DNA of 64,000 nt from SAR202 cluster bacterium. GTDB lineage: Bacteria > Chloroflexota > Dehalococcoidia > Lucifugimonadales > GCA-2712585. Shown here one piece after another: positions 1 through 64,000 of this stretch. The stretch lies in assembly GCA_016872285.1 (NCBI GenBank), contig VGZZ01000001.1, positions 34,236 to 98,235 on the forward strand, given 5' to 3'. The notes beneath the pieces were generated by a model that saw only the letters and a list, made by a program, of their open reading frames with translations, made no database searches and was not told the DNA's origin. The first letter of the stretch is position 1. The number at the start of each line of letters is the position of its first letter. The position numbers and the translations under genes were made by a program.

Positions 1-86
1 GCATAGAAAAACGCCAAACCGGGCGTCATCAGCAGCACTAGGCCGGATGCCATCAGCACCCACGCGGTATCGCCCTTATCTATCAC
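1..86 (-). CDS. amt: ammonium transporter (Amt family), N-terminal fragment; the gene runs off the left edge
   Basis: Too short for the ORF track. The reverse strand from GTG at 86..84 reads VIDKGDTAWVLMASGLVLLMTPGLAFFYA, which matches the Amt N-terminal TM1 signature. AAGGAGG at 100..94 lies 7 nt upstream. Confidence 0.6.
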   Translation of the reverse strand, partial: MIDKGDTAWVLMASGLVLLMTPGLAFFY

Positions 87-241
87 GGCTTCTCCTCCTT
101 GTTTAGCCCTGAAGGCGTTTGCAGACGGCGGCTCCCCGTCTCTCCAAACAAGGCGTCCCCGCCTGTCGAGGCCATGCTAGGCTTTTGCCGCGCGGCAAGT
201 CAATAAGTTATGTCTACCACATAATCGATGTTTTCGACCCT

Positions 242-676
242 CTACCCCCGCCTAGCCCTGAACTGCGGGTCGTCGCACACCCCCTTGGCCGCGAACTCCA
301 TCGCCGCCTTCAGCACCCTCTCCATCTCCCTATCCCCCGTCGTCGACGCGTAATACGGCGGCACCCACAACCCGCCAAAGGCGCCCACCACCTCCGGGTC
401 GTCGTCCACCACAAAGTCCGGCGCCGCCAGCACCCCCATCTCCGTCAGACGCTTCACATGGTCATACTGCGGCTTGTGGTATACCCCACTCACCAACTCC
501 TCCAGCTTGTGCCGCCTCACCGCCTCCTTCCGCACCCCTACCCCCGACCACACATACACCCTATGCCCCCCATCAATAAGACCCACCATCGTCTCCCGAG
601 TCCCCGGCCTCAACGAGTTATCCATCCCTAGTATCGTCTGGTCCACATCAAAAAATACGTTCATCTTCCCTTTCAT
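242..676 (-). CDS. HAD-superfamily hydrolase (small, capless)
   Basis: 144-aa ORF. FFDVDQT matches HAD motif I (DxDxT), and DFVVDDD resembles motif IV. Confidence 0.6.
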   Translation of the reverse strand: MKGKMNVFFDVDQTILGMDNSLRPGTRETMVGLIDGGHRVYVWSGVGVRKEAVRRHKLEELVSGVYHKPQYDHVKRLTEMGVLAAPDFVVDDDPEVVGAFGGLWVPPYYASTTGDREMERVLKAAMEFAAKGVCDDPQFRARRG

Positions 677-735
677 CGTTCCAGCCTTCCGCCGGAATTT
701 AGTCCTCTCCCCCTCCTGGGGGCTGGGTCTGGTAC

Positions 736-930
736 GTCATTTCGACCCGCCTCTGGCGGGAGAAATCTCAGCGACCGTCCGCTGCCATTACCCTTCGTGT
801 GGCAAACCGCGTCTTCCCTAAAGGCTGGCTAAACAAACCAGGGCTAAGTGATAAGATAAAGCCCTGTCATCCTGAGCGAAGTCGGTACTCCGACGTAGCC
901 GAAGGGTCTAATCGCCGTGCTTGCTGCCAC
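736..930. repeat. two copies of a dispersed REP/MITE-like hairpin element (GTCATYYYGAGC...GRRRRTCT..CGCCGT..TGCTGCCA)
   Basis: Copy 1 is 736..791 (gtcatttcgacccgcctctggcgggagaaatctcagcgaccgtccgctgccattac). Copy 2 is 866..930 (gtcatcctgagcgaagtcggtactccgacgtagccgaagggtctaatcgccgtgcttgctgccac). Each has an internal inverted repeat. The same family recurs at 5697..5839. Confidence 0.6.
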
Positions 931-968
931 CTCACCGCTAGCCCTCTTCCTTTAGGTCCCCTTCCTCC

Positions 969-1313
969 TCACTCCACTGCCTCCTTCACCTCCTTCTCCC
1001 CAATCGCCAGTCTCCCGTCCACCTCCGCCATCGGCCGACGGATCAGCCGCGGCTCCTTCAGCATCAATCGAATCATATCGTCCGCGCTCAGCCTCCCCTG
1101 CTCCAAGCCCATCGACTTAAAGCTCGGGCTCTTCCACGAAAACATATCCGCCAGCCTCGACTTTTTCGCCAGCTCCCTCAGCTCCGACTCGCTGAACGGC
1201 TCCTTGAAAAAGTCCCGTTCCTCAAAATCCACGCCCTTTAACGAGAGAAACTCCCTCGTCTTGCGGCATTGCGTTCACTTCGGCCACCAGTACAGTGTCA
1301 CCTTCTTTGCCAT
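969..1313 (-). CDS. ArsC/Spx/YffB-family thiol oxidoreductase, predicted selenoprotein (in-frame TGA at 1277..1275)
   Basis: The track ORF 969..1232 extends in the same frame to ATG 1313: MAKKVTLYWWPK-[TGA]-TQCRKTREFLSLKGVDFEERDFF...LIRRPM. That gives 114 codons, the normal family length. The TGA replaces the first Cys of the family CxxC, and the LIRRP motif is present. Confidence 0.7.
1241..1259 (-). promoter_or_regulatory. candidate bacterial SECIS hairpin
   Basis: RNA ACGAGGG-AGUUU-CUCUCGU forms a 7-bp stem (one G-U pair) with a 5-nt loop containing GU. It starts 15 nt 3' of the UGA. Confidence 0.4.
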
Positions 1314-1453
1314 GATTCCCTCCGTTCTCGGAACTCAATCACATATTCTACTCTTCGCATCAACACAAACCTCACCGTTTGCTCAATGATGCCTAGGCGG
1401 TTAATATGGCGGCGTACCCTCCAAGCCCCCTCACCCGTCATGGAGACCCCTAT

Positions 1454-2983
1454 ATGAAATATGACATCATCATCGTCGGCGCGGGCTCCGCCGGCTGCGT
1501 CCTCGCCGCCCGACTCTCGGAAAACCCCCGCCGCTCCGTCCTCCTCCTCGAGGCCGGCCCCGACTATCCCGACCTCCAATTCCTCCCCGACGACCTGAAA
1601 TACGGCTACACCCGCAACGCCGAGGCCCGTACCGGCAAGCACAACTGGTCCCTCACCGGGGACATCACCTCCACTCAGACCCGCGTCCACGTCGCTCAGG
1701 GCAAGGTCGTCGGCGGCTCCGGCGCTATCAACGGCCAGACCTTCCTCCGCGCCATCCCCCAGGACCATGACGACTGGGCCGCCCTCGGCAACACCGAATG
1801 GAGCTACGCCAAAGTCCTCCCCTTTTACCGAAAGATGGAGCGCGATCTGGACATCTCCGACGACTACCACGGCGCCGACGGCCCTATCCCCGTCCTCCGT
1901 CGCAAGCACGGCGAATGGCAGCCTTACCACTCCGCCTTCTACAAGGCCTGCGTCGCCGAGGGCTTCCCCGAGGACCCCGACATGAACGGCCCCAACACCG
2001 CCGGCGTCGGCCTCCTACCCATGAACAATCCAGACGGCATCCGAATGAGCGCTGCCCTCACCCACCTCGCTCCAGCCCGCCACCGCCTCAACCTCACCAT
2101 CCGGCCCAACGTCCTCGTCACCCGCGTTATCATCGACAACAAGCGCGCCATGGCCGTCGAGGCCGAAAGCGCCGGTCAGAAGTTCACCATCGAGGGCGGC
2201 GAAATCATCCTCGCCGCCGGCGGCCTCCGCTCCCCACACCTCCTCCTCCTCTCCGGCGTCGGCCCCGCCGACCACCTCCGCGCCGTCGGCATCCCCGTCG
2301 CCCATCACTCCCCCGCCGTCGGCCAGCACCTCACCAACCACCCCAACGCCAGCGTCACCTTCCGCGTCCGTGACGGCGTCCCCCTTACCCTCGGCCCCAA
2401 CACCGTCCGCCTCTCCGCCCGCTACACCGCCAGCGACTCCACCACCCCCAACGACATGGCCCTCCTCACCTCCTCCATCTATAACCCCGTCACCGGCGAG
2501 TATTTGCCCGATCGCGGCATCCGAATCTCCTGCTCCCTCTCCCTCCCCGCGGGCGCCGGCGACCTGCGGCTCTCCTCCGCCGACCCTCACCAGCAGCCCG
2601 CCTTCAATTACCGATATCTCGAAGATCCCTACGACCGCCAGCGCCTTCGCGAGGGCGTCCGCCTCTGTATGCGCCTGGGCCAGAGTGCCGCCTACAAAAA
2701 CGTTGTCACCCAGCGCACCGGCCCCACCAACGACGACCTCGCCTCCGACAAAGCCCTGGACGCGTGGCTCCTCGCCACCGTCGGCACCGCCCGCCACGTC
2801 TCCGGCACATGCAAAATGGGCCCCGCCTCAGACCCTAAAGCCGTCGTTGACCAGTATTGCCGGGTCCACGGCATTGACGCTCTCCGCGTCGCCGACGCCT
2901 CCATCATCCCCCAGATCACCCGCGCCAACACCAACGCCCCCGTCATCCTCATAGCCGAGCGCCTCGCCGCCTGGCTCTCCTAA
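1454..2983 (+). CDS. GMC-family FAD oxidoreductase (choline dehydrogenase-like)
   Basis: YDIIIVGAGSAGCVLAARLSE is a Rossmann FAD motif, and GMC signatures run through the ORF. The start is placed at ATG 1454 (GGAG 9 nt upstream) rather than the ORF-track start 1406. Confidence 0.85.
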   Translation: MKYDIIIVGAGSAGCVLAARLSENPRRSVLLLEAGPDYPDLQFLPDDLKYGYTRNAEARTGKHNWSLTGDITSTQTRVHVAQGKVVGGSGAINGQTFLRAIPQDHDDWAALGNTEWSYAKVLPFYRKMERDLDISDDYHGADGPIPVLRRKHGEWQPYHSAFYKACVAEGFPEDPDMNGPNTAGVGLLPMNNPDGIRMSAALTHLAPARHRLNLTIRPNVLVTRVIIDNKRAMAVEAESAGQKFTIEGGEIILAAGGLRSPHLLLLSGVGPADHLRAVGIPVAHHSPAVGQHLTNHPNASVTFRVRDGVPLTLGPNTVRLSARYTASDSTTPNDMALLTSSIYNPVTGEYLPDRGIRISCSLSLPAGAGDLRLSSADPHQQPAFNYRYLEDPYDRQRLREGVRLCMRLGQSAAYKNVVTQRTGPTNDDLASDKALDAWLLATVGTARHVSGTCKMGPASDPKAVVDQYCRVHGIDALRVADASIIPQITRANTNAPVILIAERLAAWLS

Positions 2984-2988
2984 TTCCT

Positions 2989-3921
2989 TTACTTCCCACG
3001 AGTCGGCGTCGGAGGCAGCGGCCAACCAGAAGGCTGAATCGACGTGCACTCATGCCGCACTTCCACACTGCCCTCGGTGAATTTAAAGTCTAGATGCAGC
3101 CGCCAATCGTCGCGCTCATACGTATTCGGCTCCACCTCCCGCCACCCCAGATACCCCAGGTATTCTCGGAACCATGCCTCCACCTCATCAGCGTCTTCGC
3201 CATTCACCAGTTCGCAATACTTCCCATCGCACACGCCGAAGACACCCTTGGGATGATGCGGAACCCCACGATGTGTCTGCCGAAGGTCAATCTCCATGTG
3301 CTCCGTCTCAAAACGCAGTATCACAATAGGATCGTCAAAGGACGGGTCCCGCACCCACACCTGGAGCGCGTCCTTCTCCTCCTTCACCAACCTCCAGCCG
3401 CGCCCAAGCATTGCGTAGCGGTAGAATTCTGCCGCGTCCCCCGGTCCAGTCTGGTCATAACGATACGGCGTGCTCGGCGCGCTGTAAGCAATCATCGAAT
3501 CAAAGCTCGGCAGACCTCCCTCAGGCCATGATTGGGACGGAAGGCTCAAAATCGGAAGCACAGGCGTCACTTTCACGCCATACGTCTTGTCGTTAATCTT
3601 GAAGGCCTTCATAGGCCCAACCCCGCTCAGACGTACCGCTCGACGCGCGTCATCCCCATGCAGATGCCCCACTAGATTAGATGGCCATTCACCCGCCGCA
3701 GCGGTGCCATCCGCAGCCAAAGTCTCCACCACCACCTCGTCCGGCTCCATTACCCCCGCATCCTTCGGCAGAGCATCCGTAGCCGTGCGATAGATGCCAC
3801 GAAGCCGCTCCAGCGTCTCATGATTCTGCTCCCCGGGCCAGGCCTGCTCAAGATTCATTCCGTAGACGCTCACCGTCCTCCGGCCCCGTCCCGCGTAAAC
3901 CGAAAAAAGTGTTCTGTCCAT
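2989..3921 (-). CDS. hypothetical protein
   Basis: 310-aa ORF with ordinary composition and no motif I recognise. The alternative start at M22 (3858) would reduce the overlap with the upstream gene. Confidence 0.5.
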   Translation of the reverse strand: MDRTLFSVYAGRGRRTVSVYGMNLEQAWPGEQNHETLERLRGIYRTATDALPKDAGVMEPDEVVVETLAADGTAAAGEWPSNLVGHLHGDDARRAVRLSGVGPMKAFKINDKTYGVKVTPVLPILSLPSQSWPEGGLPSFDSMIAYSAPSTPYRYDQTGPGDAAEFYRYAMLGRGWRLVKEEKDALQVWVRDPSFDDPIVILRFETEHMEIDLRQTHRGVPHHPKGVFGVCDGKYCELVNGEDADEVEAWFREYLGYLGWREVEPNTYERDDWRLHLDFKFTEGSVEVRHECTSIQPSGWPLPPTPTRGK

Positions 3922-4630
3922 CCGTCCCGCCGACTCCCACGTAATGCTCCTCCAACTCGTTCAGGACCACCGCCTCGGAAACAATTTTCAGCACGGCGCC
4001 CCCATCTATCCACCCCTCACGAAAAATTCCCTCAGTATCGATGAAAACCACGCGTCCATCTCCCCATATAGTGAGCTCATACACCATCTCGCTTCCTAAA
4101 TTCCGATCGAACAGGCCGCCGCCATGCTGGAACTGGAACACTGGCCGGTCGGGAGGATACGTCCGGGCCAGCAGACGCAGCCGCACCTCCCCCATCACTG
4201 CCTCGTCTCCCAGGACCGCCTGCAGCCGTCGCTCCGCCTCATCTCCATTCACCCGGTTATACCGCGGCAGTATCTCGCCTTCTCTATCCAGGTGAATCGT
4301 CGACATTGTTGGAATATGATGGATCGCCGCCGCATCAATGAAATCGACTATGCGCGATTCCCACTCCCACGGCGCCGGGCGAATCTGTACCTGAACATCC
4401 TCGTCGATGACTATCTTCCGCGCGTCCGAGACCGACGCCAGGTGTTCCCTAAGGTCCTCCGGCGTATGAATTCCTTCAGACGGCAGGCGTGGTGATGGTG
4501 TGGCCGTCGCCTCAACACTCCAGGGAGTCAGGTCTCCACAGCCCGTAGCCAACAGCAAAGCTGATAGCGCAAGAAATAGCCGTATTCCAAAGGACCCAAC
4601 ATCCGGTCTTCGCAAATCGCCCCCTGTCAT
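3848..4630 (-). CDS. hypothetical lipoprotein
   Basis: The N-terminus ...RLFLALSALLLATGCGD looks like a signal peptide with a lipobox (LATGC). No recognisable domain follows. Confidence 0.55.
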   Translation of the reverse strand: MTGGDLRRPDVGSFGIRLFLALSALLLATGCGDLTPWSVEATATPSPRLPSEGIHTPEDLREHLASVSDARKIVIDEDVQVQIRPAPWEWESRIVDFIDAAAIHHIPTMSTIHLDREGEILPRYNRVNGDEAERRLQAVLGDEAVMGEVRLRLLARTYPPDRPVFQFQHGGGLFDRNLGSEMVYELTIWGDGRVVFIDTEGIFREGWIDGGAVLKIVSEAVVLNELEEHYVGVGGTDGQNTFFGLRGTGPEDGERLRNES

Positions 4631-4870
4631 CCGTCTACTAATTTAGACGTTATCCCCTTTTGAAAGGTTCCTGGTCACTACGCCCCAGTGACATCTGCCT
4701 ATTGCCTTAAGCCTCTACCTTACTCTATCCTGTACCTCCCGCCGCCAACCGTCCTACCCGCGGACTTCCCTCCGTGGAGATGCCTGGGAAGGTATAAATT
4801 TAGAAAACGATTCCGTATCTGGCCCACATCTGACATTTTGATTCGTTCTCGGAAAATTAAACACCTTGAC

Positions 4871-5016
4871 CTTATTCAATAGCGAAATCCCGATGACAAT
4901 CGGGAAACCTTTTTCTTGGGGGTCCGCCAGTCCAACAAAACAAATCAGAGCAAAAGGCAGGTTGTTTTTGAGCACCGAAGCTCTATTCAATCGCGAAATC
5001 CCGATGCTAATCGGGA
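4871..5016 (+). repeat. two ~35-nt direct repeats, each ending in a 7-bp hairpin, in a 613-bp non-coding gap
   Basis: 4871..4905 is cttattcaatagcgaaatcccgatgacaatcggga. 4982..5016 is tctattcaatcgcgaaatcccgatgctaatcggga. The stem is TCCCGAT/ATCGGGA. ggttgtttttg also recurs at 4959 and 5018. Confidence 0.6.
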
Positions 5017-5243
5017 CGGTTGTTTTTGGCCAGTCTAGGCACAAAAAGAAACTTTATTCAGAGAAACAACCTGTTTGCTTCCTCCCCGCCAATGACCATC
5101 TACCCCCGCATCTTAAAAAATGACTAAAACGGCATCGTGCCTAACTTGTGCCTAAATCTTCGAGTCGTTTTGAGGAAAAATTGCAAAACGACTCCCCGGA
5201 AACAAATCCCTGCATCATAGTCAACCTGAGTGTTCCCCAAAAA

Positions 5244-5603
5244 TTACACCACTACCGCCACCACCATCGCCGCCATCGCGAGGACAACCGACGCCACGGT
5301 GATAACCAGCAGCGTCCTCATCCCCTTCGTCGCCGTTTCCAGCCCCTGCTCCAACCCCTCCACCGACAAAGACAACCTCGCCAATATATCCGCCTGCCTC
5401 GCGCTCCTCGACTCCAACTGGCCCAATCGCGCACGCATCTCCTCAATGGAGGTCTCATCACCATCCACGGTCCCACCACGGCGCGCCTCCATCGCCTTAC
5501 GCGCCTCCCTCACCATAGGCAGCACATCCTTAGTAGCCGTCCTTACCAACCCGCCAAATCGGACCAGCGCTAACACATTCCCTAACACGTCCCACACCTC
5601 CAA
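5244..5603 (-). CDS. hypothetical tail-anchored coiled-coil protein
   Basis: 119-aa ORF with a charged helical middle section and a C-terminal hydrophobic stretch LLVITVASVVLAMAAMVVAVVV. Confidence 0.45.
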   Translation of the reverse strand: MEVWDVLGNVLALVRFGGLVRTATKDVLPMVREARKAMEARRGGTVDGDETSIEEMRARLGQLESRSARQADILARLSLSVEGLEQGLETATKGMRTLLVITVASVVLAMAAMVVAVVV

Positions 5604-5696
5604 CCCTTCTTAGGATTTTCTAATATGATCGATGCGAGTACGACTACCCGCCTGATGCTAATTGAGGATTGGGGCCTATGATATAGATGTGTACAT

Positions 5697-5839
5697 GTCA
5701 TTCTGAGCCTGCGAAGAATCTAATCACCGTGACTGCTGCCACTCCTCATCTTGCTCATAATGAAATCGTGTTGTCATTCCGAGCGGAGTGCCGATGTACT
5801 CGTCGGGACGCAGTCGAGGAATCTGTTATGACCACAGCC
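5697..5839. repeat. two more copies of the GTCATYYYGAGC REP/MITE-like element
   Basis: 5697..5742 is gtcattctgagcctgcgaagaatctaatcaccgtgactgctgccac. 5773..5839 is gtcattccgagcggagtgccgatgtactcgtcgggacgcagtcgaggaatctgttatgaccacagcc. Both match the family seen at 736..930. Confidence 0.6.
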
Positions 5840-5941
5840 TAGCTACGCACATCACCACCTCACCCTACATCTATTCTAGTTTACATGCGGTATTAACGCC
5901 TCAGAACAAGCGATGCGTAACTCAAGAGCCAGGTAGGCACT

Positions 5942-8689
5942 CTACCCTTCCTCCCTCGCCCTCTTTTGCAGCTCAAACAGCTTATTTATCGCCTCCAGCG
6001 GCGTCATCGCGCTCACGTCCAGCCCCCGTAGCTCCTCCGACACTCCGCCATCCCCGCTCCCAAACAGCCCCATCTGCTGCGCCGGCGTCCCCTTGCCCCT
6101 CTTCTTCGTAGCCACCCCATTATTCACCATCGACCCCGCCTCCAATTCCCCTAGAACCTCCCACGCCCTCTGCACCACGCTCCGGGGCAGCCCGGCCAGT
6201 TGCGCCACATGCACCCCATAGCTCCGGTCCGCGCCCCCAGGCACTATGCGATGCAGGAACACCAGCCGCCCGCCCTCCTCCGCCACCGATACGCTGAAGT
6301 TCCGCACCCGAGGCAGCCCGCCGTGGTGGGCCAGTTCCGTCAGTTCATGATAGTGCGTCGCGAACAACGTCCTGCACCCCAATCTCGGCGAGTTGTGGAT
6401 ATGCTCCGCCACTGCCCTCGCGATGGAGAGTCCGTCGTAAGTGCTCGTCCCCCGCCCTATCTCGTCCAGTATCACCAGCGACCGCGGCGTCGCCTGGTTC
6501 AATATCGCCGCCGTCTCCACCATCTCCACCATGAACGTGGACTGCCCCGTCGACAGGTCGTCCTGCAACCCCACACGAGTAAATATCCTGTCCGCCATCC
6601 CTATCTTCGCTCTCTCCGCCGGCACAAAGCTCCCTATTTGCGCCATCAGTGTTATCAGCGCCGCCTGCCGGATAAACGTGGACTTGCCGGACATGTTCGG
6701 CCCCGTGATCATCAAAAGCTGCGCGTCGTCGTTGGCCATGTACAGGTCGTTGGGCACAAAGGTCCCCGCCGCCAGCACCCGCTCCACCATGGGGTGTCGG
6801 CCCGCCTTTATGTCGATAGACCCCTCCAATGTCAACTCAGGCCGCACGTATCCGTACCGCGACGCCGCTTCCGCCAGCGACGCCACTCCGTCTGTCTCGG
6901 CCAGCGACGCCGCCAGCTCCATCAGCCCCGCCGACTGCTCCAGGACTTGCCCGCACACCTGCCGCCATATGTCACGCTCCAGCGTCTCGATGCGCTCTTG
7001 CGCGTTCAGTATCAGCGACTCGTACTCTTTAAGCTCCGGCGTCACATACCGCTCGCCGTTGGTGATAGTCTGCCGCCGCTCATATCTAGCAGGCGCCTGC
7101 GACAGGTTGGCCTTGCTCACCTCAATGTAATACCCGAAGACCCGGTTATACCCCACCTTCAGCGACTTTATCCCCGTCGCCTCCCGCTCCTTCCTCTCCA
7201 ATCCTGCTATGAACTCCCTCGCATTCCCCGACGCGTCCCTCAATCTGTCCAGCTCCTCCGAAAACCCCCGCCGAATAACCCTTCCCTCCCCCGGCATCCC
7301 CACCGGCTCCGCCTCCACCGCCGCCTCCACCAGCCCCGCCACCTCCGGAAAGTTGCGCAAGGCGGCACCGACAAATTTCACTCCTTCTCCCCTTGTGGGA
7401 GAAAATGCAGGTTGAGGGGTGAAACCCTGCTGACCAGGGCTCATCTGACTACCCACACCTCCTCGGCTTCCTTCTGGTCTCTTCCCCCCTTGAGGGGGAA
7501 GATTAAGATGGGGGGTCGGGGTGGTGCGTGGGGGGTTGTCCCTAATCATCTCCCTCAACCTCCCCGACGCCCTCAAACTCTCCTTCAACGCCAGCAAGTC
7601 CCTCGGCGACGCCTTCTCCAGCCTCATCCGACCCAAAATCCTCTCTATATCCGATACCTTCCCCAGCATATTCCGAGTCTCCTCTCGCCTCATCATATCT
7701 CCGCAAAAATACGCCACCCCCTCCTGCCGCCGCAGCAACGCCTCCAGATTCAACAGCGGCTGTCCCACCCACCGACGCAGCAGTCTCGCCCCCATAGGCG
7801 TCTTCGTGAAGTCCAGCACCTTCAGCAGCGACAGCTCCGACTCACCCCACCGCCCGCTCTGGAACAGCTCTAGGTTCCGCACCGTCTGCGCGTCCAGCGC
7901 CATGTAATCCCCCACCGAATACACCGATAGCGACGTCACCTGTCCCAAAGCCCCAGGCTGCGTCTGGTCCAAATACTCTAGTATCGCCCCCACCGCCCCC
8001 GTCGCCAGCGGCAGGTTTTCGCACCCAAAGGCCTCCAGGCTCATCACCCCGAACTTGTCTTTCAACATTTCCTCGGCATGCATTGGCTCAAAAGCCCTCG
8101 AATTGAAGGGCGTGACCACCTGCACGTTCAGCTCCCCCGCCAACCCTTCCTGCCCCTGCGGCGCCAGCACTTCCGACGGCCCCAGCCTCGCCACCTCCGG
8201 CGCCAGTTTGGACAGCGGCAGTTGCGTCGTCGAAAACAGTCCTGTGCTAACGTCGACGTGTGCCAGCCCCGCCTCCTCCCCACGAACAACCAGCGCCGCC
8301 AGGTAGTTGTTAGCCGTCTGCTCCAGTATGCTTGGTTCTATAACCGTCCCCGGCGTCACCACTCGTACCACATTGCGGTCTACAAGCCCCTTGCTCGTAG
8401 CGGGGTCGCTAAGCTGCTCGCACAGCGCCACCTTATACCCCTTTTTGATCAGCCGCGCCAGGTAGCTCTCCGCCGCGTGGAACGGGATGCCCGCCATGGG
8501 CGCCTTCACGTCCTTCCCCATGCTACGAGACGTCAGTACGATATCCAGCTCACGAGAGGCCACGTGGGCATCCTCGTCGAACGTCTCGTAGAAGTCGCCC
8601 AAGCGGAAGAACAGGATAGCGTCCGGGTAACGCTCCTTAATCCTCAGGTACTGTCGTCGAATAGGTGTTGCGTTCTTTTCGATAGCCAT
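5942..8689 (-). CDS. mutS: DNA mismatch repair protein MutS
   Basis: 915 aa. The N-terminal mismatch-binding motif is LFFRLGDFYETF, Walker A is GPNMSGKST, and STFMVEM and DEIGRGTSTYDG are present. It contains an extra ~52-aa insert (see findings). Confidence 0.95.
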   Translation of the reverse strand: MAIEKNATPIRRQYLRIKERYPDAILFFRLGDFYETFDEDAHVASRELDIVLTSRSMGKDVKAPMAGIPFHAAESYLARLIKKGYKVALCEQLSDPATSKGLVDRNVVRVVTPGTVIEPSILEQTANNYLAALVVRGEEAGLAHVDVSTGLFSTTQLPLSKLAPEVARLGPSEVLAPQGQEGLAGELNVQVVTPFNSRAFEPMHAEEMLKDKFGVMSLEAFGCENLPLATGAVGAILEYLDQTQPGALGQVTSLSVYSVGDYMALDAQTVRNLELFQSGRWGESELSLLKVLDFTKTPMGARLLRRWVGQPLLNLEALLRRQEGVAYFCGDMMRREETRNMLGKVSDIERILGRMRLEKASPRDLLALKESLRASGRLREMIRDNPPRTTPTPHLNLPPQGGKRPEGSRGGVGSQMSPGQQGFTPQPAFSPTRGEGVKFVGAALRNFPEVAGLVEAAVEAEPVGMPGEGRVIRRGFSEELDRLRDASGNAREFIAGLERKEREATGIKSLKVGYNRVFGYYIEVSKANLSQAPARYERRQTITNGERYVTPELKEYESLILNAQERIETLERDIWRQVCGQVLEQSAGLMELAASLAETDGVASLAEAASRYGYVRPELTLEGSIDIKAGRHPMVERVLAAGTFVPNDLYMANDDAQLLMITGPNMSGKSTFIRQAALITLMAQIGSFVPAERAKIGMADRIFTRVGLQDDLSTGQSTFMVEMVETAAILNQATPRSLVILDEIGRGTSTYDGLSIARAVAEHIHNSPRLGCRTLFATHYHELTELAHHGGLPRVRNFSVSVAEEGGRLVFLHRIVPGGADRSYGVHVAQLAGLPRSVVQRAWEVLGELEAGSMVNNGVATKKRGKGTPAQQMGLFGSGDGGVSEELRGLDVSAMTPLEAINKLFELQKRAREEG

Positions 8690-8825
8690 TGCCTACAGGC
8701 ATTTTACAGAAAATCAGCGGTGACGGTTAAATTAGCCGAGAACGCGTCCAACCCGTCTGGGATTTTCTCAGTGAAATCTCGATTACTATAAAGAGCCTGT
8801 AGCCAAGACGTAACCCTAGTCTCCC

Positions 8826-9077
8826 TTAGCGGGCCGCCGCGCCTGTCCTTCCCCTCATCCTTCCCACTAGCCCCCACAGAGATACCGCCCCCCACACGCC
8901 CTCCAACAGTAGGAACCCCCATTGCCGCTCCTCCGCCGCCAGCACCGCCAGGACCGCAGACCCCACAAAGTTAAGGATTAAATAGGTATAGGTATGCTGA
9001 TTGAGGAGGCGGGCCTGCGAAGCAGTGTAGGCCGCCAGTATCATAAGCGCGCCGATAATCTGTATTACCTGGCCCAT
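8826..9077 (-). CDS. small integral membrane protein (CBU_0592-like by recollection)
   Basis: 83 aa with three hydrophobic segments. The family assignment is tentative. Confidence 0.45.
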   Translation of the reverse strand: MGQVIQIIGALMILAAYTASQARLLNQHTYTYLILNFVGSAVLAVLAAEERQWGFLLLEGVWGAVSLWGLVGRMRGRTGAAAR

Positions 9078-9148
9078 ATCGATTCTCCAATCCCTTGCGG
9101 TGAGTCACTTATACGAAAAGGAGGCCTTGAAGATCAGAGCGGACTAAT

Positions 9149-9880
9149 TCACTGCTTCCAGAATCGCTCCTCCCTCACCTTCCATCCCTTGGGCGTCAGC
9201 CGCGCCTTCACATCCTCAATCATCCCCGGATGCCCGCAAGCGTACACCAGCGTCGACTCCGGCTTCAGCCCCAGCTTCTCGATATACCGTTCCACTACCT
9301 CATTCACTCTCCCTGTCTCGCCCTTCCACCCTGTGTTCCGAGGATCCTTTGGGCGGCTCACCGTCGGCACAAACACCACCGTCTCCGGATGGGCCTTCAT
9401 CATCGACGCCAGCTCCAGGTCATACGTAAACTCGTTACGATAGCTGGCCCCCTCCAGCACGTAAAATCGATGCCCCTGCCCGCCTCGATGCAAGTAGTTC
9501 CGCAGCATACTCACAAACGGCGCTACCCCCGTAACCGTCGCCACCATCAGGTGCGACTGGTACTTCTCGTCCAGCGTGAAAATACCTTTGCATCGGGGCC
9601 GTATGCTTATCTCGTCCCCGGCCTTCATCTTCCACAGCAGCGGCGTCAGCGCCCCGTCCGGCGCTGGTACCAGCTCTATAAAAATCTCCAGGTTATCCTC
9701 ATGCGGCGAAGACGCTATTGAATATGCCCTCTCGATGCCGTCCAACCCCAGTGTGCAATACTGGCCGGGCTTGAACTCCATCTTGAACGGCGGGCGCAGC
9801 TTTATAACCATCAGGTCATGGCTGATGTCCTTGCGGTCCACCAGTGTCGCTTTGGGTAATACTTGCTGCTTTTGGACCAT
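9149..9880 (-). CDS. ferredoxin-NADP(+) reductase family flavoprotein
   Basis: RAYSIASSP is the FAD-binding RxYS motif. MVATVTGVAPF is the NAD(P)-binding GTGxAP motif. VYACGHPGM is also present. Confidence 0.8.
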   Translation of the reverse strand: MVQKQQVLPKATLVDRKDISHDLMVIKLRPPFKMEFKPGQYCTLGLDGIERAYSIASSPHEDNLEIFIELVPAPDGALTPLLWKMKAGDEISIRPRCKGIFTLDEKYQSHLMVATVTGVAPFVSMLRNYLHRGGQGHRFYVLEGASYRNEFTYDLELASMMKAHPETVVFVPTVSRPKDPRNTGWKGETGRVNEVVERYIEKLGLKPESTLVYACGHPGMIEDVKARLTPKGWKVREERFWKQ

Positions 9881-10019
9881 AAATTAGGCCTACATTCTAG
9901 CCCTGATCTGCTTGTCCAGGGCGCCGCAATTGCCGTTCAGAAGGACTTCACCAATACGCTGTGTCACCTGAAGTCTAAAATGAAAAGTTAAGATGAGCCA
10001 ATTAAGAGGTAGAACTATA

Positions 10020-12854
10020 CTAAACCTTCGCCAGCTTTGCTGGCTTGATCAAAAGCGTGGGAGTTTTAGCCATCGGGTCAGGCTCTTCGCTGGCGTCCAA
10101 CTCGGTCATTAACTGGCCGAACAGTGACGTTGACGCCACCATGCCACGCTGCAGTGACTCCCTCAGCGCCGCCCGCCCCTGTATAGAATGACCGTTGACC
10201 TGCACCTTCACCGCGTCGCCCTCTCGAATCCCCAGAGACGCCGCGTCCTGCGGGTTGACCTCGATAAGCTCTTCCCGCACAATCCGGTTCTGCTTCCCCT
10301 TTACCACTTCCATCTCGCGATGCGACTGGAGCAATACGCGCCCTGGCACGAACACCAGCCCATCGCCCAACGACACCTTCCTGAACTGTGGCGCCATAAC
10401 CCGAGCCTTCCCACCTGGGAACCCATCCGAATATAGAATCGCCGTCCCCTTGCTCTCAGGGTCAGGGCAGGGCCATTGCAAACCTCGGTACTCCTTGTCC
10501 GAATACAAGACCTGGTTCGGCAACGGGTTGGAGGTAGCCGGCCGCAGCACCAGCCTCCCCTCCTTCTCCAACCGCTGATGCGACACGCCCCCGTAAATCG
10601 GCGTCAGCGACGCTATCTCGTCCATGACCTGCGCCGGCGACTCGAAGCTAAAACCATCCGCCTGCATCAGGCGAGCCAGCTCGCATATCACCCACCACTC
10701 CGGCTTCGCGTCCAAATTCTTCGGCGCGATGACCGGTCTGACCGTCTGCACCCGCCGCTCGATATTCGTAAATGTGCCCGACTTCTCTGCAAAGGTCGCC
10801 CTCGGCAGGACCACGTGGGCCTGCTGCGCCGCCTCGGTTAAGAACGAGTCCATCACCACCAGGAATTCGAGACTCTTCAGCGCACTTATGCCATCGCCCA
10901 ACACGCCGTTGTTGAAATTCGGGCTGTCCCCCACCAGGAAAAGCGCCTTCACCCTCTTCGCCCTCATTGCGTCGAAGGCCTCCACAACCCCCAACCCCTG
11001 CGACTGCGGCGCCGGCAGCTTCCAGACCTTCTGGAACTTAGTCCTGGCCGATGCGTCGGACACCGACGCATACCCTGGCAGAAGATGCGGCACCGCGCCC
11101 ACGTCCCACGCCCCCTGCTCGTTGGCGCCCTGCCGCATGGGGCACAACCCCGTAGACGGCCTCCCCACGTTCCCCGCCATCAGCGCCATCGACGCCAACG
11201 CATAAACGCAGTCCTTGTGCAGCAACGACGGTATATTATCCAGCGCGTAAAGAATCGCTCCCGTCGCCGCCGTGCCGTAAATCCTCGCCGCCTCTTGTAT
11301 CTGTCCCTTAACCACACCCGTCTCAGCGGCCACGTTATCTATATTCAGCGACGCCAGCGACTGCTTGAGCGCGTCAATTCCCTGGACGTTCTTTTCTATC
11401 CAATCCTTCTTCTCCAGCCCCTGTGAAATAATCTCCTTCAATATTCCGCCCAGCAGTAATAGCTCGGTCCCAGGCTTGGGCCGCAGCCAGAGCGCGGCAT
11501 ACCGAGTCAGCTCCACTTCTCGAGGGTCTATAACGATAAGTTTGGTACCCTTCTTCACCGCCCGCTTAACTGGCACACCGATGACGTTCTGTTCTTCCGT
11601 CAGGTTGGTGTTAAACGCGATTATGCACTGCGCGTTCTCTACCTCCCATACATTATTGGTCGCCGCTCGGTATCCCAGAGTGTCTGCCAGGCTTTCCACT
11701 AGTCCTGGTCGCGTGTTGGATGTCTGGTCGATGTTATTGGTCCCCATCACGGCGCGAGTAAACTTCTGCGCTAGGTACTGCTCCTCGTTGGTGCTATTAG
11801 GCGATGTTAGCATCGCGAACGCGTCGCCACGGTATTCGCCCAGCCGCTGCGCTATTACGCCCAGCGCTTCATCCCAGGTCGTCTCTTCCAGCTTTCCATT
11901 CTTGCGGACCATCGGCCGCTTCAGCCGCGACTTCTGGTTCACAAAATCAAGGCCGAACTTGCCCTTGAAGCACGCCTGCCCCTTGTTGGCCGGCGCGTTT
12001 ATCTCAGGAATCGAGCGCACCATCTTGCCGAAGCTGTTCACTTCCAGGTTCAACTGGCATCCAATGGGGCACTGAGGGCACACCGTCCGCTCCACGCGAC
12101 GCGCCTTCTCCCACTTGTGGTCGCTTTCCACCAGCGCCCCCACCGGGCATACATCCACGCACGCGCCGCAGAACTCGCATCCCGATTCCAGCAGCGACGT
12201 CCCAAACGCCGTCCCGACCAGCCCCTTGCCCGACCTCTCGATAACCGTCAGCGCGTTGTCCCCTCGTACCTCCTCGCACACCCGAACGCACCGCACGCAA
12301 ACAATGCACAGGTTATAGTCTCGGTCGTAGAACGGGTCTCCAACCTCGATAGGCAGCTTGCGGTATCGGTAGTTTAGGGGCGACTCCAGATTCATCCCCA
12401 GATAACGTACTGTATCTTTCAACTCGCATCGTTCATTCTTGGGGCAGGTTACGCATCGGTCGTTGACCGACACGTGGCGCAGGCACACGTCCTCCGGCCC
12501 GCACAGATCGATTCTATGGCACGTAAGGCACCCGTGGGGATGCTCGGCCAGCAGCATGTCCATAATATTGCGGCGCAGCTCGTTGACTTGCGTAACCCCG
12601 CTCTTGATAACCATCTTGTCAGCCACCGGCAGCGTGCAAGATGCCGGAAAACCACGCCCCGGGTTCCCTCGCCCGTCGTCCGCCACCTCCACCACGCACA
12701 TGCGGCAGGCGGCGTAGGGCTTCATTCCCTGGTGGTAGCACAAATACGGCACGTATATGCCCGCGTCGATGGCCGCCTCCAGCACCATCTTTCCAGGCCT
12801 GGTCTTTATCTGGACGCCATCAATCGTGATGGTTATCTCGTTGGTCTGTACCAT
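10020..12854 (-). CDS. NuoG/FdhF-like Fe-S molybdopterin-oxidoreductase-fold subunit
   Basis: 944 aa. N-terminal 2Fe-2S (CYHQGMKPYAACRMC), a His/Cys cluster (HPHGCLTCH), two ferredoxin-type 4Fe-4S motifs (CIVCVRCVRVC, CEFCGACVDVCP) and an MopB-type CPQCPIGC. QKFTRAVMGTNNID aligns to the FdhF active-site segment. Confidence 0.85.
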   Translation of the reverse strand: MVQTNEITITIDGVQIKTRPGKMVLEAAIDAGIYVPYLCYHQGMKPYAACRMCVVEVADDGRGNPGRGFPASCTLPVADKMVIKSGVTQVNELRRNIMDMLLAEHPHGCLTCHRIDLCGPEDVCLRHVSVNDRCVTCPKNERCELKDTVRYLGMNLESPLNYRYRKLPIEVGDPFYDRDYNLCIVCVRCVRVCEEVRGDNALTVIERSGKGLVGTAFGTSLLESGCEFCGACVDVCPVGALVESDHKWEKARRVERTVCPQCPIGCQLNLEVNSFGKMVRSIPEINAPANKGQACFKGKFGLDFVNQKSRLKRPMVRKNGKLEETTWDEALGVIAQRLGEYRGDAFAMLTSPNSTNEEQYLAQKFTRAVMGTNNIDQTSNTRPGLVESLADTLGYRAATNNVWEVENAQCIIAFNTNLTEEQNVIGVPVKRAVKKGTKLIVIDPREVELTRYAALWLRPKPGTELLLLGGILKEIISQGLEKKDWIEKNVQGIDALKQSLASLNIDNVAAETGVVKGQIQEAARIYGTAATGAILYALDNIPSLLHKDCVYALASMALMAGNVGRPSTGLCPMRQGANEQGAWDVGAVPHLLPGYASVSDASARTKFQKVWKLPAPQSQGLGVVEAFDAMRAKRVKALFLVGDSPNFNNGVLGDGISALKSLEFLVVMDSFLTEAAQQAHVVLPRATFAEKSGTFTNIERRVQTVRPVIAPKNLDAKPEWWVICELARLMQADGFSFESPAQVMDEIASLTPIYGGVSHQRLEKEGRLVLRPATSNPLPNQVLYSDKEYRGLQWPCPDPESKGTAILYSDGFPGGKARVMAPQFRKVSLGDGLVFVPGRVLLQSHREMEVVKGKQNRIVREELIEVNPQDAASLGIREGDAVKVQVNGHSIQGRAALRESLQRGMVASTSLFGQLMTELDASEEPDPMAKTPTLLIKPAKLAKV

Positions 12855-14566
12855 TAATACCTCCGGGTCTTCACCGGGGGATTCCAGGGCTCGTTACACC
12901 GGCCCGTGGGACAGACCTTGTCCCTCAGGTGCTGGTCGAACTCAGAGCCAAAGAATTTGAGCGCCGACGACACCGGGTTGAACCCCAACTGCCCGTGGCC
13001 ACACAGCGACCCGGCCTGCATGCTCTGCCCAACTGACCGCATCAGCTCCAGGTCCTGCGCCGTCCCTTCAAATCGGCAAATGCGCTCTAGCACCTCCAGC
13101 AGATGGCTCATGCCCGTCCGGCACGGGAAGCACTTGCCGCACGATTCGTATTGGCAGAACGCCACCAGGTTGCGAGTCAGGTCCACAACGCATGTGCTCT
13201 CATCCGCAGCGATAATCCCCCCGGAACCCAATATTGCTCCCGCCTTAGCCATAACCTCGAAGTCTAGCGCTATATCCATACCATCCCCAGATAGCACGCC
13301 GCCTAGAGGGCCGCCCGTCTGCAACACCTTTATCCGCTTGCCGCTCCTGGAGCCTCCCGCCATGTTCTCAATGACATGACGCATAGTGACGCCCAGCGGC
13401 ACTTCCATCAGTCCCGTGTACTTCAAGTCTCCGGATAGGCACAAAATCGCCGTGCCTTTGCTCTTATCTTGGCCAATGGACGCAAACCAGTCGCCGCCTT
13501 TCAAAATAATCTGCGGCACGTACGATAGTGTCTTCACGTTGTTGATATTGCTGGGCTTGCCGAACAGTCCCACCTGCGCCGGAAACGGCGGGCGGTATCG
13601 AGGCATCGAACGCTTCCCCTCAATGGCCTCCATCAGCGCCGTCTCCTCCCCCGCTACATACGAGTCCCCCGTCAGCGCCACCTCGGCATCGAAGCCGAAG
13701 TTGCTGCCCAGAATGTTCTTCCCCAGCAGCCCCAGTTCGTAAGCCTGGTCGATGGCCTTCCATGTTCGGTCTATCGGCCCTTCGTGTCCATGCCTAATAA
13801 ACACATACCCCTTAATAGCGCCTGTGGCGTACCCCGACAGGATAAGCCCTTCCAGCAGGCTGTGCGGGTCGCTCTCTAAAATACCCTTGTCGTTAAAAGC
13901 GCCAGGATCGCCTTCTTCGCAGTTCACCAGCACGTACTTCACCGGCTGCTTGGATACCGCCAGGAAGTTCCACTTCGTGCCTGTCGGAAACGCCGCGCCG
14001 CCACGCCCTCGCAGTCCCGACTTCGTGACTTGCTCCCTCACCTGCTCCGCTGTCATCGACGTCAACGCTTTGTGTAGAGCAGCGTAGCCATCATTGGCGA
14101 TGTACTGGTATATATCCATCGGGTCGACATGCCCTGCGTTGCGAAGCGCAATCCGCACCTGCCCCTTCATCATTGGATGGTCGGCCAGCTTGGCCAGACC
14201 TGGCATCACCCCGCCTGCGTCCACCACCCCAAGGGCCAGGTCCGCCGCGGGCTTGTGATGCACCAGATGCGACTGGACGATATGGCACGCCATTTCAGGT
14301 GTTACGTTGTGATATACGACGCGAGGCGTATTCGGCGCGCTCACGTCCACCAGCGGCTCCGCGAAGCACGGCCCCAGACAACCCACCTCGCTGATAGTGG
14401 CCTGCATATGCCGCTTCTGTAGCTCCGACTTCAGTGCCGCGATGACCGCGTCCGCCCCGGCGGCCTTCCCGCACAAGGCTGTGCCTACCCTTATCCACGG
14501 TTTGGAGCTAAGCTCCTGCTGTCGCTGCTGAGCAGCCGACTTCAGTTCGGCAAAATTAGGAGGCAT
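12854..14566 (-). CDS. NuoF-like NADH-binding FMN/4Fe-4S flavoprotein subunit with an N-terminal thioredoxin-like extension
   Basis: 570 aa with GRGGAAFPTG (FMN/NADH site), NCEEGDPGAF and ESCGKCFPCR...SLCGHG (N3 cluster). Confidence 0.9.
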   Translation of the reverse strand: MPPNFAELKSAAQQRQQELSSKPWIRVGTALCGKAAGADAVIAALKSELQKRHMQATISEVGCLGPCFAEPLVDVSAPNTPRVVYHNVTPEMACHIVQSHLVHHKPAADLALGVVDAGGVMPGLAKLADHPMMKGQVRIALRNAGHVDPMDIYQYIANDGYAALHKALTSMTAEQVREQVTKSGLRGRGGAAFPTGTKWNFLAVSKQPVKYVLVNCEEGDPGAFNDKGILESDPHSLLEGLILSGYATGAIKGYVFIRHGHEGPIDRTWKAIDQAYELGLLGKNILGSNFGFDAEVALTGDSYVAGEETALMEAIEGKRSMPRYRPPFPAQVGLFGKPSNINNVKTLSYVPQIILKGGDWFASIGQDKSKGTAILCLSGDLKYTGLMEVPLGVTMRHVIENMAGGSRSGKRIKVLQTGGPLGGVLSGDGMDIALDFEVMAKAGAILGSGGIIAADESTCVVDLTRNLVAFCQYESCGKCFPCRTGMSHLLEVLERICRFEGTAQDLELMRSVGQSMQAGSLCGHGQLGFNPVSSALKFFGSEFDQHLRDKVCPTGRCNEPWNPPVKTRRY

Positions 14567-15059
14567 GCCCGCCCCCTATCGATTCGCCCCGCTTTAGACG
14601 CTCCGCCGCGTCGGCTGCGTGGGACGGCGTCATACGTCCCATGAGATGATGGTCCACGCTTACAACCGGTGCGTTGGAGCAAGCCCCCAGGCAAGTGTTA
14701 TATCGAAGCGTAATGGCTCCGTCCGCAGTCGTCCCTTCGCTGGGAAGCCCCAGGGACTTCAAGACCTGGTCCGCCACCTTCTGCGCCCCCACCAAGTGAC
14801 ACGTCGGCCCCCAGCACACCTCCATCCTATGCTTTCCCAGTGGCTGTGTCTGGAAGTTGGTGTAAAACGACACCACGCCCCACACGTCGTTAATGGTGGC
14901 CTCAGTAAACTCCGCCACCTCCTCCACCGCCTCCGCTGGAATCCAGCCCAGCTCGTCCTCCACGGCCAGCAGGCAAGAGAGTACCGTTACGGTCTTCTGC
15001 TTCTGGCCTTTTATAGCCTTGCGCACCCTGTCGCGGATGCTCTGGGCTGTGGAGGTCAC
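14556..15059 (-). CDS. NuoE-like thioredoxin-fold 2Fe-2S subunit
   Basis: 167 aa with CWGPTCH...CLGACSNAPV, the NuoE/HoxF-type 2Fe-2S pattern. Confidence 0.85.
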   Translation of the reverse strand: MTSTAQSIRDRVRKAIKGQKQKTVTVLSCLLAVEDELGWIPAEAVEEVAEFTEATINDVWGVVSFYTNFQTQPLGKHRMEVCWGPTCHLVGAQKVADQVLKSLGLPSEGTTADGAITLRYNTCLGACSNAPVVSVDHHLMGRMTPSHAADAAERLKRGESIGGGHAS

Positions 15060-15165
15060 TGCGTCTCCGTGGACTTCGTGAATTTTCTAACTAATGGAAC
15101 GCAAATACTATCACAGGAGTTTAGGCTATTCAATGTCTATTACGAAGACTGTAAACCGCGTTCTT

Positions 15166-16497
15166 CTATCGTTCGGAGGCCCCGCTGTCCGACAACACCA
15201 TCCTCGCCACCTCTCTGCCCAGCTTCACACTGTAGTTGGTACCCCTATCTTCTGGATATATCTGCGTCGTGTTCGCCAGGTAGAGACCTTTTATCGGCGT
15301 TCGATTGTTCGGTATCCGCTGACCGTAGTTCACGCCAATAATCGGCTGGGCCGCGTCCACCTTATGATGGTGATAGTCCTTAATCCAACTCCTCTCGAAC
15401 TGCGAGTTAATCCGCTTCAGGTGCGGCAAGTAATGCTCAAGCAGCTCCTCCGCGCTCATCTGGTACAGCGGCTCGTCCGTGGCGGGATAGTTGGTTAAAT
15501 AGACGACGTGGCTCCCGCCGTACAGCGATGTCGGCACAAAGTTGGTCTGCTCGATGAGTCCCACAAAGGGTATCGACCGGTCGGCAATGTTTACCCAGTA
15601 CTTGGGCGTCAGCGGCCGGTCCAGCACCAGTATCGCCAGCACTGCTGAAAGATAGCTCACGCTGGTTAACTTCTCCAGGTAGTCCTTCGGCAACTGCGGC
15701 GCTAATCGAGTAAATATATATGACGGTGTGGTGGCAATGACCGCATCGTACCGGCGGCTCTCCGGCGGCCTCCCTCGCCACTCCAGGTCCAGTCCCACCG
15801 CCCGGCCCTCCTCCACCACTACCCGCTTCGCCCCCGCCTGGATATGCACCTCCCCGCCCTTCTCTTTAATCTTCTCACCCAGCACGTCGAAGACCTCTCC
15901 GAAGCTCCCCATGGGATACCCCAGCGACTCCCTATCCCACAACCGCTTCCTGGACGCCACCCTCAGATGTATCTTGCACCACAGCCAAGCCATGCTTATC
16001 TTGTCGTAGTGCCTGCCGAATTTTCCCCGCAGCATCGGCTCCCAGATAACCTCGTAGGGCCTTCTCCCCACCCGCTTCTCAAGCCACTCCCTCGCCGTCA
16101 CCTCCTCAAACCGCTTCCAGCTGCTAGTCTTTTGCAGATAGAGCGTCGTCAGGCCCAGCCTTACCCTGTCCGGCAGGCTCAAAGGCTTGAACTTCAGCAG
16201 GTCCTTAGGTGACGCGAAGTCCCATATCCTGTCCCCATGAAACAACCCTACCTTTGAATATATCCACGCCAGCTTGTGCCCTAGGCCAATCTCGTTGATT
16301 AGCTCCACCATCGACGTGTCGCTGCGGAACAGGTGGTGGTAGCCCTTCTCCAACCTGCCGCCTCCCACTTCGAAAGTTGAGGCCTGTCCCCCCAGGAACG
16401 GCGCCCGCTCGAACACTTCCGCCCTATGCCCTCGTTGCATAAGCTCATGGGCCGCCGCCAGGCCCATGGCGCCGCCGCCGATAATGCCTACCTTCAT
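15166..16497 (-). CDS. FAD-dependent oxidoreductase (amine oxidase/phytoene desaturase-like fold)
   Basis: MKVGIIGGGAMGLAAAHELMQRGHRAEVFERAPFLGGQAS is a dinucleotide-binding motif. The start is set at ATG 16497, which forms an ATGA overlap with the upstream stop; the track start is 16605. Confidence 0.75.
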   Translation of the reverse strand: MKVGIIGGGAMGLAAAHELMQRGHRAEVFERAPFLGGQASTFEVGGGRLEKGYHHLFRSDTSMVELINEIGLGHKLAWIYSKVGLFHGDRIWDFASPKDLLKFKPLSLPDRVRLGLTTLYLQKTSSWKRFEEVTAREWLEKRVGRRPYEVIWEPMLRGKFGRHYDKISMAWLWCKIHLRVASRKRLWDRESLGYPMGSFGEVFDVLGEKIKEKGGEVHIQAGAKRVVVEEGRAVGLDLEWRGRPPESRRYDAVIATTPSYIFTRLAPQLPKDYLEKLTSVSYLSAVLAILVLDRPLTPKYWVNIADRSIPFVGLIEQTNFVPTSLYGGSHVVYLTNYPATDEPLYQMSAEELLEHYLPHLKRINSQFERSWIKDYHHHKVDAAQPIIGVNYGQRIPNNRTPIKGLYLANTTQIYPEDRGTNYSVKLGREVARMVLSDSGASER

Positions 16498-17585
16498 GAC
16501 TCTTGCGCTTCCTGAGACGTCATGTGTTCGACTCTCGCTTTGGACGTCTCCGACAGAGCCTCCGACCCCCTTGCTAGCCTTCCCAGCGATACATGGCCCA
16601 CCCACAGGAATACTAACCCCAGCACCGTCACCGGCAGCAGAAGTGCCACATGCACCAGAATGGCGTAGGCCCCCGCTACTCCCTGGCCCACCCCTACCAG
16701 CACCAGGGCCGCCGCCGCAGGAAACTCAAAGGTGCCAATGGACCCCGGCGATGATGGGATTGAGCTCGCCAGGTTGGACGCTGCCATGACCAGCAATACT
16801 ACGGGCACTAGCAGCCATGCCGGCTCAAAAACTTGATGTAAACCAAACGAATAGGCAATAAGCAAATACAGCGCGCCCTCGAAAAGCCAGATGGGCAGCG
16901 ACCAGAGGAAAAGTCCCAGGTGGCGCCGAGGCTTCCGCAGCACCATCAGCCCTTCGATGAAAAGACTGATAAGTTTCTGCACCTTTGGCCGGAGTTTCGA
17001 TGGGAAAATCCTGGAAAGGTTGTAAATAGTCCGTGCGAATCCTGGCTTTATGGCCAGCATAGTCAGCACGATTATCGCCGCCACGAACACCGCCGCCGCC
17101 AGGGCCCCCAGCAGAGCCCACGACCACCGCTGCGAACTGCTGGCCCCATCTAACAAGTCGTACCCCAACAGGAACGGCACCGCCGCCAGCGCCATCAGCA
17201 GCAAGGTGATACCGTCGTACACTCGCTCCACCGCTATAGTGGCCAGCGCGGTGCTGGCGCTGAAATCCTCCCGCCGTCGCAGGTAATAAGACCTTGCTAG
17301 CTCTCCCAGCCTCACAGGCAGCAGGTTGTTGGCCATGTACCCCACCACCACCACCGGAAATAGGCGCAGCGCCGCAAACACACGCAGCGGCGACAGCAGA
17401 TACCGCCATCGCAGCGTCCGAAAGAACACCGCCCCAAAGTAAAATGCCGCCGCCGGCGCCAGATACTTCAACTCGGCATCGGCCAACGCTTCGCCCATCT
17501 CTTTCTCGTCCACTGTCAGGAAAAAGAGGGCAATGAATACCAGACCTACCATCAGGCCAAAGATAAAGCTTCGAGGTTTTATCAA
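16494..17585 (-). CDS. UPF0104 / flippase-like (lysyl-PG synthase TM-region-like) membrane protein
   Basis: 363 aa and polytopic. FFRTLRWRYLL and NLLPVRLGELAR resemble the UPF0104 family. Confidence 0.6.
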   Translation of the reverse strand: MIKPRSFIFGLMVGLVFIALFFLTVDEKEMGEALADAELKYLAPAAAFYFGAVFFRTLRWRYLLSPLRVFAALRLFPVVVVGYMANNLLPVRLGELARSYYLRRREDFSASTALATIAVERVYDGITLLLMALAAVPFLLGYDLLDGASSSQRWSWALLGALAAAVFVAAIIVLTMLAIKPGFARTIYNLSRIFPSKLRPKVQKLISLFIEGLMVLRKPRRHLGLFLWSLPIWLFEGALYLLIAYSFGLHQVFEPAWLLVPVVLLVMAASNLASSIPSSPGSIGTFEFPAAAALVLVGVGQGVAGAYAILVHVALLLPVTVLGLVFLWVGHVSLGRLARGSEALSETSKARVEHMTSQEAQES

Positions 17586-17614
17586 AAGTTGCGCTCAGGC
17601 TGAAAGTAAGAACA

Positions 17615-20107
17615 TCATTTCAGTATATCTTGTGTTTGGTTTTGGTCAAAAGCCGCGTCTTCACTTAGACTAGTCTGCTGCACGGACAAATATGTAAAGA
17701 ATTTAGTGTCCCACCACTCTGAGCTCAGCTTCCGGTATAAGAAGTAGTCTAGACCTCCGCGCCACGACTCTTTATCTTGCACCCTGTCCCGCGCAAAGGA
17801 TATGTCTTTCGGCAGCTCTTCCCGGAAGCTCTCTTTCTTACGATCCTCATCCGGACGCCGATAGACCTCCGGAAACCATAGCAAGTCCCTATGCGGCCCC
17901 GTCTGGGCGTACTTAGTCAGATGAATCGCATCCCGCCTCCCGTGAGAGTCCAACAGCGCCAGCGCCCCCGCTTCGGACGTCTCGCTGATCTTGTTGCACC
18001 AGTCCACATAACCCGCTTCGTCAGGGTCCTTGAAACATCTGAACTCTATATATTTATCGCTGCGAACATACCAGGCGAAGGGATACCAGATCTCGTAGTC
18101 CACCAGCGCCTTCTTTTCCGGAGGAAGATCCGCCATCTGGTCCCTTAGCTCCTCCGACAACGTCCTTATATCCTCACTGGCGCCGGCGTATACCAGCAGC
18201 TCCACCGGGTAATCGTCGCGAGTGTACGCCGCCCGACCGGCGCTGAACGCCGTGAACCCCAGCATCAGCACTCCCACACTCAGCAGGCTCAGGGCAATCC
18301 CCACCCTGGGCCTCGCCAGCCATATCAGGTTTCCTACCACGATTACTAGCACCACTGTCGATGCCAGAGCTGTCCAGCTTCGCCAGTCGTTGAAGTTGTC
18401 GGCTGCCAGGAACCGCTGCAGCAGATAGACCGCCGCCACCAGCAGGGCGGGGGCCGCCACCACCAGAATAATGCCCCTGTTCGCCACAAGCCGCCGCCAC
18501 AGCAGTCCGTCAAACAAATCGCCGGCAAACTTTCCCGCCAGCATGGCGAAAGGCACCGCCAGGTTCGCCGTCAGCCACGGCATCTTCTCCCCAGCTACGC
18601 TGTAAAGCGCAAAAGTCATCAGCGACCAGAGAGCCAAAGCCAGCCCCAGGAATTCCCTTTTCAAAAAATAATATCCCACGCCTATAAGACCAAAGACTAA
18701 AGGCAAAAACTCATAGACCGACATGGTCAGAATGTAGTAGAACCAGGGCTGGTTCCCTCGTGTCACATCGTGCTGCGCTATCCAGTATCCCAGGCTCTGC
18801 CATACCCCGGTAAAGGCCCCGCCGAGGCGCGTACAAGCGACATCCACTACCCCCGACAGCGTGTCCGGACATTCGACATAAGGCCGGGTTAAGGCCCCGA
18901 ACATGCTGGTATAAAAAGCCAGCCATAGGAAATAGAAAATCCCAGCGCTGATCAGCCACACACGCCAGTTCCACATCAGCCCCAGCGCCGCCGCTGCCGT
19001 TGCCGTCCCAATCAGGATACCCCCAGCCGCAAGGTAGCTCTGGCTGACTTCCACGTCGGCCAAAGCTAGAACGGCGTAAGCGGCCATAGCGATTAACATC
19101 AGCCCTCCAACTAGGACTACACGCCGTGATTTTGCCTTCACAACACCCACCACCCTGCCGCTGCTATCCCTGATGGACTCGCGCTTTTCCCTCGCCATGA
19201 AGACACCTAATAACCCCAATACCGCTATACCACCCAAAATAAAGGCGTCAGCCAACGCAGGCAGGTTGATCACCGCCGGATTCAAAAACGGGGCTCCCCA
19301 TAACGGCAGACCCACCGGGTTCCGTCCATCGTCCGCCGTATACACCAGCACCATCCCCTCGCTCCCAGACCAACCAGGCACCAGCGAGATCAACGCCGAC
19401 CACTGGGGCAGCGTCAGCGTCCCTATGAGTAGCAGCATCGTCGCCGGCGATGCCATATCCTTCAGCCGTTTTCGACGAAGCCCCAGCCGCATCAGGTCTT
19501 TCATCGCCAGAGGCAGCAGTAAGACTACAGCAATACCAATCACTATGAACGCCGTCTCTTTACTAGCCAGCGACAGGGCCAGCACCGCCGCTGTCATATA
19601 CAAGTACCGGTTCTTACGCTCGTGCAGGTACCGCCAGATTAAAATAAACAGCGCAAAGGCAAAGAAACCCATAATGATGTCATTTCGCGAATAGCGGCTG
19701 AAATAAAGAAGCATCGGCGACACCGCCAGCATCACTGATGCGATGATGGCTGCGGCCCTGCCCGTGTAGTTGCGCAGAAAATAGGGCAGGAAAACCAGCC
19801 CGGCCCCAAAGAAAGTATAAATCAGTCGGGCAGTAAAGTCGTCGTCCCAGAAGATCGCAAAGACCAGCGCGTTCAGGAAGAACTGCAACGGGCCGTGCAT
19901 CCACGGCTCGTGCCGGTACCCCTCGCCGGCAAAAAGTCTCCAGCTATAGTGTGTATGCAGGCTTTCGTCATAGTGGTAAGGGCGGCCACCCAGGTCCCAC
20001 AGCCTCATACCCAGGGCCATCATCGCCAGCCCCAGGAAAATCCATAGGTCTAAGTTCTGCTTAGACCTGAGGAAGTTTGATGAGCGAGAAAGTGCGGTTT
20101 TGAGCAT
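17615..20107 (-). CDS. large GT-C-type membrane glycosyltransferase-like protein (ArnT/PMT-like; TIGR03663-like by recollection)
   Basis: About 830 aa and polytopic. The first loop, RPYHYDESLHTHYSW, carries the acidic DE motif typical of GT-C enzymes. The start is set at ATG 20107, immediately after the upstream stop. Confidence 0.6.
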   Translation of the reverse strand: MLKTALSRSSNFLRSKQNLDLWIFLGLAMMALGMRLWDLGGRPYHYDESLHTHYSWRLFAGEGYRHEPWMHGPLQFFLNALVFAIFWDDDFTARLIYTFFGAGLVFLPYFLRNYTGRAAAIIASVMLAVSPMLLYFSRYSRNDIIMGFFAFALFILIWRYLHERKNRYLYMTAAVLALSLASKETAFIVIGIAVVLLLPLAMKDLMRLGLRRKRLKDMASPATMLLLIGTLTLPQWSALISLVPGWSGSEGMVLVYTADDGRNPVGLPLWGAPFLNPAVINLPALADAFILGGIAVLGLLGVFMAREKRESIRDSSGRVVGVVKAKSRRVVLVGGLMLIAMAAYAVLALADVEVSQSYLAAGGILIGTATAAAALGLMWNWRVWLISAGIFYFLWLAFYTSMFGALTRPYVECPDTLSGVVDVACTRLGGAFTGVWQSLGYWIAQHDVTRGNQPWFYYILTMSVYEFLPLVFGLIGVGYYFLKREFLGLALALWSLMTFALYSVAGEKMPWLTANLAVPFAMLAGKFAGDLFDGLLWRRLVANRGIILVVAAPALLVAAVYLLQRFLAADNFNDWRSWTALASTVVLVIVVGNLIWLARPRVGIALSLLSVGVLMLGFTAFSAGRAAYTRDDYPVELLVYAGASEDIRTLSEELRDQMADLPPEKKALVDYEIWYPFAWYVRSDKYIEFRCFKDPDEAGYVDWCNKISETSEAGALALLDSHGRRDAIHLTKYAQTGPHRDLLWFPEVYRRPDEDRKKESFREELPKDISFARDRVQDKESWRGGLDYFLYRKLSSEWWDTKFFTYLSVQQTSLSEDAAFDQNQTQDILK

Positions 20108-20108
20108 A

Positions 20109-22478
20109 CTATGTGTCGTCCCGACTCGTCGGGACAAGTCTCTCATAAACCATTACGTCCCCGCTCTGAAAATAGACTTTCATCATGCTCGGAAGCGTCA
20201 GTAGTGACTCGCTTCCATACTTGGCTCGCTCTCGAGGGCCAAAAAACACATACCGTATATCATACTTGTCTAGGATTCGGCTAATCTCCTCAGTGTTCCT
20301 GCTCTGGTATACCAGCGCCACGTCCTCCTGACGCCCCGCGAAGGGCTGGCTCGATCCCCGCCACTGCAGCTCATGTCCCGGCCAGTTCAACGGCGAAGGC
20401 AGCCCCGTGCTGGCCGCCACTCGCCCGTACTCCGAATAATCGTCCCCCACTGCCTCGATTATCCTTCCCCTCTCCGCCTTATCTCGAAGCTGGACAATCG
20501 CCTCATACTCCCCCGGCGACCAGCGCTTCATATACACCAGGCCGTTCAGCGTCGCTGGATCGCTGTTGCTCTTCATCCTGTCCAGCGCCGCGCCCGCGGG
20601 GTAATAAAATGATCCTATCAACAGCAGTCCCACCACCACTGGCATCGCCCAATAGCCAGTCCTCGCGAGTCCCCTGGTCGGTGCATGCTTGGACAGCCAG
20701 TAATACGCCCCAAAAGCCCCCACCGCCGATAGCATAAGCCAGGCTTGATAATAAAGTTTGAAGACCGTGTTCATCCTGAGTATCAAATAGTCTTTGATAT
20801 AAAAAAGCTCCGCGCCCATCAGCAGATAAAAAGCCAAGGCCATAATGGCGAGGCAAAAGGCCGCCACAGTCCTGCCCTGTTTTACCTGCGATATCGAACT
20901 GTAACCAGCCAGCCCTATTATCCCCAACAGTGGCAGCAGCTTGCCAAACCTAGACCCCACTGTAGCCAGCGCGCCGCCAAGGCCGTCATCCCCCAGCCTC
21001 AAGAAAAACACCAGCACCCCCCACAGCACCACCGGTAGAAAAGTAAATACCACCACCGCCGCCGCCACACCCTCGCCACCCCTCTTCGGCTTCCCCAGCG
21101 ACCACATCTGTCTCGCTAGAAAAGCGACGCTGATAGTCAGAAAGACCCCCCATATAAGAAAGAAATAGAAGGGTCGTGTGCTAACTTCTTCCAGCGGCAA
21201 AATTCCCGACGCCTGGCTGTTGAACGTAAGGTAGAAAGGCATGTACAGCACCGCCGCCGCCAGGAATATCGGCGCCATCATCCCCAGCATCGCGGCCAAC
21301 GCTCTGACGGCGTGCCAGCCCTTCTCTGACAGCGCTTTTATGTAAACCACACCTGCCAGCAGCGCGGCGAAAACCGGCAGATCGAAAATATTGATGAACC
21401 CCAGAGCGCCCAGAGACGCCGCCACGGCCAGCGACTCCCAGGGATGCGCTCGGACCCATGCAAACCCTATGGGAGTCTTTGAAAGGAAAATGTTAAGCGT
21501 CAGTGAGACGTTCAGTACCAGAAACGGCAAAGCCAGCACGTGGGCGTGGAGGTCGCCCAGCAAAAAGCTGAAAAACGGGAACTCATTTATGGTATAGTCC
21601 AGGCTCCGCCCCTCCACCACCGTGTCGATAACCCGCGTCGACCTCCACCACCAGTTGTACTCCTGCGGAAAGAAGCTTGGGTCGTGAGTGGAAGGTCCCA
21701 GGTCTTTGATAATCACCCACGCCCAAAATCCCTCCGAACCCCACCCTTGCGCGTGAACAAACTCCAGAACGCCCACCAGGTTGCTGATCAACCCCACCAG
21801 CACCGGCGCCAGCAGCGCGAAGGCCATCGCCCGACCCGCGCTTGCCCCCGCCAATCGAATTAGGTTGTACGCCAGTCCGTATATCGCCGCCGATACCAGC
21901 GCGGGCACCAGCGCCAACGACAGGTTGTAGCTGATGCTGGACGGTATTCCCGTCAGCTTTGTCAGTCCCGCCATCATCAGGTGGCCGAAGTAGTAGTAGC
22001 TCACTGAATGTCCCGACAGCCACATATCCTCCGGCGGGAAGCTCTCGCTTTTTAGTATCGAGTTGAGAAACCCGAAGTCCATAGGCTTCTCGGTGTGATT
22101 TATCCCCGGCGCCTGGGCCACTACCGCCGCCCACATCAGGAATATCCCCAGAAACACCGCCTCCGCCACAGCCAGATGACCCCACCGCTCCTTCGCGAAA
22201 GCCAGAATCTCACCCCCTCGCCTCCTCCAGAGCCATGCTGACCCCAGCGCCAGTACCGCCCAAATCCCGATAAGCGCCCCCTGGCTGTTTGGCACAAGCC
22301 CCGTAAGAACCACAATCCAATAGACGTACGAGGCCGCCAATAGCCCTAGTACTTTGGACAGCGTAACGCCACGGTCAGGCAGTCGCTTGAACAGCAAAAA
22401 GGCGATGGGAACAAAAATGAGGCCCAGAAGCTCAACGGCCAGAAGCCACAGCAGCAGGTGGCCTAACAATGATGGCAA
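20109..22478 (-). CDS. DUF2298 / 'Chlor_Arch_YYY' family polytopic membrane protein
   Basis: 789 aa with many TM segments and the signature HSVSYYYFGH. The 3' end (LVPTSRDDT) is encoded by the hairpin gtcccgacgagtcgggac. Confidence 0.65.
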   Translation of the reverse strand: MPSLLGHLLLWLLAVELLGLIFVPIAFLLFKRLPDRGVTLSKVLGLLAASYVYWIVVLTGLVPNSQGALIGIWAVLALGSAWLWRRRGGEILAFAKERWGHLAVAEAVFLGIFLMWAAVVAQAPGINHTEKPMDFGFLNSILKSESFPPEDMWLSGHSVSYYYFGHLMMAGLTKLTGIPSSISYNLSLALVPALVSAAIYGLAYNLIRLAGASAGRAMAFALLAPVLVGLISNLVGVLEFVHAQGWGSEGFWAWVIIKDLGPSTHDPSFFPQEYNWWWRSTRVIDTVVEGRSLDYTINEFPFFSFLLGDLHAHVLALPFLVLNVSLTLNIFLSKTPIGFAWVRAHPWESLAVAASLGALGFINIFDLPVFAALLAGVVYIKALSEKGWHAVRALAAMLGMMAPIFLAAAVLYMPFYLTFNSQASGILPLEEVSTRPFYFFLIWGVFLTISVAFLARQMWSLGKPKRGGEGVAAAVVVFTFLPVVLWGVLVFFLRLGDDGLGGALATVGSRFGKLLPLLGIIGLAGYSSISQVKQGRTVAAFCLAIMALAFYLLMGAELFYIKDYLILRMNTVFKLYYQAWLMLSAVGAFGAYYWLSKHAPTRGLARTGYWAMPVVVGLLLIGSFYYPAGAALDRMKSNSDPATLNGLVYMKRWSPGEYEAIVQLRDKAERGRIIEAVGDDYSEYGRVAASTGLPSPLNWPGHELQWRGSSQPFAGRQEDVALVYQSRNTEEISRILDKYDIRYVFFGPRERAKYGSESLLTLPSMMKVYFQSGDVMVYERLVPTSRDDT

Positions 22479-22489
22479 GCTCTACGGCC

Positions 22490-23446
22490 TCAGTTCAATG
22501 GCGCCAGCAGCGCCTCGACAAACTCTTCCGGCTCGAAAGGCGCTATGTCCTCTATCTTCTCGCCTGTTCCAATGTAATAAATCGGTAGCCCCAGCTCTCG
22601 CCTTATCGCCAGGGCTATACCGCCCTTGGCGGTCCCGTCCAGCTTCGCCAGGAATATCCCGGAACACTCTATTGTGTCCTTAAAAGCCTTGGCCTGCGCC
22701 AGACCGTTGTATCCTGTCGTCGCGTCCAGCACCAGCAGTGTATGGTGCGGCGCCGACGCGTCCAGCCGCTTTATCACTGACCTCACCTTCTTCATCTCTT
22801 CCATCAGGTTGGTCTTGGTATGAAGCCGGCCCGCCGTGTCGACGATTAACACATCAATATCCCGCGCCTTGGCCGCCTGGTAAGCGTCAAAAGCCACCGC
22901 CCCGGGGTCCGCCCCGTGCTGGTGGGCTACAACGTCTACGCCCACACGCTGCGCCAGGATTTGCAGCTGCTCAATGGCCGCCGCCCGGAACGTGTCCCCC
23001 GCGGCCAGCAGCACCCGCTGCCCCCCACCGGCGTAGAGCTTGGCCAGCTTGGCGATGCTCGTCGTCTTGCCCACGCCGTTCACGCCAACCACCAGCACCA
23101 CATATGGCCCCGCCTGGGATTTCGTCTCTGTATCCGCCTTTGTAGCGCCATCGCCCAACGCCGATATCAGCTCCTCCTTGAGGACACCAAACACCTGCTG
23201 CGCATCGCCCAGCGACTCCTTTTTCGCCCTCTCCTTAACCCTCTGCACTATGGACAGCGAGGTTTCAACTCCCACGTCGCCGGAAATAAGTATCTCCTCC
23301 AGCTGCTCCCACAACGACTCGTCAAGCTGCGGCGATGACTTCAGTATGCCCATGATGCGCCCGAACAGAGACCCGCGGCTTTTCTGTACCGCCTGCTGCG
23401 TCTTAGCCTTAGACTCTTCCTTGTTCCGCTTAAAGATCCTCAACAT
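22490..23446 (-). CDS. ftsY: signal recognition particle receptor FtsY
   Basis: SRP GTPase motifs [17 protein letters not shown] and [11 protein letters not shown]. Confidence 0.9.
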
Positions 23447-24158
23447 ATAGCTGCTCTTTCTTAGACGAGTCGCCCGTTAGAATTTTAATTGCCTTGCTGG
23501 CCGCCTGCCTCTCGGCGTCCGCCTTCCGACGCCCAGTCCCTGCCGCCAGAGGCTTGCCGTCCATCCGCACCTCTATTGTGAACTGGCGGCTATGGTCCTT
23601 CCCCTCCTCAGCGACTACCACGTACTGCGGCGGGATGCCGACTTTTGCCTGTACAATCTCTTGCAAGTGGGACTTGGGGTCCTTCGGCAAGCCCGCGCTC
23701 CCAACGTCGTCAATCTCACTGCCCAGCAACTCTAAAACAAGCCCCTTCGCTTTTTCATACCCCTGGTCCAGGAACACCGCGCCCACCACCGCCTCCAACG
23801 CCGAAGCTAGGTTGGACCCCCGCTCCCGACCCCCTCCCAGCTCCTCGCCGTAGCCCATGTGCAGGGCCTCGCCCAACCCTAATTTACCCGCCGCCTTCGC
23901 CAGCGATTCCCTCTGTACCAGGTAGGCCCGCAGCTTGGTCATCTGCCCCTCTTGCAGGTCCGGAAACCTCTGGTAAAGCTCCGCCGCCACAATCGCTCCT
24001 AGGACTGCATCTCCCAAAAATTCCAGGCGCTCATACGAGACCTGCTTTGTGGCAGGGTTCTCATTCAGGAATGAAGGGTGCGTCAGGGCCTCAATCAAAA
24101 GGCTGGGCTCTTGAAATCTTAAGCCCAGCCTTTTCTCCACTTTCCTCGATAAAGCCAA
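23430..24158 (-). CDS. rnc: ribonuclease III
   Basis: ERLEFLGDAVLG is the RNase III signature, and a C-terminal dsRBD is present. Confidence 0.9.
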   Translation of the reverse strand: MALSRKVEKRLGLRFQEPSLLIEALTHPSFLNENPATKQVSYERLEFLGDAVLGAIVAAELYQRFPDLQEGQMTKLRAYLVQRESLAKAAGKLGLGEALHMGYGEELGGGRERGSNLASALEAVVGAVFLDQGYEKAKGLVLELLGSEIDDVGSAGLPKDPKSHLQEIVQAKVGIPPQYVVVAEEGKDHSRQFTIEVRMDGKPLAAGTGRRKADAERQAASKAIKILTGDSSKKEQLYVEDL

Positions 24159-24169
24159 TCGAAAGGACC

Positions 24170-24802
24170 CTATGTTCTGGCCTGGACACCCGCGGGCCAG
24201 GGCGGTTGGGGCCGCTTAATCTCGCCAATGTTTACCCACAATGACATCAGCTTGGACAAACTTTCGTATATTTCCACCGAATCCTTCTTGTCAGGGTAGA
24301 ACATCTTGAGAAATGCGCTCTGTCCATTCGGAAAAACAAAGGTCGGCACCCCAAAAACGCCATACCTCTTCACGCCTTCGTCATGGCTTTCAGCAATGGT
24401 CTGCACAATCTTCGGGTCCTTCATATCCTTCTGAAGCCTTCCAATGTCCAGACCCGCCTGCTTGGCGCAGTCTAAGACAACGTTTATGTCTGTCAGCTCT
24501 TTACGCTGCTCGTGGCGCGCCTTCACCAGCGCCAGGTGAAACTTATCGTACGCCTCTCTGCCCTGCCGCATAGCCGCCAGGCCAGCCTTCAGCGCCAGCA
24601 TTCCCCGCACCTTCGTGTCGTCATGTTCCCACGCCTTCCATTCCGGCCCTTCCTTGCTGTTGATCTGGGCCAGCACAAAAGGCTTCCATTCCACCTCGGG
24701 ACGTTCCCCTGTCAACTCCTCCACGTTACGCAGCCAGACGGTCGCGTTATAAACGTAGGGTCAAGTGTAGTCGTAGAAGATGGTCATCTTTTCTTTTGCC
24801 AT
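24170..24802 (-). CDS. DsbA-like thioredoxin-fold protein, predicted selenoprotein (in-frame TGA at 24763..24761)
   Basis: The track ORF 24170..24724 extends in frame to ATG 24802: MAKEKMTIFYDYT-[TGA]-PYVYNATVWLRNVEELTGE.... That gives 210 codons. The TGA sits at the C/S-P-x-x-Y active-site position of the DSBA/HCCA-isomerase family. GVFGVPTFVF is the cis-Pro loop. Confidence 0.7.
24728..24747 (-). promoter_or_regulatory. candidate bacterial SECIS hairpin
   Basis: RNA ACGCGACC-GUCU-GGCUGCGU has 7 pairs with one A/C mismatch and a GUCU apical loop. It starts 13 nt 3' of the UGA. Confidence 0.4.
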
Positions 24803-24900
24803 AACGCCCCCATTAGCCCTTATTCGCTGATTTTACTACACCGCGCTAAAAGGCAAAAGAACAGTTCAGCCATGCTATAATCCTAATGTGACGGTCGACC

Positions 24901-26157
24901 ATGCCCCCTTCCCGAAAACGCAAAGCCCCTTCCTCTTCTGACCTCCTCGTCCCCTTCCAGCAATCCCTCTCTGCTGAAGCCCAACAGGTCTTCCAAACCC
25001 TGGCTCGACACGCCTCGCGCCATTCCTTACCTCTATACCTCGTCGGCGGCGCCCTCCGAGACCTTATCCTCCGCAATCCGACGAAAGACCTCGACCTGGT
25101 CGTCGAAGGCGACGCCATCTCCTTGGTCTCATCGGCAGCTGGAACCCTCGGCATCAAGCCTACCATCCACCACGCCTTCGGCACCGCCACAATTAAGGCC
25201 GGCTCGGTGCAAATCGACATTGCCACAGCTCGCAAGGAGACCTACGCCCGCCCGGGCGCTCTACCCACCGTGTCCCCCAGCACCATCGAAGACGACCTAC
25301 GCCGCCGCGACTTTACCTTGAACGCCATGGCTCTGGGTCTCGCGGGACCCCATCATGGCCATCTGCTGGACCCCCACCAGGGCATGTACGACCTGCGTCA
25401 GCGTCTTGTCCGCGTCCTCCACGACTCCAGTTTTCATGACGACGCCACCCGCATGTTTCGCGCCGTTCGATACGAGCAGCGCCTGGACTTCCAGATCGAG
25501 CCTCAGACCAAGGCTCTTATTAGCGAAGCCTTAGATAAAAACATGCTCTCCACCATCAGCGCCGACCGCCTGCGTAACGAGCTTGAACTCATGCTTGCGG
25601 AAGCAAGCCCCGGCAAAATGCTCCAGCGCACTCATGACCTCGGCCTCCTCCAGGCCCTCTTCCCACCCCTTGTCCGCACCCCACCCATCACCCTCATCCC
25701 CGAAAAAAGCGTCCCTCTGGTCTTTATCGCCGCCCTTGCCTACCGCCTCACCGCCAATGAGGCTGAAGCCTTTATTGCCCGCATCAACATGACCCACCCC
25801 TGGGCCGTCGCCGCCCGCCAGTCCGCCGACCTTCACTCCATCGAAGAAAAGTTATCCAGGCCGGACCTGACCCGCCGAGACCTGTGGGAACTGCTGGAGC
25901 ATCGACCCCTTGTCTGCGTTAAGGCCGCCGCCGCCGTGGCAGAAAATCCCCTGGCAAAAGACAGGCTGCGGCAGTACATTAGTCTTTATCAGCGCATGAA
26001 GCCTGTCCTGACTGGTGACGATCTTTTGGCACTGGGGTATGCTCCCGGGCCCAAAGTCGGCCAGATACTGCGGCGGCTCCAGATATCCAGGTTGGAAGGA
26101 AAAACAAATACTAAAGATGATGAAGTGAAGCTGGCTAAAGCCTGGCTGGCTTCCTGA
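24901..26157 (+). CDS. tRNA nucleotidyltransferase / poly(A) polymerase family protein (CCA-adding-like)
   Basis: LYLVGGALRDLIL....DLDLVVEGDA is the pol-beta nucleotidyltransferase head motif, followed by RRRDFTLNAM. Confidence 0.8.
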   Translation: MPPSRKRKAPSSSDLLVPFQQSLSAEAQQVFQTLARHASRHSLPLYLVGGALRDLILRNPTKDLDLVVEGDAISLVSSAAGTLGIKPTIHHAFGTATIKAGSVQIDIATARKETYARPGALPTVSPSTIEDDLRRRDFTLNAMALGLAGPHHGHLLDPHQGMYDLRQRLVRVLHDSSFHDDATRMFRAVRYEQRLDFQIEPQTKALISEALDKNMLSTISADRLRNELELMLAEASPGKMLQRTHDLGLLQALFPPLVRTPPITLIPEKSVPLVFIAALAYRLTANEAEAFIARINMTHPWAVAARQSADLHSIEEKLSRPDLTRRDLWELLEHRPLVCVKAAAAVAENPLAKDRLRQYISLYQRMKPVLTGDDLLALGYAPGPKVGQILRRLQISRLEGKTNTKDDEVKLAKAWLAS

Positions 26158-26209
26158 GGAGGCTCCTACGACTCTCGAGCAACAGACTTGCATTGTTTGC
26201 AGCGAACCC

Positions 26210-26371
26210 TTGGGGGATTACGCGCAAGCTTCCTGCCAGTATTGCGGAGGCCGTTTCCACCAGCCCTGGCTTAAAAAGGAGGACGAAGCCTGTGGCCACC
26301 TCATCAGCCACAGCGAGGCCCTGGCCATCGTCTTCCTCTGCAACAACTGTTACACAGAAACAGAAGACTAG
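26210..26371 (+). CDS. small Cys-rich zinc-ribbon-like ORF (start unresolved)
   Basis: Absent from the ORF track. The frame is open over 26129..26371 and reads ...QQTCIVCSEPLGDYAQASCQYCGGRFHQPW...FLCNNCYTETED*. The stop lies 6 nt before the next gene. The first canonical start is TTG 26210. Confidence 0.3.
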   Translation: MGDYAQASCQYCGGRFHQPWLKKEDEACGHLISHSEALAIVFLCNNCYTETED

Positions 26372-26377
26372 CGCGTT

Positions 26378-27415
26378 ATGAAAGCTGTCTATATCGAAAG
26401 CCACGGTGGTCCCGAAGTCCTCAAGTACGGCGAACGCCCGGAGCCTTACATCCAGCCCCACGAGTTAAAAATCCGGGTCCGCGCCGCTGGCATCAACCGG
26501 CTCGACACCTACGTCCGCGCAGGCATTCGAGGCCAGAAGCGCCAATTCCCCCCACCTCACATTATAGGTGGCGACTGCGCCGGCGAAGTCATTGATGTAG
26601 GAAGCCGCGTCTCCGCCATCAAAAAAGGCCAGCGCGTCGTCGTCAACCCTCGCGTCTCCTGCGGCGTCTGCTCTTACTGCCTGGCCGGCGATGACGACCT
26701 CTGCCCCAATTCTCGATTTATGGGCAGCGCCATCGACGGCAGCTACGCCGAATACGTCGTCGTCCCCTCCGTCAACGTCCACCCAATCGCCGACTCCGTC
26801 TCTTTCGAAGAAGCTGCTGCCATGCCCACCGTTTACCTGCCGATGTGGAACATGCTTATCCGCAAGACCAGACTAAAGCCCTGGGAAACAGTCCTGGTCC
26901 TCTCCGCCTCCGCCGGCGTGGGTACCGCCGCCATTCAGGTCGCCAAACGCGTCATCGGCGCCAGGGTCATCGCCACCACCAGCAGCCCTGAGAAAGCCGC
27001 CAGGGCAAGAGAGCTCGGCGCTGACCATGTCATCGACTACACCAAAGAAGACATGGCCCAGCGAGTCAAAGACCTGACCGGCGGCGAAGGCGTGGACGTT
27101 GTCGTCGACCACGTAGGCGCTCAGTTCTTCGAAGCCGCTTACAACTCTCTCAAACGCGGCGGACGGTACGGCAACTGCGGTGTCACCACCGGCTACCAGG
27201 CGCAGCTCCAGATGGGCACACTCTTTACCCGGGAGCTTAAGCTCTTCGGCGTCTACATGGGCTCCAAGGAGGACATGCGGCAGGTTGTGGCCATGCTCAA
27301 CGCAGGCAAGATAAAACCCGTCGTTCACCAGGTCTTTCCCCTCCAGCAAGCCCCCGAAGCCCACAAAACCATGGAATCCCGAGGGTTCTTTGGCAAGCTG
27401 GTGCTGAAGGTATAA
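26378..27415 (+). CDS. zinc-type alcohol dehydrogenase / quinone oxidoreductase (MDR family)
   Basis: 345 aa with GGDCAGEV, the structural-zinc CGVCSYCLAGDDDLC and a SASAGVGTAAIQ Rossmann motif. Confidence 0.85.
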   Translation: MKAVYIESHGGPEVLKYGERPEPYIQPHELKIRVRAAGINRLDTYVRAGIRGQKRQFPPPHIIGGDCAGEVIDVGSRVSAIKKGQRVVVNPRVSCGVCSYCLAGDDDLCPNSRFMGSAIDGSYAEYVVVPSVNVHPIADSVSFEEAAAMPTVYLPMWNMLIRKTRLKPWETVLVLSASAGVGTAAIQVAKRVIGARVIATTSSPEKAARARELGADHVIDYTKEDMAQRVKDLTGGEGVDVVVDHVGAQFFEAAYNSLKRGGRYGNCGVTTGYQAQLQMGTLFTRELKLFGVYMGSKEDMRQVVAMLNAGKIKPVVHQVFPLQQAPEAHKTMESRGFFGKLVLKV

Positions 27416-27426
27416 AAGTATTTGCA

Positions 27427-27455
27427 TTGACCCCCTTTCCCCCTCTTGTTACACT
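27427..27455 (+). promoter_or_regulatory. candidate sigma-70-type promoter
   Basis: TTGACC (27427..27432), a 17-nt spacer, then TACACT (27450..27455). AAAGAGG precedes ATG 27489. Confidence 0.3.
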
Positions 27456-27488
27456 CCCAGCGCCCCTAAGCAACTAAAGAGGTCGCTA

Positions 27489-28106
27489 ATGCTCTACGAA
27501 GTCCGCACCTACACCCTTATCCCCAACGCTATACCCGAGTACGAAAAACGCTTTGCCCAAGGCCTCGCCCATCGTGAGAAATTCTCCAAGCTCGCCGCCT
27601 TCTGGCACACCGACATCGGCCCCCTGAACCAGGTTATCCACGTCTGGCCCTATAACGACCTTGAGGAGCGTCGCAAGGTCAGGGCCGCTGCTGTGAAGGA
27701 AGGCGTCTGGCCACCTAAGGCGTCCGAATTGTATGTCGACACCCGCAGTGAGGTTTTCACCCCTGCACCCTTCATGCGGCCCCTCAATACACAAAAGGTC
27801 GGCCCCATCTTTGAAATGCGCACCTACACCTACAAAGTCGGCGCCATGTCCCAGGTCCTGAAGCTTTGGGAAGAACGAATCGCCTGGCGGGAAAAGCTCT
27901 CCCCCATGGTGGCCTGCTGGTACAGCGAATTCGGCGAGTTAAATCGCTTTGTCCACATTTGGGCCTATAAGAGCCTCGATGAGCGCGCGCGCATCCGCGT
28001 CGAATCTTTCAAAGACCGGAGCAAATGGCCCGCCCCTACCCAGGAATGGCTCTTGGCCCAGGAAAACAAAATCATGCTCCCCGCCTCCTTCTCACCGGTC
28101 CAGTAG
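27489..28106 (+). CDS. NIPSNAP-family protein (two tandem NIPSNAP domains)
   Basis: Two internal repeats of the pattern YE.R.Y......................W.....G.LN...H.W.Y..L..R. Confidence 0.7.
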   Translation: MLYEVRTYTLIPNAIPEYEKRFAQGLAHREKFSKLAAFWHTDIGPLNQVIHVWPYNDLEERRKVRAAAVKEGVWPPKASELYVDTRSEVFTPAPFMRPLNTQKVGPIFEMRTYTYKVGAMSQVLKLWEERIAWREKLSPMVACWYSEFGELNRFVHIWAYKSLDERARIRVESFKDRSKWPAPTQEWLLAQENKIMLPASFSPVQ

Positions 28107-28122
28107 CCCTTTCCCTGCCACA

Positions 28123-28157
28123 AAAGAGAGAGGCCCCAGTCGGGGGCCTCTCTCTTT
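28123..28157. terminator. bidirectional intrinsic terminator between convergent genes
   Basis: Perfect 15-bp stem aaagagagaggcccc / ggggcctctctcttt with a 5-nt loop. T-runs flank it on both strands. Confidence 0.6.
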
Positions 28158-28175
28158 GCTTTCAGATATGTAAAC

Positions 28176-28673
28176 TTACTCTAAGTCCACCAGGGGAGCA
28201 TGTATCGCCACCTGCTGCATCGGCTTCACATGAATCTTCTTCACCTTCCCGTCCCGCGGCGCCCGAATGCTCTGCTCCATCTTCATCGCCTCCACCACAC
28301 ACACCTCGTCACCTGCCGACACTGTTGCCCCTGGCTTCACCTTAATCGCCAGCACCTTCCCTGACATCGGAGACGTTATGGAACCGGTGTCCGCCGCTGG
28401 CTGTGGCTTAGGCGCCGCGTGAGGCTTTGGCGCGGCGACGGGCTGGGCGGGCTTCGACGCTGCGGGCCGGTGAGCCGGCCGTACCGTAAGACCTTCTACC
28501 TCCACCACATAGCTCTGACCCTCCACGGTCACTTTGGCTGTAGCGCCTATCGGCTCCTCCACCTCCACCGTAAACCACCGTTCCCCAACCTTGACCCTGA
28601 CCTCCCTTACCGCCACCCTGCTCTCCCCATAGGCCTCACGGCCATCTGCTGCGACCGACCATAAATCTTCCAC
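28176..28673 (-). CDS. biotin carboxyl carrier / biotinyl-domain protein
   Basis: EAMKM biotinylation motif (CVVEAMKMEQSI) with an Ala/Pro linker. The true start is probably an internal GTG near 28610-28616 rather than a 67-nt overlap with accC. Confidence 0.8.
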   Translation of the reverse strand: MEDLWSVAADGREAYGESRVAVREVRVKVGERWFTVEVEEPIGATAKVTVEGQSYVVEVEGLTVRPAHRPAASKPAQPVAAPKPHAAPKPQPAADTGSITSPMSGKVLAIKVKPGATVSAGDEVCVVEAMKMEQSIRAPRDGKVKKIHVKPMQQVAIHAPLVDLE

Positions 28674-30157
28674 GGACTCGCCACGCCACCGCTCCCATTG
28701 GCGCCGTTATGAGAACCGTTCTTGGCCGCCATCATAGCCACTGCCGCGGCGGCGGCTAGTTCCCTCTCATCCACGTCTATTTCCCCGGCCCCATTCTCCG
28801 AAGCCGCCCCTTGCAAAGCCTCGGCTTGAAGGTTAGCCACCAGCCACGTATCGTATTTGCCCGAGATGAACTCATGGCTGGAAATTACTCGATGTAGAAA
28901 CGGGATGTTGGTGCTGACTCCTTCTATCTGATATTCCGACAGCGCCGCCGCCAGCCTAGACCGTGCCTCCTCCCTCGACTCCCCCCAGCAGATCAGCTTC
29001 GCCAGTAACGGGTCGTAATAGATGCTGACCTCATAACCTGGGTAGATAGCCCCGTCTATTCGAACAAAATCATCCACCTTAGGTTCTTTGATTTGCGTTA
29101 TTGTCCCCGCCGATGGGAAAAAGGTCTCCGGGTCTTCCGCGTATATTCGGGCTTCCATCGCGTATCCATGCGTTCGGATAACCTTTTGCTTCAGCGGCAG
29201 CGTCTCGCCGGCGGCAATCCTTATCTGCATCTCCACCAAGTCAATGCCGGTAATCATCTCGGTTATGCCGTGCTCCACCTGGAGCCGCTTGTTCATTTCT
29301 AGAAAATACATCTCGCCATCGCTGGAAACTAGGAACTCTACCGTGCCCGCGTTGGTGTAGCCAATGTGCTTAGCCAGCTTCAGCGCATTCTTTGTCAGCG
29401 TCTTGCGGAGCTTGCCGTTGATCTTTATGGTAGGCGCCACCTCCAGCACCTTCTGGTTGCGGCGCTGCACTGAGCAGTCCCTTTCATAAAGGTGCGCCAC
29501 GTTTCCCTTCTCGTCCCCCAGTATCTGCACCTCGATGTGCGACGCGTGTTCCAGGTAGCGCTCGAAATACAGTCGCGGGCTGCCAAACGAATTCTCGGCT
29601 TGATGCCTGGCACGCTCAAGTATAGGCACCAGCTCCTTTGCCGACCTCACAATCTGCATGCCGATGCCGCCACCACCCGCAGCCGCCTTTACCATCAACG
29701 GAAAACCCAGCTTCTTCGCTCGCTTTAGGGCGTTGCGGTCCCCCACTGCGGTGTTGGTGCCCGGAATAATGGGTATGCCCGCCTTTTCCGCCAGTTTGCG
29801 GGCCTCCAGCTTGTCCCCCATCTTCTCGACAACTTCCGGCGTCGGCCCTATGAACTTTATTCCCACCTCGCGGCATGCCACCGCAAAAGCGGCGTTCTCA
29901 GACAAGAATCCATACCCTGGGTGTATCGCCTCAGCGCCGGAGGTTTCTGCCACATCAATTATCTTTACAATGTTTAGGTAGCTCTCCGACGGGGGTGCCG
30001 CTCCAATGTAATAAGCCTCGTCCGCCATCTGCACGTGAAGGGCGTTGCTGTCCGCTTCCGAATACACCGCCACTGTCGGAATCCCCATCTTCTTGCAAGT
30101 GCGGATTACCCGACAGGCTATCTCGCCGCGATTAGCTATAAGTATCTTGCTGAACAT
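28607..30157 (-). CDS. accC: biotin carboxylase (acetyl/acyl-CoA carboxylase subunit)
   Basis: MFSKILIANRGEIA, an ATP-grasp glycine loop GGGGIGM, and EMNKRLQVEH. Confidence 0.9.
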   Translation of the reverse strand: MFSKILIANRGEIACRVIRTCKKMGIPTVAVYSEADSNALHVQMADEAYYIGAAPPSESYLNIVKIIDVAETSGAEAIHPGYGFLSENAAFAVACREVGIKFIGPTPEVVEKMGDKLEARKLAEKAGIPIIPGTNTAVGDRNALKRAKKLGFPLMVKAAAGGGGIGMQIVRSAKELVPILERARHQAENSFGSPRLYFERYLEHASHIEVQILGDEKGNVAHLYERDCSVQRRNQKVLEVAPTIKINGKLRKTLTKNALKLAKHIGYTNAGTVEFLVSSDGEMYFLEMNKRLQVEHGITEMITGIDLVEMQIRIAAGETLPLKQKVIRTHGYAMEARIYAEDPETFFPSAGTITQIKEPKVDDFVRIDGAIYPGYEVSIYYDPLLAKLICWGESREEARSRLAAALSEYQIEGVSTNIPFLHRVISSHEFISGKYDTWLVANLQAEALQGAASENGAGEIDVDERELAAAAAVAMMAAKNGSHNGANGSGGVASPWKIYGRSQQMAVRPMGRAGWR

Positions 30158-30199
30158 AGCTCTCCCCCGCCATTATACACACAGAATCCCCAATCGAAG

Positions 30200-30973
30200 C
30201 TAGGCCTTTAAGCCCGCTGTAGCGCCTATGTGGTCCATGAACCCCTTCGCCCTCACCTCCCTGTCCAGCCAGTAACGCAAACTGCTGTCCAGCAGAGACC
30301 TTAGCTCCCTTACCAGCGCCGCCGGCATGTCCACCGTCGCCAGAGCCGGCACCTCGCTGATATGCAGAAAGCGAAGCGCCCTCAAGGCCTCAATTGATAG
30401 CGGCGCCAGTCGCACGTTGCCTGTCGGCCGGCACTGGGTGCATACAAGTCCCCCCAGGTCCACGCTGAAGCGGTGCTGCCCCGGGGTCACCCCTTTCCGG
30501 CACTCTACACATCGATATATCTCCGGCATGAAGCCTGTGACCTTCAGTAGGTTGAGTTGGTAATAAGGCACTATAACCTCGGGTGGCGACGATGACTGAA
30601 TCTCTCGCAGCATGACTGAGAACAACCTGTAAAGCGCGGGGTTAGGGCTGTCTTGATTGGCGAAAGCCTCGGCCAGCTCCGCCAGATACAGGGCCATGGC
30701 CGTAGCCTCCAGGTTGCTCTTGATAGCTACATACCCTTCCAGGTTTTGCGCCTGGCTGATGCTGTCCATGTCTCGGCCCTTGCTGAGCGCCAAATCGACG
30801 CGCGTAAGCGGCTCCAGGTGTCCCACCTTCCGGCTGGTCGGCTTCCTCGCCCCCCACGCCATGGCCCGAACCTTTGAGCCGTCGCGAGTCAAAAGCGTCA
30901 CCAACAAGTGCCCTTCGCCGTATGGCGAAGACTTCAGCACTATGGCTTCTGTTTTGTAAATCCGGCTGGACAC
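30200..30973 (-). CDS. recO: DNA repair protein RecO
   Basis: N-terminal OB fold plus the zinc motif CVECRK...CTQC. Length and position next to recR fit. Confidence 0.8.
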   Translation of the reverse strand: MSSRIYKTEAIVLKSSPYGEGHLLVTLLTRDGSKVRAMAWGARKPTSRKVGHLEPLTRVDLALSKGRDMDSISQAQNLEGYVAIKSNLEATAMALYLAELAEAFANQDSPNPALYRLFSVMLREIQSSSPPEVIVPYYQLNLLKVTGFMPEIYRCVECRKGVTPGQHRFSVDLGGLVCTQCRPTGNVRLAPLSIEALRALRFLHISEVPALATVDMPAALVRELRSLLDSSLRYWLDREVRAKGFMDHIGATAGLKA

Positions 30974-30976
30974 GGG

Positions 30977-31594
30977 TTAAAGCTCTCGCCGGCCCTGGAA
31001 AGCTCGAGTCAATGTTACCTCATCGGCATATTCTAGCTGGCCCCCCACTGGAAGTCCCCTGGCCAGGTTAGTCACGCGCACTCCCAGCGGGGAAATGAGG
31101 CGCTGGATATACATTGCCGTGGCATCGCCCTCCAGCGTCGGGTTTACTCCGATAACGACTTCTCTAACCGTACCGTCTTGCAAACGCGGCAGCATCTCTC
31201 GAATTTTCAGGTCTTCAGGGCCTATCCCGTTCATGGGAGAAATTACCCCGTGGAGTACATGGTACAGTCCCCTGTAGAACCCCACCTTCTCCATCGTAAG
31301 CACGTCCAGCGGGTCTTCCACCACGCATATCAGGCTCCGGTCCCGTCTTGGGTCGGCACAAATATCGCACGGGTCTATCTCCGTCAGGTTGTGGCACGAC
31401 GAGCAAAAGATAATCCTGTCCTTGACGCCCAGTATCGAGTCCGCCAGCGACTGCACGTCGTCCGATGACGCTCTGATGATGTGGTAAGCCAGCCGCTGGG
31501 CTGTCTTCGGGCCAATACCTGGAAGGCGATTCAGTTCTTGAATAAGACGCGCGACAGGGCCGGGAGCGGGGATATGGCTGCGTTCCGTTACCAT
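30977..31594 (-). CDS. recR: recombination protein RecR
   Basis: LPGIGPKTAQRLA helix-hairpin-helix, a CSSCHNLTEIDPCDIC zinc finger, and a Toprim region. Confidence 0.95.
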   Translation of the reverse strand: MVTERSHIPAPGPVARLIQELNRLPGIGPKTAQRLAYHIIRASSDDVQSLADSILGVKDRIIFCSSCHNLTEIDPCDICADPRRDRSLICVVEDPLDVLTMEKVGFYRGLYHVLHGVISPMNGIGPEDLKIREMLPRLQDGTVREVVIGVNPTLEGDATAMYIQRLISPLGVRVTNLARGLPVGGQLEYADEVTLTRAFQGRREL

Positions 31595-31619
31595 TTAGTT
31601 AGAAAGAAACCTGCGTATA

Positions 31620-31934
31620 TTATATCGCTTCCCGGCCGTTTCCGTTACGCTCAAACCCCTGGTCGCTGTAGACCCCCGCCTCCCTCCCCTGAAACACGTG
31701 GACAATGAACTCTTCTCGATTAACGCCCGCCACATCCACCAGTTCCTCATCTATGATCTCTAGCAGGTCCTCAATCGACTCCTGTGTCAGGCTCTCCACC
31801 ACGCACAGAGTCCCATGCACCATGTTAGGCGTGAAATGAATATCTATCCTTCCCACCGGATGTGTATCCTCGACAATCGTGTACGACTCCGAGTTGGCCG
31901 TCCGGCAGTCCCGCTCAAAGGTGTAATCTGGCAT
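31620..31934 (-). CDS. hypothetical acidic protein
   Basis: 104-aa ORF with reasonable composition. It is not YbaB-like, and I recognise no motif. Confidence 0.4.
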   Translation of the reverse strand: MPDYTFERDCRTANSESYTIVEDTHPVGRIDIHFTPNMVHGTLCVVESLTQESIEDLLEIIDEELVDVAGVNREEFIVHVFQGREAGVYSDQGFERNGNGREAI

Positions 31935-31944
31935 AAAAGACTCC

Positions 31945-33222
31945 TTACTCCCGTACCTGGCCGTTGCCCATAACTATCCACTTATAAGATGTCAGGTCCT
32001 TCAGCCCCATAGGGCCCCGGGCGTGGAACTTCTGAGTGCTGATTCCTACCTCCGCCCCTAGCCCAAACTGTCCTCCGTCTGTGAAATAAGTGCTGGCATT
32101 CACGTACACCGCCGCCGCGTCCACCTCATCCAGGAATCGCATGGCGGCGCTGTAGTCCTCTGTCACAATTGCCTCGGAATGGCCTGATCCAAAGGTCTGT
32201 ATATGTTCCAGCGCCTCCTCCTCTGAGTCCACCACCTTCACAGCCGCCACCAGGGCCAGGAATTCCTTTCCCCAGTCTTCGCTCGTAGCAGGCTGCACAT
32301 TCATCTCCTGCAGAGGCCCCAGTATACTCATGGCGCGATGGTCGCACCGCATCTCCACCCCAGCCTTGGCCCACTCCTTGCCGATGGCCGGCAGGTACTT
32401 GGGTGCCACTTCGGCATGGACAATTAACGTGTCCAAAGCGTTGCACACCGTGGGGCGCTTAACCTTCGCGTTATAAGCAATCGCCACCGCCTTCTTCAAG
32501 TCCGCCGCGCGGTCCACGTATGTATGGCACACACCAACGCCCCCCGCCACCACAGGCATTGTGGCGTTAGCCGCCACAAACTTGATGAACTTATCTCCCC
32601 CGCGAGGGACCATCAGATCAATGTGCTGGTTCATGCGAAGTATCGCCTCCACCAGCTTGCGGTCCGGGTCATCAACATACTGTACCGCGTCCTCCGGCGC
32701 CCCTGCCTCGGCGATAGCCCCACGAATGAGCCGCGCCAGTATCCGGTTCGAGTTGATAGCCTCGCTGCCGCCTCTCAATATGCACGCGTTCCCCGACTTC
32801 AAGCACAACGCCGATATGTCCACCGTCACGTTTGGTCTGCTCTCATATATCGAGCCGATGACCCCCAGCGGCACCCGTTTTTTCCCTATCATGAGTCCAT
32901 TTGGCCGGTTCTGCATGTCGAAGACCTCACCTACCGGGTCTTCCAGCAGCGCGATGGCCCTCACATCTTGCGCCATCCCATTAATGCGTTCCTTGGTTAG
33001 TAACAGCCTGTCCAGCATCGCCTCCGACAAGCCTTTTTCTCGCCCCGCCGCATAGTCCTTCTTGTTCGCTTCCTGTATCTTGTTCGAATACTTCACCAGC
33101 GCGTCCGCCACGCCCTCCAACGCGCGATTCTTCACGCTGGAGGGCAGCCTCGCCAGCTTCCGGCTAGCCGCTCGCGCCGCCTGTCCCTGGGAATGGAGGG
33201 TTTCTATGGATGCGTTAGTCAT
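31945..33222 (-). CDS. proA: gamma-glutamyl phosphate reductase
   Basis: 425 aa, aldehyde-dehydrogenase fold, with ProA-typical PLGVIGSIYESRPNVT and VCNALDTLIVH. Confidence 0.95.
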   Translation of the reverse strand: MTNASIETLHSQGQAARAASRKLARLPSSVKNRALEGVADALVKYSNKIQEANKKDYAAGREKGLSEAMLDRLLLTKERINGMAQDVRAIALLEDPVGEVFDMQNRPNGLMIGKKRVPLGVIGSIYESRPNVTVDISALCLKSGNACILRGGSEAINSNRILARLIRGAIAEAGAPEDAVQYVDDPDRKLVEAILRMNQHIDLMVPRGGDKFIKFVAANATMPVVAGGVGVCHTYVDRAADLKKAVAIAYNAKVKRPTVCNALDTLIVHAEVAPKYLPAIGKEWAKAGVEMRCDHRAMSILGPLQEMNVQPATSEDWGKEFLALVAAVKVVDSEEEALEHIQTFGSGHSEAIVTEDYSAAMRFLDEVDAAAVYVNASTYFTDGGQFGLGAEVGISTQKFHARGPMGLKDLTSYKWIVMGNGQVRE

Positions 33223-33240
33223 TTCATCTGTCCATCCAAG

Positions 33241-35067
33241 TCACTCTTCAATTTCACCGACTAGCTCTTCAGATTCCTCGTCCTCTAGCATCCCTGCAAA
33301 TTTGCCGTTACCTTGACCTACAACATAGGTTTCTTTGGCCTCACCCATCATCATCTGCTCACCATGCGTCTCGACACGCCGCGCCTTGGCAAAACCCCGT
33401 AGCTTACCACCCTGTGGCAAGGCGGGCCTTTGGCCCTGTAGCAGTTCTTCTATCGTCATTATCTGAATACGTGGAAAGTCCCGCTCCCACAAAATCGAAT
33501 GGTGGAAGCCGCCAGTGGCAGCTTCAACCCTCATGGGTTCAGTGGACGGCCGTAGCGCTATCAGCAGTCCCAGGTTATCCTGCCCAATAATCGATTTTAA
33601 CTCACGAACATCCTTTACAGTCACCCCGCCACTTTTTACCGATACTATGACCCTTCGTGCTCTCCCCTTACGGTCGTCCATGAAAGAAAAAACCCCGTCT
33701 ATTCCCTGATCAGCGCCCTTTTTCTTTTCCCCGCTCTGTGGCAGAGCATTTACTAAGCTCAAAGCCCACCACTGGAATTGGTATCTGTCCTGCCGCGCCA
33801 ATGCCTCCGCCCCCGCTACGTCCTTAGGCTCGCCTACAACCTCATATTTAAGTCCAGGGAAGCTGTCTTCCAGCCGCTTCTTCATCACTGTAATAGCTAA
33901 GTGCGTTACGTCAATGCCAACCCAGCGGCGATTTAAGGTCTGGGCAGCCACCACTGCGGTGCCGCAACCACAGAAGGGGTCCAACACCACATCTCCTTCC
34001 TGAGACGAGGCACTTATGATTCGTTCAAGAAGCGCAACAGGCTTCTGAGTTTGATAACCAAGCCTTTCCTGGTCTTTTGGTGAAAGCCATCTTACCTCTT
34101 GGTCTACCCCATTCGCACTGCCGAGTACGGTTCCTTCAGTATATGGCTGATATGCCCAAATATCCGGAACCGCCTGCCCGTCATCAGGCTTGAGTCGTTT
34201 CTCATATATTGGCCAGGCTTGCCCAGGAATTATTTTTATTAGGCCTAATTTAAACAGAAGGTCAAGTTTTTGATGTTGACTTAGGCCAGATACATCTTCA
34301 TCAATATCATTAAATAATGTACTTGGTATCGCCCAATGTCTTCCCTTTGCACTAGGATCAAATCCGTGCCATGGCTTTCCAGACTCTCCACCACGGAGAC
34401 CCGAACCAGTTAGAACATTGCCATAATAGTTAGTTTTCCATCCAACTTCATCTTTCATAAAGAACTGCTCAACATGGCCTCTCATGAAAGGTTTCTTAAG
34501 AAAGGTCCATTTGTATTTCTCGGACTTTGAGTAAAAAAGAATTACATCATGAATCGGCGCAAATCGATGAGATTTTCCATGGGTACCAGTGCGTCTCCAG
34601 ATTATTTCATTCCTAAAGTTCACAGGGTCGAATATGGTATCCAAAATTACTTTCAGATAATGACTAGCGGTGGGATCACAGTGAAGATACAGTGAACCCT
34701 CAGACTTGAGAACTCGGTGTAGTTCAACTAATCTGACTGTCATCATCGTTAGGTAGGCCATTACGTCATTGGAACCAATGAAGGCCCTTAATGCCTCTAT
34801 AGCCTTTGAGACCTTTAGAGGTGAGTTTACGATTATTTCTTGGTAAGTAGCTTCAGCTTTTATGTCCCACTTCCACGTATCGGTGAAAGCCCTAATCTGA
34901 GCCTCAGAAGGCACACCGCTGCTCTCCCTAAACAATACGTTGTACTGCTGTTGGCTGTTGAAGGGTGGATCTAAATAAATGAGATCAACAGACTCGTCTG
35001 GAACATACCGACGTAAAATCTCTAGGTTATCACCGTAGTAGAGGGCATTAGTTTTGATATCTGCCAT
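33241..35067 (-). CDS. DNA methyltransferase (N6-A/N4-C, beta class) fused to a C-terminal Mrr/PD-(D/E)xK restriction-endonuclease-like domain
   Basis: DLIYLDPPFNS (motif IV) precedes VLDPFCGCGT (motif I). The C-terminus has GADQGIDGV...VIVSVKSG, an Mrr-type core. The start is set at ATG 35067 (GGAG 5 nt upstream); the track start is 35112. Confidence 0.85.
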   Translation of the reverse strand: MADIKTNALYYGDNLEILRRYVPDESVDLIYLDPPFNSQQQYNVLFRESSGVPSEAQIRAFTDTWKWDIKAEATYQEIIVNSPLKVSKAIEALRAFIGSNDVMAYLTMMTVRLVELHRVLKSEGSLYLHCDPTASHYLKVILDTIFDPVNFRNEIIWRRTGTHGKSHRFAPIHDVILFYSKSEKYKWTFLKKPFMRGHVEQFFMKDEVGWKTNYYGNVLTGSGLRGGESGKPWHGFDPSAKGRHWAIPSTLFNDIDEDVSGLSQHQKLDLLFKLGLIKIIPGQAWPIYEKRLKPDDGQAVPDIWAYQPYTEGTVLGSANGVDQEVRWLSPKDQERLGYQTQKPVALLERIISASSQEGDVVLDPFCGCGTAVVAAQTLNRRWVGIDVTHLAITVMKKRLEDSFPGLKYEVVGEPKDVAGAEALARQDRYQFQWWALSLVNALPQSGEKKKGADQGIDGVFSFMDDRKGRARRVIVSVKSGGVTVKDVRELKSIIGQDNLGLLIALRPSTEPMRVEAATGGFHHSILWERDFPRIQIMTIEELLQGQRPALPQGGKLRGFAKARRVETHGEQMMMGEAKETYVVGQGNGKFAGMLEDEESEELVGEIEE

Positions 35068-35133
35068 TTTATCTCCTACGGTAAGGGATGTTGGGGACAG
35101 TGTACTACACAAGGGAGCAGGAGATTTTCAACC

Positions 35134-35979
35134 TTAAACCCTCCCCGCCGCAAACAGTGTCCCTACATCCTCCCCTGCCTCCACGCGCCCCACCACGTTG
35201 GGCCGCCGCCCGTCGCACACCACCACCGTCACCCCCGCCGACGTCGCCAGCCGCGCCGCCTCCACCTTGGTCTTCATACCGCCGCGAGACCACGGGTTCA
35301 GCTTCTTCCCCGCCAAAGACTCCACCTGCCCATCGATATTATCCACCCGGGGTATCCGCTTGGCCTTTGAGTCTATTCTCGGGTCCGCCGTCATCAGCCC
35401 ATCGGCGTCCGTCAGTATAACCAGCAGGTCCGCCTTCATCAGCTTCGCCACCATGGCAGACAGCATATCGTTGTCGCCAAACACCTCCCCTATCTCCTCC
35501 ACCGCCACCACGTCGTTCTCGTTGATAACCGGCACCACCCGGAGTTCCAGCAGCGAGTCCAACGTCCTATGTACATTCCGAGAATGCTCCACGTCGGCCA
35601 GATCGTCCCAGGTCAGCAGCACCTGGGCAATATTTATCCCCTTGGGCTCAAATAGCAGGCTGTAGGCGTGCATCAAGCGATTTTGTCCCACCGCCGCCAG
35701 CACTTGGCGAAAGTTCACGTTCGGCAGGTCGCTTTTGACGCCCAGAGGCTTCCGTCCCGCCGCAATAGCTCCCGAAGTCACCAGCATTACTTCGGCTCCA
35801 AGGTCATGTATAGCCGCTATTTGGTCCACCAGTCCACTTACCGTGGGCAAGTGGAGCATATCGCTGCCGCCGGTCAGCACGCTGGTCCCAGCCTTAACCA
35901 CCACCCGCTTGTAGCGCAGCGCCGCCACCCCGTTGGGCGACATTGACGCTGACGTATTGTTTTGCTCTGCGATATCCAT
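35134..35979 (-). CDS. proB: glutamate 5-kinase (short form without PUA domain)
   Basis: RVVVKAGTSVLT, VTSGAIAAG and an amino-acid-kinase fold. 281 aa. Confidence 0.9.
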   Translation of the reverse strand: MDIAEQNNTSASMSPNGVAALRYKRVVVKAGTSVLTGGSDMLHLPTVSGLVDQIAAIHDLGAEVMLVTSGAIAAGRKPLGVKSDLPNVNFRQVLAAVGQNRLMHAYSLLFEPKGINIAQVLLTWDDLADVEHSRNVHRTLDSLLELRVVPVINENDVVAVEEIGEVFGDNDMLSAMVAKLMKADLLVILTDADGLMTADPRIDSKAKRIPRVDNIDGQVESLAGKKLNPWSRGGMKTKVEAARLATSAGVTVVVCDGRRPNVVGRVEAGEDVGTLFAAGRV

Positions 35980-36147
35980 GCGTAAACCAAGCCCCTCTTT
36001 ACGAATGGTCTTAATTATAACAGTGGCCCTTCAAAGCCAACAATGGAAAGTAATCATCCCTCGATGCACCCCTAGGTGTATAATTAACTTACAGGGCTCT
36101 CCGTTATGCGGAGCAGCCCGCTTAACGTTGTTAATTGAAGGTCGTCC

Positions 36148-39100
36148 TTGAGTCTTACAGGTCTCCTGTCGGTCCTCACCACACTCCCGGGCTACCAGCG
36201 CCTGCTGGAAGAGGCCCGTCAACGTCGTTCGTCCCTCGCTCCCTTCGCCGCCGGCGCTAAGCCCTTCCTCCTCTCCGCTCTAGCCCGGGACTTGCGCGCT
36301 CCCCTGCTAATCATCACCCCTAAGACGGAGTCAGCCCGCCGCCTCCATGAGCAGCTCCTCCTATATCTCGGTGACGACGCCCCTCTCTATCTCTTCCCAG
36401 AGCCCGATGTCCTCCCCTTGGAGCGCCTCGCCGCCGACGCCTCTACCAACAACCAGCGCCTTGCCGCCCTAGACGCTCTCATGAACAATGGCGGCGCCTC
36501 GCCCATGATAATCGCCTCCCTGTCCGCCGCCCTTCGCAAGACCCTGTCCCCAAATACCTTCAAACAGACCGCTCACACCCTCAAGACCGGCCAGCAAATC
36601 CGCATCGGAGAACTTACCGAGCGATGGGTCTCTATGGGCTACCGACGTGAGGAGTCCGTAGAGATTCCCGGCACCTTCACCCTCCGCGGTGGCATTGTGG
36701 ATATCTTCACCCCGAACTCCAGCCTCCCCGCCCGCCTGGACCTCATTGGCAACGATATCGAAAGCATTACCCTTTTCGACTCCGCCACCCAGCGTTCCGT
36801 CCAGCCTGCCGATGCCATCCGCATTGTCCCCGCCCACGAAGTCCTCCCCATCTTCGCCGACCGCCGGCGCGTCTCTGACCTTATCGCCAACCTGAATCTT
36901 AGCGACTGCCGCGGCGAGGTCCGAGACCGCATCCAGGACGACCTGGCCTCCATCTTCACCGGCCACAATCAGGAAGACCTGTCTTTCTACAATGGCCTCA
37001 TCAACAACTCCACCATCCTGGACTACCTCCCGCCGGAAGCCATCCTCGTCCTGGACCACCCCACCCAATTGGATGGTGAGGCCGACTCCCTGGAAGCCCG
37101 AGTCCAGGAGACTCGCCAGGCCCGCGTCGGCCGCGGCGAGCTCCCAGCCAACTTCCCAATGCCCCAGTTGCCTTGGTCCAACTTTAAGCAGGACGCCGCC
37201 AATCATGTTTCTATATCCCTCACCCCTTGGGCCACACCTGACGGAGATACTCCCTTCAAAACCCCGGACTCCTTTTTCGGACGATTGGACCAGTTCACCG
37301 CCGCCGTCTTGGGCCTCGCCAGAAACGGCGCGTCCATTGTAGTGGTCACCCGCCACTCTCGCCGTCTCTCCGAGGTATTAGCAGAAGCCGGCGTCTCCGC
37401 CTCTGTCGCGGAAACCCTGGGAACCTCCCCTAACCCCGGCCGGGCTGCGCTTATCCAAGGAGCCTTGGAACAAGGTTGGGTTCTGGAATCCAGTGGCCGC
37501 ATCGTAGCTCTCTTCACCGACGCTGAAATCTTCGGCGCGGTCAAAGAACGACGCATCCACCCCAAACGCACCATCAAAAAGGCTCCATTCCTCTCTCAGT
37601 TGGAGCCGGGCATGTATGTAGTACATGAAGACCATGGCATCGCCCGTTTTGGCGGCGCCAAAAGCATGGAGACCGCCGGCGAGCAGCGTGAGTACCTGGT
37701 CCTCGAATACGCCGAGGGCGACAAGCTCTACCTACCCACCGACCATCTCGATCGCATCTCCCCCTACGTCAACACCAGTGACAAGCCTCCTGCCCTCACA
37801 CGTCTCAGCAGCCCGGAATGGGCGCGCGCCAAGCAGCGCGCTAAGGCCTCCACCCAGGAGCTCGCCAAAGAACTCCTGGATATACACGCCGGCCGGCAGA
37901 TGGCCCAGGGCCACCCCTACTCGCCTGACACCGTCTGGCAGCAGGAAATGGAGGATGCCTTTCCCTTCGAGGAGACCGCCGACCAGTCCCACACCATCGA
38001 AGAAGTTAAGGCCGATATGGAGTCTCCCAGGCCCATGGACCGCCTGGTCTGTGGAGACGTGGGCTATGGCAAGACGGAAGTCGCCCTCCGCGCCGCCTTT
38101 AAAGCCGTCGCCGACGATATGCAGGTCGCTATCCTCGTCCCCACTACCGTCCTGGCCCAGCAGCACTACGCCACCTTCAGCAGCCGCCTCACTCCCTACC
38201 CCGTCACCGTGGAAGTCCTCAGCCGGTTCCGCTCCTCCAAAGAGCAGGATGCGGTTATTGAGCGGCTAAAAAGCGGCGAGGTCGATATAGTCATTGGCAC
38301 TCACCGTCTCCTCCAAAAAGACGTGCGGTTCAAGCGCCTCGGCCTCGTCATCATCGACGAAGAGCATCGGTTCGGCGTCTCCCACAAGGAACGCCTCAAG
38401 CGCCTCCGCCAGGAGGTGGACATCCTCACCCTCAGCGCCACTCCTATACCCCGCACCCTCTACATGTCCCTTGCCGGCATCCGCGATATGAGCACTATGG
38501 AGACGCCTCCCGAGGAACGGCACCCCGTCAAGACCTACGTCGGCGAGTATTCCGATGACGCTGTAAAGGAAGCCATCCTTCGCGAGCTTGACCGCGGCGG
38601 CCAAGTCTTCTTCCTCCACAACCGAATCAGCTCCATCCGACGTGTCGCCGGTGAGCTTTCCAAGCTGGTCCCCCAGACCAGGATTACTGTGGCCCATGGC
38701 CGTATGGCCGAGGATGAACTGGAAGCCCAGATGCTCGCCTTCGCTAATGGCGAAAGCGACGTTCTGGTCTGCACCACCATCATCGAGTCCGGCCTAGACA
38801 TTCCCAACGCCAACACCCTCATCATCGACCGCGCCGACCGCTACGGCCTCTCCCAGCTCTACCAGCTCCGTGGTCGAGTGGGCCGCAGCAGTTCCCGCGC
38901 CTATTGCTATCTCTTTGTCCCCAAAGGCCGCAAGATTACTGAGGAGGCGGAAAAGCGCCTGCGCGCCATCCTTGAGGCCTCCGAGCTTGGCGCCGGCTTC
39001 AGGCTCGCCATGCGAGATTTGGAGATTCGAGGCGCCGGTAACATCCTGGGCGCTGAGCAGAGCGGCCACATCCACGCCGTCGGTTTTGAGCTCTATAGCT

Positions 39101-39630
39101 CGCTCCTCAACCAAGCCGTCGCCGAGCTTCGCGCCCAGCAGGGCCAGGCCCCAGTTGACGGCCTCAAGCCTAAAGATGAAATTCGCGTGGACCTCCCCCT
39201 CTCCGCCCACCTGCCCCAGGACTACATTTCCCACCTGCCCAACCGGCTGGCTGTCTACAAACGTCTTGCCGCCCTTGATACCCTCGACAAAATCGACGAT
39301 ATACGTGAGGAGCTGGCGGACCGCTTTGGCCCGCCGCCGCCCGCTGTCGAAGACCTTCTATACGGCATCACCGTCAAGACTCTGGCGCGAGATGTAGGCG
39401 TTCAGTCCGTCGCCCACTCCAGCGACGCTATTATTCTAAACCTCAAAGAACCCGTCGGCGGTGCCCGGTTGCCCCTGGAAAAAGCCCTTGGCTCCTGGGC
39501 CAAGGTCGGCAATATGCAAGTGCGCCTGGACAAACATCTCATGGGACCTCAGTGGCAAAAAGGCCTCCTCACCATCCTCAAAGCTATGAAAGCCTTCCAG
39601 TACCGCCTTGCCGCCCTTCCCGTCGGCTGA
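36148..39630 (+). CDS. mfd: transcription-repair coupling factor Mfd
   Basis: 1160 aa with a CarD-like segment ([12 protein letters not shown]), helicase motifs [11 protein letters not shown] and DEEHRFGV, and a TRG/translocation module. Confidence 0.95.
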
Positions 39631-39707
39631 TCCGAGCCCTGCCCATCACCTTAAGCTGCGCCCTCAGAATTTAGCTTCAAAGGTCTAGCCATCCGGCCTT
39701 TTCGGCC

Positions 39708-39743
39708 ATATAGGGCCCCCCGAATGCTCGGGGGGCCCTATAT
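39708..39743. terminator. bidirectional intrinsic terminator between mfd and the repeat-protein gene
   Basis: Perfect 16-bp palindrome atatagggccccccga-atgc-tcggggggccctatat. Confidence 0.7.
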
Positions 39744-39863
39744 TAGAGCGCCTAGCGTAGTCCTTGTCGTCCCTTCGTCAGGCTACGACGTAGACCTTAC
39801 TATTTAGCTCCATGTCTTGCTCTGGGTTGTTAGGGTTTAGAGCATGACAGACTTGCCTCACCA

Positions 39864-42800
39864 TTATGGTGCGCTCTCTGTCTCAGTCCCGCCAGCAGCT
39901 ACACTCGTGTTCTCCTGCGTGGCTCCGGTATCGGAGGTCTGCTCGGTCCCGTTAGTGTTGCCGCCGGTGTTGCCCTGCTCAACAGCTCCGCCAGCTCCGG
40001 CTCCGCCTGAGGACTCGACCGTATTGCTCTGAGTGGTGTTCTGGGTGGTCGTGTTCTCGTTCTCGGCCTTAGCCTTGTTGCTGTTGTTCTGGGTGCTATT
40101 GCCAAAGATGGAAACGCTTACGTTTTCCTGGCTGGCTCTAACACTCGAAGTCTGATTGGTGCTGTTGGCATTGGCGCCGGTATTGTTCTGTCCTACGGAC
40201 CCTCCTGCGCCGCCGCCGTACGAGACCGTATTTCCCTGATCAACTGTCTGATCAGTGGTGTTCTCGTTCTCGCACTCAGCCTCGTTCTCGTTGTTCTGGT
40301 TGCTGTTGCCAAAGATGGCTACGCTGATGTTTCTCTGCCTGGCCTTGGCCTCGCAGTTCTGCGTAGTGTCGTTGGCGTTGGCGCCTGTATTGCTCTGCTC
40401 GACGCCGGGATCGCCGTTCTGGGTGGTCTCAGCATCAGCACCCTGAGCGCCGCCACTGGTCACCGTATTGTCCTGGGTAACGCCCTGGGTGGTGGTGTTC
40501 TCGTTCTCGCACTCGGCCTCATTTTCGTTGGCCTGGTTGCTGTCACCGAACACCGCCACGCTGACGTTGGTCTGCTTGGCCTTGGCCGCACACTCCTGCT
40601 GGGTCTCGTTAGCATTGGCGCCAACGTTGTCCTGCTCTATGCCAGGATCGCCGTTGACGTGATCGCTCTGAGTACCAGCGCCTTCACCCTGAGCGCCAGC
40701 GCCGTCGCTGTACGTAACCGTATTCCCCTGATCGACCGTCTGGTCAGTCGTGTTCTCGTTCTCGCACTCGGCCTCGTTCTCGTTGGCCTGGTTGCTGGAG
40801 CCGCCAATAGCTACGTCAGCGTTCTCCTGCTTGGCCTTGGCTTCGCAGCCCTGCAGAGTCCCGTTGGCGTTCACGCCAACGTTGCTCTGTCCGACCGCGC
40901 TGCCGTTGCCAGTCCCCTCGCCGGTGTACTCAACTGAGTTCTCTTGACCAACCTCTTGGCCGATCGTGTTCTCATTCTCGCACTCGGCTTCGTTCTCGTT
41001 CTCCTGGTTGCTGGAGCCGCCAATAGTAGCGTTGTCGTTCTCTTGGCGGGCCTTGACCTCGCAGCCCTGTATGGTCCCGTTGGCATTGACACCTACGTTG
41101 TCCTGCTCTACCGGGCTTTCGTTGCCGCTAACTGCGCCGTCGTACGACACGACGTTAGCTTGCCCTACGCCCTGGGTAGTCTCGTTCTCATTCTCGCACT
41201 CGGCCTCATTTTCGTTGGCCTGGTTGCTCTCACCGCCAATAGTCGCGTTCTCGTTGTCCTGCTTGGCCTTGGTCTCACAACCTTGTATGGTCCCGTTAGC
41301 GTTGACGCCAACGTTGTCCTGCTCTACCGGGCTGAAGTTGCCATTAACCTGGCCATCGTATGCCACGACGTTAGCCTGCGCTACGCCCTGGCTGGTCGTG
41401 TTCTCGTTCTCGCACTCAGCCTCGTTCTCGTTCTCCTGGTTGCTGGAGCCGCCAATAGTCGCGTTGTCGCTTTCCTGGCGGGCCTTGACCTCGCAGCCCT
41501 GCTCAGTCCCGTTGGCGTTCACGCCCACGTTGTCCTGCTCCACGGGGCTGAAGTTCCCGTTGACGTCGCCCGAGTACACTACGACGTTGGCTTGGGATAC
41601 GCCCTGGCTGGTCGTGTTCTCGTTCTCGCACTCAGCCTCGTTCTCGTTCTCCTGGTTGCTGGAGCCGCCTATGGTGGCGTTGTCGTTGTCCTGCCCGGCC
41701 CAGGCTTCGCAGCCCTGGCTGGTCTCGTTAAGGTTGGCGCCAACGTTGTCCTGCTCGATGGCGCTGAAGTTCCCGTTAACGTCGCCTTGGTACACCGCGA
41801 TGTTGGCTTGGGATACGCCCTGGCCGGTCGTGTCCTCGTTCTCGCACTCGGCTTCGTTCTCGTTCTCCTGGTTGCTTGAGCCGCCAATGGTCGCGTTGTC
41901 GTTCGCTTGCTCAGCAGCGACCGCGCAGCCCTGGCTAGTCTCATTGGCATTAGCGCCCACGTTGTCCTGTTCGATGGCGCTGAAGTTGCCGTTGACGTCG
42001 CCCGAGTACACTACCACGTTGGCTTGCCCGACACTCTGACCAGTAGAGTTTTCGTTCTCGCACTCAGCCTCGTTCTCATTCTCCTGGTTGCTGTCGCCGC
42101 CAATGGTGGCGTTGTTGTCGTCCTGCCCGGCCCAGTTACCAGACCCGCATTCCTGCTCAGTCCCGTTGTAATTGGCGCCGGTATTGGCCTGTGCGACAGG
42201 GCTTTCATTACCGTTGGCAATCCCGCTGTATACGACAACGTTCTGGCCGACAACGTCCTGGCTGGTCTCATTCTCGTTCTCGCACTCGGCCTCGTTCTCG
42301 TTCTCCTGGTTGCTGGAGCCGCCTATGGTAGCATTGTCGTTGGCTTGCTCAGCAGCGACTTCGCAGCCTTGCGACGTCCCGTTGTAGTTGGCTCCAACGT
42401 TGTCCTGCTCTACCGAGCTGCCATTACCGTTGCCAGTCCCGGCATACACCGCTTGGTTCACCCCAACGACGCCCTGGCTGGTCGAGTTCTCGTTCTCGCA
42501 CTCAGCCTCGTTCTCGTTGGCCTGAACGCCGGTGCCGCCTATGGTGGCTTGGTCGTTGTCCTGACCAGCCCAGGCAGCGCAGCCCTGCAAGGTCTCGTTG
42601 GCGTTGGCGCCAACGTTGTCCTGTTCAACAGTGCTGAAGTTGCCATTGCCGTCGCCGTTGTACTCCACGGCGTTAGTTTGCCCAACGCCCTGGCTGGTGG
42701 TGTTCTCGTTCTCGCACTCAGCCTCATTCTCGTTGGCCTGGATCCCGATAGCGCCAATGGTGGCGTTATCGTTCACTTGGCCTGCAGCTACTTCACAGCC

Positions 42801-43586
42801 CTGCAAGGTCACGTTGAGGTTGGCGCCAACGTTGTCCTGTTCAACAGTGCTGAAGTTTCCGTTGCTGCCGCCGTTGTATACGACTGAGTTCGCCTGACCA
42901 ACCGTCTGGTTGGTGGTGTTCTCGTTCTCGCACTCAGCCTCGTTCTCGTTGGCCTGGATCCCGATAGCGCCAATAGTGGCTTGATCGTTGTCCTGGCCAG
43001 CCCAGGCAGCGCAGCCTTGCAAGGTCACGTTGGCGTTGGCGCCGGTGTTGGATTGACCTATGCCAGGGTCGCCGTATTCCCCATTCTCCTGAGACTCGAC
43101 ACCCTCGCTAGCAGCGCCGCTGCTGTATGTGACCTCATTCGTCTGGTCAACCGATTGGGTGGTGTCGTTCTCGTTCTCGCATTCGGCCTCGTTCTCGTTG
43201 GCCTGAATGCCGATAGCGCCTATGGTGGCTTGGTCGTTCGTTTGGCCCGCAGCGGCTTCGCAGAGTTGCAACGTGCCGTTGGCGTTGGCGCCGACGTTGT
43301 CCTGCTCTACCGAGCCAGGATCGCCGTTGCCGCCATTGCCGGTTAACTCGACCAAGTTCAGCTGACCAACCGTCTGGTTGGTGGTGTTCTCGTTCTCGCA
43401 CTCGGCTTCGTTCTCGTTAGCCTGGATCCCGATGCCGCCAATAGTGGCGTTATCGTTGTCCTGCCCAGCCCAGGCTCCGCAGAGTTGCAAGGTCTCGTTG
43501 AAGTTGGCTCCAACGTTGTCCTGCTCTATGCCATCGTCCTCGTGGCTGGAGGCGCTCTCAAACCCGGCATCTACAGTGGTTCCTTT
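39864..43586 (-). CDS. giant tandem-repeat Asn/Glu/Cys-rich protein, main body (frame open to 43586; first in-frame start TTG 43490)
   Basis: 1208-aa track ORF with 16 units of ~72 aa. The core NENEAECENE occurs in 15 consecutive units. The repeat register continues upstream of the called start (..DAGFESASSHEDDGIEQDNVGANFNETLQLC). Confidence 0.8.
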   Translation of the reverse strand, partial: KGTTVDAGFESASSHEDDGIEQDNVGANFNETLQLCGAWAGQDNDNATIGGIGIQANENEAECENENTTNQTVGQLNLVELTGNGGNGDPGSVEQDNVGANANGTLQLCEAAAGQTNDQATIGAIGIQANENEAECENENDTTQSVDQTNEVTYSSGAASEGVESQENGEYGDPGIGQSNTGANANVTLQGCAAWAGQDNDQATIGAIGIQANENEAECENENTTNQTVGQANSVVYNGGSNGNFSTVEQDNVGANLNVTLQGCEVAAGQVNDNATIGAIGIQANENEAECENENTTSQGVGQTNAVEYNGDGNGNFSTVEQDNVGANANETLQGCAAWAGQDNDQATIGGTGVQANENEAECENENSTSQGVVGVNQAVYAGTGNGNGSSVEQDNVGANYNGTSQGCEVAAEQANDNATIGGSSNQENENEAECENENETSQDVVGQNVVVYSGIANGNESPVAQANTGANYNGTEQECGSGNWAGQDDNNATIGGDSNQENENEAECENENSTGQSVGQANVVVYSGDVNGNFSAIEQDNVGANANETSQGCAVAAEQANDNATIGGSSNQENENEAECENEDTTGQGVSQANIAVYQGDVNGNFSAIEQDNVGANLNETSQGCEAWAGQDNDNATIGGSSNQENENEAECENENTTSQGVSQANVVVYSGDVNGNFSPVEQDNVGVNANGTEQGCEVKARQESDNATIGGSSNQENENEAECENENTTSQGVAQANVVAYDGQVNGNFSPVEQDNVGVNANGTIQGCETKAKQDNENATIGGESNQANENEAECENENETTQGVGQANVVSYDGAVSGNESPVEQDNVGVNANGTIQGCEVKARQENDNATIGGSSNQENENEAECENENTIGQEVGQENSVEYTGEGTGNGSAVGQSNVGVNANGTLQGCEAKAKQENADVAIGGSSNQANENEAECENENTTDQTVDQGNTVTYSDGAGAQGEGAGTQSDHVNGDPGIEQDNVGANANETQQECAAKAKQTNVSVAVFGDSNQANENEAECENENTTTQGVTQDNTVTSGGAQGADAETTQNGDPGVEQSNTGANANDTTQNCEAKARQRNISVAIFGNSNQNNENEAECENENTTDQTVDQGNTVSYGGGAGGSVGQNNTGANANSTNQTSSVRASQENVSVSIFGNSTQNNSNKAKAENENTTTQNTTQSNTVESSGGAGAGGAVEQGNTGGNTNGTEQTSDTGATQENTSVAAGGTETESAP

Positions 43587-43660
43587 CTATTCTCCTGAAT
43601 GAGCGCCTGGGTGACCTCGTTTTCGTTTTCGCACTCGACTTCATTCTCGTTCTCTTGAGT
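39990..43660 (-). repeat. intragenic tandem repeat, period mostly 216 bp (range ~210-255), 17 units with a conserved 33-nt core
   Basis: The plus-strand core gttctcgttctcgcactc(a/g)gcctcgttctcgtt recurs at ~40259, 40495, 40750, 40966, 41180, 41398, 41613, 41830, 42046, 42270, 42484, 42700, 42916, 43165, 43384 and 43616, with a degenerate copy at ~40040. Confidence 0.9.
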
Positions 43661-43876
43661 GCTGCTCCCACCAACAGCTACGCTTTCGTTGACCTGCCAG
43701 GAGTCGTCTATACACGCCTGGAGTGTCTCGTCGAAGCTGCCGCCGGTGTTGTCTTGCTCAAGCCAGCCCCCGACATACCCTGTACTGCCGATGCCGCCGG
43801 CAAACAGAGCGGGAGCAAGCAATACTACTGCCAGTAACGCAACAGTAATGCTTAATACCCCAATGATTCGTTTCAC
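43571..43876 (-). CDS. signal-peptide-bearing N-terminal part of the repeat protein (separated from the body by a -1 frame change)
   Basis: GTG start preceded by AAGGAG. MKRIIGVLSITVALLAVVLLAPALFAGG is a Sec signal peptide. The first repeat unit follows (...TQENENEVECENENEVTQ). Confidence 0.7.
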   Translation of the reverse strand: MKRIIGVLSITVALLAVVLLAPALFAGGIGSTGYVGGWLEQDNTGGSFDETLQACIDDSWQVNESVAVGGSSTQENENEVECENENEVTQALIQENRKEPL

Positions 43877-43968
43877 GTTCTGTTTCTCCTTGTTTGCCCT
43901 TTCGGGTCAAAGTTAGGTAACCACTTCAAGCGCGCCGCGGTCTGTAGTGTGCTGCGCGCTGACCGTAG

Positions 43969-46095
43969 TCACCCAGGAGGAACAGATGAGCTGAGAGATA
44001 CAGCTTTGTAAGTAATACCCTCCTGGCTGTACACATTTCGCCAGGAAATAGGCCCAAATTCATTGCGGGCGGCTACAAGCCCGTGTGTCGATTTGGAATA
44101 GTCTTGGCTGGACGTGACGCTGCTGGATGACAGGGTTGGCAGTGCCTTCTTGGCAGGCGTCTCATTTTTGGGAGCCACCGGATTAGTGCCGGGCGAAGAT
44201 GTAGACGATGCCGCCTTCCCACTACTCTCGTCGGCGGTCTGCGAAGACTTCACCGATGATACGGTGTGCCCGTCAAAAACCGCTGGGCCTTCATATCCTG
44301 CATCCAAGAAATCCGCCTGATGGGACCACGTGATGGCTTCCACCGCGGCGGACCCTTTTTCTGGTTCCTCCTCGGCGCCTTGTCCCTTTGTGTCACAGGG
44401 GGCGTCCTTGGCGGCGCTTACTCCGCCTGCTGCCTCATCTTTCGTCCTCTGCTGTACCGACTGTTTGCCTAACGAAAGGTCGACATGTCGACCTTTGTCG
44501 GCGCTTTGTCGCGGCACTCTTACTTTAACGGGGCCTTGGCTTTCCTTGGAAGCGCCAGCTAGTTGCGCGCCCTCCATTAGATTCTCAAAGATCTTCTCCG
44601 CTCTAACATCAGCATGAGCGGCGTCGGCCGCTTCTCCGGCGTCTTGAGCGCCGCCCATTGCTTCGCTGATTTCCTGCATAATGTTTATGGGATCTTTCTC
44701 AACCGGCTCCTCTATCCCCTGGTGACTCATCTCCAGAATTGTAGCTGGAACATCGTCTCCAGAATCCTGGCCTCCCTGCTCATCCTCTGCAATGGTCCCG
44801 TCATCTTCCTCTAGGATCACCGGCTCTTCCGTGACATCAGCTGCAGTTTTATCCGTGGTCTCAACGGTTCCTTCTGCGGCGTTTGTAGTCTGGACATCAG
44901 AAGCGTTTTCGCCGACGTCTGTGACTATTTCTGATGCCGCCACGCCCTCGGAAATCTCGGCGGCCTCCTGAGCCCCCTCAACCCCCGCATCCGACATCGG
45001 ATGCGGAACGCTGTCAGCCGGGATGCTGTCAGATGATGCCTCAATAGTGCTGGTTGAAGTGTCCTGTTCAGCCTTAGCCTCGGTGCTTTGATAGGTCTCG
45101 TTGGTGTTGACCGCCGCGCTTTCCTGCTTCACCGCCTCGCCATTGCTCTCCTGGCTTCCTGCCTGGTTCTTCTGCTTAATCTGCTGGTTTGTTTCGTTAA
45201 CGTTGGCTGATGTGGCGGTGTTACTGTTGGAGTGGCTGCTGTTCCCGTTCGTGCCGACGCTCTCGGCGCCTTGCTCGGTCTTTAGTGGTGTCTCCCGCTG
45301 CGCAGCGTTCTCATTATCCGATTCATCAATATTAATATCCGAATCCGGCCCCTCGGCTTCCGTTGTCTCGGTCTCGGACTCGCTGGCGGCGCCAGGAGGC
45401 TCGACGCTTTCACAGCCTTCCAATACTCCTGACGATTCCTCAGACGCTTCCATTGCCGCGTCGGCGGTTTCCATCGCTGCGGCCGTCGTCTCGTCAATGG
45501 TCTCCTTCAGGGCAGCAGCCCACTCCTCGTCCGTTGCAGACAGCGGGGTGATCAGGTCGTCTATGGCTGCGCCAATCTTCTCTTGGAGGATTTCCGCAAT
45601 GGATGGCGACGCCTCTGTCGCCTTTCCGCCGTCTCCCTCCACTTCATCCCTGGCCTCGCAATACTCCAAAGTTTCGTCGGGAGTCGTGGACGGGACCTCG
45701 CTGCCACTGTTCTTATCCTCCGAAGCGGCAGCGCCAGTCTCAGCATCCGTCGCCTCTTCTGTGGCAGGTGCGGGTTCCTTTAAGTCCAAGGCGGCACCGT
45801 CAATGGTCTCACCAAGAAGTTTTTCAGCCTCTTCGGACAGCGCCCCGGCAAGGCCTTCTACTGCAATAGAGGCGCCAGGGTGGTCAGATTTCTGTTCTGC
45901 TCCGTCTGCGCCTTCTGCGCTTGGGTCGTCTGTAGAAAATACGTCAGGGACCTCTGAAACGCCAGGAGTTTGAGGCTCGTCAGCCTTTGTAATCCCCGCA
46001 AACACAGTCAGCTGCAGGGTTGCTACAAGCCCTACAGCCAGCGCGATAAATTGGAATCTAGGCAATCGCCGAGGTGACACCGCCCCTCCCCTCAC
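43969..46095 (-). CDS. acidic Ala/Glu/Ser/Thr-rich secreted or membrane-anchored protein with one degenerate copy of the neighbour's repeat unit
   Basis: 708 aa. The N-terminal signal/anchor is FQFIALAVGLVATLQLTVFAGITKA. Residues ~288-353 (45037..45234) align in register with the Cys-less terminal units of the repeat protein. Confidence 0.6.
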   Translation of the reverse strand: MRGGAVSPRRLPRFQFIALAVGLVATLQLTVFAGITKADEPQTPGVSEVPDVFSTDDPSAEGADGAEQKSDHPGASIAVEGLAGALSEEAEKLLGETIDGAALDLKEPAPATEEATDAETGAAASEDKNSGSEVPSTTPDETLEYCEARDEVEGDGGKATEASPSIAEILQEKIGAAIDDLITPLSATDEEWAAALKETIDETTAAAMETADAAMEASEESSGVLEGCESVEPPGAASESETETTEAEGPDSDINIDESDNENAAQRETPLKTEQGAESVGTNGNSSHSNSNTATSANVNETNQQIKQKNQAGSQESNGEAVKQESAAVNTNETYQSTEAKAEQDTSTSTIEASSDSIPADSVPHPMSDAGVEGAQEAAEISEGVAASEIVTDVGENASDVQTTNAAEGTVETTDKTAADVTEEPVILEEDDGTIAEDEQGGQDSGDDVPATILEMSHQGIEEPVEKDPINIMQEISEAMGGAQDAGEAADAAHADVRAEKIFENLMEGAQLAGASKESQGPVKVRVPRQSADKGRHVDLSLGKQSVQQRTKDEAAGGVSAAKDAPCDTKGQGAEEEPEKGSAAVEAITWSHQADFLDAGYEGPAVFDGHTVSSVKSSQTADESSGKAASSTSSPGTNPVAPKNETPAKKALPTLSSSSVTSSQDYSKSTHGLVAARNEFGPISWRNVYSQEGITYKAVSLSSSVPPG

Positions 46096-46199
46096 CCCTA
46101 TTTGTTGTCTAACTTCGGCAATTAAGGACTAGAACATTCCTCAACCGTCTCCAAGTTTTGGCAACATTCGGTTGTTAATTCTCTTCCAGGCGCTGGAAG

Positions 46200-46315
46200 T
46201 TTTTACTATCTAATCGGATAGCTTGGTTTAGTTAATATTAGTAACTTGCCTTTACTATTTATTACTAACCTGTGTTTACTATTTATCATTAATAGCCTGA
46301 CTAATAGCCTGCCTT
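46200..46315. promoter_or_regulatory. AT-rich upstream region with short direct repeats (candidate operator/promoter of the 46095<-39864 module)
   Basis: TTTACTAT(T/C)TA occurs at 46202, 46251 and 46275. TAATAGCCTG occurs at ~46290 and ~46302. The base composition is far more AT-rich than the surroundings. Confidence 0.35.
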
Positions 46316-46411
46316 CAAGCGTCCGCCCTCGTCGCCTTTGCCTAAACCGTCAGTGGAGCATCCCATTTCAGCTGGCTCTCAGCCAAGCAGAGCACCACTT
46401 GCTTCCTTGCG

Positions 46412-47125
46412 TTAACCCCTGGACGCCGCCACTTCCTCCACTCCCCATAACCCCCGCACCCTCATCAACCCTTTCGCCTCTCCGTGCCATCCATGCCGGT
46501 CTAAAAGCACCGGTGTTATCCCTACCGCCCTGGCTCCCTCCACATCCGAGTAAACTTGGTCTCCCACATGCAGCGCCTCATTAGGCTCCACCCCAGCCTT
46601 TCGCAGCGCCGTTAGGAACACCAGGGGGTGCGGCTTTTCCTCCCCCACCTCCTTGGACGTGACGCAGAAGTCCAAGTACTCGCCCAGCCCCATTTCTTTC
46701 ACCATAGGCCCCATATCCCTGTTCAAGTTGGATATAACGGCCAGTGTAAGCCCCCTCTTCTTCAGTGCCCTCAGCACCGGCGCAGCATCCTCATACGCCG
46801 CGAACTCCCTGGGCACCAGCGTCGTCAACCGCCACACCTGCCTCGCCAGCGGCAGCGTCACCGCCAGACCGGCCCCCAGCAGCACCATCTGTTCGTAGCG
46901 AGCGAAAAACTCCCCTCTGTCCTCTTCCGACCGCCCCGCCAGCGACGCCCTAGCGTTTTCACGATTGAAATAGTCGTCCGCGACGTGATACCCCTTGAGA
47001 ATCCCTTCCCTGGTCACTGACAGCCCAATCTCTCGACAAGCCGCCACCTGGATTTCTTCCACTGGCGGCCAGAACCTCGCCAGCGTGTTATAAAAATCGA
47101 AGAATACAGCCTTGATCTTGCTCAT
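46412..47125 (-). CDS. HAD-family hydrolase (haloacid-dehalogenase-like motif I variant D-x-Y-x-T)
   Basis: AVFFDFYNTL (compare FDAYGTL in type II HAD dehalogenases). AVISNL is motif II, and VGDQVYSDVEGA is motif IV. Confidence 0.7.
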   Translation of the reverse strand: MSKIKAVFFDFYNTLARFWPPVEEIQVAACREIGLSVTREGILKGYHVADDYFNRENARASLAGRSEEDRGEFFARYEQMVLLGAGLAVTLPLARQVWRLTTLVPREFAAYEDAAPVLRALKKRGLTLAVISNLNRDMGPMVKEMGLGEYLDFCVTSKEVGEEKPHPLVFLTALRKAGVEPNEALHVGDQVYSDVEGARAVGITPVLLDRHGWHGEAKGLMRVRGLWGVEEVAASRG

Positions 47126-47152
47126 GGCCTGATTCTAGCACGCCTGGTACGC

Positions 47153-47854
47153 TCACGCCTCCCGCGCCACAGTCAGCCCCCATACCGCATCCGCTCCCCT
47201 ATCCTTCAACGCCGCGCTGCAGGCCGCCAGCGTGCTGCCTGTTGTGCATACATCATCGATAACTAGTACCCGCTCTCCCCGCAAATCTCCGGACGCCTCG
47301 AAAGCTCCCTGCGCGTTCCTGGCCCTCTCCCCTCGATTCGCCACCGACACCTGCGGCGCCGAGTTCTTTGTCCTCTTTAGCCATCCAGGCTCCACCCTTA
47401 GTCCCGTCAGCCTCCCCACCTCCCTGGCCACCAGCTCCGACTGGTTATATCCCCGTTCCCGCAGCTTTCGACGGTGCAGCGGCGCCGGCACTATAACCGT
47501 CGCGTCGATAGGATTGTCACCGAGACATCTAGCCAGAAGCCCGCCTAGCTCCGGCGCGAGCGCCCTGTAGTAACGGTATTTCAGATTGTGAATCGCTTCC
47601 CTGATCACGCCCTCCATTCTATACGGTGAGCGCACCCCGTCTATGCCCAGCGGCGATTCCCCGCATCGACGGCATGGGTCACCTTCGTCAGGTTGAGCGC
47701 AGATTCGGCAGTACGGTGGCTCTAAGCGAGGCAATGCGGACTGGCAGTCCAGGCAAATTCCCGCGCCTTCTCTGCCGCAGCCCAGGCACCGCATCGACAG
47801 CAACAAGTCCAATGTCGCTTTAGCAACTCGCCTCAGAAGCAAAGGACCGTCCAT
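47153..47854 (-). CDS. comF: ComF-family protein (double zinc ribbon plus phosphoribosyltransferase domain)
   Basis: CLGCG...CLDC...CRIC...CRRC followed by the PRTase motif VLVIDDVCTTGST. The start is set at ATG 47854, next to the upstream stop. Confidence 0.75.
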   Translation of the reverse strand: MDGPLLLRRVAKATLDLLLSMRCLGCGREGAGICLDCQSALPRLEPPYCRICAQPDEGDPCRRCGESPLGIDGVRSPYRMEGVIREAIHNLKYRYYRALAPELGGLLARCLGDNPIDATVIVPAPLHRRKLRERGYNQSELVAREVGRLTGLRVEPGWLKRTKNSAPQVSVANRGERARNAQGAFEASGDLRGERVLVIDDVCTTGSTLAACSAALKDRGADAVWGLTVAREA

Positions 47855-47856
47855 GG

Positions 47857-48576
47857 CTAAAAGCGGAAGGATACCTTGCGATAGGCTTCGGCGTACTCGT
47901 AACCCGCCTTTTTGCCCATGTCCTTGGCCCAGTCTCGCAGCCACTTCTCCGTATCGTCGCTGGATAGGCCGCCCACCTGGCTATCGTGTTTCTTCAGGGC
48001 CTCCACTTTCAGTTCCAGCGTATCGGTTATGTCAATATACGTATCGCACTCTTCAGCGCCCCAAAACAATATCGTTGGCGTCTTATGAGGCTCCAGCCCC
48101 TCCTTCTCGTGCTCGGCGTAGTGGAGTCTGTCCCGGGCGTAGGGAAACACCGCGTCCTGTGTGACAATGCCGGTGATTCGGTGGTCCCTATGAAAATAAA
48201 ACGTGCGCCTGTAGGGGTCAGGGCAAATTACTACATCCGGCTTGAACCGCCGTATCGCCAGCACAATCTGCCCTCTAAACTCCCGCGTCTCCTCCAGTTC
48301 TCCGTCAGGATGTCCCAGCGGCACCACGTCCTTCACCCCTAGAACCGCAGCCGCATCCATCTGCTCCTTTAACCGTATCTTGGCTAATCTCTTGTGTGTC
48401 ATCTTCGGGTCCTCGGACCCCTTTCCCCCGTCAGTGCAGAGCACGTAATACGCCTCCGCGCCCGCTTTCACCCACTTGGCCACGGTGCCACCGCATGATA
48501 TCTCCGCGTCGTCCGGGTGCGGCGTTACCACAAGGACTCGCTTAGGCGTCTCCTCCACTCGTGTCTCCTGCATCAT
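47857..48576 (-). CDS. PIG-L/LmbE-family N-acetylglucosaminyl deacetylase (MshB/BshB-like)
   Basis: VLVVTPHPDDAEISCGGT is the signature motif, and HRDH is present downstream. Confidence 0.8.
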   Translation of the reverse strand: MMQETRVEETPKRVLVVTPHPDDAEISCGGTVAKWVKAGAEAYYVLCTDGGKGSEDPKMTHKRLAKIRLKEQMDAAAVLGVKDVVPLGHPDGELEETREFRGQIVLAIRRFKPDVVICPDPYRRTFYFHRDHRITGIVTQDAVFPYARDRLHYAEHEKEGLEPHKTPTILFWGAEECDTYIDITDTLELKVEALKKHDSQVGGLSSDDTEKWLRDWAKDMGKKAGYEYAEAYRKVSFRF

Positions 48577-48691
48577 TGTTAGCGAAAAGCTACTCTGCTA
48601 TAATCGCCCAGTAGTGTCAAGCTGGCGATTGTATCCGATACCCTGTTAGGAAACCCCTGGAAAATTCTAGCGATAAGTATTCCTATCTACT

Positions 48692-49618
48692 TTGTGTACT
48701 GAACATCTATCGATACGCGCCTTCCGATGGGCTGACCTCCCCGCCCTCCTAAAGCTGGAAAATAGTCTTCGACGTGCCGCCGGCGACCCCGCTCCTGCCA
48801 GCGAAAAGTTGCTGAAAGAGTACCTTCGGTTGCCCAACCTTCACGTGGAGGATAACCTTTTTCTTTGCCTCATCCATGACACCCTGAACGGCGCCGCCCT
48901 CGTCATCACGGAGCTTAGGATCCGCCGCGCCGTTCTAGACTTGAAAGTGTTGCCGGATAGCTCTCGCCCGGTCGTGGAACAGGCCTTGATTCGTGCCGCT
49001 TTAAAACGGGCCGGGGATCTTGGCGCGGCTATGATGCACGTGCAGAAGCCGTCGGAGCCCCACTGGCGCGCCGCCCTATCCCGGGAAGGCTTCCAGCCAT
49101 GCCGACTCTACTGGACCATGCGTTGGAACGTGCAAGACACGCCCCAGCCGGACCTCCCGGAGGGGTACTCTTTTAGCGCCTATCGAGGCTCCGAGGACGC
49201 CAAAATCCTTACTCAGATACAAAATGCAGCCTTCACCGGCAGTTGGGGCTTCTCTCCCAACACGGAGGAAGAGATCGAATACCGGGCGTCCATGAGCATT
49301 ACGCCGCCTCAGGGCATCATCTTCCTAAAGGACAATCATAAGGTGGCCGGGTACTGCTGGACCTTCGTGCTGCCTCGCCGGGAAGCCTTGGTAGGCATCA
49401 TATCCATGATCGGCATCCAGCCGGACTACCGCGCGAAGCGTCTGGGCCGCCCCCTCCTCCAGCAAAGCCTCTGCTATCTGACATCCAAAGAGGTATCGGC
49501 TGTGGAGTTGGAAGTGGACTCAGGCAATCGTCCCGCTGTAAGCCTCTACCAGTCCCTGGGCTTCGAAAAAGTTGCGGAAACTCAGTGGTTTGAGGCTTCC
49601 CTTGCGTCGGCGTCCTGA
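48692..49618 (+). CDS. tandem-GNAT N-acetyltransferase (MshD-like architecture)
   Basis: 308 aa with two acetyltransferase halves. The second carries the acetyl-CoA loop (PDYRAKRLGRPLL). Confidence 0.65.
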   Translation: MCTEHLSIRAFRWADLPALLKLENSLRRAAGDPAPASEKLLKEYLRLPNLHVEDNLFLCLIHDTLNGAALVITELRIRRAVLDLKVLPDSSRPVVEQALIRAALKRAGDLGAAMMHVQKPSEPHWRAALSREGFQPCRLYWTMRWNVQDTPQPDLPEGYSFSAYRGSEDAKILTQIQNAAFTGSWGFSPNTEEEIEYRASMSITPPQGIIFLKDNHKVAGYCWTFVLPRREALVGIISMIGIQPDYRAKRLGRPLLQQSLCYLTSKEVSAVELEVDSGNRPAVSLYQSLGFEKVAETQWFEASLASAS

Positions 49619-50280
49619 GTTGCTTTAGACACAACCTGCGTAGCGCCGTAGTCCTTGATGTGCTCCGGCAGCACCGATCCAGCCGAAAGCACCATTCTCA
49701 TAGCTTCATCCACGCTCAAGTTTGTATGCGTGACTTCTTCTTCGGGTAGCACCGCTATCCATCCCGAGTTTGGCAGCGGGCTGTTTGGTATGTATACCAC
49801 AGTCATCGGCCTGTTGCCCGGATCTACATAAGACGCCGTCACAAATCCAATCGTCTTCAACCCCTGCCGCGGCCACTCTACCATGACTACACGGCTATAA
49901 CGAAAGCTCCCCTGAGCATTCGATAGCGCGTCGACCGTTTGACGCGCCGTTCGATAAATCGGCCTTACGATTGGTATAAGGTCCGCCAGGTGATGCCCAA
50001 AATCTATTATCCGTCTCCCAATAACGTAGCTTGCTATAACCCCGGCTAGATAAATGATGATAAAGAATAGGACTAAGCCCACCCCAGGAATATCTCTGCC
50101 GAATATCCGCTCAATTATCTTTCTCAGATTGGGATCGATGAGATCAAAGACGAATTTAAGGACAAGGTACGTGGCTGCTAACGGTAGGATGACCAGCAAA
50201 CCCGACACCATACGCTCTCGTATGTGATTGCCCATCCTCCCCACTGCCCTGGTAGGTCTAGGCTCTTCCTGTGTCATCAT
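49582..50280 (-). CDS. DUF502-family membrane protein
   Basis: GLLVILPLAATYLVLKFVFDLID and a second TM segment fit DUF502 by recollection. Confidence 0.6.
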   Translation of the reverse strand: MMTQEEPRPTRAVGRMGNHIRERMVSGLLVILPLAATYLVLKFVFDLIDPNLRKIIERIFGRDIPGVGLVLFFIIIYLAGVIASYVIGRRIIDFGHHLADLIPIVRPIYRTARQTVDALSNAQGSFRYSRVVMVEWPRQGLKTIGFVTASYVDPGNRPMTVVYIPNSPLPNSGWIAVLPEEEVTHTNLSVDEAMRMVLSAGSVLPEHIKDYGATQVVSKATQDADAREASNH

Positions 50281-51494
50281 CTAGATGAGTTCTCAGTCAC
50301 AAGCCCGTTATATAATTCCCCCACCTTGCTCGCCACCGTGTCCCAGCCCATAGAGCTTGCCCTTTCCAGGGCAGCTTGGCTCATAGTCTTCCTCAAGTCC
50401 TCGTTCCCCAGAACAATAGACAAGGCGTCCGCATAGGGCTCCGGGCAGCGCCACGGCAGCAAGTATCCAGTCTGGCCGTGCTTCACCACCGTCGGAAGCC
50501 CTCCCACCCGGGCGGCCACCACCGGAGTGCCGCAGGCCATGGACTCCAGCGCCACTAGACCAAAACTTTCGTAATAGGACGGCACTACGCAAATATCGGC
50601 TGCGGAAAAGTACGTCGGGAGAAGCTCCCGGTCCACTCGGCCTACAAACTTCACACGTTGAGATACACCCATCTCTTCGGAAAGGGACTTCAGCCGCTGG
50701 ACCTCTTTATCCTGGCTCAGGTCCCCGCCGACAATCAGCACCTTGATCCTATCCTCTACCTCCATGGTCGCCGCTATTCGAAGCAGCAGGTCCACGCCTT
50801 TCAGCGCCTCAATGCGCCCCACGTACAGCAGCACCTTCTCCCCGTTCAGTCCCAGCCTGTGCCGCGCTTCCTTCATATCCAGCGGCTTAAATAGAGACAG
50901 GTCTACTCCGCAATATACTAGTCTAATCTTGTTCCTGTCTGCTTGGTAGAGATTGACCATCGCCTCAATTTCGTGACGGCTGGAAGCGGTTACAGCGTCG
51001 GCCTTGGCTAAAAGTTGCCTCTCTATGGCCGTGCGATATGGCGGTTCCTTCTCCCCCGGCCTCGCCCGCTTCTTCAACTCTGCCAGCGTGTGGAAGGTCA
51101 TCACCATGGGCGCTTTATCCCGACGAGATAGGCATTGCCCCACCAGGCCGGACATCCAGTAATGGGCATGAATCAAGTCGTATCGAATGCCATTCTGTGC
51201 CTGAAAGTCAAAAATGCGCTGCGCGAAACGGTGTACCCCCGGATACAAACCTTCTAACTCCGCATCCTCCGGCCCTCCATCCAGGTGAACAATTCTTACA
51301 CTGTCCCCTAGGCTTACGATATCCTGATTCTGCCCCTTGTGGCGGCGAGTGAAAATATCCACCTGCATGCCCATGGCGCCCAGGTTCCTGGACAGCTCCC
51401 GAACGTAAACGTTCATACCCCCAACCTTGCCCGCTCCAGGCGCTAATCCAGGGCAGGTGTGGAAGCTCACCATAGCCACCCGCAGGTTGCTCAC
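50277..51494 (-). CDS. GT4 glycosyltransferase, MshA-like
   Basis: [27 protein letters not shown]...[31 protein letters not shown] and [30 protein letters not shown] parallel the MshA motif set. Confidence 0.8.
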
Positions 51495-52471
51495 CCTCTA
51501 GTCACCGTCATGGTATAAAGCGGCTTATCCTCTCCGCCCAGGTCGTACTTATACGGCTCGTTGCCTCGCAAGAAATCGTAGTAATCCTTTCCTTCCTCTA
51601 TGGCATCCTTCACGGTAAACGCCTTCAAAAGCAACCCCACACTGTAAAAACCGTAGTCTTGATTATACCCGCTATTGTATAAAAACCTAGAGGCGCCATA
51701 GTCGAAGCACAGAGCGGAGGCTACCCGCTTGCCCTCCACCTCCATAAAATAAAGCCGCATCACGTCCAGATCTCCCATCTCTCTCCCAATGCCCCTGAAA
51801 AACCTTTCCCTCTCCGGCGTCAGAAACCTATGCTTCGTCTCGCGGCTCATCTTCAGCAGGCTGAAGAAATCGTCCATCGCCCCCTCTATCTCCTCCGGCG
51901 ACCGTAATGCGTACCACTTCACTCCGGGCGCGGTATCCAGCCGGCGCAGCTTCCTGCGAAGCTCATGGCGGTTTTTCTTCGATAGGCTGTTCACATACTC
52001 ATCCCAGGTCTTAGGAAGCGCCTTGCCCGGGCACACCTCGTCCTGCACAACCTCCACTCGATAGCCCTTGCCGCGGGCTATGTCCGGGAAGAGCCCTAAG
52101 GTAGGCGACGAGTGGTTCAACGAATAGAGTTCCAGCGTGTGCCATTCCAGGCTCCCCAGGTGTTCCACCAGCTCCCGGTAAAAAACCTCTTCCTGGCCGC
52201 GCGGCACCAGGAAGTCGTTGTAATCGCACACGTTCTTGTCTCCCACAAATGTCAGTACGCCGTTCCCGCTCCGTAGCGACGCCATCCCTTCCATCCCATT
52301 GTCGCCGCCGACTCGAAGAAAACACAACCGCTCCCCCTTGCCCAGCTCTTCCCACCACGCTCTCTGCCATTGCGGCGTCTGGAATAAGGTGTTGACGGCG
52401 CTGCGCGGCAATAGTCTATTCCACTCCGCCGACACCTCATCGAAAGAGCTATGGCATTCGACTGAAGACAT
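51491..52471 (-). CDS. CelD/BcsL/FemAB-like GNAT-fold acyl/aminoacyl transferase (Acetyltransf_6-like)
   Basis: 326 aa. FQTPQWQRAWWE at the N-terminus and overall length match this family by recollection. Confidence 0.55.
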   Translation of the reverse strand: MSSVECHSSFDEVSAEWNRLLPRSAVNTLFQTPQWQRAWWEELGKGERLCFLRVGGDNGMEGMASLRSGNGVLTFVGDKNVCDYNDFLVPRGQEEVFYRELVEHLGSLEWHTLELYSLNHSSPTLGLFPDIARGKGYRVEVVQDEVCPGKALPKTWDEYVNSLSKKNRHELRRKLRRLDTAPGVKWYALRSPEEIEGAMDDFFSLLKMSRETKHRFLTPERERFFRGIGREMGDLDVMRLYFMEVEGKRVASALCFDYGASRFLYNSGYNQDYGFYSVGLLLKAFTVKDAIEEGKDYYDFLRGNEPYKYDLGGEDKPLYTMTVTRG

Positions 52472-53035
52472 CTAAGCGGCCCGCAGCATGTTCATAAGTT
52501 CGGCTGAACTCATCTGCCCCTTGGGGAACGGGCCTCGCACCGCGCTGGTCATGATTCTGCTCCCCTGATTGCGCACTCCCCGCATAGTCATGCACATGTG
52601 TTCCGCCTCCACAATCACCGCCACCCCATGGCAGTCCAGGCCTAGCTGAATCGCGTCGGCCAGCTGCGACGTCATGCGCTCTTGAAGCTGCGGCCTCCTC
52701 GCCACAATCTCCAGCGCTCTTATCAGTTTGCTGGCCCCGCACACCTTTCCCTTGGGGATATACCCAATCTGCGCCGCGCCATAGAAGGGCAGCAGATGGT
52801 GTTCGCAGATCGAGAAAAACGACACGTCACGCAAAACAACCGCATTGGACTCCCCGCTGTCCTCGAAAAGCGCGGTGAAAGCCTCCGCTGGGTCTAGCCC
52901 TACGCCGGAGAACAGTTCACTGTACATCCTGGCGACTCTCGACGGCGTATCCTTTAGCCCCTCCCTGGACGTGTCCTCGCCAATGGCGGCCAGAATAGCC
53001 GCCACGCTCTGGCGTATCTTCTCCTCCTTGATCAT
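52472..53035 (-). CDS. folE: GTP cyclohydrolase I
   Basis: FFSICEHHLLPFYG and VVEAEHMCMTMRGV are FolE signatures. Confidence 0.9.
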   Translation of the reverse strand: MIKEEKIRQSVAAILAAIGEDTSREGLKDTPSRVARMYSELFSGVGLDPAEAFTALFEDSGESNAVVLRDVSFFSICEHHLLPFYGAAQIGYIPKGKVCGASKLIRALEIVARRPQLQERMTSQLADAIQLGLDCHGVAVIVEAEHMCMTMRGVRNQGSRIMTSAVRGPFPKGQMSSAELMNMLRAA

Positions 53036-53062
53036 GTTCCCCCTGCTTTAGGTTGCCCAATT

Positions 53063-54124
53063 CTAGGCCGAAGGGATCAGCAACGCCGCCTCAACCTCCT
53101 CCAGCCGCGGCGAGACCTCTATCATCTCCGAGCGTATGGAACGCGCCGCCAGGTCCGGGTCTTTAAGACCTGAGCCGGTGATTATACACACTATGCGGCT
53201 TCCCTTTAGCTCCCAGCCCGCCCTGTATAGCTTCATAAGTCCCGCTACGCTGGCCGCCGACGCCGGCTCACAGAAAATTCCCTCCGACGCCGCCAGTTTA
53301 TGATAGGCCTCCAAAATCTCATCGTCATTAACTGAGTCGATGATTCCCCCCGAGTCATCCCTCGCCTTGATCGCCGCCTGCCAGCTCGCCGGGTTCCCAA
53401 TCCTGATAGCCGACGCCACCGTCGATGGGTTCTCAACTGGGCGTCCCTGCACAATCGGAGCTGCGCCCTCGGCTTGGAATCCCATCATTCGAGGCAAAGA
53501 GCGGGCCTTACCCTTGCCTTTGTATTCGACAAACCCTTTCCAGTAGGCCGTAATATTTCCCGCGTTACCCACAGGTATACAAACATAATCCGGCGAGTCG
53601 CCTAACTCATCCACAACCTCAAAGGCAGCAGTCTTCTGGCCTTCCAGCCTGTTGGGATTGACCGAATTGACCAGCGTTATCGGATGCCTCTCCACCAGAG
53701 TCCGAACCATGGTAAGCGCTTGGTCAAAGTTGCCGTTGACCACCAGCACCCTCGCGCCGTAAGCCCTGGCCTGGGCCAGCTTGCCAGCGGCTACGTTCCC
53801 CTTAGGCACCAGCACCGTCACAGGCACGTCGAAACGTGCGCCGTAAGCCGCCGCCGCCGCGCTGGTGTTGCCCGTGGAGGCGCAGATGATCCCGCGGCTT
53901 CCCTCCTCCAGTGCCTTCGCTACCGCCACCACCATCCCCCGGTCCTTAAAAGAACCCGTGGGATTGCACCCTTCCAGCTTGAAATAAAGCTCTAGCCCGC
54001 CCATTTCCGCCGCCAGGCGCGTCGAGCGCACTAGCGGTGTGTCACCCTCCCCCAGGGTTATCTCAGGCGTCTTTTCCGTGACAGGCAAATATTGGCTATA
54101 TCTTTTGATTACCCCTTTTGGCAT
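53063..54124 (-). CDS. thrC: threonine synthase
   Basis: NPTGSFKDRG contains the PLP lysine, and a GNAGN loop is present. It sits next to hom. Confidence 0.9.
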   Translation of the reverse strand: MPKGVIKRYSQYLPVTEKTPEITLGEGDTPLVRSTRLAAEMGGLELYFKLEGCNPTGSFKDRGMVVAVAKALEEGSRGIICASTGNTSAAAAAYGARFDVPVTVLVPKGNVAAGKLAQARAYGARVLVVNGNFDQALTMVRTLVERHPITLVNSVNPNRLEGQKTAAFEVVDELGDSPDYVCIPVGNAGNITAYWKGFVEYKGKGKARSLPRMMGFQAEGAAPIVQGRPVENPSTVASAIRIGNPASWQAAIKARDDSGGIIDSVNDDEILEAYHKLAASEGIFCEPASAASVAGLMKLYRAGWELKGSRIVCIITGSGLKDPDLAARSIRSEMIEVSPRLEEVEAALLIPSA

Positions 54125-54133
54125 ATCGCTTTT

Positions 54134-55441
54134 TCAGGTAGGCATTTCCTCTATTCTTATCAGATTGCTTACCTCTGTCACCACCTTCAGTCTCTCCATC
54201 TGTTCCACGGACTTTTGCACCGCCGAGTGTTTAGAAGGGTGCGTGGTAATCACTATCTCCGCTGTTCGATTCTCTAAATCTGTGTCCTTCTGAATTATAT
54301 TAGCAATGCTTATATTCAAATCCCCCAGGACCCGGGTGATCTGGGCCAGCACTCCGGCCCGGTCCGCCACCTTCAAGCGATAGTAACAGCGGCTCTCGAT
54401 TTCCGCCATATTCTTCACCCGCAGCTCCTTCTCCATAGTCGGCGTCGATGGCGGCGGCGCCTTCGTAGCGATGCGCCTCGCGATCTCCACCACATCTCCC
54501 AGCACGGCGCTCGTGGTCGGCCCCTGCCCCGCTCCCAGGCCGTGGAACACTGCCCTGCCCAGCAAGTCCCCTTCCACCTCAATAGCGTTAAACGCGCCGC
54601 CCACCTTCGCCAGAAGATGTCGTTCAGGCACAAGCGCCGGATGCACCCTGGCCTCTATGGTGTGGCTGTTTCGCTTGGCTATGGCTAGCAGCTTAATCGC
54701 GTAGCCCAGTTCGCTGGCGTACCGGAAGTCCCTGGCATGTAGCCTGGTAATTCCCTCCCTGAACACCTGCTGCGGCGAAACCCTGGAATGAAAGGCTAAA
54801 GTCGCTAGGATCGACAGCTTATACGCCGCATCCACCCCTTCCACGTCGTTGAACGGGTTAGACTCGGCGTAGCCAAGCTTCTGCGCCAGCGCTAAGGCGT
54901 CGCCCGCCTCCATGCCCTTCTCAGCCATGTTGGTCAGGATAAAATTTGTGGTGCCGTTTATGATGGCGTGGATGGAGTGAATGTCATTAGCCGTCAGGTC
55001 TCTGGTCAGCGGGCCGATGATCGGTATCGCCCCCCCCACCGCTCCCTCGAACAGCAGCCCCGCCTTGCTCGACCGGGCAAGCTCGAATAGCTCCGGCCCT
55101 TGCTGCGCCACCAGGTCCTTATTCGCTGTCACTACGTGCTTTCCAAGCTTCAACGCCCGCTTTATATAGTCTCCCGCCGGCTCTACCCCCCCCATCAGCT
55201 CCACTACTATGTGTACCGACGGGTCTGACAGCACATCCTCAACTCTGCCCGTCACCAGCGATGGCTCAATCTCGAGAGAACGCGGCTTGTTAACATCCCT
55301 AACCAGAACCCTTCTCAGCGACAGCAGCCCTCCGGCCCTAAATGACAGAGCATCTTTTTGAGCTGCCAGCGCCCCAGCCACACCTCCACCCACTACACCC
55401 AACCCGAGAAGACCTATCCCAATGGATTGCTGGCCTTTCAA
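54134..55441 (-). CDS. hom: homoserine dehydrogenase with C-terminal ACT domain
   Basis: GLLGLGVVGGGV NAD motif, VVTANK, and an ACT-like tail (YYRLKVADRAGVLAQIT). Confidence 0.9.
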   Translation of the reverse strand: MKGQQSIGIGLLGLGVVGGGVAGALAAQKDALSFRAGGLLSLRRVLVRDVNKPRSLEIEPSLVTGRVEDVLSDPSVHIVVELMGGVEPAGDYIKRALKLGKHVVTANKDLVAQQGPELFELARSSKAGLLFEGAVGGAIPIIGPLTRDLTANDIHSIHAIINGTTNFILTNMAEKGMEAGDALALAQKLGYAESNPFNDVEGVDAAYKLSILATLAFHSRVSPQQVFREGITRLHARDFRYASELGYAIKLLAIAKRNSHTIEARVHPALVPERHLLAKVGGAFNAIEVEGDLLGRAVFHGLGAGQGPTTSAVLGDVVEIARRIATKAPPPSTPTMEKELRVKNMAEIESRCYYRLKVADRAGVLAQITRVLGDLNISIANIIQKDTDLENRTAEIVITTHPSKHSAVQKSVEQMERLKVVTEVSNLIRIEEMPT

Positions 55442-56602
55442 CTACTGGCCCCTCTTCTGACGGGCGGTCTGGTTCAACTGCTTGGCAGCCCAGGAGTATA
55501 TTTCACTGTTGTAGTTTACCTTGAGCCAACCGGCGGAGGTCCCCTCATCAAACTTGTTGGAGAGCCACGTCTCCAGCGCCACTCTTTGCAGCCTGTCCTT
55601 CCATTCGGACTCCACATTGCGCTTCTGGGGCCCCGCGGAAACTTTAACAAAGTAGTAGTATTGCCCCGCGAATATAGGTTCGCTCACCTGGTTTACCGCC
55701 AGAGCCTGCTGGCTGCTGCTTCCAAACAAGTGCGGGTCTAACTTAGGAAACGCTCCTCTTGGCACCCAGCCAACATACCCGGTGTCCTCGGCATGCTGGA
55801 AGGCGGCGGCAAACTCTCCCGCTACCTTCGTAAAGTCCTCTTTCTGCAAACGGCTCTTTATTCCGTTGATATCCTGGAACTTTGAAGGATCGCCCAGGGA
55901 CGGGTCTGGGCGTACAGGTATCTCCAGCCAGGACACCTCCACATGGTCTGCCTCAGTAGGTGCCTCGGCTCCTATAGCCTGGAGCATCTTCACAAAATAC
56001 AGCTGCTCTCCCACTATGCGTCTGTAATCCGAGTCCGAGGTTCGAAAGCGGTTTAAGAACGTCCTGTACCGCTCCTGGTACTCCCGTTCCAACTGGTCGG
56101 CGGTCGCCTGCTGCCCGGGTTCTACCTCCGGCCTAAAAACGGCCCTTATACCGTCGGTAACTTCTTGAGGCTCAACAGTCACGCTGTACTGAGACGCGAA
56201 CTGCCTGAGCAGCTCCATCTGCACCATGCCCAGGTTGAATGGGCCGGCGCTGACATCAATCTCGGGGTTATAAAGCACCCTGAGGATAGTGGACACGTCA
56301 ATGTTGGCGCTTTCGTACCCTTGGGCCGCTTGAATCATGCGCACCCTTTTTACCAGGTCGCCCTGCGTGAAAATGGTATCGTTCACCACCGCGGCCTGCA
56401 CGCGCGGCGGCGAATAAAATTTCGTGTACCATCCCCCAATAATTACGCCGGCCACTAAAAGGAGGACAATCAGTCCAAAGCCAATTATTAGGCGGCGCTG
56501 TTTCGGGTTCCAACCCTTCCTGGACTGGACAATACGCCTATCTGGTCTTCTGGGCCCCCTGCCGCTTCTGCGGGACTGTTCGGGCCTCTGGGGTGACGCC
56601 AT
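55442..56602 (-). CDS. membrane-anchored SurA/PpiC (parvulin)-like chaperone/isomerase
   Basis: Basic N-terminus plus one TM segment, with a degenerate parvulin-like C-terminus (GYVGWVPRG...EPIFAGQYYYFVKV). The assignment is tentative. Confidence 0.45.
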   Translation of the reverse strand: MASPQRPEQSRRSGRGPRRPDRRIVQSRKGWNPKQRRLIIGFGLIVLLLVAGVIIGGWYTKFYSPPRVQAAVVNDTIFTQGDLVKRVRMIQAAQGYESANIDVSTILRVLYNPEIDVSAGPFNLGMVQMELLRQFASQYSVTVEPQEVTDGIRAVFRPEVEPGQQATADQLEREYQERYRTFLNRFRTSDSDYRRIVGEQLYFVKMLQAIGAEAPTEADHVEVSWLEIPVRPDPSLGDPSKFQDINGIKSRLQKEDFTKVAGEFAAAFQHAEDTGYVGWVPRGAFPKLDPHLFGSSSQQALAVNQVSEPIFAGQYYYFVKVSAGPQKRNVESEWKDRLQRVALETWLSNKFDEGTSAGWLKVNYNSEIYSWAAKQLNQTARQKRGQ

Positions 56603-56672
56603 GTGAAACCTCTACCTGCAAGGGGCCATGATTTTGCTTGAGCCGGGACATTTTGAAAGCCCCCTACAGTCT

Positions 56673-56993
56673 CTATACGCCTGCGGCACGCCGATGGTTG
56701 ACGCTAAAAGGCAGCAACGCAACAGTTCGCGCGCGCTTTATCGCTTTCGACAGCGCCCTTTGATGCCTTGCGCAGGTTCCCGACCGCCGTCGAGGGTCTA
56801 TCTTCGCTCGGTCGGATACATATCTCCGCAGACGCTGCACATCCTTGTAATCTATATCGCTGACCTTCTCTACACAGAAAGCGCACACCTTACGGCGCGG
56901 CACAAACCTGCGTCGGGGTCGATCTCCTCTTCCCGCATCTCTTCTGCCAGGGGCGCCGCCGTATTGGCCGCCGCCGGAGGACGTGGTGGTCAT
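56673..56993 (-). CDS. rpsR: 30S ribosomal protein S18
   Basis: CAFC...[43 protein letters not shown]. Confidence 0.9.
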
Positions 56994-57029
56994 GGAACTA
57001 AGGGTCTCCTTAATCTATGGAAATAATTC

Positions 57030-57428
57030 TTAGAACGGCACTTCGTCGGCGTCTTGAGGTTCGCCGCTTGGCTGCCCGCCCTCTTCCGCCGCGGAAGCCT
57101 GGTCCAAAAAGAGGACCGAGTTCGCTACTATCTCATTCACAAATCGAGGCTGGCCGTCCTGCCCCTCCCATCGCCGGCTCCTAAAACGCCCCTCGATATA
57201 CGCGCGCCGTCCTTTGGACAGAAACTGGTTGCACTGCTCGGCTAGGCGTTCCCATGCCACTATAGTGAACCACTCCGTCTCGTCCCGTTTAGACCCGTCG
57301 TCATTCCTGAACGAACGCGTGCACGCCAATCGAAAGGTTGTTACCGGCTTGCCGCTGGGCGTGTAGCGCATCTCCGGGTCAGTGCCCAGATTGCCTATAA
57401 CCATTATCTTATTCAGTCCGGGCGCCAT
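57030..57428 (-). CDS. ssb: single-stranded DNA-binding protein
   Basis: LNKIMVIGNLGTDPEMRYTPSG...TEWF.IVAWERLAE OB fold with an acidic tail ending DEVPF. Confidence 0.9.
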   Translation of the reverse strand: MAPGLNKIMVIGNLGTDPEMRYTPSGKPVTTFRLACTRSFRNDDGSKRDETEWFTIVAWERLAEQCNQFLSKGRRAYIEGRFRSRRWEGQDGQPRFVNEIVANSVLFLDQASAAEEGGQPSGEPQDADEVPF

Positions 57429-57430
57429 AA

Positions 57431-57883
57431 TTAGCTCGGCTGCTTGGCCTCTTCAGGCTCTTTCACTTCAGCCCCGGCGGGAGCGGGCGCTGCGGCGGCG
57501 GGAGCTTCCGCGGCCGCGGGAGCCGCCTCCGCCTTTACGGGCTGCGGCTTGGGCGGCTCTATCTTTACCAGCAAATGCCGCAATACCTGCTCTGAAATCC
57601 GTAGTTGCCCTTCCACTTCCTTTATCGCCGACCGCTCCATCTTAAACTTGGTGAGATAATAGCTGCCTTCCAGATATGTGTGGCCGGTCTTTCGAATGGG
57701 GTAAGCCAGCCGCCTGGTACCCCAGTCCTCTTCATTAAGGAACTCGGCCCCATTTCTGCCCATTAAGTCCTTAATGCGCTCCTTAGCGCTCCCGCTGTCC
57801 TCTTTGGTGAGGGCGGGATTCAATACCACCATAAGTTCGTAATTCTGCTTCATACCCCTGCTCTTGAAAGTTTCGCTTTGCAA
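57431..57883 (-). CDS. rpsF: 30S ribosomal protein S6 (with Ala/Pro-rich C-terminal extension)
   Basis: YELMVVLNP......WG.RRLAYPI are S6 motifs, in the canonical rpsF-ssb-rpsR order. Confidence 0.85.
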   Translation of the reverse strand: MQSETFKSRGMKQNYELMVVLNPALTKEDSGSAKERIKDLMGRNGAEFLNEEDWGTRRLAYPIRKTGHTYLEGSYYLTKFKMERSAIKEVEGQLRISEQVLRHLLVKIEPPKPQPVKAEAAPAAAEAPAAAAPAPAGAEVKEPEEAKQPS

Positions 57884-57923
57884 ACCCTACAGATTATAGC
57901 ACTCGACCTATTGCCGCTCAACC

Positions 57924-59171
57924 TTAGGAATCAATTCCGGGCATTGGGAAGGAAGAAGCCAGCTTTTCCGCATCCTGCTTCACCGCTTTTGTGGCAGCGT
58001 CGTTCTCTCCTGCCTTCAGCGCCCTCACGATAAGTTCCCCCACCTTGGCCATCTCCTGAGGGCCAAAGCCCCGGCTGGTGACCGCCGCAGACCCCAATCT
58101 CAACCCGCTGGCTACTCTTGGCGGTTCAGGATCGTACGGAATCGCGTTCTTATTGGCGACTATGGATGCCTTCTCAAGTAGCTGCTCTGCCTGATTTCCC
58201 TTGATCCCCATATGCCGCAAGTCCACCAGTATCAGATGATTGTCCGTCCCGCCGGACACTATCCGAAGTCCCCCGGCGGACAGCGCCGACGCCAGCGCCC
58301 GCGCGTTCTCCACCACCGACTTCGCGTACTTCCCAAAGGCAGGCTTTTGCGCCTCGCCGAAACATACAGCTTTAGCGGCTATCACGTGCATGAACGGCCC
58401 GCCCTGGGTGTACGGGAACACCGCCCGGTCAACCTTTTTAGACAGCTCCTCCGTAGTCAATATCAACCCGCCCCTAGGCCCTCTTAGCGTCTTCTGTGTC
58501 GTTGACGTCACTACATGCGCGTGGGGCAGCGGCGACGGGTGCGCCCCGCCCGCTATCAGCCCCGCGATGTGCGCCATGTCTACCATCAGCGTAGCCTCGA
58601 CGCCGTCCGCAATTTTACGAAATCTCTCGAAATCAATCTTCCTGGGGTAGGCCGTATATCCCGCGACGATTATCTTGGGCCTTCGCTCATTGGCAAGCTT
58701 TTCCACTTCGTCAAAGTCAATGGTCTCCGTCTCCCGGTCCACCCCGTAGCCGACAAAGTTGTACAGCTTACCGGAAAAGTTCACTGGACTCCCGTGCGTA
58801 AGATGGCCCCCCTGGTCCAGCCTCATCCCCATCACCGTATCCCCCGGCTGGATCAGTGAGAAGTACGCCGCCATGTTGGCCTGCGCGCCGCTATGCGGTT
58901 GCACATTGGCATGCTGCGCTCCGAAAAGCGCCTTGGCTCTATCTATCGCCAGCTGCTCCACCACGTCCACATTCTCGCAGCCCCCATAATAACGGCGCCC
59001 GGGATACCCCTCGGCGTACTTGTTATTCATCACCGTAGCCTGAGCTTCCAGCACAGCCCTGCTGGCATAGTTCTCGGAAGCTATCAGCACTATATTATTG
59101 CGCTGCCGCTGGTTCTCTTTTTCTATTGCCTGCGATACCTGCGGGTCCGCAGCCGAAAGTACGCTCATCAA
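57924..59171 (-). CDS. glyA: serine hydroxymethyltransferase
   Basis: [23 protein letters not shown] and [14 protein letters not shown], which contains the PLP lysine. Confidence 0.97.
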
Positions 59172-59332
59172 TCCTCCGAATGTGGGCTTCTCTGCTGTAA
59201 TTAATGAATCGAAGAGAAACGAAATCCTTGAAAAATCTCGATTCGGTGCAGACTAGAATACGGCCAGTCTCTTTTGCCTGTCAACGACAACTCCATGTAA
59301 AGCGTCCATTTCCACCAGTTTTTCCATTATCG

Positions 59333-59361
59333 TTGACACCAGAACGCTGTCGCCACATTAT
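59333..59361 (+). promoter_or_regulatory. candidate promoter giving a leaderless or near-leaderless nfeD transcript
   Basis: TTGACA (59333..59338), a 17-nt spacer, then CATTAT (59356..59361). Tandem ATGs at 59365/59368 follow directly with no Shine-Dalgarno sequence. Confidence 0.3.
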
Positions 59362-59364
59362 AAG

Positions 59365-60756
59365 ATGATGAAATTGCGTACGCGCGGTTTGCCAGTGCGA
59401 GCTAAAAGCCCCTTCAGCAAGCCTCTGCGATTTGCCCTCCTGGCCCTCTGCCTCATCTCCTTCGCCTTGGGCCTCACAGGCCTCGCCGCCGCCCAGGGTC
59501 AAACCGTGTACGTCGCCGAAGTCGACGGCATGATCAACTCTGTCACCCAGCGCTACATCCAGCGCGCCATCGACAAGGGCGAAGAAGACAATGCGGAAGT
59601 CGTCATCGTCGCGCTGGACACGCCTGGCGGCCTCCTATCCTCCACCCGCAAAATCGTGGAGGCCCTTCTGGAGGCGGAAGTCCCCACTGTCGTCTATGTT
59701 TCTCCCAGCGGCGCCCACGCCGCCTCGGCCGGCACCTTTATAACAGCGGCTGCCCACTTCGCCGTCATGGCCCCCGGCACCAACATCGGTGCCGCCACCC
59801 CTGTCGGAGGCGGCGGCGAAGACCTCCCCGACACTCTGGCCGACAAAGCCACCAACGACGCCGCCGCCCTCATGCGTTCCATCGCCGCCGAACGAGGCCG
59901 CAACGCCGAAAAGCTGGAAGCCACCGTTCTTGAGGCGACATCCTATTCTGCCAACGAGGCCCTTGACCTGAATATAATCAACTTCACTGCCTCCAGCCTT
60001 GAGGACCTGCTTTCACAGCTCCACGGGCGGCAAGTAACTCTAAGTCAGGGCATTATTACCCTGGACACCCAGGACGCGGATGTTAAAGACCTGAACATGG
60101 GCCTGATAAACCGCTTCCTCTTCATCCTCGCCGACCCAAACATCGCCTTCCTCCTTTTGTCCTTGGGCGGCCTGGGTCTCGTCATCGAGATCATTAACCC
60201 AGGCCTTATATTTCCCGGCGTCCTCGGCGCTATCCTCATCGCCTTGGCCTTCGTCAGCCTCGGCAACCTGCCGGTCAACTGGGCGGGCGTGGCCCTGATT
60301 CTCCTGGCCGCCGCCCTGTTCGTTACCGAATTCTACGTCTCAGGCTTCGGACTGCTCGGGGTAGGCGCCATCGTAAGTTTTATCATCGGTTCCCTCTTGC
60401 TCTTTGCGCATTTCGGCGCGCCATCACCCACCGCTCCTTCCATTGAAGTAAGCCTTTGGCTCCTAGTGCCCATAGCCGCTCTGTTAACCCTTATCGGCGC
60501 TTTCTTCATCTGGACCATCGCCAAAACTCGAAAGGTCACCTCCACCCTGGGCCTTTCCCCTTTGATTGGCGCCGAAGCCGTGGTACTCTCTGACTTGAAT
60601 CCCCGCGGCACCATTCGATTGAAAACGGAAACCTGGACAGCCGAGACTCCCTCCGGGGCCGTTGTCAAAGCCGGCGAAAAAGTCAGGGTTGTCGGAATGG
60701 ACGGCCCTATTCTTACCGTCGAACCCTTGCCATCCCCAACCAGGTTAAACCAATAA
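59365..60756 (+). CDS. NfeD-family membrane-bound ClpP-class serine protease
   Basis: Signal peptide, a ClpP-like domain (DTPGGL...SAG), four TM segments, and a C-terminal NfeD OB domain (G.V.V). Confidence 0.8.
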   Translation: MMKLRTRGLPVRAKSPFSKPLRFALLALCLISFALGLTGLAAAQGQTVYVAEVDGMINSVTQRYIQRAIDKGEEDNAEVVIVALDTPGGLLSSTRKIVEALLEAEVPTVVYVSPSGAHAASAGTFITAAAHFAVMAPGTNIGAATPVGGGGEDLPDTLADKATNDAAALMRSIAAERGRNAEKLEATVLEATSYSANEALDLNIINFTASSLEDLLSQLHGRQVTLSQGIITLDTQDADVKDLNMGLINRFLFILADPNIAFLLLSLGGLGLVIEIINPGLIFPGVLGAILIALAFVSLGNLPVNWAGVALILLAAALFVTEFYVSGFGLLGVGAIVSFIIGSLLLFAHFGAPSPTAPSIEVSLWLLVPIAALLTLIGAFFIWTIAKTRKVTSTLGLSPLIGAEAVVLSDLNPRGTIRLKTETWTAETPSGAVVKAGEKVRVVGMDGPILTVEPLPSPTRLNQ

Positions 60757-60774
60757 CCCCTTAAGGAGGAAATC

Positions 60775-61641
60775 ATGCCTCTAGGCTTTACCGTCGTAAG
60801 ACAATACGAACGAATGGTGGTACTGCGCTGGGGTCATCTAAATCGAGTTGTGAGCGCGGGATTCCGCATCGTCATCCCTATTATGGAAGACGCCCGCAAG
60901 GTGGACCTCCGGGAGCGCGTTCAAAAAGTCCCCACCCAGAAGTACATCACCGCCGACAACGTGGTGGTGGACATGGACTTCGTCATCTACTACCGCATCA
61001 TCGAAGAGCAGGCCGAGCAGGCTGTACTCAACGTCCAGAACTTTGAGCAGGCCGTGGTCAATCTCGCCGTGGCTACCCTGAGGGCCGTCATTGGCAACAC
61101 CTCCCTCGCCAACGCCCTGGCGGAACGCGAGCGTATTCGCGACGCCCTCCAGCTGCGACTGGACGAAGTCACCGGGCGATGGGCCGTTAAGGTCAGCCAG
61201 GTGGAGATCAACGAAATCGACCCGCCGCCCGGCGTCAAGGCCGCTATGGAGCGTCAGAAGTCCGCTGACGCCATCAAGACCGCCGAAATTACCGAGTCTG
61301 AAGGCCATCGCCAGGCCCAGATAAATCGCGCCGAGGGCGAGAAGCAGGCCGCCATCCTTCAGGCCGAGGGCAAACGCCAGTCCGAAATCCTTCAGGCGGA
61401 AGGCGACCAGCAGGCCGCCGTCCTCCGCGCCGAAGGCTTCAGCACCGCCCTGGACAAAATCTTCCAGGTAGCCAGCGGTATAGACTCCAAGACCCTCAGC
61501 CTTCAATATTTCGAGGTCTTAAAGCAGTTGGGCAGCAGCCCCGCCACTAAATTCATCTTTCCCATGGAGTTCACCTCCATGCTCCGCCCCTTCCTGAACC
61601 TGGGCGGCAACGGTGGCCAGGGACAAGAGGTCAAGGAATAA
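60775..61641 (+). CDS. SPFH/band-7 (stomatin/prohibitin-like) protein
   Basis: VRQYERMVVLRWG..., with a Glu/Ala/Gln coiled-coil repeat (AEGEKQAAILQAEG). It is the classical partner of nfeD. Confidence 0.9.
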   Translation: MPLGFTVVRQYERMVVLRWGHLNRVVSAGFRIVIPIMEDARKVDLRERVQKVPTQKYITADNVVVDMDFVIYYRIIEEQAEQAVLNVQNFEQAVVNLAVATLRAVIGNTSLANALAERERIRDALQLRLDEVTGRWAVKVSQVEINEIDPPPGVKAAMERQKSADAIKTAEITESEGHRQAQINRAEGEKQAAILQAEGKRQSEILQAEGDQQAAVLRAEGFSTALDKIFQVASGIDSKTLSLQYFEVLKQLGSSPATKFIFPMEFTSMLRPFLNLGGNGGQGQEVKE

Positions 61642-61736
61642 AAACCATTTCCCGTATGAACGTCTCCTCTTTCCTAGTCATGCGTTAAGTCAGGTCTCGC
61701 GACAGGCAGGGGCTTTGTAGCATCTTTTCTGGTTCT

Positions 61737-61758
61737 TCCCCTTCGGCCTGGAAGGGGA
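61737..61758. terminator. hairpin between convergent SPFH and hpf genes (also a member of a dispersed TTCCCC..GGGGAA hairpin family)
   Basis: 8-bp stem tccccttc / gaagggga with a 6-nt loop. The flank ataaaggagatgg resembles the element inserted in mutS (gattaagatgg). Confidence 0.4.
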
Positions 61759-61845
61759 TAAAGGAGATGGTATCTCGATTAAGGATAACAATCGCTACAC
61801 ACTGAAGCGTATCGCTTGAGTCAAAGCGATCTCCCAATCACCCGC

Positions 61846-62414
61846 TTATAACGGCGGCTCCGGCTGAATCAACCCGTAAGCCCCGTCCTTCCTCACATAC
61901 ACCACGTTATAAATCTGGCTCTCGCTGTTATAAAAAAGAAAGAAGGAGTGCCCCAATAACTCCATCTGAAAGATCGCCTCATCTACCGTCATCGGCTTTA
62001 CGGAAAACGCCTTGTACTTCACCACAACTCCATCGATAGGCTCCCCCGCCTCCTCCAGTCCTTCGGCAGCGGCGGCGCGCGCCCTCCCCCGTCGGACCCT
62101 TCGTTTAGCCTGCTCCGTCCTGTAATTCTTCCCCTTATACTTATCGATCCGGCGGTCCATCACATCTACTGACGCGTCCATTGCCGCCCTTGCATTGGCG
62201 CCCCGCTCTTCTGACCTGAGAATGACGCCGTTCACATCCAGCGTTATCTCCGCCAGCAGCCGCTGCCCCTGCGCCCTGACCCCCTCCTTCACCAGTTCTA
62301 CCGACGCCCTCGCCGACGACGGCAGGTGCCGGGCCAGGCGGTCCATTTTTTATCGATGTAGTCCCGTATTTGCGGCGTAAGCTCCAGACCCCTGACTTGA
62401 ATATCAACCTTCAC
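61846..62414 (-). CDS. hpf: ribosome hibernation promoting factor (long form), reading frame broken at an A6 run (62346..62351)
   Basis: The track ORF 61846..62346 carries the HPF core and the C-terminal dimerisation domain (FYNSESQIYNVVYVRKDGAYGLI). The missing N-terminus VKVDIQVRGLELTPQIRDYIDKK is encoded from GTG 62414 (GGAG 6 nt upstream), in the frame one nucleotide offset. Confidence 0.75.
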
Positions 62415-62544
62415 GCCTAACTCCTGCAAGACCAAGGATGACGAGACAGGAAATAGCTGTATCTAGTTTTCACGACAGAGAGGATGTGGGGGGGGGCCCT
62501 CCTCTCCCAGTCTGCGGCCACAAAGTACGCTCAGTCAAGCCTGC

Positions 62545-63228
62545 CTAGGCGTAGGTCAGTCGGCCGTTCCTCGACGCCTTTTGCAGCCTCGGGACGGCTA
62601 TCGCTCCCTCCTCCTCGTTTCCAAGGCTGTCCGTCTCCCTCCTGAGAAAGAGGTTCGCTGTGTATGCCGTCAGGATAGCGTCGCACTTGTCATGGTTTAA
62701 GCCCTTGGAGTACTCCTCAGCGCCCTGGACTAACAAAGGCAAGTTAGTCCTCAAGTACCCCAGGGCCTCCGGCTTGTTTTTCGATGGCATCTGGTCCCCG
62801 AAGACCATTACCTTTGTTGCATAAGGATATACCTCAATGACCCTATAGCCCCGCTCGACCAGTAGCTTGCGAAACTTTATGCCCCTATATATTAGAGGTT
62901 TGATTATCGACCTCTTGTTGGTGAAGAAACACCCTATCCCCATCTGCGCCAGCTCTACCTCCCCCGCTCGCCCTTTCCGCCCGTTGGAAGGCTTGCATGG
63001 GCAGCTCTCTTCCAAACAGTGAAGGCCCGACGGCAGACCCAGCGGGACGTCCACCGCCACCACCTCCGGCCTCCTTTCCTCCAGCATCTCCAGCACCTCC
63101 TCCGCTTCCTTGAACAAAGATAGCCTGGTGAGTGTGCCGGAACAGTCCATGCCCACGAAAATACTCGTGCGCTTTGGGGATGAGCTCAAATCAATTCCTA
63201 CGCTGTACATCTTCTGAACTCCAAACAA
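62545..63228 (-). CDS. DUF429-like (RNase H-fold) hypothetical protein
   Basis: YSVGIDLS near the N-terminus and HDKCDAILTAYTA near the C-terminus resemble DUF429. The assignment is tentative, and the start may be the second Met (63210). Confidence 0.4.
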   Translation of the reverse strand: MFGVQKMYSVGIDLSSSPKRTSIFVGMDCSGTLTRLSLFKEAEEVLEMLEERRPEVVAVDVPLGLPSGLHCLEESCPCKPSNGRKGRAGEVELAQMGIGCFFTNKRSIIKPLIYRGIKFRKLLVERGYRVIEVYPYATKVMVFGDQMPSKNKPEALGYLRTNLPLLVQGAEEYSKGLNHDKCDAILTAYTANLFLRRETDSLGNEEEGAIAVPRLQKASRNGRLTYA

Positions 63229-63291
63229 AAAATTAGGTTGCCGATTGACATAGGCGCAGACCAGGATGAAGCCTCAAACCGTCCGGACTCG

Positions 63292-64000
63292 CTAGGCCGC
63301 CGTTGCCTTTCCGCCTAAAAGAGAAGCGTCTTCCACACAACGCCGAGCCGCGGAATATGGTTCCAAATCACCGCTCTCCACACGTCCCAGCAAGTCCTTC
63401 AACTTCGAACTCATCTCTATTTGCCGCTCAATTCGCTTGTATAGTTCTTCTCTCAGCACCTCCGTAAACTCTCTCGTGCGCCGCTGCCGCCTCCGCTCCT
63501 CCAGCCTAGACGTGCTTATAAGAAAATCTCTGTGTTCCTCCAGCTTGCCCAGCAGCCTGTCCATCCCCTCGCCCGTATGCGCATGGGTCAACAGCACCGG
63601 CGGCGACCAATCCGTATCCGTGGACGCGGTGGATATCCCTCCCTTAACAGCGGCGGCCATCTGCTCGGCGCCCTGGCGGTCAGCCTTGTTCACCACGAAT
63701 ATATCGGCCGCCTCCATCAGTCCCGCCTTCAGCGCCTGGATCGAATCCCCCGCCTCAGGCACCAGGGTCACCACTACCGTATCGGCCACGCTCATAATAT
63801 CCAGTTCCGTCTGTCCTACACCTACCGTCTCCACCAGAACCACATCCTTTCCGGAAGCGTCCAGCAGCCGCGCCGCAGCCTTAATTATCCTGGGCAGCCC
63901 GCCGTGGCTGCCTCGAGTAGCCATGCTGCGGATAAACACCCCGGGGTCCAGGTAGTGGCCCTCCATCCGTATCCGGTCACCCAGCAGCGCTCCGCCGCTA
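63292..64000 (-). CDS. meaB: MeaB/ArgK-type G3E GTPase (methylmalonyl-CoA mutase accessory), C-terminal part; the gene runs off the right edge
   Basis: VLVETVGVGQ and VVNKADR are G3E motifs. The frame stays open upstream of the track Met (SGGALLGDRIRME = GGxxLGDxxRM motif) to position 64000. Confidence 0.8.
   Translation of the reverse strand, partial: SGGALLGDRIRMEGHYLDPGVFIRSMATRGSHGGLPRIIKAAARLLDASGKDVVLVETVGVGQTELDIMSVADTVVVTLVPEAGDSIQALKAGLMEAADIFVVNKADRQGAEQMAAAVKGGISTASTDTDWSPPVLLTHAHTGEGMDRLLGKLEEHRDFLISTSRLEERRRQRRTREFTEVLREELYKRIERQIEMSSKLKDLLGRVESGDLEPYSAARRCVEDASLLGGKATAA

What the first reader, a model, noticed from the sequence alone, without database searches (positions are those of the whole stretch)
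969..1313. Predicted selenoprotein: ArsC/Spx/YffB-family gene with TGA replacing the first Cys of CxxC
The ORF track reports only an 87-aa C-terminal fragment. Reading the same frame upstream gives ATG(1313)-MAKKVTLYWWPK-TGA(1277..1275)-TQCRKTREFLSLKGVDFEERDFF...LIRRPMAEVDGRLAIG. That is 114 codons, the normal size of the family.

The TGA falls exactly where homologues such as YffB and Spx have the redox Cys (..NC.TC.KA..wL), giving a U-x-x-C motif.

Fifteen nt downstream lies a 7-bp hairpin with a GU-containing loop (1259..1241), at the spacing used by bacterial SECIS elements.

Other genes in the window terminate normally at TGA, for example 26155..26157 and 16494..16496. This is therefore site-specific recoding, not a variant genetic code.
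Basis: partly seen in the sequence, partly recalled or inferred. Interest (0 to 1): 0.7.

Follow-up and report, generated by a model that had tools for sequence, protein, structure and literature searches.

The report
Known ArsC/Spx-like selenoprotein gene, mis-annotated
A small redox-protein gene in this SAR202 (Chloroflexota) genome almost certainly uses an in-frame TGA to insert selenocysteine, guided by a conserved RNA hairpin, but it belongs to a selenoprotein family already published in 2008, so it is a correct but ordinary finding that automatic annotation still truncates.

Summary
On the minus strand, ATG 1313 opens a 114-codon ArsC/Spx-fold gene. It has an in-frame TGA (1277..1275) where homologues carry the first Cys of CxxC, and a hairpin 15 nt downstream.

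The selenoprotein interpretation is strongly supported.
- 48 of 51 related species-level genome loci (Dehalococcoidia/SAR202 and Smithella/Syntrophaceae) have TGA at the same codon, with conserved coding sequence on both sides. Three relatives have Cys there.
- The hairpin (8-bp stem, GUN loop, 23 nt after UGA) shows compensatory changes in 6 of 8 pairs. It meets the published bacterial SECIS model. It is absent from all three Cys-form genes.
- TGA ends 13 of 37 long ORFs in the window, so the genetic code is standard.
- A second gene in the window (24170..24802) has a TGA matching the published "DsbA 3 UxxV" selenoprotein family.

No Sec machinery lies in the 64 kb, and the whole genome could not be examined.

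It is not new. The GOS 2008 supplement lists members of this clade under "Arsenate reductase 2 (UxxC)". The one modestly useful point is that NCBIfam's selenoprotein model NF041106 misses this sub-clade, so databases hold it as 87–103 aa fragments. The protein's function is inferred only: a selenol/thiol redox protein, neither a canonical ArsC nor a canonical Spx.

The parts
969..1313 (-). Full selenoprotein coding sequence: 114 codons plus stop TGA 971..969. ArsC/Spx-fold protein with a U13-x-x-C16 motif.
   Evidence: With C in place of U, Pfam ArsC PF03960 scores 1.4e-14 and Glutaredoxin PF00462 scores 1.1e-08; the 87-aa fragment alone scores 5.6e-10. The closest solved relatives are Spx structures, aligned over residues 5-108.
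1319..1323 (-). Shine-Dalgarno GGAGG, 5 nt upstream of the ATG.
   Evidence: Read directly from the sequence.
1311..1313 (-). Start codon ATG.
   Evidence: In 46 of 49 related genes a start codon lies 10-12 codons upstream of the TGA.
1275..1277 (-). In-frame TGA, the predicted selenocysteine codon (residue 13).
   Evidence: TGA sits at the homologous codon in 48 of 51 related loci and TGC/TGT (Cys) in L024/L027. P0004 has Cys there. It aligns with Spx Cys10.
1266..1268 (-). TGC, Cys16: the predicted resolving cysteine of the UxxC motif.
   Evidence: T10 and G11 of alignment A1 are invariant. Cys is present in 49 of 49 clade members.
1240..1260 (-). Bacterial SECIS upper hairpin. Stem arms are 1260..1252 and 1248..1240, and the apical loop GUU is at 1251..1249. 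The loop begins 23 nt after the UGA.
   Evidence: Fold. Covariation: 93.9% of cells paired against 33-71% when the partner is slid, and 6 of 8 pairs change on both sides. RNAalifold predicts the same helix. The loop starts GU in 48 of 49 genes. 45 of 49 Sec forms make 7-8 of 8 pairs, against 1-2 of 8 in the three Cys forms. It fits the bSECIS model in PMC13188914.
1231..1269 (-). Window-specific lower stem (1269..1265 pairing with 1235..1231) that encloses the upper hairpin. Weakly supported.
   Evidence: It appears in the predicted MFE structure. A lower helix in the register used by Smithella genes is only 66.7% paired across the family, so this helix is lineage-specific at best.
969..1232 (-). 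The 87-aa GTG-started fragment that ORF callers and GenBank report (FJ320_00160, 'hypothetical protein'). This is an annotation artefact, not a separate gene.
   Evidence: P0001 is 99% identical and is named 'hypothetical protein FJ320_00160 [SAR202 cluster bacterium]'. In the model of the Cys homologue, beta1 (residues 4-8) and helix alpha1 (13-24) lie in the part that the fragment lacks.
24170..24802 (-). Second predicted selenoprotein gene in the window (DsbA-like, U-P-Y-V motif, TGA 24763..24761). It is not part of the finding, but it is independent evidence that this genome decodes UGA as Sec.
   Evidence: DSBA PF01323 scores 2e-17. It is 39% identical over 200 aa (E = 4e-54) to the GOS 'DsbA 3 UXXV' read, with U aligned on the TGA.

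Best explanation
The gene at 969..1313 (-) encodes a 114-residue thioredoxin-fold protein of the ArsC/Spx superfamily. Codon 13, UGA, is read as selenocysteine.

Recoding mechanism. This follows the established bacterial Sec pathway and is not shown here. As the ribosome reaches UGA13, the mRNA hairpin beginning 15 nt downstream acts as a bacterial SECIS. It has an 8-9 bp stem and a GUU loop whose G-U lies 23-24 nt after the UGA. SelB carrying Sec-tRNA(Sec) binds the hairpin and delivers Sec instead of release factor 2 terminating the chain.

Protein function (inferred from fold and motif only). Sec13 sits at the N-cap of helix alpha1 and Cys16 one turn later. Together they form a U-x-x-C redox centre that cycles between a selenol/thiol state and a selenenylsulfide state. 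The protein is most likely a small cytoplasmic selenol/thiol-disulfide oxidoreductase or a redox-sensing protein. It is neither a canonical arsenate reductase nor a canonical Spx regulator.

Status. The gene belongs to the selenoprotein family published as 'Arsenate reductase 2 (UxxC)' or 'arsenate reductase-like protein'. Databases truncate it to 87 aa because gene callers stop at the UGA.
For: Shown here:
- TGA lies at the same codon in 48 of 51 species-level loci from two phyla, with the reading frame open and conserved on both sides.
- Cys occupies that position in L024, L027 and P0004, and in Spx, ArsC and YffB.
- The codons upstream of the TGA behave as coding sequence: third-position entropy 1.43 against 0.68 and 0.97 at positions 1 and 2, and dN/dS 0.44.
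- Adding the N-terminal 27 residues raises the Pfam ArsC score from 39.8 to 54.6 bits and adds a Glutaredoxin match.
- The AlphaFold model of the Cys homologue P0004 (pLDDT 85) places beta1 and alpha1 in this N-terminal part. Its fold matches Spx, YffB and ArsC at TM about 0.8.
- The hairpin is conserved in position and co-varies. It meets the four bSECIS constraints quoted.
- The hairpin is present in 45 of 49 TGA forms (7-8 of 8 pairs) but not in the 3 Cys forms (1-2 of 8 pairs).
- TGA is an ordinary stop for 13 of 37 long ORFs in the window.
- A second TGA-interrupted gene of a published selenoprotein family lies in the same window. Another lies in L039.

From the literature:
- Members of this clade are listed as selenoproteins in the GOS supplement (PMC2398784). 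The window protein is 44% identical to one of them, E = 2e-31.
- Dehalococcoidia genomes with 46-49 selenoprotein genes are on record (PMC13326102).
Against: - No tRNA-Sec, selA, selB or selD was found in the 64-kb window or in the 51 flanking loci, and the rest of this genome could not be searched.
- No Rfam family matches the hairpin.
- Because the hairpin lies in coding sequence, part of its conservation could come from protein constraint. The Cys-form control argues against this but rests on only three genes.
- No experimental evidence of selenium incorporation exists for any member of this clade, as far as the papers read here show.
- The protein's biochemical role is inferred from the fold and motif alone, and no conserved operon partner gives a hint.
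Confidence: 0.9

Rival explanations
1. The TGA is a true stop. The locus is a decayed or split gene, and only the 87-aa GTG-started fragment (or nothing) is made.
For: Gene callers and GenBank annotate exactly this. One relative, L046, has lost its N-terminal part, so decay does occur in the family.
Against: - The TGA is fixed at one codon in 48 of 51 species from two phyla. The 10-12 upstream codons stay open, start with ATG/GTG/TTG and are under purifying selection.
- A strong SD precedes ATG 1313.
- The fragment would lack beta1 and the alpha1 active-site helix of the fold.
- A co-varying hairpin would have no reason to follow a plain stop codon.
Confidence: 0.02
2. The UGA is read through, but not as selenocysteine. 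For example, Cys or Trp is inserted by near-cognate or SelB-mediated mis-charging, or this particular organism has lost the Sec pathway and relies on leaky termination.
For: No Sec machinery is visible in the sequence held. Nothing here measures selenium.
Against: - The hairpin has the SelB-type signature (G-U at the start of a small apical loop, 23 nt from the UGA) and is conserved in 48 of 49 genes.
- A lineage that had lost Sec would be expected to fix TGC/TGT, as L024, L027 and P0004 did.
- A second TGA-containing gene of a known selenoprotein family is kept intact in the same window.
- The class Dehalococcoidia includes very selenoprotein-rich genomes.
Confidence: 0.05
3. The organism uses a variant genetic code in which TGA is a sense codon (for example Trp or Gly).
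For: None beyond the in-frame TGA itself.
Against: - 13 of 37 long ORFs in the window end in TGA, including ORFs carrying SRP54 GTPase-type and PolyA_pol-head (poly(A) polymerase/CCA-adding family) Pfam domains.
- Homologues have Cys at this position, not Trp or Gly.
- Apart from one pair of adjacent same-frame genes, only two in-frame TGAs in the window lie in otherwise unassigned coding sequence, and both sit at published Sec sites.
Confidence: 0.01
4. The protein is a Sec-containing Spx-type transcription regulator that binds RNA polymerase, and not an oxidoreductase. This is a rival only for the functional half of the explanation.
For: - Spx proteins are the closest solved relatives (E = 1.4e-14; TM 0.81).
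- The best NCBIfam model is Spx/MgsR TIGR01617, at 73.3 bits against a cut-off of 75.05. A Smithella-type sequence that I composed by hand from the translations (not the product of any one locus) scores 80.9.
- CxxC, R14, R91, R92 and P93 of Spx are conserved.
Against: - Spx Gly52, essential for alpha-CTD binding (PMC8501982), is not conserved.
- The alpha-CTD contact residues T53, D54, E72 and L76 differ.
- The DNA-groove residue K62 is an invariant Pro in the clade.
- The sigma-A-binding C-terminal helix alpha7 is absent in 47 of 49 members, and the alpha6 basic patch is replaced by neutral or acidic residues.
Confidence: 0.1

Closest known systems
'Arsenate reductase 2 (UxxC, cd03032)' selenoprotein family of the Global Ocean Sampling survey (Zhang & Gladyshev 2008, PMC2398784). 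Later reviews list it as 'Arsenate reductase-like protein (UxxC)' (PMC9312934, PMC13188914).
   Same: - ArsC/Spx fold and small size.
- Sec is the first residue of UxxC, directly after strand beta1.
- Three of the published reads (JCVI_READ_1318105, 1121231, 1095390070075) belong to the same clade as the window gene. They match loci L049, L051 and L050 almost residue for residue. READ_1318105 is 44% identical to the window protein, E = 2e-31.
   Different: - The published set is heterogeneous, and most of its 42 reads belong to another sub-clade (WYY.R.GUTTCTKA...).
- That sub-clade is the one NCBIfam NF041106 captures, at 116 bits. The window clade scores only 25-40 bits against a cut-off of 85.
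- The window gene itself is not annotated as a selenoprotein in GenBank.
Spx / MgsR redox-sensing RNA-polymerase-binding regulators of Firmicutes (TIGR01617; PDB 1Z3E, 3GFK, 7F75)
   Same: - Closest solved structures and best HMM match.
- A redox pair in the same place (Cys10-x-x-Cys13 against Sec13-x-x-Cys16).
- Conserved R14, R91-R92-Pro93 and overall fold.
   Different: - Sec replaces the first Cys.
- Gly52 and most alpha-CTD contact residues are not conserved.
- Lys62 is replaced by an invariant Pro.
- The C-terminal helix alpha7 and the ClpXP/YjbH degron region are missing.
- It occurs in Chloroflexota and Desulfobacterota, not Firmicutes.
Glutaredoxin-coupled arsenate reductase ArsC (TIGR00014; E. 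coli/R773 ArsC) and its Sec form 'Arsenate reductase 1 (UxxS)' (PMC1088965, PMC2398784)
   Same: - Same superfamily (PF03960).
- The nucleophile sits at the same position (ArsC Cys12).
- Arg94 is conserved.
- A Sec-for-Cys12 version of ArsC is a known selenoprotein.
   Different: - The motif is U-x-x-C, not C/U-x-x-S.
- Arg107 is absent (Ala, Gly or a gap).
- The TIGR00014 score is 51.9 against a cut-off of 106.
- No ars operon genes lie nearby.
Canonical bacterial SECIS (E. coli fdhF type; consensus model of Zhang & Gladyshev as summarised in PMC13188914)
   Same: - A stem-loop inside the coding region just after the UGA.
- A small apical loop opening with G-U.
- A spacing within 16-37 nt and a free energy below -7.5 kcal/mol.
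   Different: - No sequence similarity to the fdhF element.
- A 3-nt loop, the minimum the model allows.
- No Rfam model matches it.

Membership tests
Bacterial selenoprotein gene (Sec-UGA plus bSECIS) | An in-frame UGA at a position where homologues have Cys (a Sec/Cys pair). | tested here: met
   L024 and L027 have TGC/TGT, and P0004 has Cys. Spx Cys10 and ArsC Cys12 align with the UGA.
Bacterial selenoprotein gene (Sec-UGA plus bSECIS) | Coding sequence conserved on both sides of the UGA across species. | tested here: met
   48 of 51 loci keep the frame open, with a start 10-12 codons upstream in 46 of 49. dN/dS is 0.44 upstream and 0.20 downstream.
Bacterial selenoprotein gene (Sec-UGA plus bSECIS) | A bSECIS with a 3-9 nt apical loop, a 4-16 bp stem, G in the first two loop positions, 16-37 nt between UGA and loop, and MFE <= -7.5 kcal/mol (PMC13188914). 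| tested here: met
   The loop is GUU (3 nt), the stem is 8-9 bp, the spacing is 23 nt and the MFE is -10.0 kcal/mol. The stem co-varies, and the hairpin is absent from the Cys forms.
Bacterial selenoprotein gene (Sec-UGA plus bSECIS) | selA, selB, selC (tRNA-Sec) and selD in the same genome. | not testable with these tools
Indirect support comes from a second TGA-containing gene of a known selenoprotein family in the window.
Bacterial selenoprotein gene (Sec-UGA plus bSECIS) | Selenium physically incorporated at the UGA position. | not testable with these tools
   This needs 75Se labelling or mass spectrometry.
'Arsenate reductase 2 / arsenate reductase-like (UxxC)' selenoprotein family (GOS 2008) | An ArsC/Spx-type domain (pfam03960 / cd03032) with Sec as the first residue of UxxC. 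| tested here: met
   PF03960 scores 1.4e-14. The motif is U13-T-Q-C16.
'Arsenate reductase 2 / arsenate reductase-like (UxxC)' selenoprotein family (GOS 2008) | Sequence similarity to published members with Sec aligned. | tested here: met
   44% identity and E = 2e-31 to JCVI_READ_1318105. That read and two others equal the proteins at L049, L051 and L050, which were retrieved as relatives of the window gene.
NCBIfam NF041106 'ArsC family (seleno)protein' (ArsC_rel_Se_1) | A whole-protein score at or above the curated cut-off of 85 bits. | tested here: not met
   25.3 bits with C at position 13 and 19.3 with X. Two other sequences representing the clade score 28.3 (GOS read JCVI_READ_1318105) and 40.3 (a Smithella-type sequence I composed by hand from the translations), while GOS READ_17177 scores 116.
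Glutaredoxin-coupled arsenate reductase ArsC (TIGR00014) | A score at or above the curated cut-off of 106.05 bits. | tested here: not met
   51.9 bits.
Glutaredoxin-coupled arsenate reductase ArsC (TIGR00014) | Catalytic Cys12 together with the arginine triad Arg60, Arg94 and Arg107. The residue roles come from my own knowledge of R773 ArsC; PDB mutant entries for C12S and R60A/K appear. | tested here: not met
   Cys12 corresponds to Sec13 and Arg94 is conserved in 49 of 49. Arg107 is a gap in the window protein and mostly Ala in the clade (Ala in 36 of 49). The Arg60 column is ambiguous by two positions in the alignment.
Spx/MgsR regulators (TIGR01617) | A score at or above the curated cut-off of 75.05 bits. 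| tested here: inconclusive
   The window protein scores 73.3, just below the cut-off. A Smithella-type sequence that I composed by hand from the translations (not the product of any one locus) scores 80.9, and GOS read JCVI_READ_1318105 scores 70.6.
Spx/MgsR regulators (TIGR01617) | The CXXC motif, Gly52 and the RPI motif (PMC8501982). | tested here: not met
   CXXC is present as UXXC. RP[IVLM] is present. The Gly52 column holds P, S, K, A or R and no Gly.
Spx/MgsR regulators (TIGR01617) | The C-terminal helix alpha7 (residues 119-131) that contacts sigma-A region 4 and carries the YjbH/ClpXP degron. | tested here: not met
   The protein ends at the equivalent of Spx residue 113. The column of Spx R119 is a gap in 47 of 49 clade members.

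The most novel reading that the evidence does not exclude
This Sec-dominated short branch of the ArsC/Spx superfamily could be a selenium-based redox sensor that regulates transcription or another partner protein in Dehalococcoidia/SAR202 and Syntrophales. It carries Sec in 48 of the 51 species-level genomes sampled, across two phyla, and it is stand-alone with no conserved operon partner. On this reading it would be a functional analogue of Spx whose switch is a selenenylsulfide instead of a disulfide. No Sec-dependent transcription regulator is known to me. The evidence does not exclude this, because Spx is the closest relative and R14, R91, R92 and P93 are kept. However, most Spx-specific RNA-polymerase contacts are missing.
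Probability: 0.08. Interest if true: 0.6.

Novelty: new member of a known kind. Interest (0 to 1): 0.2.

Why it matters
For biology this is a routine confirmation. It adds one more thioredoxin-fold selenoprotein in a lineage already known to be rich in them, and the family has been in print since 2008.

The practical value lies in annotation.
- The gene is deposited as an 87-aa hypothetical protein.
- Of 104 close homologues in a 5.8-billion-protein collection, all but three are 73-103 aa. Every one I inspected apart from P0004 starts downstream of the TGA.
- The only curated NCBIfam selenoprotein model for ArsC-like proteins (NF041106) does not reach this sub-clade.

A dedicated model, seeded from the 49 full-length sequences and the SECIS alignment assembled here, would recover these genes automatically.

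The clean contrast between TGA forms and Cys forms also makes this family a tidy example of how a SECIS co-evolves with, and is lost together with, the Sec codon. In the TGA forms the hairpin is present in 45 of 49 genes. In the three Cys forms it is absent.

Tried and rejected
- Rfam, at gathering threshold on the whole window and at E <= 10 on 1100..1400. It found no SECIS or other relevant family, only a chance lncRNA hit.
- ARAGORN on the window and on all 51 loci. It found no tRNA-Sec.
- tblastn with E. coli SelA, SelB and SelD against the window and the loci. The only hit was in L039 (29% identity to the SelB GTPase domain). It directly follows tRNA-Thr/Tyr/Thr genes, so it is most likely tuf, not selB.
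- A search for a conserved operon partner, by clustering ORFs within +/-4 kb in all loci. Nothing is shared beyond close relatives. Neighbours in the window are a 144-aa protein with no Pfam match (downstream) and a divergent GMC oxidoreductase. Some Smithella loci have a DUF3783 protein nearby.
- A conserved lower SECIS helix (columns 5-10 with 44-49). It is only 66.7% paired, so I rejected it as a family feature.
- Sigma-70 promoter and intrinsic terminator scans of 700..1600. They found nothing.
- Structure prediction of the window protein itself with Cys for Sec.
- Using the fold search to discriminate sub-families. Spx, YffB and ArsC all match at TM about 0.8.
- The look-up of encoding contigs for P0001. 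It returned only a 1.5-kb contig, so it gave no sequence beyond the window edge.
- The antisense 196-aa ORF 799..1389 (+). I dismissed it as a shadow of the real gene; its 'homologues' in other loci are the antisense strand of the same gene.
Full report
**1. What is in the sequence**

On the minus strand an ATG at 1313..1311 is preceded by GGAGG (1323..1319), five bases upstream. It opens a frame reading MAKKVTLYWWPK, then TGA (1277..1275), then TQCRKTREFLSLKGVDFEERDFF...GEKEVKEAVE, ending at TGA 971..969. That is 114 codons.

The mechanical ORF list reports only the GTG-started 87-aa tail, 969..1232. GenBank does the same: the 99%-identical database protein P0001 is 'hypothetical protein FJ320_00160 [SAR202 cluster bacterium]', 87 aa.

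Fifteen bases after the TGA lies a hairpin at 1260..1240. It has 8 Watson-Crick/GU pairs plus a closing G-U and a GUU loop. Its free energy is -10.0 kcal/mol alone. With a further window-specific lower stem it is -18.6 kcal/mol, z = -2.5 against dinucleotide shuffles.

TGA is also an ordinary stop here.

**2. The full-length reading is the real gene**

With Cys in place of the TGA, the 114-aa protein matches Pfam ArsC (PF03960) at 1.4e-14 and Glutaredoxin at 1.1e-08. The 87-aa fragment alone scores 5.6e-10.

The closest solved structures are Spx proteins (E = 1.4e-14). They align from residue 5 to 108, with the TGA on Spx Cys10 and Cys16 on Spx Cys13.

The tool would not accept the Cys-substituted window sequence. 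I therefore modelled the full-length Cys homologue P0004 (55% identity, motif K-C-S-T-C). The model has pLDDT 85 and pTM 0.74. Strand beta1 is at residues 4-8 and helix alpha1 at 13-24, so the first Cys sits at the helix N-cap, as in every thioredoxin-fold redox protein. The model superposes on Spx, YffB and ArsC at TM about 0.8. The 87-aa fragment would lack beta1, the active-site helix and part of beta2.

**3. Comparative evidence for recoding**

A scan of one genome per species recovered 51 related loci, from Dehalococcoidia/SAR202 (Chloroflexota) and Smithella/Syntrophaceae (Desulfobacterota).

- In 48 loci the homologous codon is TGA, and the frame upstream stays open and similar (M..V.FYCW.K-TGA-TTCRKA).
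- L024 and L027 have Cys (WWKSCSQCRD).
- L046 has lost its N-terminus.
- A start codon lies 10-12 codons upstream of the TGA in 46 of 49 genes.
- In those upstream codons, variability is highest at third positions (entropy 0.68, 0.97 and 1.43 for positions 1, 2 and 3) and mean dN/dS is 0.44. The 24 codons after the TGA give 0.20.

Of 104 close database homologues, all but three are 73-103 aa. Every one I inspected apart from P0004 begins downstream of the TGA position. So the Sec form dominates this clade and is systematically truncated in databases.

**4. The hairpin is a SECIS**

In an ungapped alignment of the 60 nt from the TGA in 49 genes (A1), columns 19-26 pair with 30-37.

- 93.9% of cells are paired, against 33-71% when the 3' arm is slid by 1-3 columns.
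- 6 of 8 pairs change on both sides, and none of 500 shuffles reaches the observed covariation score.
- RNAalifold independently predicts the same helix.
- Loop positions G27 and U28 are at least 90% conserved, and 48 of 49 loops start GU.

The element meets all four constraints of the published bacterial SECIS model: loop 3-9 nt, stem 4-16 bp, G in the first two loop positions often followed by G or U, 16-37 nt from the UGA (here 23), and MFE <= -7.5 kcal/mol (PMC13188914).

The structure lies in coding sequence, so protein constraint could mimic conservation. I therefore looked at the three Cys-form genes. L024, L027 and the gene for P0004 (L056) can form only 1-2 of the 8 pairs at the same positions. 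Of the TGA forms, 45 of 49 form 7-8. P0004 encodes ...CRTYRAWMQEE, close to the ...CRQVRAWLLRE of the SAR202 Sec form L005, which does have the hairpin. The hairpin therefore follows the TGA and not the peptide.

A lower helix seen in many Smithella genes is only 66.7% paired family-wide, so I treat it as lineage-specific.

**5. Does this genome decode Sec?**

No tRNA-Sec, selA, selB or selD lies in the window or the flanking loci. The one selB-like hit, in L039, follows tRNA-Thr/Tyr/Thr genes and covers only the GTPase domain, so it is most likely tuf. The rest of the genome could not be reached, and this criterion stays open.

Two indirect lines support Sec use.

First, I scanned the window for other in-frame TGAs flanked by coding-like sequence. 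In otherwise unassigned coding space only one further candidate turned up, at 24170..24802 (-). It reads MAKEKMTIFYDYT-TGA-PYVYNATVWL...
- It matches Pfam DSBA at 2e-17.
- It is 39% identical over 200 aa (E = 4e-54) to a read of the published 'DsbA 3 (UxxV)' selenoprotein family, with U aligned on the TGA.
- An apical loop GUCU starts 21 nt after the UGA, although that fold is no better than shuffles.
- L039 likewise carries a DsbA-like gene with VYSDYI-TGA-PFCYIG, 3.4 kb from its ArsC-like gene.

Second, Dehalococcoidia genomes with 46-49 selenoprotein genes are among the ten richest in BSepDB (PMC13326102).

**6. What kind of protein it is**

The protein belongs to the ArsC/Spx/YffB superfamily but fits none of the characterised branches.

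Not a glutaredoxin-coupled arsenate reductase:
- TIGR00014 scores 51.9 bits against a cut-off of 106.
- The motif is U-x-x-C, not C-x-x-S.
- ArsC Arg107 has no counterpart. It aligns with a gap in the window protein and mostly Ala in the clade. Arg94 is invariant.

Closest to Spx/MgsR, but missing Spx's defining RNA-polymerase contacts:
- TIGR01617 scores 73.3 bits against a cut-off of 75.05. A Smithella-type sequence that I composed by hand from the translations scores 80.9.
- Gly52, described as essential for the alpha-CTD interaction (PMC8501982), is not conserved.
- T53, D54, E72 and L76 differ.
- The DNA-groove residue Lys62 is an invariant Pro (signature RSPSFK).
- The protein ends at the equivalent of Spx residue 113, so the sigma-A-binding helix alpha7 and the degron are absent.

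No operon partner is conserved across the family.

My best inference is a stand-alone cytoplasmic selenol/thiol oxidoreductase or redox-sensing protein that cycles through a Sec13-Cys16 selenenylsulfide. This rests on the motif and fold only. A Spx-like regulatory role remains possible at roughly 10%.

**7. Comparison with what is known**

ArsC-type selenoproteins are long established.
- 'Arsenate reductase (UxxS)' was reported from the Sargasso Sea in 2005 (PMC1088965).
- 'ArsC-like' selenoproteins were reported in deltaproteobacteria in 2006 (PMC1794560).
- 'Arsenate reductase 2, cd03032, UxxC' (42 sequences) was reported from the Global Ocean Sampling data in 2008 (PMC2398784).

The 2008 supplement prints the sequences. 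JCVI_READ_1318105 (MIYYTWNKUSTCKKTRELLLQNNF...MLKEPRLIRRPLVVYENRVSVGADVKKLV), READ_1121231 and READ_1095390070075 are essentially the proteins I reconstructed at L049, L051 and L050. These are members of the window gene's clade, and READ_1318105 is 44% identical to the window protein, E = 2e-31. The clade has therefore been in print as a selenoprotein for many years.

Most of that published set belongs to a different sub-clade. That sub-clade is the one NCBIfam's 'ArsC family (seleno)protein' model NF041106 captures (116 bits for READ_17177). The window clade scores 25-40 bits against a cut-off of 85. This explains why annotation pipelines still truncate it.

**8. Verdict**

| Question | Verdict |
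|---|---|
| Observation | confirmed |
| Interpretation (site-specific Sec recoding in an ArsC/Spx-family gene with U-x-x-C) | supported, about 0.9 confidence |
| Novelty | a new, unannotated member of a known selenoprotein family |
| Interest | low (0.2) |

The main residual uncertainty is the unexamined Sec machinery. What is useful is the annotation gap, a clean alignment showing SECIS gain and loss, and the incidental second selenoprotein gene.

Noticed in passing
window 24170..24802 (-), TGA at 24763..24761: A second predicted selenoprotein gene. It is a DsbA-like protein reading MAKEKMTIFYDYT-U-PYVYNATVWL... Pfam DSBA scores 2e-17. It is 39% identical over 200 aa (E = 4e-54) to a published GOS 'DsbA 3 (UxxV)' selenoprotein read, with U aligned on the TGA. 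An apical loop GUCU starts 21 nt after the UGA, but the fold is no better than shuffles. Its conservation in other genomes was not examined.
   Followed up: partly
L039:2548-2550 (gene about 2512..3060, +): A Lake Baikal Dehalococcoidia MAG has an in-frame TGA in a DsbA/FrnE-like gene (MTIKLTVYSDYI-TGA-PFCYIGLERV, the UxxC type). It lies 3.4 kb upstream of that genome's ArsC-like selenoprotein gene, so genomes with this family repeatedly carry other thioredoxin-fold selenoproteins.
   Followed up: partly
window 969..1232 and database proteins P0001-P0104: There is an annotation gap. Of 104 close homologues in the protein collection, all but three are 73-103 aa. Apart from P0004, every one I inspected starts downstream of the TGA. 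NCBI names include 'hypothetical protein' and 'ArsC/Spx/MgsR family protein'. NCBIfam's selenoprotein model NF041106 scores this clade at 25-40 bits against a cut-off of 85.
   Followed up: yes
L001-L051: The same Sec-containing clade, with its SECIS at the same position, occurs in two distant phyla: Chloroflexota (Dehalococcoidia/SAR202) and Desulfobacterota (Smithella/Syntrophaceae). Protein identity between them is about 50%. This suggests horizontal transfer of the gene together with its SECIS. No phylogeny was made.
   Followed up: no
L046:5900-6300: In one Deltaproteobacteria MAG the homologue has lost its N-terminal part. There is no beta1, CxxC or TGA, and stop codons lie upstream. It looks like a decayed copy.
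   Followed up: no
protein P0090 (Dehalococcoidia): This homologue carries an insertion of about 24 residues (SVLHEPVLLPAHPELVEGHERDNG) in the alpha2-alpha3 loop region that other members lack. Its origin is unknown.
   Followed up: no
window 799..1389 (+): A 196-aa ORF lies antisense to the selenoprotein gene. Its apparent 'homologues' in 18 other loci are simply the antisense strand of the same conserved gene, so it is a shadow ORF and not a gene.
   Followed up: yes
window 1406..2983 (+): The divergently oriented neighbour is a GMC-family FAD oxidoreductase (GMC_oxred_N 2e-44, GMC_oxred_C 5e-35). The likely true start is the ATG giving MKYDIIIVGAGSAG, near 1451. The pairing with the selenoprotein gene is not conserved in other genomes.
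   Followed up: partly
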